This document shows, one piece after another, positions 1 through 34,465 of a stretch of DNA of 34,465 nucleotides. Made by a program: the position numbers and the translations under genes. This DNA is from Chitinophagales bacterium. Lineage in GTDB: Bacteria; Bacteroidota; Bacteroidia; Chitinophagales; UBA2359. The DNA lies in the NCBI GenBank assembly GCA_020629005.1, contig JAHDEE010000024.1, positions 11,817 through 46,281 of the forward strand, given 5' to 3'. The notes beneath the pieces are model-generated. The model saw nothing but the letters and a program-made list of their open reading frames with translations. It had not been told where the DNA came from and did no database searches. Position 1 is the stretch's first letter. Each line of letters opens with the position of its first letter.

Positions 1-1497
1 ATCAATCAAGTCTGGATCAATGCAATCACTGGGATTTCGAAGGTCGATGGTAATTGTAGACACTGTACAACCAAGATCTTCATGACAAATACGATAGTTC
101 AAATCATATGTAGTACCCGCCAACAATCCGGCCTCGATAGAGACCATATTGTCATTGTCAATCGATGCAGTTACAAAAGTATTCGGCAACAACTCTACTG
201 TCACTTGTTCAGAGAGAATTTGCCGACTGAAAGTATACATAAAGCCATCAGCCCACTGCTCTATCAGATAAAGGTTTTCGTCATCGTATTCAAGAAGATA
301 TTCCCCCGCTCCTTCATCGGGGCTAATGCTAAATATGTCATCTTCAACTGAGTATTCTCCTGAAAAGTCATCTATATCCTCTCCATCCAATTGCGAAAAG
401 TTCGATACCTGACCATCAGCACTTAGTGACATATACGTCTTTCCCGGAGCAGGTATTTCAATTCCCGCAAAGCCTCCTGCAATGGTCTCCAGCTTCCACA
501 AACCGATCAATCCTTCATCGTTTCCCGGCAGTAGATCATTGGCTAAGATATCAACCGACCCGGATTCGTCAGCTGCAAGTATGATCATATCAGGCTCGGC
601 CTGAAGAATCCGACTGTGGATGCCTATATATCCCTGTCCATCCTGACAGAAATAATCACTGCCAGAGGGACATGCCCAGTAGACAAAAAAATCTGCACCA
701 ATCTCCTGCAAACTATTCGCAACAAAGCTGTAAGTACCGTCTGCGTTTAGCGTTACATCTCCCTTGGTCGCCGGCACTTCCAAAGACAGGTCTGTGATTT
801 CGGAGAGATCAATACCTTCTTGCGGAGGGAAATTCCAATCCACATAGTATTTATCATTATCCAGCACACTTCCAGTTGAAGTTGCACCAATTGGGGTATC
901 TACAGCATCGTGCTGTGGAACGATAATCGGACCATAACCTGGCTGAATCCAGGCCAACTCATCCACTGTGAAACCAAAATCTTCGGCCCAGGTTTCCAGC
1001 TCCGGATAAGGCATTTCTCGGATGTAGGCATTATTCATCTCATCGCTGATTCGCTGAGCCAATTCTTCATAGCCTGTTTGCTGAATCAAATAACCAACTG
1101 CACAAGCAGTATTTTGACTATCGATAAAGTAAGGAATTCGATAAGAATGTCCATCATTTTTAGGAAAAACGCCTGCTTTCCGATAGAGGTGGAGATGATC
1201 AAGAGCAACTGCACGATTTGCCTTTTGCTGTTCGGTGAGGGAGGGGATACTAGCTTCTCGAAGGCTTTTTTCAACCAAAAGCAGATGCTTTTGAATTAAG
1301 TCACGTTCCGTTTTGAACGCAATGCCTTCCTCCATCAAAGCTACATCAGGTAGTTGCTTTCCAGACCATTCCGCATTTAAGCAGATCAAGTGATCTTGCA
1401 ATGTAGCTCCCTTGATGTCGGATAGCTGGGCTTTTAAAGGTAAGTGAAGGCTCACAAAGGCCAACATCATTAGTATGACTGCTAGGCTTGATCTCAT
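1..1497 (-). CDS. Hypothetical secreted protein (partial; C-terminus lies beyond the window start)
   Basis: Reverse-strand reading frame is open from the ATG at 1497-1495 to position 1 (manually translated, no stops, ends ...SDCIDPDLID at nt 1). N-terminus MRSSLAVILMMLAFVSLHLPLKAQ is a typical signal peptide. No recognisable catalytic motifs. Absent from the ORF track only because it has no in-window stop. Confidence 0.6.
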   Translation of the reverse strand, partial: MRSSLAVILMMLAFVSLHLPLKAQLSDIKGATLQDHLICLNAEWSGKQLPDVALMEEGIAFKTERDLIQKHLLLVEKSLREASIPSLTEQQKANRAVALDHLHLYRKAGVFPKNDGHSYRIPYFIDSQNTACAVGYLIQQTGYEELAQRISDEMNNAYIREMPYPELETWAEDFGFTVDELAWIQPGYGPIIVPQHDAVDTPIGATSTGSVLDNDKYYVDWNFPPQEGIDLSEITDLSLEVPATKGDVTLNADGTYSFVANSLQEIGADFFVYWACPSGSDYFCQDGQGYIGIHSRILQAEPDMIILAADESGSVDILANDLLPGNDEGLIGLWKLETIAGGFAGIEIPAPGKTYMSLSADGQVSNFSQLDGEDIDDFSGEYSVEDDIFSISPDEGAGEYLLEYDDENLYLIEQWADGFMYTFSRQILSEQVTVELLPNTFVTASIDNDNMVSIEAGLLAGTTYDLNYRICHEDLGCTVSTITIDLRNPSDCIDPDLID

Positions 1498-1737
1498 AGT
1501 TCGAAGATTTTTCAGATTAAATACTCTGGGCAGTAGTATCCTCTGTTTTCCCTCTTGAAAAATAAGTTCATTTCAAGCGCTATACAAAGGAACGAAGAAA
1601 ATTAGTGAACAGATGCCGAAAGGCATGCATTTAGTTAAATGAGCGGTGCATCCGATCTTTTACCCAATTTAACTACTTTTGATTCGAGGCAAGAAATTCG
1701 GATTGCCCAAAACTTTAACGACAAGCAAGCTTAGTAT

Positions 1738-2388
1738 ATGAAATCGAGCCATCAGTTAGCAATCATGTTCCTCCTTTTTGTCTTCCTCTCTTCTGCATGC
1801 AGACAAAAAAGCCCTGAAAAACTGCCAAAATTCAAAGATAAGTTCCGGGCCTCTATTGCCAATTTTGAATCCCAAAAGAAAAAGACCGATAGCAGGGTAG
1901 AAGATGGTGTGAAACGCCTATCTACTATTCAGGATGCCCTGGCAAATGCCAAAAACGTGGATAAGGAGTTTGAACGCGTCTATGGACAATGGGGAAAGGT
2001 AGACCGACAGGTAAATCGACTCAACAAAGATTATGAGAATCTGAAGGAAGATGCGAATAACCTGTTTAATGCGATGCAAAAACAGACCGAAAGTCTAAAC
2101 GACCAGAAGACCAAAAGTGAGCTGATGAGTGCGCTCAACAAAACCCGTAGCTCCTATGATGAGACTTTAGCCAAAACCAGCTCAGCAATCGAAAAGCTTC
2201 GGGCATTACATGATGAAGCAAAAGATGTGATCAAAGCCCTGGAAGTAGCAGTGGGACTTGGTCAAATTGCCGAAATCAGCTCTGGTCTCAAAAGCATCGA
2301 GGATAGAGTGGGCACCATTATGGCGGAACTCAATAATACTATCTCAGAAAGCAAAGACCTATACGATAAGAAAATCAATGCATTCTAA
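1738..2388 (+). CDS. Coiled-coil lipoprotein, hypothetical (paralog of 2799-3470)
   Basis: ATG start. Signal peptide plus lipobox (FLSSAC). K/E/Q-rich predicted coiled coil. C-terminal block ...LRALHDEAKDVIKALEVAVGLGQIAEISSGL... aligns with the C-terminus of the next ORF. Confidence 0.6.
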   Translation: MKSSHQLAIMFLLFVFLSSACRQKSPEKLPKFKDKFRASIANFESQKKKTDSRVEDGVKRLSTIQDALANAKNVDKEFERVYGQWGKVDRQVNRLNKDYENLKEDANNLFNAMQKQTESLNDQKTKSELMSALNKTRSSYDETLAKTSSAIEKLRALHDEAKDVIKALEVAVGLGQIAEISSGLKSIEDRVGTIMAELNNTISESKDLYDKKINAF

Positions 2389-2429
2389 TAATAAGGACTC
2401 TGTCTCTACTGCATTTTGACATAAAAAAA

Positions 2430-2452
2430 GCACCTGCCGACTCGACAGGTGC
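2430..2452. terminator. Perfect GC-rich hairpin (GCACCTG-ccgactcga-CAGGTGC), putative terminator
   Basis: 7-bp perfect stem 43 nt after the stop of the 1738-2388 CDS. The A7 run upstream gives a T7 run after the hairpin on the minus strand, but only TT follows on the plus strand, so orientation is ambiguous or bidirectional. Confidence 0.4.
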
Positions 2453-2798
2453 TTAAAAAGAGATAACCAATCTCTACCGCACTAATAAATCCTTTTAATT
2501 TTTGCCTCACAACTCATCGCCCCTGTAACCAGCAGAATGCGACTTAAAAAGCCGATCGGCATAAAATCATTTTTCTGACGCCACAGCAGTTCCCAGGTCA
2601 CATAAACCCTACAAAAAATCTACCGTTGGGAAACAGTAGCCCTACAATAATTACGTAAAACATACATAATCAAGGGCTTAAAGCGCCTCGATTCGTCACT
2701 TTTTTTTCAAAAAAATACTGTTATCCTTATAAATGGCATGATATTCGTTAGTATTTTGGCGTCTAAAGGTGGCCAAATTGGTCTAATCAACTAGTATT

Positions 2799-3470
2799 AT
2801 GGGGGTAATTCCTTCAAAAGTCATTACGGCTATATTGCTTTCTTTCTTTGTTTTGCTTTGCTGGTTTTTCATGTGCAGAGGCGAACAAGAGCCCAAAGAC
2901 ATCCTCGACCACCGGGTAGATAACATAGAACAAGTATCCACTGTCAACACCGCCAGGGAAAACACCGAAATCCTGGTCAAGAAAAGCTACAATAGCACGG
3001 AAGATTTGGCGGAAAAGCTGATCAAGCGAACCGCAAGTGATCCAGATTTTAGAAATACGCTCAACTTGTGGAGCCAATCCGAATCCCAAATTCGCAACCT
3101 CGAGCGCGAGTTTCATCGTCTTATACACAAGAACGACAATCTGTTTAATCAGCTGGCCAGCAGAATACAGTTGACCAAAGATCCTGAAACTCGACAGCGA
3201 CTGGAAGCTGCTCTGTATCGGGTTTCTGATGAGCATGAACTGCATTTTAGGGATACTCAATTCGCCATTGACAATCTCTGGGAGCTGCATGATGAAGCTG
3301 TCAATTCCGTGCATGCCATGCAAGTGGCCTACACCCTTGGCGAATTCAGCAACGTCAATGCCTCCCTGGCCGATCTTAAAAAGAAAATCATCGTCGTGAT
3401 GAGCAACCTAAACGATGTAATCAAGAGCTCAAGATCACTTTTCGAACAGGATATGGCGCAGTTCGAATAA
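2799..3470 (+). CDS. Coiled-coil membrane-anchored/secreted protein, hypothetical (paralog of 1738-2388)
   Basis: ATG start. N-terminal hydrophobic anchor (ITAILLSFFVLLCWFFMC). C-terminal ...WELHDEAVNSVHAMQVAYTLGEFSNVNASL... shares the LHDEA-x-V-x-A-x-x-V-x-x-x-G motif block with the upstream ORF. Confidence 0.6.
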   Translation: MGVIPSKVITAILLSFFVLLCWFFMCRGEQEPKDILDHRVDNIEQVSTVNTARENTEILVKKSYNSTEDLAEKLIKRTASDPDFRNTLNLWSQSESQIRNLEREFHRLIHKNDNLFNQLASRIQLTKDPETRQRLEAALYRVSDEHELHFRDTQFAIDNLWELHDEAVNSVHAMQVAYTLGEFSNVNASLADLKKKIIVVMSNLNDVIKSSRSLFEQDMAQFE

Positions 3471-3522
3471 AGCTTGCATCTTTGCACGACTCACGGCCAT
3501 TGCTTCGATCTCAAACTGTCGA

Positions 3523-4857
3523 ATGATTGGATTATACGACCTTATCGTAACCGCTATCTTATTAGTCGGCATCTTGCTCATCGCATTCTTCATTAAAGAG
3601 ATACGGTACGCAGGAGAGACATGCAAGGTCTATTTCATGCCCGGACTTTTACTCAAAATTCTCGGCTCCATCTTCTTTTGTTTCGTTTACACCGTTTACT
3701 ACACCGGTGGAGATACCATCATGTATTGGCAAGACAGCGTTTTGCTACGCACCGAATTACTCAGAGATTTCAAACAAGGATGGGAAGTACTGACCACGGC
3801 TGCCTTAGATCGTAACTTGTCCACCCAGGGAGTCACCGATTACCTCAACAGTTTTGGTGGCGAAACAACCTTCTATGTTAGTCGGATCACAGCAGTCCTT
3901 AGCTTGTTTACCGGAGGCAGCTTTCTAGCAACCACCGTCTTGTTTGGCGCACTGTCCTATACGGGTGTATGGGCGCTTTATCGGGTTTTCATCAAGCAGT
4001 ATCCCAGTCTTGTTCACCCCCTGGCACTTGCTGTAGTCTTCGTACCATCTGTCATCTTTTGGGGATCAGGCATCCTCAAAGACACCATTACTATGGGTTG
4101 TCTTGGCTGGCTTACCTACGGAATCTATCACGTCTTCATTGCACGCAAGCAACTCTTGCTTTCAATTATTGTCATTCCGATTAGCTTTCACCTTACAGCG
4201 GTTATCAAAGGTTTTATTTTGGCAGCCTATCTGCCCGGTGCATTCGCCTGGCTACTCTTCCATTACACCAGCAAAGTGCGGGAAGCAAAACTCATCGCAT
4301 TTAGTCTCATTATGCTTTTCAGCTTCACGGCAATCTTTCTCTATTACTTCAGCCACCTACTCACCGATGCAAGCGACATGGCCCTAAGCTTCCTCATCGG
4401 CCGCGCAAGCGAATTCCAAGGTTGGCATGCAGCAGTAGGAGCGGAGTACGGCGGGTCCTCCTACTCCCTGGGTGATTGGGAACCCACCTATATGGGCATC
4501 CTAAAAAAAGTCCCGGCAAGTATCAATGTCACCTTCTTCCGTCCATATCTCTTCGAAGTCAGTAGCTCGGTACAATTGGTCTCTGCCATCGAAAGCTTTG
4601 GTGTACTACTATTGGCAGTTTTTGCGCTGCTGAGTGCCGGCATCTTTCGAAGCATAAAAATGATTTTTGGTTCGCCCTTCCTCTTCTTTTGCTTCTTCTT
4701 CAGCATGTCCTATGCCTTTGCCACTGGCTTCGCAAGCTATAATTTTGGAGCATTAGTCCGCTACAAAATTCCCTGCATGCCCTTCTTCCTGGCCTTGCTC
4801 ATCATACTGCTCTTCCACCGCCGAATCCAAAAAACACAGACACAGGTCAATAATTGA
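3523..4857 (+). CDS. Polytopic integral membrane protein, possibly EpsG/Wzy-like glycan polymerase family
   Basis: 444 aa with at least 10 predicted TM helices. N-proximal motif Y-T-G-G-D-T-I-M-Y-W resembles the aromatic-x-x-G-x-D-x-x-x-Y motif of the EpsG/Wzy-like family. Functional assignment is inference only. Confidence 0.45.
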   Translation: MIGLYDLIVTAILLVGILLIAFFIKEIRYAGETCKVYFMPGLLLKILGSIFFCFVYTVYYTGGDTIMYWQDSVLLRTELLRDFKQGWEVLTTAALDRNLSTQGVTDYLNSFGGETTFYVSRITAVLSLFTGGSFLATTVLFGALSYTGVWALYRVFIKQYPSLVHPLALAVVFVPSVIFWGSGILKDTITMGCLGWLTYGIYHVFIARKQLLLSIIVIPISFHLTAVIKGFILAAYLPGAFAWLLFHYTSKVREAKLIAFSLIMLFSFTAIFLYYFSHLLTDASDMALSFLIGRASEFQGWHAAVGAEYGGSSYSLGDWEPTYMGILKKVPASINVTFFRPYLFEVSSSVQLVSAIESFGVLLLAVFALLSAGIFRSIKMIFGSPFLFFCFFFSMSYAFATGFASYNFGALVRYKIPCMPFFLALLIILLFHRRIQKTQTQVNN

Positions 4858-4869
4858 GGCGCTCTCTTT

Positions 4870-5335
4870 TTTTGGAGCGAAACGAATCGACTCGTCGATA
4901 CGGGCTCCCCGTGCTCCACTATTATTCGGCAGCCATCTGCCTGTTCATGGTCTGGCCCTGTGGTCTCTCCGCAAGCTCCGAGCCCCCATGGCCAGCCATT
5001 CACCACGGCAGCTGGCCACCTCATACCGTTTCGCCCGCGGCTATTTTGATACTGCAATACTCGTTGGGGGATTGGAGACTTGGGATGTGAGATGTGAGAT
5101 TACGAAACTGGAGCGCCGGCCGCCCGGCGTGACGTCCCCGTCGCGCCGACAGCTTGGCTGGTCGTCAGTTTCCATTTTGGGGATCGGGGATCACGGATTT
5201 CAGGAGGGCACTGTGTCCATCATCGCTTGGCGTGGATTTCATCCGCACCGTAATCTAAAAGTCTAGCGTGTTTCTGTGGGATGTGAGATTACAAAACTGG
5301 AACGCCGGGCAGACCTGAATCCCAAAAACCAAAAA
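4870..5335. repeat. GC-rich non-coding island with two 35-bp direct repeats (5082-5119 and 5278-5312: GGGATGTGAGATTAC[G/A]AAACTGGA[G/A]CGCCGG) and an internal GC hairpin (CGGCGTGACG...CGTCGCGCCG)
   Basis: Direct sequence inspection. GC content is far above the roughly 45% genome background. No convincing ORF. Lies between the membrane-protein stop and the ArsR gene. Confidence 0.5.
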
Positions 5336-5355
5336 ACATTTTGATAATTACCGAA

Positions 5356-5676
5356 ATGTCGGTATATTGTAGCATGGATATTGTGGAAATCAGTAAAATT
5401 TTGTCTAATGAGCTACGCGTCAATATTTTACATTGGCTCAAGGACCCTGAGGCAAATTTTCCGCCGCACACCGACCTCAAGCATTTCAATGATGGCGTGT
5501 GTGTACAGTATATAGGCACCAAGGCGGGGATCGCTCAGTCAACTGTATCTCAATACCTTTCCTGGATGCAAAAGGCTGGTCTGGTGATCGCGACCAGACA
5601 CGGAAAATGGACCTATTACAGACGAAACGAAGAAGCCATTGCGAAATACATCAAGCACCTGAGCAACAATCTTTAA
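5356..5676 (+). CDS. ArsR/SmtB-family winged-helix transcriptional regulator
   Basis: ISKILSNELRVNILHWL matches the ArsR N-terminal helix (LADPTRLRIL-like). GIAQSTVSQYLSWMQKAGLV is a typical ArsR recognition helix. The track ORF begins at TTG 5341, so ATG 5356 or 5374 is the more likely start. No alpha3 CxC metal site. Confidence 0.6.
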   Translation: MSVYCSMDIVEISKILSNELRVNILHWLKDPEANFPPHTDLKHFNDGVCVQYIGTKAGIAQSTVSQYLSWMQKAGLVIATRHGKWTYYRRNEEAIAKYIKHLSNNL

Positions 5677-5759
5677 CCCTTTTTTTAAACAATCATTTCG
5701 ACAATTGCAGAATTGTTTCATTGTAGAAATGATGGATAAATCTAAAATTGACTCCCCGA

Positions 5760-5990
5760 ATGTCAGACACGATTGGATTTATTGGACTGCTGTTTAATCT
5801 ATACTCGATGTATAGCAGAGGAGAATACAGGATGCGTTTTTTCTCCTTGATCGCCAATGTGATCTACATAGGATATGGATTTCTAATGGCAGCAGCACCA
5901 ATCATAATCGGCAGCAGCATTGCCGTTCTGTTTCACCTATTCCGTTTACATACACTACAAAAACCAAAAGATGAAGCAACTAAGAATTGA
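5760..5990 (+). CDS. Small two-TM membrane protein, hypothetical
   Basis: ATG at 5760 inside the TTG-started track ORF. Two hydrophobic helices (IGFIGLLFNLYSMY; AAAPIIIGSSIAVLFHLF). Overlaps the start of the GNAT gene. Weak support. Confidence 0.3.
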   Translation: MSDTIGFIGLLFNLYSMYSRGEYRMRFFSLIANVIYIGYGFLMAAAPIIIGSSIAVLFHLFRLHTLQKPKDEATKN

Positions 5991-6411
5991 GCTAATTGAC
6001 CCTTTTGAGAGAATCGAGCGAGTAGAGGAATTGCTCAAACAATTGAATCCGGATAAGCGTGGTTCGGATATGCGTGCCTTACTGGAGCAGATGGTCGCTT
6101 TTCCCAATTACCAGTGTTTTGGTCTCTTTGATGATCAAGATCTGCTGATCGGAATCTCCAGCGCCTGGACGACCGTAAGAATCTACTCTAACAAACAATT
6201 GGAATTGGATAATGTGATCATCGACAAAAAGAAGCAATCGATGGGTTACGGAAAGGTCTTCTTCGACCTTATGGAAGATTGGGCGAAAAAGCATGACTAT
6301 AAATCTGTTGAGTTAAATACTTATGTGCAGAATTCAAGATCGCACAAATTTTATTTCAACACTGGCTACCGGATAGGTGGTTACCATTTCCAGAAAGACC
6401 TGGCTATCTAA
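5971..6411 (+). CDS. GNAT-family N-acetyltransferase
   Basis: ATG at 5971 (MKQLRIELID...). Acetyl-CoA binding-type motif ...IIDKKKQSMGYGKVFFDLMEDWAKKHDYKSVELNTY...HKFYFNTGYRIGGY (Q/R-x-x-G-x-G/A followed by the beta-strand/helix pattern typical of GNAT). Confidence 0.6.
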   Translation: MKQLRIELIDPFERIERVEELLKQLNPDKRGSDMRALLEQMVAFPNYQCFGLFDDQDLLIGISSAWTTVRIYSNKQLELDNVIIDKKKQSMGYGKVFFDLMEDWAKKHDYKSVELNTYVQNSRSHKFYFNTGYRIGGYHFQKDLAI

Positions 6412-6549
6412 ATGCTGTCATGCAACTGTGGCAGAGCAAAGTGTAGAGAGCAGAGAGTACAGGGTAGAGAGTAGGATTCGCATTCGAGAACTTGCCAAGC
6501 TCGGGAATTGATGTTTGATTTCTCACCTTTTGGGCGCGGGGGAGTGGCA

Positions 6550-6700
6550 GTGCAAAATAGCCCAGATAGCAATGGAAATGGAGGTGCTGGGAGCGCCTGG
6601 CTGCGCCGCCAGCCGTGGCTCGACGATAGGAGAGACATGGATGGCGGATGCAGACAGCAGCGAGCAGTGACTCCATTGGAATGGATAGCTGGCAAGCCAT
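6550..6700. repeat. GC-rich interspersed repeat, copy A (termini GTGCAAAATAGCCCAGATAGCAATGGAAATG ... CCATTGGAATGGATAGC)
   Basis: Nucleotide similarity to 15871-16012 at both termini and in the internal GGTGCTG(G/A)G(A/T)CGCC block. Strongly GC-rich against the background. Only overlapping spurious ORFs on both strands. Confidence 0.55.
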
Positions 6701-6874
6701 CTGCGCGGCCGGGTTCGGGTCGCTCCAAATCTTTGATGAAGTTATCCTATTGCTACGTAAGCGAAGTACGCAGCACTAGCCATTTTGAGAAGGTAAAAAA
6801 AGGGGCGGAAACGAAGACCATAACATCTTCACTTCCGCCTCCATACATCAGCGTATTTGTGGTTTATTTGCCGC

Positions 6875-7531
6875 TTAGAAGGATATTCCGATTTGGAAAC
6901 CCAGTTCAACTGGAATGTTTCTGGTTGTATTAAACAAGGCCTTTTCGCCGGTGCCAAGGTGATCGTAAGAAATGGCTTTGTAGCGCTTCCAACCTCCGTA
7001 TAGATCTATGACAAAGTTTTCATTTTTGCCAAGCATCCACTGGTAGCCGGCTGCCAATCCTCCACCTGCGGCGGTGAAGTTTCTGGTCTCGCCTTCGCCA
7101 GCAATTAGCTCATCTACAAACTGGTCTATGTCTTCGGGGGCAATTTCATCAGCATACTGTTCGACCAGATCTCCTCGGACTATATCGAGCTGCTTGTTGT
7201 GTCGGCCTACTGAGCCTTTGAGCTGGAGGTAGAATCCAGTAGGAGAGAGGTCGTTGCCTCCAGGGAAAAAGCGCACGAATGGATCAGCTTTGAGACCGTC
7301 GTTGAGGCCTGTGAAATAACTTAGGTGCGTTCCGACAGAAGCGTTGTCTGACAGTCCGTGTTCCAATTTTAGGTTGGGTTGGCCGACAATTAGAGACAGT
7401 GGACGAGTGGAAAGAATGGTTTGGTTTCCGTCGGCACGTGGTGCCTTTTTGTAGTTTCTTTGAGCGAAGATATCACTGGAAATCAGCATGGTCATTAGGG
7501 CTACGACAGCACACAAAAATGTATTTTTCAT
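6875..7531 (-). CDS. Outer-membrane beta-barrel protein (small porin-like), hypothetical
   Basis: ATG at 7531-7529 (MKNTFLCAVVALMTMLISSDIFAQ signal peptide). Alternating amphipathic beta-strand pattern. C-terminal ...GFQIGISF ends in Phe as in OMP beta-barrel signatures. Confidence 0.55.
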   Translation of the reverse strand: MKNTFLCAVVALMTMLISSDIFAQRNYKKAPRADGNQTILSTRPLSLIVGQPNLKLEHGLSDNASVGTHLSYFTGLNDGLKADPFVRFFPGGNDLSPTGFYLQLKGSVGRHNKQLDIVRGDLVEQYADEIAPEDIDQFVDELIAGEGETRNFTAAGGGLAAGYQWMLGKNENFVIDLYGGWKRYKAISYDHLGTGEKALFNTTRNIPVELGFQIGISF

Positions 7532-7813
7532 CGTTTTCAATTTTAGTTTCTTGTTGGTAAATCTGAGTGATAAATCGCGATATGGTATCTTAAACTGGAT
7601 TGGCGAGCTAAGGTTTAAGAGAGCCTGGAAATCGATGCTTTAACGCATCTTGTCTTGCGCAAGGAAAAAGTGTAATTTCACTCTAAGACCATGCGAATAA
7701 AGTATGGCAAAATTCACATCACATTATAATTATTTGATTTAAAAATAAATCACACTCGAAATTTTCATATACTAAACTGAGTTTTCTCTTTACTTCGGCC
7801 ATAAGTTCTAGAC

Positions 7814-9010
7814 ATGAATCAAAGACAATTATTTTTAAGGCATGTAGCACAAACCAGTGATATGCCACTGATGCTGGAAATCGAAAAAGCCAAAGGGGTT
7901 TACCTCTATGATAAGGATGGTAAATCCTATTTAGATTTGATATCAGGAATTGGGGTAAGTAATGTTGGGCATTGTCATGATCGGGTAGTGGCGGCGATTA
8001 AGAATCAGTGTGAGCAGTATATGCATTTGATGGTTTATGGGGAGTATGTTTATCAGCCTCAGATAGCTTTGTGTAAACTACTTACGGATCAATTGCCCAC
8101 CGAGCTGGATAATGTCTACCTGGTGAATTCTGGAACAGAGGCGACCGAGGGTGCTTTGAAACTCGCCAAGCGATTTACTGGTCGTAGAGAGATGATTGGA
8201 TTTAGACATTCTTATCACGGTAGTTCGCATGGCTCGCTAAGTTTGCTGGGAAGTGAATACTTCAAAAGAGCGTATCGCCCTTTGCTGCCTGAGACCAGAA
8301 GTCTGGTGTATAATGAGGAGTCGGAATTGCAGCAGATTACTGAGAAGACTGCTTGTGTGATTGCGGAAGTTGTGCAGGCGGAGTCTGGAGTGAATCCTGG
8401 TGAGGAGTCTTTTTTGAGAGCGCTTCGCAGGCGTTGCACTGAAGTGGGGGCTTTGCTGATTTTTGATGAAATACAAACAGGCTTTGGACGTACTGGGGAA
8501 TTGTTCGCATTTCAGCACTATGATATTGTGCCGGATATACTGCTGCTTGCAAAAGGGATGGGCGGCGGAATGCCGATTGGTGCCTTTGTGGCATCTCAAG
8601 AGATGATGGCCGTATTTCAGGACAATCCATTCTTAGGACATATCACTACTTTTGGTGGCAATCCTGTTTGTTCAGCGGCGGCACAAGCGGCGCTGGAAGT
8701 AATTCTTGAAGGTCGGCTGTGGAGAGATGTGGAAAGAAAGGCAGGTTTGTTTTTGGAGAGATTGCAACACAAGCGCATTGAGTGCATCCGGAATAAGGGC
8801 TTGATGATGGCAGTACAGTTTGACAATTTTGATACGACAAAGCAGGTGATTGACCAATGCATAGCATCAGGTTTGATCACAGATTGGTTCCTGTTTGCCG
8901 ATAATTGTCTTCGGATTGCTCCTCCTTTGATTATCACAGATGAGCAAACAATATGGGCCTGTGATGTCATTATAGATTCTCTCAATCAGCTTGATTCGCA
9001 TTCGGGATAA
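7814..9010 (+). CDS. Class-III (acetylornithine/ornithine/GABA-type) PLP-dependent aminotransferase
   Basis: LISGIGVSNVGHCH, DEIQTGFGRTGELFAF and LLLAKGMGGGMPIGAF (PLP-lysine in the LAKG context) are hallmarks of the aminotransferase class-III family. Confidence 0.85.
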   Translation: MNQRQLFLRHVAQTSDMPLMLEIEKAKGVYLYDKDGKSYLDLISGIGVSNVGHCHDRVVAAIKNQCEQYMHLMVYGEYVYQPQIALCKLLTDQLPTELDNVYLVNSGTEATEGALKLAKRFTGRREMIGFRHSYHGSSHGSLSLLGSEYFKRAYRPLLPETRSLVYNEESELQQITEKTACVIAEVVQAESGVNPGEESFLRALRRRCTEVGALLIFDEIQTGFGRTGELFAFQHYDIVPDILLLAKGMGGGMPIGAFVASQEMMAVFQDNPFLGHITTFGGNPVCSAAAQAALEVILEGRLWRDVERKAGLFLERLQHKRIECIRNKGLMMAVQFDNFDTTKQVIDQCIASGLITDWFLFADNCLRIAPPLIITDEQTIWACDVIIDSLNQLDSHSG

Positions 9011-9092
9011 ACTTTGTGTCTCTGCTGGGGTTGTTTTGATTGAGTGTGCGCGCTCTTAGATACAAAAGAGTCGTGCTAATCTATTGACCAAA

Positions 9093-9671
9093 ATGCGATT
9101 TGATATGTCCAGAAAGATAGTAGGGTTAGGAGGAGCATTGTCTGATAACTCGACCAGCCTATATGCGCTGGAAATAGCAATGGCCGCTGCTTATGATGCC
9201 GGTGCGGAGATTGAACTTTTTGATATCGCACGATTGGATCTGCCTTTGTTGGATCTGCGTGTGAAGGAAGTGCCGGATGCGGTGAAAAAAATGTGCGAGG
9301 CTATTAGTGCCTGTGATGGCATGATCTGGAGTAGTCCCTTGTATCATGGAACGGTGAGCGGGGCATTCAAGAATGCTTTGGATTGGCTGCAAGAACTCAG
9401 TAAGGATGAGCGTCCTTACCTGAGCGACAGGGCTGTAGGCTTGATTTGTACTGCAGGTGGAGTACAGGGTTTGCAGGCTATCAATACTATGGAGTTTGTT
9501 GTTCGGGCACTTAGGGGCTTTGCTGTTCCAATGGTAGTGCCAATCGCCAATACCTGGCAAGCCTTTGACAAGCAAGGAAATCTACAGGATGAAAAAGCCA
9601 AAGCACAATTGGAAGGTCTGGGAAGGGAGGTGGTACGAGTATCGGGTGCCTTTGCTGGGCTTGCAGTTTAG
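9093..9671 (+). CDS. NADPH-dependent FMN reductase family flavoprotein (SsuE/ArsH-like)
   Basis: RKIVGLGGALSDNSTSLYALE...SPLYHGTVSGAFKNALDWL matches the NADPH-dependent FMN reductase fold signature. The track ORF starts at TTG 9084, with ATG candidates at 9093 and 9105. Confidence 0.65.
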   Translation: MRFDMSRKIVGLGGALSDNSTSLYALEIAMAAAYDAGAEIELFDIARLDLPLLDLRVKEVPDAVKKMCEAISACDGMIWSSPLYHGTVSGAFKNALDWLQELSKDERPYLSDRAVGLICTAGGVQGLQAINTMEFVVRALRGFAVPMVVPIANTWQAFDKQGNLQDEKAKAQLEGLGREVVRVSGAFAGLAV

Positions 9672-9710
9672 CTCAGATTCTTAGTGGCGTTTTAGATTGT
9701 CAGTTTTTGT

Positions 9711-9872
9711 GCCTTAGGGATAGGGAATCAATAACTGTCCGATTTTGACGTCGCTGGAAATGATTTAGACGAGGCATTTTTTGACAGCATCCTTGTTGGC
9801 TGGTGGAGAAAAATAACGATGGATAAATCATTTCCAGCAAGTCAAAATGGACATTTATTGATTCGCTGTCCC
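9711..9872. repeat. Roughly 160-bp near-perfect nested palindrome (55-bp arms 9711-9770 and 9821-9872, about 50-bp loop) immediately upstream of blaI
   Basis: The left arm GCCTTAGGGATAGGGAATCAATAACTGTCCGATTTTGACGTCGCTGGAAATGATTTAG equals the reverse complement of the right arm with about 8 mismatches (checked by hand). Possible MITE, structured RNA or extended operator region. Confidence 0.55.
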
Positions 9873-9943
9873 TTAGCAGCTTCAACTAAAATAATAGTTG
9901 CAAAAGGCTGTTATAAGGGCTAACTTTATCAAAAATCTGATAG

Positions 9944-10312
9944 ATGAGCAAGAAGTTGTTAACACCACTGGAGCTGAAGGTGATGAATATCCTGTGGAAG
10001 GAGAAAAAGGCGTTTGTGAAGGAGCTTAAAGAACGTTGGCCGGATGAGCCTGTTCCAGCCTACAATACGATTTCTACGACGGTTCGAATTTTGCAGGACA
10101 AGGGTTTTGTAAGTCATGAATCTTTTGGTCGTACACATCAGTACTATCCCGTTGTTTCCAAGTTGGCGTACCAGAAAAATTTGATTTCCAATGTATTGGA
10201 GAACGCTTTTGCTGGATCGGTGACTGGATTGTTGTCGGCATTGATTGACAATGACGCTATTCCGGAAACGGAGCTTGATGACCTACAGGATTTGATCGAT
10301 AAGAAAAAGTAA
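9944..10312 (+). CDS. BlaI/MecI/CopY-family transcriptional repressor
   Basis: LTPLELKVMNILWKEKKAFVKELKE...YNTISTTVRILQDKGFV is the canonical BlaI/MecI winged-helix N-domain. About 120 aa. Confidence 0.8.
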   Translation: MSKKLLTPLELKVMNILWKEKKAFVKELKERWPDEPVPAYNTISTTVRILQDKGFVSHESFGRTHQYYPVVSKLAYQKNLISNVLENAFAGSVTGLLSALIDNDAIPETELDDLQDLIDKKK

Positions 10313-10344
10313 GCACTTGTACCCCACAAGTGTAGGTTTGGGCG

Positions 10345-11448
10345 ATGCTTAGTTATATACTATTCACGTATTTGCTTCTGTTCTTAGGAGGAGGATTGTA
10401 CTACTTCCTGATCAGAAATAGTCAGCTGCCATTCCAGCACCAGCGGTTGATGCTGCTCTCCATTATGGGGATGAGCCTTGTATTGCCCTTTATTACCAAG
10501 TATCATCTTTTGCCGGAGATTGTACATACTGAGCCTGTGCAGTCCTCTATGGTCTTGATGGAAGAGGTGTATTCTGAGTTTTGTCCTTCAGATGCAGAAA
10601 TTAATACTTGTTATGAAGAGGCATTGACTGCGGCGGAATTCTGCGAGTGTACTGAAATTGCCAAAGAAAACATTGTAGCCTACAAGGCAGACTGGACTTA
10701 TGAGCTAGTGATCGTTAATGAGACCTGGTTTCTGAAAGGCTGTCTGCTTGCGGCACTTCTGATCTTCATGATTTTGATGGCCAAGATACTTTATTTGGTG
10801 TACATTGTTCGGATCAGCCGTCGGGAACAAATGGAACTCGAAGGTATTCGCTTTGTAGCTTTGCGTAATGACAAGCAATTGTCTGTTGCCTCTTTTCAGC
10901 TACTCGATAAGTACGTGATCTGGCAAAACGAAATGGATTTTTTGCAGGAGCAGGAGCTTAAAGCTGTGCTCTGGCATGAAGTGGCTCATATACAACAAAA
11001 GGACACCTGGGTGAAAATTCTGGTAGAGAGCCTTCAGGCCCTCTGGTTCCTGAATCCAGCCTTTTACTTCTTCAAGCGGGAACTAGATAAACTCGCCGAG
11101 TTTATTGCTGATGAATATGCGGTGGTTCGAAATGGAAGTTCGAAATTCTATGCAAATGTGCTGATCAATATGAAGCGATACCAGAGCATCGCTCTGGCAC
11201 AGCATTTAAAGAAAAGCCTGTTTAGAGAGCGAATAGAATTGATCATCGGAGAGCCAAAGAAGAAAAAGCCATTGCGCATCATTCCTGCAATGATCATGAT
11301 TTCCTGCTGTTTGATCTGGACCTCAACGGTCGGCTTTCCAATTTTGGAAAACCAACTACTCAAAGTGGAATTTTACGAGACCCTTAGCAAAGCCAGTGCG
11401 GATAAGCATCGGCACCTCTTCTGCAAGAATTGTAAGAACTGGGAATAG
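10345..11448 (+). CDS. BlaR1-like M56-family membrane sensor/peptidase (signal transducer partner of BlaI)
   Basis: Multiple TM helices. HEVAHIQQKD is an HExxH zinc motif in the BlaR1/M56 context. Sits immediately downstream of blaI-like. Contains an unusual Cys-rich extracytoplasmic segment (CPSDAEINTC...CECTE) and a C-terminal CKNC. Confidence 0.7.
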   Translation: MLSYILFTYLLLFLGGGLYYFLIRNSQLPFQHQRLMLLSIMGMSLVLPFITKYHLLPEIVHTEPVQSSMVLMEEVYSEFCPSDAEINTCYEEALTAAEFCECTEIAKENIVAYKADWTYELVIVNETWFLKGCLLAALLIFMILMAKILYLVYIVRISRREQMELEGIRFVALRNDKQLSVASFQLLDKYVIWQNEMDFLQEQELKAVLWHEVAHIQQKDTWVKILVESLQALWFLNPAFYFFKRELDKLAEFIADEYAVVRNGSSKFYANVLINMKRYQSIALAQHLKKSLFRERIELIIGEPKKKKPLRIIPAMIMISCCLIWTSTVGFPILENQLLKVEFYETLSKASADKHRHLFCKNCKNWE

Positions 11449-11608
11449 TACCGGGCATTTGTGTCTCTTGATATCTCTAATTCCCATGCTTCGCAGTTCG
11501 CTGCCATGTCCCTTCAGCGGCAGTTTTCATGCCCTTATTTATGAACAATATTCCAGCTTTATGCATTTACAAGATGAGCTTGCTTAACTTGCAGAAACAA
11601 GTGAATCT

Positions 11609-12751
11609 ATGAAGATTGGAATTGTATGTTATCCTACTTATGGTGGCAGTGGAGTAGTGGCAACCGAACTGGGAAAAGCCCTGGGGCGAGAAGGCCATGA
11701 AGTACATTTTGTGACTTATCAGCAGCCGGCAAGGTTGGACTATTTTCAACCAAATGTTCTCTACCATGAGGTCAATCTGGCCAACTATCCACTGTTTGAA
11801 TATCCTCCCTATGAAACCGCATTAGCCAGTAAACTGGTTGATGTTGTGCAGCATTCGCAACTGGATCTGATCCATGTTCACTATGCGATTCCGCATGCTT
11901 CGGCTGCTTTGATGGCTAAACGCATACTTGCAAAGCGTGGAATTCACATTCCAGTGGTAACTACTTTGCATGGTACGGATATCACGCTGGTCGGTAACAA
12001 TGAGACCTACGCACCGGTAGTCACTTATTCGATCAACGAAAGTGATGGGGTTACCGCTGTTTCTGAGAGCTTGAAGCAGGATACGCTTAACTTCTTCGAA
12101 ATTGAAACTGAAATACGGGTCATCCCTAACTTCATAGATTTGACCACCTTCAAAAAAGAAAACAAGGATCATTTTCGTACCGCCATTGCACCAGATGGGG
12201 AAAAGATTCTGATACATGTTTCTAACTTCAGAAAAGTGAAGCGTGTACAAGATATCATCAAGATGTTTCACATCGTAAAGGAAAAGGTTCCCGTAAAGCT
12301 GCTTTTGATTGGTGATGGTCCGGAGCGAATTCCGATTGAAAAGATGGCACGAGAGCTTTGCGTGGATTGCGACATTAGATTTTTGGGCAAACAGGACGCA
12401 GTAGGCGAACTTCTTGCAGTGGCTGATCTGTTTATTCTACCTTCTGAGAAAGAAAGTTTCGGATTGGCAGCTCTGGAGGCAATGGCCTGTGAGGTACCGG
12501 TTATTTCCTCTGATGCAGGAGGTATTCCTGAAGTGAATATTGACGGTGTAACTGGCTACACGAGCAAGGTGGAAGATGTGGAGAGCATGGCGGCGAATGC
12601 CATCGAGCTATTGAGCAATGAAGAGAAGTTAAAGGCTTTTCGAGCCAATGCTCTGAAGAAAGCCAGCGAGTTCGACCTGCGGAATGTTCTTCCAATCTAT
12701 GTAAATTATTATGAAGAAGTCATAGAGCGAATGATGGAGTCGATCCAATAG
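11609..12751 (+). CDS. bshA: N-acetyl-alpha-D-glucosaminyl L-malate synthase (GT4 glycosyltransferase), bacillithiol biosynthesis
   Basis: N-terminus MKIGIVCYPTYGGSGVVATELGKALGREGHEVHFVT closely matches the BshA N-terminal signature (MKIGITCYP..GGSGVVATELGK..G.GHE.HF.T). GT4 C-terminal EX7E-type region. Followed by ytxJ. Confidence 0.8.
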   Translation: MKIGIVCYPTYGGSGVVATELGKALGREGHEVHFVTYQQPARLDYFQPNVLYHEVNLANYPLFEYPPYETALASKLVDVVQHSQLDLIHVHYAIPHASAALMAKRILAKRGIHIPVVTTLHGTDITLVGNNETYAPVVTYSINESDGVTAVSESLKQDTLNFFEIETEIRVIPNFIDLTTFKKENKDHFRTAIAPDGEKILIHVSNFRKVKRVQDIIKMFHIVKEKVPVKLLLIGDGPERIPIEKMARELCVDCDIRFLGKQDAVGELLAVADLFILPSEKESFGLAALEAMACEVPVISSDAGGIPEVNIDGVTGYTSKVEDVESMAANAIELLSNEEKLKAFRANALKKASEFDLRNVLPIYVNYYEEVIERMMESIQ

Positions 12752-12871
12752 GTCCCGTTTTTGCTTTTTGAAGGTAAACGGACATATGATGATCATTGGA
12801 AATGGTGCCTAACATTCTGGTGAACCATGCTCAATTGAAATGATTATCTAAGGTATACTAAATATTGACCC

Positions 12872-13222
12872 ATGAATTGGATTGAACTTACAAGCGTTGA
12901 ACAACTGGAAGAGCTGAGCACAGCTTCAAAGAGCCAGCCTGTTGTGATTTTTAAACACAGTACTCGGTGTAGCATTTCTTCAACTGCTAAAAGCAGATTG
13001 GAGCGCAATTGGGAAAAGCAAGGACTTGCTGAAGTACCTGCTTATCATCTGGACTTGATCAGTTTTAGGGATGTTTCTGGTGAAATTGCCGAGCGATTCT
13101 CGGTTCATCATGAGTCTCCTCAGTTACTGCTAATACACAATGGCGAATGTCCCTATGCGGAATCACACCTTGGTATTTCGGCCAGTGAGTTAGATGAGCA
13201 AATTAAATTGGTGCAAGGCTAA
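12872..13222 (+). CDS. ytxJ: Bacillithiol-system thioredoxin-like redox protein YtxJ family
   Basis: About 116 aa. The conserved VIFKHSTRCSIS block is the single-Cys T-C-P/S-I-S motif of the YtxJ/DUF2847 family. Positioned directly after bshA. Confidence 0.7.
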   Translation: MNWIELTSVEQLEELSTASKSQPVVIFKHSTRCSISSTAKSRLERNWEKQGLAEVPAYHLDLISFRDVSGEIAERFSVHHESPQLLLIHNGECPYAESHLGISASELDEQIKLVQG

Positions 13223-13231
13223 TTCTACGAT

Positions 13232-14494
13232 ATGAGTGCAGTCCCTCTGGCCGAAAGGATGCGGCCTCAAAACTTAATGGACTTTTTTGGTCAAAAGCAT
13301 TTAGTCGGTCCGGGAAAAATCATTCCTCAGATGATTCACAACCGGCAAATTGTATCCATGTTGTTCTGGGGTCCACCAGGCGTGGGCAAAACTACGCTGG
13401 CCAACCTAATAGCCCGAGAACTGGATTTACCATTTTTCCAGTTGAGTGCGATCAACTCCGGTGTTAAGGATATTCGAGCAGCTATTGAGTCTGCGTCGAA
13501 AACAAATGGGGCTATACTGTTTATTGACGAGATACATCGCTTTAGCAAAAGCCAACAAGATAGCTTGCTGGGTGCTGTGGAACGAGGAATTGTCACCCTG
13601 ATAGGCGCTACAACAGAGAACCCCTCATTTGAAGTGATCAACGCTTTATTATCTCGCTGTCAAGTGTACGTTTTGGAGTCGCTGGCGAGGGAAGAGTTGA
13701 TTGAAATATTGCAGCATGCCATCGATCATGACGAGCTACTTAAGACCAAGGAGATCGATCTGCAGGAACCCGATGCCTTGCTTGCGCTTTCAGGCGGAGA
13801 TGCTCGAAAAACGCTGAATCTCCTGGAGTTAATCGTAGTAGGAGAAGGAAGCGATCAGCTGGTGATCAACAATGAGCTGGCGGAGAAATATGCACAACAA
13901 AAGACCGCTCGCTATGATAAAGATGGGGAGCAACACTATGACATCATTTCTGCCTTCATCAAATCAATGAGGGGTAGCGATCCAAATGCTACTTTGTATT
14001 GGCTGGCGCGTATGACTGAAGGTGGAGAGGACCCCAAGTTTATTGCCAGACGTATGCTCATACTCGCTTCGGAGGATATAGGAAATGCCAACCCTACGGC
14101 TCTAGTGCTTGCCAATACCTGCTTTGAGGCTGTGACCAAAATCGGATATCCAGAGTGCGATTTGATACTGTCACAGACGGCAGTGTACCTGGCTTGCTCT
14201 GATAAGAGCAATGCTAGTTATACAGCAATACGCAAAGCGCAAAAGCTCGCTAAACAGACCAGCGATCTGGAGGTACCTTTGCATCTGAGAAACGCGCCGA
14301 CGAAGTTGATGAAACAGTTGAACTACGGCCAAAACTACAAATATGCTCACGACTTTAGCGGAAATTTCGTTGATCAAGAGTTTTTACCTGATGCCTTGAA
14401 AGGTCGTAAAATTTACGATCCAGGCAGCAATGCTCGAGAGGAAAAAATGAGAAGGAGTATGCGGGATAAGTGGGGTAAGAAATACGACTACTGA
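13232..14494 (+). CDS. rarA: Replication-associated recombination protein A (AAA+ ATPase RarA/MgsA)
   Basis: Walker A FWGPPGVGKTTLANLIA. Walker B/sensor ILFIDEIHRFSKSQQD...GATTENP. C-terminal MgsA helical lid (PKFIARRMLILASEDIGNANP). Confidence 0.9.
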   Translation: MSAVPLAERMRPQNLMDFFGQKHLVGPGKIIPQMIHNRQIVSMLFWGPPGVGKTTLANLIARELDLPFFQLSAINSGVKDIRAAIESASKTNGAILFIDEIHRFSKSQQDSLLGAVERGIVTLIGATTENPSFEVINALLSRCQVYVLESLAREELIEILQHAIDHDELLKTKEIDLQEPDALLALSGGDARKTLNLLELIVVGEGSDQLVINNELAEKYAQQKTARYDKDGEQHYDIISAFIKSMRGSDPNATLYWLARMTEGGEDPKFIARRMLILASEDIGNANPTALVLANTCFEAVTKIGYPECDLILSQTAVYLACSDKSNASYTAIRKAQKLAKQTSDLEVPLHLRNAPTKLMKQLNYGQNYKYAHDFSGNFVDQEFLPDALKGRKIYDPGSNAREEKMRRSMRDKWGKKYDY

Positions 14495-14610
14495 GCGCAC
14501 CGAATTGAGATAAATAGTGCTGGGTACAAGTCCGAATTGACCATTGACTAATGCCTCGGCCACTACTGCCTTAGGCTCTCACTTACGGTCTTATTTGTAC
14601 TCCAATCCGA

Positions 14611-15054
14611 ATGCTGAAAATAAGGGCAATGAGAATAGTCATCAAAACCAAGGTCGCGCAAGATTACCGTCAAGTGTTTGCAGGTTTTAACGAAGAGCTT
14701 TTTCTCGCTTTAGTACCACCTCTGACTCCACTGAAGTTATTGCGTTTTGATGGCTGCAAGCTTGGTGATGAAGTAAGACTTCGCGTGTATTTCATGGATT
14801 GGTTTAGTGAGATTACTGCACAGGGGGAACGCGAAAGAGAGATTTTTTTCATTGACGAAGGCACCAGGCTACCTTTTACCTTCAGCTATTGGAAACACCA
14901 TCATCAAATGATTTCTTTGGTGGATGGGGGCTGTGAGATTGTAGATGATATACAGTATGAGAGTCCCTTGTTTCTTGGTCCATTGCTATATCCATTGTTG
15001 TATTTTCAGTTTTGGTATCGAAAAAGAATCTACAAACGATACTTTGGAGCATGA
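14611..15054 (+). CDS. Hypothetical protein (possibly SRPBCC/Bet v1-like ligand-binding fold)
   Basis: Roughly 140-aa ORF with an ATG start (alternative ATG at 14629). Alternating beta/alpha pattern and a C-terminal long helix. No diagnostic motif recognised. Confidence 0.35.
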   Translation: MLKIRAMRIVIKTKVAQDYRQVFAGFNEELFLALVPPLTPLKLLRFDGCKLGDEVRLRVYFMDWFSEITAQGEREREIFFIDEGTRLPFTFSYWKHHHQMISLVDGGCEIVDDIQYESPLFLGPLLYPLLYFQFWYRKRIYKRYFGA

Positions 15055-15097
15055 CTTCGCATGGGACTTGCTATATTAGTGGACTAAAAAGCGGGTT

Positions 15098-15760
15098 ATG
15101 AGCCAGAAAAAGAGCTTTCTATCCAACAAAGCCATGCCGGAGGAGGTACGCAAGGAAAAAGTGTTTGGCGAGTTTCGTTTATCCAATCACCTTGTGCCAT
15201 TCTATTTGTATGTGCCGGCGGTGATATTCAGCTTTGTTTATGGGCTGTATTATTGTGGAATTCCGCCCTTGGTTTTTGCTATGTATTTTGTCATCTCGAT
15301 TCCGCTGTGGTCCCTGTTTGAGTATGTTGCACATCGTTGGATTTTGCATGCAAAACCAAAATCGGCCTTCTGGCAAAAAGTACTTTATGGTGCGCATACA
15401 GGCCATCATGACTATCCTAAGGACGTAAGATTTCATCTGACACCGCTGGAAGTTAGTATTCCTGCTTTGTTCATTTTTTATGGGTTCTATTATTTGCTTC
15501 TTGGAGTAAATGCACATGCATTTATGGCTGGTTGGGTTTCCATTTACCTCATTTACGACTGGTTGCATTATGCGGTACACAACTACAATTTTAACAATCG
15601 CTGGTACAAACTTTATCAGCAACACCATATTGATCATCACTTCATAGATGAGGAAACAAATTTTGGCTTCATCAGTCTGGCCTGGGACGAACTGTTTGGC
15701 ACCAAATTGACCAGTCGAAAATTGCTGGCGAAGGAGCGGAACAAGGAATTGACTGAATAG
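15098..15760 (+). CDS. Fatty-acid hydroxylase/sterol desaturase superfamily membrane di-iron enzyme
   Basis: Histidine boxes HRWILH, HTGHHDY, HYAVHNY and HHIDHH spaced across 4 TM helices, as in the FA hydroxylase/desaturase (ERG3/CrtZ-type) superfamily. Confidence 0.65.
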   Translation: MSQKKSFLSNKAMPEEVRKEKVFGEFRLSNHLVPFYLYVPAVIFSFVYGLYYCGIPPLVFAMYFVISIPLWSLFEYVAHRWILHAKPKSAFWQKVLYGAHTGHHDYPKDVRFHLTPLEVSIPALFIFYGFYYLLLGVNAHAFMAGWVSIYLIYDWLHYAVHNYNFNNRWYKLYQQHHIDHHFIDEETNFGFISLAWDELFGTKLTSRKLLAKERNKELTE

Positions 15761-15870
15761 TGTTGTTTCGTGAATCAGGCTGAAAATAAGTTTTCTACCT
15801 TGTTGACAAAGTATATGCTTACTGTGACTCAATGAGCATGCCTTTTGGTTTGTTTCCGCGGGTATGGTAG

Positions 15871-16012
15871 GTGCAGAATAGCCCGGATTGCAATGGAAAT
15901 GCAGCCAGCAGACAGGTGCTGAGTCGCCCAGTAGGCGAGGCTGCCAAAAAGCAGACTCGGATACTGGTGCAGCGAAGCCCTGTCTGCTGGCTGCATTGGA
16001 ATGGAAAGCCGG
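15871..16012. repeat. GC-rich interspersed repeat, copy B, containing a perfect 16-bp inverted repeat (GCAGCCAGCAGACAGG 15901-15916 / CCTGTCTGCTGGCTGC 15979-15994)
   Basis: Termini GTGCAGAATAGCCCGGATTGCAATGGAAATG and GCATTGGAATGGAAAGC match copy A at 6550-6700. Intergenic between the hydroxylase and the TonB receptor. Confidence 0.55.
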
Positions 16013-16133
16013 AAGAGCAGAACGCGATGGGTTATGATTCGCTCCAAATATTTTTTATATTTATTTTCCCACAACATATTATTCTATCAATCCATTAGCT
16101 TGAGCTCCGCTCAACAAGAATATTGACTTTGGG

Positions 16134-18545
16134 TTAGAGTGTTAGTCGATATTGGATTGCGTAGCTTCGATGCGGCATGAGGTAACCGGCGATGGGCATG
16201 TACTCCGTATTTGTCAGATTGAAACCATGCAGAGAAATGGTGTGTGCACCGAACTCCGCGCTTAGAATCAAGTCAACAAAGTGATAGCCATTGGGGAGTT
16301 GCTGCTGGTATTCGTACACTCCGGGCACCAAGGGGCGACTCTGGCCTGCCAACAAATTGGCAAAGGCCTCGGATTGTTCAGGACTTGCCGAAAAACCACT
16401 TGCGTCGAGGTTTTCTTGAATCGGTTCGACTAGCATGAAGGGTTCGTAATACATGATCTTGTCGGCATTGGTGAGTGGGCTGAGAAAACGATAATTTGCC
16501 GTCGCGGTATAGCGTCCGCGTTGATAGGAGGTGGTTGCTCTGATCATGTGCTTGTTTCGATATTTTAGGGTAGTTGGTTGATCGGGGCCGAGCACAATGT
16601 GGTAATCAAAGAGGCTTTCGAAAGTTATTGTGTCGAGCTGTGCTTCGGTGATGTTATAGAGATCATCCTGTTCTGGTATGCCGTTGAGATCTTGTGGGTC
16701 TATGTAGGTGTAACCGCCCTGAATGTTTAGAGAGGAGTTGTCCCAGCTTCGTCTGGCACCCAGCATCAATTCGAGTCCGTTGACTCTTACATCGCTGATG
16801 TTTACTGCTCTGAATTGTGCACTCAGGTCGAAGAAGTCGAGCGAGTCGGGATCGCTGATTTGATAATCGACCATATCGTTAAATCGCATTTGGAATGCTG
16901 CGGCATCTATCAGTCCTTCCCATTCGCCTGCTTTCCACAATTGACGGACACCGAGCTCGCTGGTGTAGCCTTCTTCAACGCCCAATTCGGGATTTGGTGT
17001 TACAGTAAGTGCTCCAATGGTGACGGTCACATAACGTTCAGCCGGTGCGGGAGTGCGAATTCCCTGGCCAATTGAGGCCCTGAGGAAAGTGGCTTCGCCG
17101 ACACGGTAGTTGGCCCCTGCACGGAAGAGTGGTTTGTTGACTAGATTTTCACCCTCAATGGTGGCGTAGAGATAGCGAAAGCCCCCGCTCAGATTGAGCC
17201 TTCCTATTCGCCAGTCGGCCTGGGAGAAGGCGGCGAAGTTGGAGGAAGTGTTTTTGCCAAACAGATCAGAGTCGACCGTGGTGTAGGTGTGGTTGAGTCC
17301 TGAGACTATAGTGAGGTCTTCGTGGAATTGATGTTGGTATTGGTATTCGTTGAAGTACAATCGGGAATCTGAAAAGCCTCCGGAGGTGGTTCGATCACTA
17401 ATGTAGGTCCTTCCGAGATAGAGGTGTTTGTTGCCCAGTTTATTGATGTAGGAGATGCGTGGATCAATGACAATTTTGGTGAATTCTTGTTCGGTGAGGC
17501 CGATTTCCCCTTGGTACATTGCAGAGTCTGGATAAGATGCCCATGTGATGAACAGCGCTTGCTTTTCTTTGCTTCCTCCGACACTGGCGCCAAATCTCAG
17601 GCCTGGGATCTTCTCTGGGAAATAATGCAATGATGTCCTTGCTCTTGCAGTGCGGGTAAACTCCTCTTGCCGATGTCCATCGTCATTGATGCCATCGACC
17701 TGCAAGCTAAAGTCGAGATTATTACCGATTCTTCGTGAATGGAAAAAATGCGCTGAGTTGGAAAAGCCTTGCTCTATGCCATCCCAAAGAATGTCTTTGT
17801 TCTTAGGTCTATCGAATACTTCCTGACGCAAGCGAACGGTCGTTTTTGGCTTTGCAGTCGGGCGTTCTGTGAAAACGCTTACCACTCCTCCAAGTGCGCC
17901 AGAACCGTACAATACTGAAGAGGCCCCCTTGATGACCTCCATTTTCTTGATATTGTCTGTTGGCAGGAACTCAAAGTCAATACTTGCCTGATCTGCAGTC
18001 ATCATTGGCAGACCGTCTAACAATAAACTCACTCTTGAACCCACTCCAAAGGTGTAACCGTTGCTACCTCTTATAGTAAGCTGGTTTTGATAGGCTACTA
18101 CGCCAGGGGTTTGGTCCAGTACTTTTTTTAGGCTGCTTGAAGCCTGCTGGGCAATGGCGTCGGGACTTATCGGCACGATCGATACGGTTACCTCTTCTGC
18201 CTGCTGTTCAAATTTTGAGACAGAGATGACTACTTCTCCGATATCTTTCACCTCAGGTTCGAGAAATATGATGAGCTCTGGTTCTGTAGCGGATACAGTA
18301 ATTGATTGTTCCTGGTATCCAATATAAGTCACTATCAGTGTTGCTCCTTGAGTCGCTTCGAGACGAAAATTGCCATCATTATCGGTAACTGTTCCGCCAT
18401 CAACCAGCTGTATACTGGCACCCGGAAGGGCAAAACGGTCAAGTGCATCAAGGACCTTTCCTTCGATTTTTATCGATTGTGCATTTGTTTGAACGGCACT
18501 AAAGGTAAGGAGCAGAAAGAAGTACAAAACTCGGGCAGGACTCAT
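16134..18545 (-). CDS. TonB-dependent outer-membrane receptor with N-terminal carboxypeptidase-regulatory-like (CarbopepD_reg) domain
   Basis: Signal peptide MSPARVLYFFLLLTFSAVQTNAQ. IEGKVLDALDRFALPGASIQL...TDNDGNFRL is a CarbopepD_reg motif. Followed by a plug region and a roughly 600-aa beta-barrel with TBDR-like Gly/aromatic periodicity. Confidence 0.8.
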   Translation of the reverse strand: MSPARVLYFFLLLTFSAVQTNAQSIKIEGKVLDALDRFALPGASIQLVDGGTVTDNDGNFRLEATQGATLIVTYIGYQEQSITVSATEPELIIFLEPEVKDIGEVVISVSKFEQQAEEVTVSIVPISPDAIAQQASSSLKKVLDQTPGVVAYQNQLTIRGSNGYTFGVGSRVSLLLDGLPMMTADQASIDFEFLPTDNIKKMEVIKGASSVLYGSGALGGVVSVFTERPTAKPKTTVRLRQEVFDRPKNKDILWDGIEQGFSNSAHFFHSRRIGNNLDFSLQVDGINDDGHRQEEFTRTARARTSLHYFPEKIPGLRFGASVGGSKEKQALFITWASYPDSAMYQGEIGLTEQEFTKIVIDPRISYINKLGNKHLYLGRTYISDRTTSGGFSDSRLYFNEYQYQHQFHEDLTIVSGLNHTYTTVDSDLFGKNTSSNFAAFSQADWRIGRLNLSGGFRYLYATIEGENLVNKPLFRAGANYRVGEATFLRASIGQGIRTPAPAERYVTVTIGALTVTPNPELGVEEGYTSELGVRQLWKAGEWEGLIDAAAFQMRFNDMVDYQISDPDSLDFFDLSAQFRAVNISDVRVNGLELMLGARRSWDNSSLNIQGGYTYIDPQDLNGIPEQDDLYNITEAQLDTITFESLFDYHIVLGPDQPTTLKYRNKHMIRATTSYQRGRYTATANYRFLSPLTNADKIMYYEPFMLVEPIQENLDASGFSASPEQSEAFANLLAGQSRPLVPGVYEYQQQLPNGYHFVDLILSAEFGAHTISLHGFNLTNTEYMPIAGYLMPHRSYAIQYRLTL

Positions 18546-18693
18546 ATTTATGGTTATTTGAGACATTAAGATACGATTTAGCAACTAATAAAATAGTCAG
18601 CTAAGTAGCTGCCACGGGCAATTGGCCGGATTGTTGTACGTTTGTTTGCCCATCCTCTCGCACATTCTATCTCCTTGCTAAATTGATTTACCT

Positions 18694-21600
18694 ATGAATT
18701 GGGCTTTCTTAAAAGCTTGTGCCACGACCTTGTGTTTGATGTGGATGTTGCCATCAATTTGTTTGGGCAATTGTCCCGTTTTTCAAGGCGCTTTGGCCTT
18801 TAAACCATATCTCTGCGAAGGCGAGAACACGGATATGGTTGTTGATGTAGTTAATCAGGAATTGGGTTTTGTAGAGTGGTCGCTGCCTAATGGTGAAACA
18901 CAGCCGGGTTTCACGATCTCCGTGTTTCCGGATACTAATGATCCATGTAGTGATATTCTTGTGTACGGTTATAACTTATACTGTCTGGCAGATGGCAGCC
19001 TGATTGCAAATGGTGAAGTAGAGGTACAAGTGTATATGCCAATCGAGATCAATGCCATCACTGAAGAGATTTGCAATGTGGCAATTGATAATCCTTGTAA
19101 TTATGATGTTTCCTATGTTCTAAACACGGATGGTCCTAGCCCGCAGAGTGGGAATATTGCTTCTGTAGGAGTGACTAGTGGTGAAAGTGGCACAGTGGCC
19201 TTTACATTGGAGGATCCAGACGAGAACAGACCAGATGACTGCGATATCACGGCAGCTGTATATCTCCTGGATTGCCCGGTAGCTCCTTGTCCAACTGTAC
19301 TGGAGCCACCAGTAGTACAGGTAGTCTGTGAAGGAGATGTGGCCATAGAGCCTGAGTTTGAGCTGGCAAATGACAATGGGCAACCTGTGTATTGGTATCG
19401 GGACATTACCGATATCAATAACCCACAAGGTCTCGTTGATTGGAATCAACCGATTGCTTATCCTGCGACAGGAGATGGGTGTGAGCCAGTGGATTTGCCT
19501 TACTTTGCAGTGATAGAATGTGACGATGATGGCGATGGCAATCTGGCCTGGCTGGATCTGAGCTTCATACATACAGTTCGGGTGTTTCCACCTATTGATA
19601 TTTTAATGACAGAGGAAGAGTGTACTGTGAGCCTGGCCTATATGTGCAGCAACTATGACATCTATTTTGAGGCTATATCGACCGGCATTAGCAATGAAAT
19701 GAGTGGACCATTTGGCAGTTTCGATGTGGATCCTGGCGAAGTGGGGAGTGCTATCTTTTATATTTCGGATGCGATTCCAAATAGGCCTGATGCCTGTAAT
19801 TTCCTGGAGCTGACCGGCAGTTTTGATTGTCCTTTAGCTCCCTGCCCAAGCAGTGCGGATCCATCTGAAACCTATTATCTCTGTGATGGGGAAACTTTGC
19901 TGCTTGCTGAACCAAATTTGCAAAACGACAATGGCGAATCAATCAGGTGGTTTAGGAATGTTGTAGATTTTAATAACCCGCAGACAGAGTTTATTAGTGG
20001 CAGTGCTTACGCAGCTGCAGAAAGTTGGGACCCGTGCCAGCCACATGCTGAGACTCTTCATGCTTACATTAGTTGTGATACCAATGGCATGGGAGGATTT
20101 GAACTGGTCAGTTTGAATTATACTGCCTTTGTAGAGCTTTATGCTGAGATTGCTGCAACTGTGGAATCTGGTGAGTGCTACGCAGAGATTCTTACAGATT
20201 GTGATTATGAGATCAGCTATACGATTCAAGGAGGCTCACTTGACGGTGAATCCGGAAGCGGATCGATTGCGACGATCGCTGCGGCGGACAACGCGACCGT
20301 AGCGTTTACAATTGATAGCAATCTTCCCAATCATCCTGCAGAATGTGGAACACTGTCCCTTTCTACAGCTGCCAGCTGTGCTCCAACGCCTTGCCCAAGC
20401 AGTCCAAGCGAGTCCACCGAGAGCTTTGTATGCAACGGAGATGTTTTGCAGCTACCTGAAGCCGTACTGATAAATGACAATGGTTTGCCAGTGGAATGGT
20501 ATGCAGACAGCACTGGCCCATCTGAACCGTACGAGGACGGCTCTGTTCTGGATTATCCTGCTTCTGGAGATGGGTGTAATGCGGCAGCCTTGGTACTGCA
20601 TGCCTTTATCTCTTGCGATGAAAATGGAGACCCGACTGACGGGCTTGATTGGATCGATTTAGGCCTAAGTTATACCATCAACATATTTCCAGCAATCGAC
20701 GCAATACTGAATGAGACGGATTGCACTGCCAGTGTTACTTCGAGCTGCGATTATAGCATTAGCTACAGCGTTGCTAGTGATGGAGGAAACAATTTAAATA
20801 GCGGAACGGGTGACAATTACAGTTTTGCACAAGCAGAAACAGGAACAGTGTCTTTCATGATCAATGCCATTGATCCGAACCATCCTGCTGCCTGCAATGA
20901 AACGGTTTTGATGTCAAATTTGTCCTGTCCTGCCTGCACGCCAGCAGCAGATCCTGAGGGAGAAAGTATTGAGATTTGCGAAGGGACAGAATTGCAGACA
21001 TTAAACATTGTAGATACTGGCGACACTTATCTCTGGTCTTCCAGCAGCGCATTTGAAGATACCCTGGCGATGGGAACAAGCTACCTTCCAACTGCCTTGG
21101 GATCCTATTTTGTTAAATCATATGCCGCATCAGATGACTGCGAGTCGATAGGTTATCTCGAAATTGGCATTAGTTCCGTTACTGCGGCCAGCAGTGAATT
21201 TAGCTATGAAAGCAACTCCTTCTGCGTTTCTTCAAGTGTTATCACACCGGATATCACGGGCGTAGGCGGCGGAGAATTTAGTATTGACAATGGTGCAGTA
21301 ATAGACCCAGCTACCGGTTCGATTCAATTGCAGAGCACTGTGGGATTCACGGATTATACGGTACAATATATCAGTCCTGGAGACTGCAACAGTAGCACGA
21401 GCTTTAGCTTTACTGCCTATTCAGATCCGGAAATAGAAATCCTTGCACCTGAAAGTGTTTGTCCCGGAGAAACCTTCATCGTAGAAGCGCTGTATGACGG
21501 CAATAGTCCTACAGCTTCATGGGATCCCGGATCTGCTACACTTGTTTCTGGAGATTTGGAATCAATCTCCGCTCTCGAACTGCGTTTTGACCAGGTAGGT

Positions 21601-22212
21601 AGCGAAGTGATTTCGTTGAGAGTAGAAGAAGGCGGATGCGAAGCTACCATGCAGGTTCCCGTACAAGTCCTTGATCTGGAAGTTCAGGCCTCAGGAGGAG
21701 GAGCATTAATGCTTGGTCAATCCACAGAACTTGATGCGAGAGTCATCGACGTCGATGCAACAGAAACGAACTTTAGTTGGGCTCCAATTGAGGGTCTCAG
21801 TTGCTTTGATTGTCCAAACCCAATTGCGGAGCCAAGTCAAACGACCTTGTATACAGTCGTAGTTACATCCCTGGCAGGCTGCACAACGACTGCAAGTGTA
21901 TCAGTAGTCGTTAACGAGGAGCGTGGTATCATCACTGCAAATGCATTTACACCAAATGAAGATGGGATCAATGACGTCTTTGTTCCTTCTGGAAATGGCG
22001 TCGAGCAAATTCTATCATTTGAAGTGTATGATCGTTGGGGCAAAAGAATGTATCAGGCATCCAATTTCAGCCCCGGAGATGGAGCCTCAGCCTGGGATGG
22101 AAAGGCCGCTGGTGAGCAATTACCTATGGGCACTTATGTATATGCAGGCCAGGCTCGTTACTTTGATGGAAGCATTGAAGAATATTCCGGTCATGTGACC
22201 ATTATTCGCTAG
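18694..22212 (+). CDS. Large secreted T9SS cargo protein with gliding-motility-associated C-terminal (type-B CTD) domain and four internal roughly 180-aa repeats
   Basis: Signal peptide. C-terminal ...ITANAFTPNEDGINDVFVPSG...YDRWGKRMYQ... is the TIGR04131 gliding-motility CTD signature (FTPNGDGINDxF). The four repeats each carry a C-P-x-A-P-C-P (or CPACTP) motif followed by NDNG and W(Y/F) at nt about 19271, 19825, 20377 and 20921. Confidence 0.85.
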   Translation: MNWAFLKACATTLCLMWMLPSICLGNCPVFQGALAFKPYLCEGENTDMVVDVVNQELGFVEWSLPNGETQPGFTISVFPDTNDPCSDILVYGYNLYCLADGSLIANGEVEVQVYMPIEINAITEEICNVAIDNPCNYDVSYVLNTDGPSPQSGNIASVGVTSGESGTVAFTLEDPDENRPDDCDITAAVYLLDCPVAPCPTVLEPPVVQVVCEGDVAIEPEFELANDNGQPVYWYRDITDINNPQGLVDWNQPIAYPATGDGCEPVDLPYFAVIECDDDGDGNLAWLDLSFIHTVRVFPPIDILMTEEECTVSLAYMCSNYDIYFEAISTGISNEMSGPFGSFDVDPGEVGSAIFYISDAIPNRPDACNFLELTGSFDCPLAPCPSSADPSETYYLCDGETLLLAEPNLQNDNGESIRWFRNVVDFNNPQTEFISGSAYAAAESWDPCQPHAETLHAYISCDTNGMGGFELVSLNYTAFVELYAEIAATVESGECYAEILTDCDYEISYTIQGGSLDGESGSGSIATIAAADNATVAFTIDSNLPNHPAECGTLSLSTAASCAPTPCPSSPSESTESFVCNGDVLQLPEAVLINDNGLPVEWYADSTGPSEPYEDGSVLDYPASGDGCNAAALVLHAFISCDENGDPTDGLDWIDLGLSYTINIFPAIDAILNETDCTASVTSSCDYSISYSVASDGGNNLNSGTGDNYSFAQAETGTVSFMINAIDPNHPAACNETVLMSNLSCPACTPAADPEGESIEICEGTELQTLNIVDTGDTYLWSSSSAFEDTLAMGTSYLPTALGSYFVKSYAASDDCESIGYLEIGISSVTAASSEFSYESNSFCVSSSVITPDITGVGGGEFSIDNGAVIDPATGSIQLQSTVGFTDYTVQYISPGDCNSSTSFSFTAYSDPEIEILAPESVCPGETFIVEALYDGNSPTASWDPGSATLVSGDLESISALELRFDQVGSEVISLRVEEGGCEATMQVPVQVLDLEVQASGGGALMLGQSTELDARVIDVDATETNFSWAPIEGLSCFDCPNPIAEPSQTTLYTVVVTSLAGCTTTASVSVVVNEERGIITANAFTPNEDGINDVFVPSGNGVEQILSFEVYDRWGKRMYQASNFSPGDGASAWDGKAAGEQLPMGTYVYAGQARYFDGSIEEYSGHVTIIR

Positions 22213-22258
22213 GCAAGCTCATTTAGAACCTATAAAAAATTAATGGAATTCATATCAA

Positions 22259-22385
22259 GCTAGTGCTACGCAAACGAAATTCGCACCACCTTTAAGGGCT
22301 GCTATTTCTGTCATACTTCGTTGCTCGTCTGACAAAAAGATAAGCTCCTAAAAGGTGTCACGAGCTTTGTTTACGCAGCACTAGT
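22259..22385. repeat. Roughly 127-bp palindromic (hairpin) MITE/REP-like element; a second copy begins at 34412
   Basis: The left arm GCTAGTGCTACGCAAACGAAATTCGCACCACCTTTAAGGGCTGC is the imperfect reverse complement of the right arm ...AGCTCCTAAAAGGTGTCACGAGCTTTGTTTACGCAGCACTAGT. Nearly identical sequence recurs at 34412-34465. Confidence 0.65.
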
Positions 22386-22505
22386 AAGTAGCTATATTCG
22401 TATATTGGAGCAGTGTCGGCGATTGTCTATTACATTACAATCTTTGCCATGTGGGAACTTAAACGCTGTCAATTGAGGTTGACATAATCCAAACTGCGAA
22501 AAAAT

Positions 22506-23186
22506 ATGGTTGCACTACCATTGTTCTTTAGAGAGTTAATTGAGGTGTCTTTATATGGAATTAACCTACCATACACGATACTACTAATACTATGCATTTT
22601 CTATTGGATTTTTGTCATTCTTGGTGCAGTAGAGCTGGACGGATTTGACTTTGATTTCGATTTAGACGGCGACATAGATGTAGATCTTGACATGGAAGTT
22701 GGGGACTCTTCACCTGCCTACCTGATCGGGCTTTTCCGATTCCTAAATCTGAATGGAGTACCCTTCATGGTGTTCTTTTCTTTTTTCGCTTTGAGTTTGT
22801 GGATCATCAGCATACTGGGTAATTACTACCTTGGCGGACATGCTGCACTATTCGCACTGCTGCTGATCATTCCAAATTTGTTTTTAAGTGCTTTAGCAGG
22901 CAAAGTGCTTTCCCGACCCTTTGTGCCCCTATTCAAAAACCTTGACGATGTAGCCAAGCCATTAGAGCTTGCAGGAGATACTTGCGAAGTAGTTTTCAGC
23001 TTTGAAAAGAATGAAGTGAGCCAAGGTCGCATTCTAAAAGATGACGACACCCTCCTGGTCAGCATCATGATTGACGAGATGGCTCCATTCACATCCCTAA
23101 ATAAAGGAGATAAAGTAACCATTTACAATAAAGTGAAACAGGGTGACAGCATTGTCTATACTGTCTCACAGCTACCAAAAATTTAA
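22506..23186 (+). CDS. NfeD/YqiJ-like membrane protein (partner of flotillin) with C-terminal OB-fold-like domain
   Basis: Several TM helices. Acidic loop DGFDFDFDLDGDIDVDLDMEVGD. C-terminal beta-rich region (GDTCEVVFSFEKNEVSQGRILKDDDTLLVS...GDKVTIYNKVKQGDSIVYTV) typical of NfeD. Stop lies 10 nt before the flotillin start. Confidence 0.6.
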   Translation: MVALPLFFRELIEVSLYGINLPYTILLILCIFYWIFVILGAVELDGFDFDFDLDGDIDVDLDMEVGDSSPAYLIGLFRFLNLNGVPFMVFFSFFALSLWIISILGNYYLGGHAALFALLLIIPNLFLSALAGKVLSRPFVPLFKNLDDVAKPLELAGDTCEVVFSFEKNEVSQGRILKDDDTLLVSIMIDEMAPFTSLNKGDKVTIYNKVKQGDSIVYTVSQLPKI

Positions 23187-23196
23187 ACCCCAATAA

Positions 23197-25269
23197 ATGA
23201 TACCACAAATCGCAATTTCTATCCTGGTGATAGCTGTCATAATCACCCTCGGTGTAGTCTTCCTAATTTCAAAATTGTACCAAAAGGTTTCTCAGGGCCA
23301 GGCATTGGTAAAAACCGGGATGGGTGGAGTCAAAGTCAGCTTCAATGGCATGACTGTAATTCCGGTTTTTCAAAAATCGGAAGTCATGGACATCTCCGTA
23401 AAGGCGATGGAGATTACAAGAATGGGCAAAGATGGGCTTATCTGTCAGGACAATCTAAGAGCTGACATCAAGGTGGTTTTCTTTGTGAGAGTGAACAAGA
23501 GTCAAGAGGATGTTATTAATGTAGCTCAGACGATCGGCTGCCAAAGAGCTTCCGATATCAATACCTTAAACAATCTCTTTGAGGCAAAATTTTCTGAAGC
23601 CTTGAAGACAGTAGGAAAGACCTTCAATTTTGTCGATCTATATGAACAAAGAGAAGAGTTTCGGAAGAAAATTTTCCAAATGTCAGCACAGGACCTGAAT
23701 GGATATACTCTGGATAACTGCTCAATAGATTACCTGGAACAAACTCCTGTTGAGTTTTTGAGACCGGACAATATCCTGGATTCACAGGGGATTCGCAAGA
23801 TCACTGAGCTCACGGCCGAGCAGAACATGGCCGCGAATTTTATTCGGAAAGAGGAGGAGAAAACGCTGAAGCGTCAAAACGTTGAAGCCAAAGAGGCCAT
23901 CCTGGAATTAGAGAGACAGCTGGCGGAGAAAGAGGAACGTCAGAAGCGGGAAATTGCCAATATTAAGGCAAGAGAAACCTCAGAAATCAAGAAAGTCAAC
24001 GAAGAAGAACGCCTAAAGGCAGAACAGGTCCGAATCTCGACAGACGAAGCCCTTGAAATTGCTGAAGAGAATCGCATGAGACAGGTGATAGTGGCCTTGA
24101 AGAGCAAAGAAAGAACAGAGGCAGTAGAGAACGAGCGAGTAGAGAAGGATATGCTGTTGGAGCGAACCGAAAAAGAGAAGATTGTAGCCCTTGCCGAAAT
24201 CGAGAAAGAAAAGGTAGTGGAAGTTGAGCGTAAGAACATTCAGGATGTAATTCGCGAAAGAGTGGCGGTGGAAAAGAAGGTGGTAGAAGAAAAAGAAAAG
24301 ACCAAGGATCTGGAAGCCATCATGACGGCAAACCGGGTCAAGGAAGTGGCGATCACTAAAGCGAAAGAAACAGGTGAGAGCACCGTGATCTTGGAAACGA
24401 AAAAAGCGGAGGCTGCAAAACTAGCCGCTGAAATTGAAGCGGAAAAACTCATTATCGACGCCGAAGCAAGCAAAAATGCCGCGATGCGGGATGCAGAAGC
24501 ACGCAAAATAAACGCTGAGGCAAAAGCCGAGGAAGAAGCTACCCTTGGACTCTCTGAAGCTAAAGTAATCGAAGCTAAAGCTGAGGCAATGGAAAAAGAG
24601 GGTAAGATTGAAGCTGCTCTTATTGAAATGAAAATGAAAGCAGAGGCAGAAGGAATCAAATCCAGATCTTCTGCAATGCTCGATGAAGGAAAGGTAGAAG
24701 CTGAAGTGATGGAAATGAAAGCACTTGCAGATGCAAAAGGAGTGGCAGAAAAGGCCCTGGCCATGCAGAAGCTAAATGAAGCTGGGAAAGAACACGAAGA
24801 ATTCAAACTCAGATTGGAGAAAGAAAAGGAAATTGAACTTGCCCGAATCAACATTGAACAGAGCATCGCTGAAGCTAAAGCTAATGTGCTTGCAGAGGCA
24901 CTTAAGAATTCAAATATCGATATTGTGGGCGGAGAAGGAGAGTTCTTTGAAAAGATATCCAATGCAGTAACCAGAGGTAAGTCATTCGATAAGCTCGTAG
25001 GTTCCAGCGAAAACCTCAGCGCATTTAGAGATGCGATACTTCAGTCGACAGCAAATGGAGACAGCCATGATAACCTGTTCTACAAAATCAGAGCGCTGAT
25101 AGCGAGTACAGGAATTGACTCTGAAATGATCAAAAACATGTCTATAGCGGCTACCTTGCTACAGCTGCAAAGCCATGTGGGAGACGAAGATAAAAGCATG
25201 GTAGCCAGGCTTTTAGACTCAGTAAAGCAACTAGGAATTGCAGATAGGAGCACAAGCTCTATCTTGTAA
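23197..25269 (+). CDS. Flotillin-family SPFH/band-7 protein (YqiK/FloT-like) with extended E/A/K-rich coiled coil
   Basis: N-terminal TM, then the SPFH core (QGQALVKTGMGGVKVSF...VIPVFQKSEVMDISVKAMEI...CQDNLRADIKVVFFVRVN). A roughly 350-aa low-complexity EA-rich helical region follows. Stands in the typical nfeD-flotillin operon arrangement. Confidence 0.8.
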   Translation: MIPQIAISILVIAVIITLGVVFLISKLYQKVSQGQALVKTGMGGVKVSFNGMTVIPVFQKSEVMDISVKAMEITRMGKDGLICQDNLRADIKVVFFVRVNKSQEDVINVAQTIGCQRASDINTLNNLFEAKFSEALKTVGKTFNFVDLYEQREEFRKKIFQMSAQDLNGYTLDNCSIDYLEQTPVEFLRPDNILDSQGIRKITELTAEQNMAANFIRKEEEKTLKRQNVEAKEAILELERQLAEKEERQKREIANIKARETSEIKKVNEEERLKAEQVRISTDEALEIAEENRMRQVIVALKSKERTEAVENERVEKDMLLERTEKEKIVALAEIEKEKVVEVERKNIQDVIRERVAVEKKVVEEKEKTKDLEAIMTANRVKEVAITKAKETGESTVILETKKAEAAKLAAEIEAEKLIIDAEASKNAAMRDAEARKINAEAKAEEEATLGLSEAKVIEAKAEAMEKEGKIEAALIEMKMKAEAEGIKSRSSAMLDEGKVEAEVMEMKALADAKGVAEKALAMQKLNEAGKEHEEFKLRLEKEKEIELARINIEQSIAEAKANVLAEALKNSNIDIVGGEGEFFEKISNAVTRGKSFDKLVGSSENLSAFRDAILQSTANGDSHDNLFYKIRALIASTGIDSEMIKNMSIAATLLQLQSHVGDEDKSMVARLLDSVKQLGIADRSTSSIL

Positions 25270-25338
25270 TCCATAGACTGGGCATCTGTAATTCGCAGGT
25301 GCCCCGCTTCTATTGCTTCATCTATAAGAATCCAACCA

Positions 25339-28300
25339 ATGTCAGATCAGCCAAAGGAAATCCAGCTGGATGGGGGCTCCTATGAAATCATACGAAATCG
25401 CCTCAACAGCAGCAAGGCCACTCTGGAGCAAAAACTGCAAAAGCTCAACGAAAGCAGAAAGGAGGTCTTCGGTGGAATGGAAACCCAGCTGTCCGGGACC
25501 CTTAGAATCAACAGCGGAAACAATTGTACTGCGCAAGATATTGTAGCCTTAGGCAACATCTGTATCTTCGGTTTCAACGTACACATAGGTTTGCGCTCTG
25601 TCACTAAAGTTGAAGATGTTTTTGCTGTCTACGAGCGTACAACCGACTCCTTCAATCATATCGAAAGTGATCTCATTGCGGACCAGCAGTTCGCAACAGA
25701 CCTGGAGAATCTATACAAGTATTACAGAGACTCCCACTTCTATAGATTTTGGCAACACGATGGCTACCTCTACATGGTGTTTCAAGTCTCAGAGAAGGTA
25801 GGAGACTTTAAGGCTTTCAAGTGGCTGATCAAAGAGAACAGCCTTGAATACATTGATAATAGGAGCGAGCATGAATACCGCTTTCCCGAGCAATATGAAT
25901 TCGTTTGGCAGAAGGCAGGACGGGATGATTTTCGATCGGGAACACATGCCCACGTCAGCATACTCGATAAGGTATTTGTAGAGACCATAGGTGGAGACCT
26001 GACCATCAAGATTGAGGATAATACGGACGATGGAAAAGGGATCTACAGCGAGGCGGTAGAGCAAAAGGATCAGCAATTGGATGACGGCGAATATCGCTAC
26101 GCTAAGATGAATGGTTTGATTGCCCTCGAAATCAAGCCCTATCTTGAGGAAAGCCGATACTTTATTTTCAATGAAAAGCTTGGCACAGTTGTTCGAGTGC
26201 CAGCAATGAGTCAAAGCTGCCGACTATTACCGGGTGAACAAGGTTTGATTTTCAGTAACGGATACTACCTACACACAGGAGAATTTAAATCCTTCGAACT
26301 GAAGGTTGAAGAGGCCGAATTTGAACGCAAAATTCTGTCTCTAAATGGAGAGGATCATCTCTTTGTATTCTTCCTTCCTAAAGAGGGGCGATACGTGCTC
26401 ATGTCCTATAATGTGATTGCCCAGCAAGTGGGCACACCTATCTTGTGCAATGGCTACTCGATATTTCCAGACGGTAGCCTGTGCAATTTCAGACGTGATC
26501 CGGAGCCTACAAAGTATCATCAGATACAGGTTTGGAATACTCCATATGGCAAAGAATTGCATAGCAACGAGCAGGCAAAAGACAGGCTACTATTTAAGGT
26601 TGGCAACAAGAACATAGTAGAAGGCATGTCAGAGTGTGCCTCCCTTTTATCTTTGCTACGCAAGGAAGAACCCTATGCTGATCTCTATCGTGACATTGTA
26701 AGTCTCTGCACCAATATCCGAGACAGTTACTACTGGTTGGGCGATCCTGAGGCTGAAAATATCGCTGCTACTATCGCGGAGATAAGCGACTCTTCAAACA
26801 CAGCAATAGATGAGTACCAAAAGGTAAAGAACATCCGTAGCAACACCGCCAAGGCTATTGCCGATGTGGAACAAGAGGCAACCAAACTGTTCAAGAAAGT
26901 TGATACCATCAGCATGGACAACATCCTCAATTTTGTGGATACCCTGTCCGAACTCAGTAGACTGAGAGGTCAGCTGCTTCAGGTGAGGGACCTGCGTTAT
27001 GCTGATACAGCACTGTTGGATAAGCTCGACGAAGCCGGTAAAGAACGTGGGGAAACGCTGGAAAAAGAGTGTGTGCGTTTTCTTCTAAAGGAAGAATCAT
27101 TGAGCGACTACGAAACCAGCATCAACAAACTTGGCGAAGATGCTTCTGCAATTTCGAGTTCCGTGCAAGCTGAAGAGCTGGATGAAACATCTCAAAAGCT
27201 CAGTGGAGACCTCGATCTCCTAATAGAAATTGTCAGTAGTCTAAAGATTGAAGATCCAACGGAGACTACTCGCATTATCGAGCGAATCTCAGCACTTTAT
27301 GGAGTGCTTAATGGCAACCGAAGCACAATAAGAAACAGGCGAAAGGAATTACGGTCCCGGGAATCAAAGGGAGAATTTGAGGCACAGTTTCGTTTACTGG
27401 AACAGAGTGTAATCAACTATCTTGAGATTTCCGATACAACTGACAAATGCGAGGAATATCTGACCAAATTGATGGTAAGCCTCGAAGAAATGGAAGGCAA
27501 GTTCGTCGAAGACGAACAATTCATCGAAATTCTGACAGATAAACGGGAAGAGATTCACACGGCCTTCGAAGGAAAACGCCTTCAGTTGTTGGAAAGCCGC
27601 AATCGTAGGGCAGTGGGTTTGGCTTCCTCAGCGGAAAGACTCCTATCTGGAATTAAGAGCCGGGCGCTCAAGCTTGAAGATCCAACGCTACTTAACGGCT
27701 TTTTTGCCGCCGATATGATGGTTGACAAGGTGCGCAATATAATCAACACCTTGAATGGACTGGGAGACAGCGTAAAAGCTGATGAAGTCGCCGCTCAACT
27801 CTCGGCTGGTCGTGAAGAAGTTCTGCGAAAACTCCGTGACAAATCGGAGCTGTTTGTCAGCGGTAAGAATGTCATCAAATTTGGCAAGCACCAGTTCTCC
27901 GTAAACACCCAGCCGCTTGATCTTACCCTGATTCCCAAAGCCGACGAGCTATCCTTGCACCTCACAGGCAGCAATTTTTTCCTTCCAGTAGAAGACTTGC
28001 AACTCAATGCCGCTAAGGAAATATGGGAGCAGCACTTCCTATCAGAAAACAGCGAAATCTATCGAGCAGAGTACTTATTACACGGCTATCTGAAAAGCAT
28101 CGGAGGTGCCGCTAATATGAATGCCGGCAAGCTACTATCCGACCTCCAGGACTTCGCCTCCACCCGACTCAACGAAGGTTACGAAAAAGGTATTCACGAT
28201 TTCGATGCTCAGGCAATTGGCACGGCAATCATGCAGCGGAACCAGGAGATAGATCTGCTATACTGTAGTGAACTCAACAGAGCCTTTGCACAGTACTACT

Positions 28301-30165
28301 GGATGCAGATACTGGAAGAAGAACAGAAAAGCATTTGGACAAAGCAGATCAAAACAGCAGCTATCATCCTTAAGACCTTTCCAAACTCGCAGGATTTTGA
28401 AGAGCTCATTTATAGAATTCAGGAAGACATCGAGTCCAGAGAATTACCTGTTCTCTTGCGTGAAGCTGTGCCATCAAAAGCGGCAGAATACTTATTCCGC
28501 CAAATCCTTGTCGCCGATAGCTTTGTCATCGCCAAAGAATCTTCTATACTGCAAAGAGACTTTCTTGGACATCTGAAGACCGTCAAAGCGCTGAAGAGCT
28601 ATGAAAGTAGCGTAGCAGCACTTGAGGAGAATCCAGAGCAGAAACTGGAGACCATAGTAGGTTGGATAAAATCCTTTTGTAAAAGTGCCACCCGACCTGA
28701 ATCTACCAACAGCATTATTGAGACGGCTGTACATCTCGCATTCGCCAATAAGGGCCAGGTCATCCACAGTGATACACTGCTAAAAGTCGCACAGTTAAAA
28801 GGCGATCACCCCTTGATCAACGAGGGCAAGTATGAAATACATTATCACGAGTTTTTTGACAAGCTCGACAGATACCAGGCCGAACATATTCCCAAAATGA
28901 AGGCCTATCAGGAGCGAAAGAAAGCCTACATTGAAGACTGGAGAAATAGAATGCGCCTGGAAGAACTAAAACCGCAGGTACTATCCTCCTTTATCAGAAA
29001 CAAGCTGATCGATAATGTCTACCTACACGTCATCGGCGATAATCTCGCGAAGCAAATTGGAACTGTGGGCGAAAATACACGCACCGATCGAATGGGCCTC
29101 TTGCTTCTGATATCTCCACCAGGATATGGTAAGACCACCTTGATGGAGTACATCGCTGATCGACTGGGACTCACTTTTGTCAAAGTCAACGGGCCGGCTA
29201 TCGGTCATGAGGTCACCTCAGTGGATCCGGAGCAGGCTCCAAACGCTGCCGCAAAGCAGGAGCTGGAGAAACTAAACATGTCTTTTGAGATTGGTGACAA
29301 TCTAATGATCTACATCGACGACATCCAGCATTGTAGCCCGGAATTCCTGCAAAAATTCATCTCCCTCTGCGATGGTCAGCGGAAGATTGAGGGTACTTAC
29401 AATGGAAGGAGCAAAACCTATGACTTCAGAGGCAAAAAAGTAGCCGTAGTCATGGCTGGCAACCCTTACACCGAATCAGGGGAGAAATTTCAGATTCCAG
29501 ACATGCTTGCCAATCGAGCAGATGTTTACAATCTTGGCGATATTCTGGCAGGAGCACATGAAGATTTTGAGAATAGCTACATTGAAAACTGTCTCACATC
29601 CAACCCGACGCTAAAACGACTAGCCAACAAAAGCATGGCAGATGTTTATACACTTTTGAAGAAATCCAGCGAAGATCAGCTCGTCGGTATAGAGTTGGAG
29701 GCAAACCACAGTCCCGAAGAAATAAAAGAGTACGTGGGTGTGATCCGCAAATTGCAAAGTATTCGAGATGTAATCCTCAAAGTTAATCAGGAGTACATCA
29801 AATCCGCCGCCATGTCTGATGAGTATCGTACCGCTCCTCCATTCAAATTGCAAGGGTCCTATAGAAATATGAATAAGCTTGCCGAAAAGGTAGTACCTGT
29901 GATGAATGACCAGGAAGTAGCGTCAATAATCATGGATCACTACGATAGTGAAGCACAAGCGCTAACCAAAAACGCGGAAGCCAACCTTCTGCTGTTCAAG
30001 CAGCTGGTTGGCAAGCTAAGTCCGGAAGACAAAGACCGGCTAGATTATATCCTTGGCGTTTTCCGAGAACAACAAGCCAAACAAAATGCCAACAACATGC
30101 AGGCTGTTATACGTGAAATGCAAGCATTCAATGATCTGCTAAAAGGCATAGGAGAAAAAATGTAG
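25339..30165 (+). CDS. Giant (1608 aa) multidomain protein with a single dynein/midasin-type AAA_5 (MoxR-like) ATPase module near the C-terminus; function unknown
   Basis: Single uninterrupted ORF 69 nt after the flotillin stop. Walker A LLLISPPGYGKTTL at about nt 29110-29140. Walker B MIYIDDIQH at about 29305-29330. The DFRGKKVAVVMAGNPYTESGEKFQIPDMLANRADV block matches the FRxxAxxNP...G.K.LP..L.NRF.V signature of AAA_5/midasin-type modules. The N-terminal roughly 430 aa is beta-rich, and the roughly 700-aa middle is helical. Confidence 0.75.
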   Translation: MSDQPKEIQLDGGSYEIIRNRLNSSKATLEQKLQKLNESRKEVFGGMETQLSGTLRINSGNNCTAQDIVALGNICIFGFNVHIGLRSVTKVEDVFAVYERTTDSFNHIESDLIADQQFATDLENLYKYYRDSHFYRFWQHDGYLYMVFQVSEKVGDFKAFKWLIKENSLEYIDNRSEHEYRFPEQYEFVWQKAGRDDFRSGTHAHVSILDKVFVETIGGDLTIKIEDNTDDGKGIYSEAVEQKDQQLDDGEYRYAKMNGLIALEIKPYLEESRYFIFNEKLGTVVRVPAMSQSCRLLPGEQGLIFSNGYYLHTGEFKSFELKVEEAEFERKILSLNGEDHLFVFFLPKEGRYVLMSYNVIAQQVGTPILCNGYSIFPDGSLCNFRRDPEPTKYHQIQVWNTPYGKELHSNEQAKDRLLFKVGNKNIVEGMSECASLLSLLRKEEPYADLYRDIVSLCTNIRDSYYWLGDPEAENIAATIAEISDSSNTAIDEYQKVKNIRSNTAKAIADVEQEATKLFKKVDTISMDNILNFVDTLSELSRLRGQLLQVRDLRYADTALLDKLDEAGKERGETLEKECVRFLLKEESLSDYETSINKLGEDASAISSSVQAEELDETSQKLSGDLDLLIEIVSSLKIEDPTETTRIIERISALYGVLNGNRSTIRNRRKELRSRESKGEFEAQFRLLEQSVINYLEISDTTDKCEEYLTKLMVSLEEMEGKFVEDEQFIEILTDKREEIHTAFEGKRLQLLESRNRRAVGLASSAERLLSGIKSRALKLEDPTLLNGFFAADMMVDKVRNIINTLNGLGDSVKADEVAAQLSAGREEVLRKLRDKSELFVSGKNVIKFGKHQFSVNTQPLDLTLIPKADELSLHLTGSNFFLPVEDLQLNAAKEIWEQHFLSENSEIYRAEYLLHGYLKSIGGAANMNAGKLLSDLQDFASTRLNEGYEKGIHDFDAQAIGTAIMQRNQEIDLLYCSELNRAFAQYYWMQILEEEQKSIWTKQIKTAAIILKTFPNSQDFEELIYRIQEDIESRELPVLLREAVPSKAAEYLFRQILVADSFVIAKESSILQRDFLGHLKTVKALKSYESSVAALEENPEQKLETIVGWIKSFCKSATRPESTNSIIETAVHLAFANKGQVIHSDTLLKVAQLKGDHPLINEGKYEIHYHEFFDKLDRYQAEHIPKMKAYQERKKAYIEDWRNRMRLEELKPQVLSSFIRNKLIDNVYLHVIGDNLAKQIGTVGENTRTDRMGLLLLISPPGYGKTTLMEYIADRLGLTFVKVNGPAIGHEVTSVDPEQAPNAAAKQELEKLNMSFEIGDNLMIYIDDIQHCSPEFLQKFISLCDGQRKIEGTYNGRSKTYDFRGKKVAVVMAGNPYTESGEKFQIPDMLANRADVYNLGDILAGAHEDFENSYIENCLTSNPTLKRLANKSMADVYTLLKKSSEDQLVGIELEANHSPEEIKEYVGVIRKLQSIRDVILKVNQEYIKSAAMSDEYRTAPPFKLQGSYRNMNKLAEKVVPVMNDQEVASIIMDHYDSEAQALTKNAEANLLLFKQLVGKLSPEDKDRLDYILGVFREQQAKQNANNMQAVIREMQAFNDLLKGIGEKM

Positions 30166-30212
30166 CTAGGGCTGTATAAAGGCTTACAATGTTGCATGGT
30201 AGATTTACCGAT

Positions 30213-30797
30213 CTAGCCCTCGTCCTCATTTTGAAGATATTCAGCCGCCCGGTCTAGCTCCTCATAGAATTCCGCTCCATATTTGCGGATCAAGGCCTCC
30301 TTGACAAACTTGTAGATCGGTAGCTTATGTTTCTTGCCATTGGTGCAAGCCGCACTGCAAATGTCCCAACGATCATAGTTGACTGCATCATAGTGCGCAT
30401 GCTTGGTAATGCGCACGGGATATAGATGACAGCTGACGGGCTTCTTCCAATCTGTCTTTCCTTCTTCGTAAGCCTGTTCAAAAGCACATTTGGCAATACC
30501 CTTTTCATCGTAGTTAAGGTAAACACAGGCAGCACCATTTATCAGAGGCGTTTCATTATAGCCCTCTTTCACATTCCAAAGCACATAACCCATCTTGCTC
30601 ACCTCAGCCCTGCTTCGCTCACTCAATTTATCCTCAATAAGTGGATAAACTTCTTTGATCTTCTCCACTTCTTCAGGCTCTAGAGGTGCCCCACCATCTC
30701 CCTCAACACAGCAAACTCCCTTACATGCATCCAGATCGCAAAGAAACTGTTCCTCAACAATCTCATCACTCACTATTTTATCTCCAATGACTATCAT
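30213..30797 (-). CDS. DUF3109-like Cys-rich hypothetical protein
   Basis: Start MIVIGDKIVSDEIVEEQFLCDLDACKGVCCVEGDGG resembles the DUF3109 N-terminal Cys cluster common in Bacteroidota. Convergent with the giant ATPase gene. Confidence 0.5.
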   Translation of the reverse strand: MIVIGDKIVSDEIVEEQFLCDLDACKGVCCVEGDGGAPLEPEEVEKIKEVYPLIEDKLSERSRAEVSKMGYVLWNVKEGYNETPLINGAACVYLNYDEKGIAKCAFEQAYEEGKTDWKKPVSCHLYPVRITKHAHYDAVNYDRWDICSAACTNGKKHKLPIYKFVKEALIRKYGAEFYEELDRAAEYLQNEDEG

Positions 30798-30921
30798 AAG
30801 CTTATTTTTAGCGAGCCAAAAAGCGTGCTTTCTTGTTCAAAGAGAAGCCAGTACAAGCTAAGTATTATTCTGCAACCAGAAAAATCCCCCATTGGAAATC
30901 AGTAAACGATTGCTTTATCAG

Positions 30922-31455
30922 ATGAGCTGGGCTACCCTCATCGGATTCTCCTTTGTTGGAATGCTCATCAATTTCATCTTCTACAAAAAGCGCCCACTAG
31001 ATCTCTTTTTGTCTGACACAGAACTTTATGTCGAATTATTGCTAGGTACAGGCTTCGGAATTGTCGCAGCACTCGTTGCCCTTATTGCAGTAAAAAACGG
31101 TCTTGCAAAGCAGCTAAGCTCCGACCTTGGTGATTTTTTCAAAAAAGGATCATTAGGCATCACAGATGCTGTTTTCTTTTCCTTTTGTGCAGGAGTAGGA
31201 GAGGAGATCCTTTTCAGGGCTGGTATTCAACCTTTTCTGGGCATATTGGTTACATCTGTGTTCTTTGTGGCTATCCACGGATACCTGAATGTTCGGCATC
31301 TAAATATCTTTGCCTACGGACTTATTATGGTCGGAATCAGCATTGGACTGGGATACCTCTTTCAGGAAATTGGATTGATTTCTGCCATTGTCGCACATAC
31401 TGTATTTGACATCATAATGTTCTCTTACCTGCTGAAAAACGGAGCATCACTCTAA
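30922..31455 (+). CDS. CPBP-family (CAAX-type) intramembrane metalloprotease
   Basis: Motifs GVGEEILFRAG (EExxxR), FFVAIHGY (FxxxH) and AHTVFD (HxxxD/N) in a multi-TM protein. The track ORF begins at TTG 30892, so ATG 30922 is preferred. Confidence 0.7.
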   Translation: MSWATLIGFSFVGMLINFIFYKKRPLDLFLSDTELYVELLLGTGFGIVAALVALIAVKNGLAKQLSSDLGDFFKKGSLGITDAVFFSFCAGVGEEILFRAGIQPFLGILVTSVFFVAIHGYLNVRHLNIFAYGLIMVGISIGLGYLFQEIGLISAIVAHTVFDIIMFSYLLKNGASL

Positions 31456-31469
31456 AACTGAATGACTAC

Positions 31470-32192
31470 ATGAGCATACGAACAATTTCCTTCGCAGTCC
31501 TTGTAACCCTATGCATAGGCCTCTTTACCGCCTGCAAGGATGATGATGAAGACCTAACCCTAAGCCTGCGTTTTGAGCATAAATTTGGTGCTGAAGATGC
31601 AGTTTATGGCAACACTTACATGGTCAATGGAACTGCTGTTCAATTCGACCTCGGAATATTCTATTGCTCCGTATTCACCCCCAAAAGCAGCTCAGGCGAC
31701 GCCTTCACCTCCTTTACCGATGAGTTCCTGCTTGTGAGAGCCGAGGAATCAGCCGCCTACGAAGTCGGAACTTTCAGCGGCGGTGACGTCCGAAAGCTCG
31801 GCTTTAGCATAGGCGTAGACTCAGAAATCAACCACGGCGACCCGGCAAACTGGCAATCTCCACATCCCCTGGCCTCTCAAAGCCCTTCCATGTACTGGGG
31901 ATGGGATAATGGATACATCTTCTTCAAATTTGAAGGTCGTGTTGACAGAGACAACGATGGGGTACCAGACGCCATCATGCTCTATCACATCGGTAAGGAC
32001 CAGTTCTTTACCAGTACCGAAATAGACATTCAGGAGAATCCTGTAGATGGGGTTCTAACCGCAGTTGTTACGGTGGATTACGCTAAGCTCTTCGAAAACA
32101 TCGACATCTTGGAAGATCGCGTCTCCCATACAGGAGACAACCTGCAACTGGCAGCTGACTTGGTCGAGAATTGGCCGCGCATGTTCAATTAA
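31470..32192 (+). CDS. Lipoprotein, hypothetical (possible MbnP-like partner of the downstream di-heme peroxidases)
   Basis: Signal peptide with lipobox (LFTAC). Beta-rich, with conserved-looking W/H/M/D residues (HGDPANWQSPHP, MYWGWDNGY). Stop lies 10 nt before the next gene. The MbnP assignment is inference. Confidence 0.5.
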   Translation: MSIRTISFAVLVTLCIGLFTACKDDDEDLTLSLRFEHKFGAEDAVYGNTYMVNGTAVQFDLGIFYCSVFTPKSSSGDAFTSFTDEFLLVRAEESAAYEVGTFSGGDVRKLGFSIGVDSEINHGDPANWQSPHPLASQSPSMYWGWDNGYIFFKFEGRVDRDNDGVPDAIMLYHIGKDQFFTSTEIDIQENPVDGVLTAVVTVDYAKLFENIDILEDRVSHTGDNLQLAADLVENWPRMFN

Positions 32193-32201
32193 GGATAGCA
32201 T

Positions 32202-33221
32202 TTGAGCATTCAACATCACATAGTAAGAGCGCTGCTCATACTCTCGATTTGCAGCTGCCTCCTTTCCTGCGAATCAGACCCCGATGCTCAAACCTATCGA
32301 TTGGACATACCTGAAGGATTCCCGGACATGCCCATACCGGAGGATAACCAGCTCACTGAAGATAGAGTTGCCCTGGGTAAGCAACTATTCTACGACATGC
32401 GCCTCTCGCGTCAGTCCGACGTCTCCTGCGCCAGCTGCCATCTACAAGAGCGGGCATTTGCCGATCAAAATATTCTCAGCATCGGCACCCAAGAGCGAGT
32501 GGGATTTAGAAATGTACCCAGTCTGGCCAACATTGGCTATCATCCCTACCTCTTCCGTGAAGGAGGAGGTATCAGTTTGGAAACCCAGGTTCTCGGCCCT
32601 CTGGAGGCAGAAGATGAGATGGATTTCAATATGGTAGAAGCTGTGGAACGACTCTCACAATTTCCCGACTACCAGGAACAGGCTCAAACAGCCTACGGAC
32701 GTCCCTTCTCCGCTTTTGTACTAAGCAGAGCACTAGCAGCATTCCAACGGACCTTGATTAGTGGAAACTCAGCTTTCGACCAGGACCAAAGAGGGGAGCT
32801 CGCACTGTCAGAAGCTGCAGCTAGAGGCCTGCAATTGTTTACCAGCGAAAAAACCAACTGCCAAAACTGCCATGATGGATTCGACTTCAGTAATTACGCC
32901 TTCGAAAACAACGGTTTGTATGAGCAGTACAATGACACTGGAAGAAGCAGAGTAACTTTTCAAGACAGCGATATAGGAAAATTCAAAGTTCCCTCTCTTC
33001 GCAATGTCGCCTTGACTCCGCCTTACATGCACGATGGAAGCCTAAGCGATCTCGAATCAGTTATTGAGCACTACAATACTGGAGGAAAAGCACACGTAAA
33101 CAAAAGTTCACTCATTCGCCCACTTGGACTGAGCGATGACGAAAAAAGCGATTTGATCGAGTTTTTGAAAAGTCTAAGTGATAACTGCTTCATTTCGAAC
33201 CCCGATTTTGCCATTGAATAA
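32202..33221 (+). CDS. Di-heme cytochrome c peroxidase (CCP/MauG family)
   Basis: Two CxxCH heme motifs (CASCH, CQNCH) separated by about 150 aa. PYMHDGS motif characteristic of bacterial CCP/MauG. TTG start with signal peptide/lipobox (LLSC). Confidence 0.8.
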   Translation: MSIQHHIVRALLILSICSCLLSCESDPDAQTYRLDIPEGFPDMPIPEDNQLTEDRVALGKQLFYDMRLSRQSDVSCASCHLQERAFADQNILSIGTQERVGFRNVPSLANIGYHPYLFREGGGISLETQVLGPLEAEDEMDFNMVEAVERLSQFPDYQEQAQTAYGRPFSAFVLSRALAAFQRTLISGNSAFDQDQRGELALSEAAARGLQLFTSEKTNCQNCHDGFDFSNYAFENNGLYEQYNDTGRSRVTFQDSDIGKFKVPSLRNVALTPPYMHDGSLSDLESVIEHYNTGGKAHVNKSSLIRPLGLSDDEKSDLIEFLKSLSDNCFISNPDFAIE

Positions 33222-33255
33222 CTAACTTGTCTATCGATCACAAAAGGCATTGTCT

Positions 33256-34368
33256 ATGCATAGGAAGTCCTTAGGTTTATTGTTCTTGTTTTTGGCCCTC
33301 TTCGCCAGCCAATCCTGCGAAGACGCTACACCACCTGTATCTGAAGGTAGAGAGCCGCACACGCCAACACCTTACGAAATCGAAATTCCACCTTCCTTCG
33401 CAGCACAGCCAGTTTATCTCAATCCCGACAACCCAATGACCGAGGAAGGGATTCTATTGGGACGCCACCTTTTTTACGACCCAATTCTAAGCGGCGATTC
33501 AACCATGTCATGCGCCACCTGCCACAAGCAGGAGCTGGCCTTTGGAAGCGATAAACCCGTTGAAACAGGCATCCACGGCGATGTCGGAACCCGAAACGCC
33601 ATGCCCCTGTTTAATATGATTTTCTGGGACAAATTCTCTTGGGACGCAGCACAAACAACCCTCGAGCAGCAGCATATCGAACCAGTGCGTAATCCCATAG
33701 AGATGGCCGCCGACTGGAATATCGTAGAGCAAAGACTTGTAGAGCAGCCAGATTATGTAGACATGTACTGGCAAGCCTTCAATGACACGGTTGTAACCCG
33801 TGATCTTACCACCAAAGCACTAGCCCAGTTCATTAGATCCATCACCGCATTCGATTCCGATTGGGAGCGTGCCTCCCGGGGCGACCCCACCATCCTGCTA
33901 CCCGATGAGGCACTAGATGGCCACCAACTCTATCTGGACCACCTCACTTCCAGCTGCCTGCACTGTCACGCAGTCCCGGGCAATCTCACCGATTTCGTAT
34001 TCCGCAACAATGGTCTCGATGGTCCCGATGATATATACGGCTTTGAAGATCCGGGATTGGGAGGTGTCACAGGCAATCCTGCCGACTACGGCAAGTTCAA
34101 AACCCCGAGCCTAATCAACATTGCGGTCACCGGCCCTTACATGCACGACGGGCGCTTCGAAACCCTCGAGGAGGTCATGGAGTTCTACAACGAAAACGTA
34201 CAGGAAAGTCCCAACCTGGATTCCGCCGCAGAAACCGATTTCATCGAACAAGGAGGCGGGCTCTTCCTCGATCAAGCAGAGATCGACGCCCTCCTGGCTT
34301 TCCTCGAAGCCCAAACCGACCACGTCATGCTCACCAATCCAGCCTACTCTAACCCATTCGAAGACTAG
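33256..34368 (+). CDS. Di-heme cytochrome c peroxidase (CCP/MauG family), paralog of 32202-33221
   Basis: CATCH and CLHCH heme motifs. GPYMHDGRF motif. Signal peptide. ATG at 33256 within the TTG-started ORF. Confidence 0.8.
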   Translation: MHRKSLGLLFLFLALFASQSCEDATPPVSEGREPHTPTPYEIEIPPSFAAQPVYLNPDNPMTEEGILLGRHLFYDPILSGDSTMSCATCHKQELAFGSDKPVETGIHGDVGTRNAMPLFNMIFWDKFSWDAAQTTLEQQHIEPVRNPIEMAADWNIVEQRLVEQPDYVDMYWQAFNDTVVTRDLTTKALAQFIRSITAFDSDWERASRGDPTILLPDEALDGHQLYLDHLTSSCLHCHAVPGNLTDFVFRNNGLDGPDDIYGFEDPGLGGVTGNPADYGKFKTPSLINIAVTGPYMHDGRFETLEEVMEFYNENVQESPNLDSAAETDFIEQGGGLFLDQAEIDALLAFLEAQTDHVMLTNPAYSNPFED

Positions 34369-34411
34369 CGCTGTCTGGCATCAGTAATGAACGATCTTTA
34401 TCTCATGCGCC

Positions 34412-34465
34412 ACTAGTGCTGCGTAAACAAAGTATGTGACACCTTTAAGGAGCTTATCTTTTTGT
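34412..34465. repeat. Truncated copy (one arm) of the palindromic element seen at 22259-22385, cut by the window end
   Basis: ACTAGTGCTGCGTAAACAAAGTATGTGACACCTTTAAGGAGCTTATCTTTTTGT is about 90% identical to the reverse complement of 22332-22385. Confidence 0.6.

Follow-up and report, generated by a model that had tools for sequence, protein, structure and literature searches.

The locus

The window (the whole stretch of DNA analysed, 34,465 nucleotides) carries three consecutive same-strand genes encoding a small membrane protein, a flotillin and a giant soluble AAA+ ATPase. The features of the locus are given below in window coordinates, with amino acid (aa) positions counted within each protein.

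22259–22384: palindrome upstream of the cassette
22506–23186, + strand: gene for a YqiJ/YuaF-type membrane protein with three transmembrane (TM) segments, 226 aa
YqiJ-type protein, aa 24–42, 87–105 and 113–131: predicted TM segments (TM scan)
YqiJ-type protein, aa 43–68: acidic D-x-D loop
YqiJ-type protein, about aa 150–226: small C-terminal domain, alignable to the corresponding end of E. coli YqiJ
23197–25269, + strand: gene for a YqiK-type flotillin (SPFH), 690 aa
23209–23265, + strand: N-terminal and sole TM segment of the flotillin, aa 5–23 (TM scan)
23284–23712, + strand: SPFH/Band_7 domain of the flotillin, aa 30–172
25280–25304, + strand: GC-rich stem-loop with a 10-bp stem, inside the 69-nt spacer (terminator-like scan)
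25339–30165, + strand: gene for the giant soluble AAA+ ATPase, DUF3686/DUF7902 family, 1608 aa
25372–26538, + strand: N-terminal helix (aa 12–44) and beta-propeller (aa 50–400) of the giant protein
26587–28740, + strand: helical middle of about 700 aa, with bundles at aa 417–835 including DUF7902 at aa 587–670
Giant protein, aa 845–883: small beta domain
Giant protein, aa 909–1134: second helical domain
29002–30162, + strand: single MoxR/AAA_5-type AAA+ module with helical lid, including a beta-hairpin before sensor 1
29113–29139, + strand: Walker A, SPPGYGKTT, aa 1259–1267
29314–29331, + strand: Walker B, IDDIQH, aa 1326–1331, with Asp-Asp in place of the usual Asp-Glu
Giant protein, N1375 and R1393: sensor-1 candidate and candidate arginine finger
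Giant protein, aa 1505–1509: lid motif QGSYR, sensor-2 candidate
30213–30797, − strand: convergent DUF3109 gene, 3′ of the cassette

The layout agrees in full with the initial annotation, which had placed three ORFs in one same-strand unit with intergenic gaps of 10 nt (YqiJ-type/flotillin) and 69 nt (flotillin/ATPase), closed by a convergent gene. It had also noted the upstream palindrome, which folds at −49.6 kcal/mol (z=−5.7) with just 8 exact bases in common between its arms, and which is a dispersed repeat whose second copy begins at 34413 (pattern search). With over 2600 homologs of the giant protein found at E<1e-10, the three ORFs are genuine genes and not chance ORFs. The gene 5′ of the cassette encodes a CHU_C/T9SS protein; a CarboxypepD_reg TonB-dependent receptor is also among its neighbours in the window.

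The YqiJ-type protein and the flotillin

The 226-aa protein gave no Pfam or NCBIfam match, and Pfam NfeD was absent even at E<10, whether the search used all of the protein or just its last 92 aa. A family alignment against E. coli YqiJ was co-linear (hhalign probability 84.5%, E=6.9e-6), a moderate rather than a strong match on which the YqiJ-type assignment is based. Database names among its homologs include “OB-fold-containig protein” and “DUF1449 family protein”. As judged from these comparisons, the small partner is of the YqiJ/DUF1449 type and not a member of a canonical SPFH–NfeD pair. The label “NfeD-like” first given to it is only loosely right: the protein has the YqiJ profile match and the three TM segments but gave no Pfam NfeD hit.

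The flotillin assignment of the second protein was upheld by a Band_7 match obtained with aa 1–224 alone (E=1.8e-12, 48 bits) and by homology to E. coli YqiK (BLASTP, 29% identity over 439 aa, E=9e-46). The full-length 690-aa sequence gave no Pfam match, and a sequence search of the PDB with the flotillin returned no match. Beyond the SPFH domain the protein is rich in Glu, Lys and Ala, and we take this remainder to be a coiled coil from its composition and from the architecture given by Ravi et al. (mSystems 2024, PMC11237479). Across 63 sequences the flotillin is conserved over most of its length, with the C-terminal tail as its least conserved part; no obvious motif emerged among these sequences that would mark the tail as a specially conserved docking site.

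The first two genes lie in the same order as in E. coli yqiJK and B. subtilis yuaF–floT, with the small TM protein gene first and the flotillin second. E. coli yqiJK has no third gene of such a kind, whereas the window cassette adds the 1608-aa AAA+ ATPase.

The giant ATPase

The giant protein matches PF12458 (DUF3686; E=7e-172, 572 bits against a cut-off of 25) and PF25472 (DUF7902; E=2e-23), together with AAA (E=5.5e-7, 30.5 bits) and, marginally, AAA_5 (E=2.5e-5, 24.7 bits, cut-off 22). Its family comprises 1264 clusters (50% identity, E≤1e-3). Saprospiraceae are among the named top matches, which, with the CHU_C and CarboxypepD_reg TonB-dependent receptor neighbours, points to a Bacteroidota source. 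Whether the protein is a recognisable member of a characterised family, which according to the initial annotation would count against its proposal, can be answered with yes only in a weak sense: it belongs to a large catalogued family, as a DUF3686 and DUF7902 protein that NCBI calls a “DNA repair ATPase”, but a characterised function was not found. No TM segment was predicted by the TM scan, and no nuclease, protease, toxin or DNA-binding domain was detected with Pfam. NCBIfam yielded only sub-threshold RuvB/Pan1 P-loop matches, and PDB searches with the single sequence and with a family profile gave matches confined to the Walker A region.

An AlphaFold model spanning aa 1–1160 (mean pLDDT 84) bears out the beta-rich N-domain and long helical middle that had been proposed from sequence. 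The propeller contains some 28 strands that fall into roughly seven sets of four, a strand count from which the number of blades would be seven. Foldseek against the PDB matched it to Kelch, PON1 and acylaminoacyl-peptidase propellers at probability 1.00 and to WD40 (WDR91) at 0.95. A beta-propeller and a long helical region are typical partner-binding parts.

The AAA_5 motifs described at the outset (Walker A, Walker B and FRGKKVAVVMAGNPYTESGEKFQIPDMLANR) are all present in the translation, and 41 diverse family members show no variation at the Walker A, Walker B, sensor and Arg positions. The Asp-Asp Walker B also occurs in every member compared (n=41) and may, as a sequence feature, mean that the protein is not a motor but hydrolyses ATP slowly or acts as a nucleotide-dependent switch. 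The closest folds to the AAA module are the MoxR remodellers CbbQ and NorQ, followed by midasin and dynein, in agreement with the suggested AAA_5/MoxR/dynein kind of ATPase. The GNP...PDMLANR and GSYR motifs, compared by eye, resemble the MoxR sensor and lid motifs, and some sources label homologs “MoxR-like ATPase”.

The best structural matches to the module thus lie in the MoxR class (CbbQ, NorQ, RavA) and the dynein/midasin AAA_5 group. Unlike in the MoxR class, about 1200 aa made up of the propeller and helical domains come before the single AAA module, and Walker B reads DD instead of DE. MoxR ATPases mature specific enzyme complexes and are usually accompanied by a VWA/MIDAS partner; clustering of the neighbours at 80 loci points to no such conserved partner gene nearby.

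The three genes form a conserved unit in at least six phyla

Synteny of the giant gene with flotillin elsewhere had been proposed as a check, and we carried it out on loci with at least 3.2 kb of sequence upstream of the giant gene (informative loci). Flotillin lies upstream on the same strand at 62 of the 65 informative loci from five phyla: 34/36 in Bacteroidota, 7/7 in Planctomycetota, 15/15 in Verrucomicrobiota, 5/5 in Bacillota and 1/2 in Desulfobacterota. A YqiJ-like gene lies upstream of flotillin at 60 of the 65. The giant gene stands without a nearby flotillin at three loci (L021, L022 and L039). Additionally, all three actinomycetotal loci have the YqiJ-like, flotillin and giant genes in the same order, one clade being represented by a protein (P0248) only 26% identical to the giant protein of the window; in Nonomuraea the genes follow one another without a gap, abutting or overlapping. 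The three genes are a conserved unit that travels together in at least six phyla, and the refuting condition set in the initial annotation, a lack of synteny elsewhere, does not hold.

Mean pairwise identity is 49% for the ATPase and 56% for the flotillin, and the pairwise divergence of the three proteins is correlated (r about 0.78–0.80). This correlation adds little, as it is expected for any co-inherited genes. Clustering of neighbours at 80 loci revealed no conserved further gene and no conserved client gene; by this clustering, a VWA/MIDAS partner does not seem to be part of the cassette.

A stem-loop separates the flotillin and ATPase genes

The unit had been described as a tightly spaced operon. 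The gaps of 10 and 69 nt fit this description, but the 69-nt spacer holds a strong hairpin. The fold of 25262–25345 has z=−3.3, and the local hairpin reaches −18.4 kcal/mol (z=−6). Among related loci with a spacer of 25–160 nt (n=32), a strong hairpin (z≤−3) is found at the same place in about 20, with unrelated sequences. The stem-loop may act in termination, attenuation or RNA stabilisation, so it is not assured that the ATPase is transcribed together with the other two genes. In many genomes unrelated genes are inserted between the flotillin and ATPase genes. The inserted ORFs share no relationship that would indicate a conserved fourth gene in the spacer; judged by eye from sequence, they resemble IS200-like, DUF559-like and lipoprotein genes.

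The cassette is the abbreviated form of a described operon

The proposal of an undescribed system fails on the literature. Ravi et al. (mSystems 2024, PMC11237479) reported a CesT/Tir–PspA–YqiJ–flotillin–AAA+ operon together with an “abbreviated operon” without the CesT/Tir–PspA pair, and their comparative genomics, which places it among phage-shock (membrane-stress) gene neighbourhoods, gives the neighbourhood and domain architecture of each protein. The window cassette is this abbreviated form of the PspA-associated flotillin operon: the three architectures and the gene order are the same, and all proteins of the abbreviated form are found in the window. It differs from the full operon in having neither the CesT/Tir–PspA pair nor the regulator; tblastn with 10 query sequences each for PspA, CesT and HTH–S24 gave no match in the window. 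In the flavobacterial loci examined the published order is complete, down to the divergent cHTH+protease regulator. We equate them with the published example row, Dokdonia donghaensis ANH61663.1 (PMC11237479), because architecture and gene order are identical in these related Flavobacteriaceae.

PspA flanks the Bacteroidota loci at 28 of 36, CesT_Tir_1 at 23 of 36 and a divergent HTH_3+S24 regulator at 26 of 36 (profile matches PspA PF04012, E=2e-44; CesT_Tir_1, E=7e-56). All three were absent from the 29 informative loci in the four remaining phyla scanned and from the surroundings of the three actinobacterial cassettes. Since PspA flanks only Bacteroidota loci in this set, the constant partner of the ATPase is flotillin/YqiJ and not PspA.

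To the published description the present analysis adds an ATPase fold closest to MoxR proteins (CbbQ/NorQ), a linkage to flotillin far tighter than that to PspA, and the recurrent spacer stem-loop. No experimental work on the function of the cassette turned up in the literature searched, and searches for DUF3686/PF12458, flotillin–MoxR and YqiK–YqiJ–ATPase returned nothing relevant there.

Proposed role in remodelling flotillin assemblies

To our knowledge, no mechanism is known for the building, opening and recycling of bacterial flotillin scaffolds. A well-conserved AAA+ ATPase encoded beside flotillin is an obvious candidate for the missing energy-dependent step. With moderate confidence, we consider its most likely role to be the ATP-driven remodelling of flotillin/YqiJ membrane assemblies. 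This model starts from the observed protein identities, ATPase fold class and gene order across six phyla. Flotillin would be anchored by its single N-terminal TM helix with its bulk on the cytoplasmic side, the orientation indicated by the Lys residues that follow the helix, and would form SPFH assemblies with YqiJ at the inner membrane face. In the arrangement that we infer, the giant protein would assemble into a ring of the MoxR AAA+ type, probably hexameric, whose long helical arms and beta-propeller heads would contact and dock onto the flotillin/YqiJ assembly as its substrate. Turnover of ATP would drive the building, opening or dismantling of these assemblies under envelope stress, and any PspA in this genome would have to be encoded elsewhere. 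In many Bacteroidota the position of the units 3′ of CesT/Tir–PspA and by a divergent HTH–S24 gene ties them to a phage-shock-type membrane-repair response. Points that count against the model are the poorly conserved flotillin tail, the Asp-Asp Walker B, the spacer hairpin and inserted genes, and the three loci with no flotillin near the giant gene. Of the two functions first suggested for the cassette, membrane remodelling or repair remains the best reading, whereas defence gains no support from PADLOC or from the flanking genes.

We also put forward, tentatively, that the giant ATPase is a dedicated flotillin assembly/disassembly motor, the counterpart for SPFH scaffolds of Vps4 on ESCRT-III, and that it works independently of PspA. 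The near-obligate flotillin/YqiJ linkage in six phyla, against PspA linkage in one, fits such a motor, which if real would be the first energy-dependent regulator of flotillin microdomains. FtsH, an AAA+ protease, is held by the SPFH proteins HflK/C. FtsH–HflK/C and Vps4/ESCRT-III share with the cassette the logic of a genetic pairing between an AAA+ ATPase and an oligomer that scaffolds the membrane, but the giant ATPase has no protease domain, TM anchor or MIT domain and belongs to another AAA+ clade, and the likeness is one of functional analogy only. Assignment as a Vps4-type classical AAA protein with an N-terminal MIT domain was rejected on the same clade difference and missing MIT domain.

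A client-directed chaperone, in which the ATPase would mature, extract or insert membrane-protein clients gathered by flotillin/YqiJ, is a less probable role that still deserves some weight. It would be akin to the maturation of particular enzyme complexes by MoxR ATPases, or to the tethering of FtsH by HflK/C. The nearest folds, CbbQ and NorQ, are remodellers of specific client enzymes, and the beta-propeller could bind peptides or clients; the absence of a conserved client gene among the clustered neighbours of 80 loci and of a Pfam-detected protease domain argues against it. Ravi et al. proposed a chaperone-like or membrane-remodelling, PspA-linked role and favoured chaperone-like assembly of membrane-linked complexes; in their account the abbreviated operon may work with PspA encoded elsewhere (PMC11237479).

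That the ATPase acts on PspA itself, as a Vps4 stand-in that disassembles or recycles PspA polymers at flotillin-marked sites, appears improbable. PspA is a bacterial relative of ESCRT-III, and in 28 of the 36 Bacteroidota loci PspA and CesT/Tir are the immediate upstream neighbours. A 2025 review states that bacteria seem to be without a Vps4-like regulator of PspA/ESCRT-III polymers and describes what Band-7 partners do as undetermined (PMC7619361).

An anti-phage or conflict module built around the large NTPase is very unlikely. Large NTPases that carry sensor-like propellers are frequent in defence systems, and small mobile genes (IS200-like and DUF559-like by eye) are sometimes inserted in the spacer. 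Nonetheless, the three proteins gave no significant match in PADLOC-DB 2.0, where similarity stayed at the P-loop/Walker A level (IetA, E=1.6e-4 over 30 aa; mad8, E=8e-4), and no effector domain (nuclease, protease or toxin) was detected in the giant protein by Pfam. The flanks are housekeeping genes that vary by locus, with no recurrent defence gene in the shared clusters, and the proteins are well conserved and co-diverging, unlike a fast-evolving, patchy island gene. The database name “DNA repair ATPase”, backed by the Pfam/NCBI naming and by weak RuvB matches within about 35 residues around Walker A, has no visible basis and is probably misleading, and the role it implies is the least credible of all: Pfam detects no DNA-binding or nuclease domain, no DNA-related neighbour was seen, the constant neighbours are membrane proteins, the family-profile PDB search found nothing outside the P-loop region, and the literature searched does not mention DUF3686/PF12458.

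The value of the locus is that it steers experiments toward a published prediction, and not that it is a new discovery. Carriers of the cassette include the tractable genera Flavobacterium, Bacteroides, Streptomyces and Sphingobacterium.

Organization of the three-gene cassette

As the initial annotation had observed, the cassette consists of three consecutive plus-strand ORFs, separated by gaps of 10 nt (YqiJ-type/flotillin) and 69 nt (flotillin/ATPase). The cassette and its surroundings in the window comprise:

15876-16019, + strand: Rfam Flavo-1 RNA match, borderline (42.3 bits vs gathering score 42)
22259-22384: near-perfect palindrome, 125 nt, upstream of the cassette (-49.6 kcal/mol, z=-5.7)
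22506-23186, + strand: ORF of the YqiJ-type protein, 226 aa
22632-22709 (aa 43-68): acidic D-x-D-x-D repeat loop between TM1 and TM2 of the YqiJ-like protein
23197-25269, + strand: flotillin ORF, 690 aa
25280-25304: GC-rich stem-loop, 10 bp, in the 69-nt flotillin-to-ATPase spacer
25339-30165, + strand: giant ATPase ORF, 1608 aa
29314-29331 (aa 1326-1331): Walker B of the giant protein, I-D-D-I-Q-H
30213-30797: DUF3109 gene, convergent, 3' of the cassette

Among the genes flanking the cassette in the window are those for a CHU_C/T9SS protein, for a TonB-dependent receptor that carries a CarboxypepD_reg domain, and for MbnP together with di-haem peroxidases, which places the host within Bacteroidota. 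Saprospiraceae are among the named top matches of the giant protein.

The full-length flotillin returns zero Pfam matches, even at E<10. Searched alone, residues 1-224 match Band_7/SPFH (E=1.8e-12), and BLASTP aligns 439 residues with E. coli YqiK at 29% identity (E=9e-46). Over half of the protein is Glu/Lys/Ala-rich, and given this composition we suspect the HMMER composition filter as the cause of the missing full-length match. Automated annotation will therefore often overlook the flotillin of such cassettes. Flotillin orthologs at two other giant-ATPase loci (L083 and L084) also appear as "-" in precomputed Pfam tables. Lys residues follow the single N-terminal TM helix, so the bulk of the flotillin is predicted to be cytoplasmic.

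The 226-aa protein, initially called NfeD-like, has no match in Pfam or NCBIfam. TM prediction gives it three helices, and it contains a very acidic D-x-D loop. The profile of its 15 detectable homologs is co-linear with E. coli YqiJ (hhalign probability 84.5%, E=6.9e-6); some homologs carry the names "OB-fold-containig protein" or "DUF1449 family protein". The profile alignment thus identifies the protein as YqiJ-type and not as a canonical NfeD. The acidic loop, present in 15/15 homologs at variable length, could bind cations.

Flotillin and YqiJ are the constant partners of the giant ATPase

ORFs were called in the best 80 giant-ATPase loci and searched with the window proteins, E. coli YqiJ and YqiK, and the YqiJ-like profile. 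Loci were considered informative if the sequence upstream of the giant gene reached at least 3.2 kb, which left 65. On the same strand and in the same order, flotillin lies upstream in 62 of the 65 and the YqiJ-like gene in 60.

Table. Informative loci with each gene upstream of the giant-ATPase gene.
Bacteroidota: flotillin 34/36; YqiJ-like 34/36
Planctomycetota: flotillin 7/7; YqiJ-like 7/7
Verrucomicrobiota: flotillin 15/15; YqiJ-like 13/15
Bacillota: flotillin 5/5; YqiJ-like 5/5
Desulfobacterota: flotillin 1/2; YqiJ-like 1/2

The same gene order recurs in three actinobacterial loci (Streptacidiphilus, Streptomyces and Nonomuraea). The Streptacidiphilus locus falls in a clade whose representative is just 26% identical to the window's giant protein, and in the Nonomuraea cassette the genes overlap or abut. 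At three loci (L021, L022 and L039) the giant gene is present and flotillin was not found nearby. Together, these counts and the actinobacterial loci make the flotillin/YqiJ-ATPase linkage robust, and the conserved synteny on which the initial annotation had staked its case holds.

The family is large, with more than 2600 homologs at E<1e-10 in a 90%-clustered database, 1264 clusters at 50% identity matching aa 1-1200 of the giant protein at E<=1e-3, and at least 588 matches confirmed by a pattern scan in which each GTDB species was represented by one genome. Its named members are spread over Bacteroidota, Planctomycetota, Verrucomicrobiota, Desulfobacterota, Bacillota (Clostridia), Fibrobacterota and Actinomycetota. 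Some actinobacterial genomes (locus L084; Nonomuraea sp. NBC_00507, N. polychroma) have two giant ATPases of near-identical length listed on the same contig; each of these protein pairs (P0367/P0368 and P0375/P0376) could consist of paralogs or of one gene called from two different starts.

Clustering of all remaining neighbouring ORFs yielded three further conserved families, found in Bacteroidota only:

PspA/IM30 protein (PF04012, E=2e-44): directly upstream, 28/36 Bacteroidota loci
CesT_Tir_1 protein (E=7e-56): upstream of PspA, 23/36 Bacteroidota loci
HTH_3 + Peptidase_S24 regulator: divergent, 26/36 Bacteroidota loci

Flotillin/YqiJ thus accompanies the ATPase in ~95% of informative loci, whereas PspA does so in 28/65 and in Bacteroidota alone. 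The constant partner is flotillin/YqiJ, which argues that the direct context of the ATPase is flotillin assemblies rather than PspA polymers.

An operon joining CesT/Tir-PspA with three further genes has been described (Ravi et al., mSystems 2024; PMC11237479), and its supplementary row for Dokdonia donghaensis has the gene order that we find in other Flavobacteriaceae. No PspA, CesT or HTH-S24 gene lies within the window, which therefore carries the abbreviated form of that operon. Since both the operon and its abbreviated form are in PMC11237479, the cassette is already known as a comparative-genomics prediction, and the claim of an undescribed system falls; we found no experimental work on it in the literature. 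A 2025 review (PMC7619361) describes bacteria as apparently without a Vps4-like ATPase and treats the functions of Band-7 partners as not yet determined. The present analysis adds the predicted MoxR-like fold of the ATPase, flotillin/YqiJ as its constant partner, and the spacer stem-loop.

The flotillin-to-ATPase spacer

The spacer stem-loop could serve to terminate or attenuate transcription, or could mark a processing site. Among 32 related loci whose spacers measure 25-160 nt, ~20 (including L023, L031, L033, L035, L051, L052, L056, L066 and L067) have an equally strong hairpin of unrelated sequence in this place. In many other loci (L002, L047, L024, L028, L032, L075, L006, L011, L016 and L065) unrelated small genes are inserted here, making the spacer a hot spot for insertions. 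On a reading of their sequences only, the inserts resemble IS200/Y1-transposase-like, DUF559-like, lipoprotein and small TM protein genes; no conserved fourth gene was found in the spacer among the loci compared. The hairpin and the inserted genes suggest that the ATPase may be expressed at a level different from, or partly independent of, the yqiJ-flotillin pair, which would fit a scaffold of many subunits attended by a smaller number of ATPase copies.

Fold of the giant ATPase

The 1608-aa protein, in which TM prediction finds no segment, is a large and soluble ATPase. Its parts, from Pfam and from an AlphaFold model of aa 1-1160 (mean pLDDT 84), are:

aa 12-44: N-terminal helix (model)
aa 29-465: DUF3686 (Pfam, E=7e-172)
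aa 50-400: ~28 beta strands in roughly seven groups of four (model)
aa 417-835: long helical bundles (model)
aa 587-670: DUF7902 (Pfam)
aa 845-883: small beta domain (model)
aa 909-1134: second helical domain (model)
aa 1255-1380: AAA and AAA_5 (Pfam, weak)

A model of aa 1150-1608 (pLDDT 79.5) contains an AAA+ alpha/beta core, a helical lid and a beta-hairpin ahead of sensor 1, all of which support the earlier AAA_5 call. By its modelled fold, the ATPase module is MoxR-like and falls outside the classical Vps4/p97 clade. Walker A (SPPGYGKT), Walker B (DD-x-QH), GNPY, F-x-x-PDML-x-NR-x-D and the lid motif QGSYR are invariant in 41 family members, down to 29% identity. The Walker B Asp-Asp, replacing the usual Asp-Glu, is a family-wide peculiarity (41/41 diverse members) that may bear on the rate of ATP hydrolysis.

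Proposed role of the cassette

Our confidence in the identities of the three proteins and in their functional linkage is high. The initial observation is upheld and its interpretation in part: the conserved unit is real and probably a membrane-remodelling machine, but its novelty falls. Overall, we lean towards a MoxR-type ATPase ring that remodels flotillin/YqiJ assemblies; the specific action of the ATPase on these assemblies is more tentative. The ATPase would form a ring, its propeller and helical arms would dock onto cytoplasmic flotillin/YqiJ assemblies, and these would be remodelled in an ATP-dependent manner under envelope stress. In Bacteroidota, it would act jointly with PspA and the CesT-like chaperone, controlled by the HTH-S24 regulator.

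A client-directed chaperone role for the ATPase is one rival to this reading. Another is a Vps4-like action on PspA. A defence system, the alternative raised initially, lacks support. DNA repair has its only footing in the database name "DNA repair ATPase", to which a short, RuvB-like P-loop stretch was the sole link found; no solved structure related by sequence beyond the P-loop was found. The cassette, widely conserved and tractable, is a putative means of energy-dependent control over flotillin scaffolds in bacteria.

Other elements in the window

The palindrome upstream of the cassette is a dispersed REP/MITE-like element and is not cassette-specific. Its 16-nt ends, CTAGTGCTRCGYAAAC, are repeated within the window (4 matches vs 0.02 expected by chance). 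A second copy, of which ~50 nt closely match the reverse complement of the first, runs from 34413 to the window end, and a short relative lies at 6747-6780. The Flavo-1 match sits between a fatty-acid hydroxylase gene and a TonB-dependent receptor gene.
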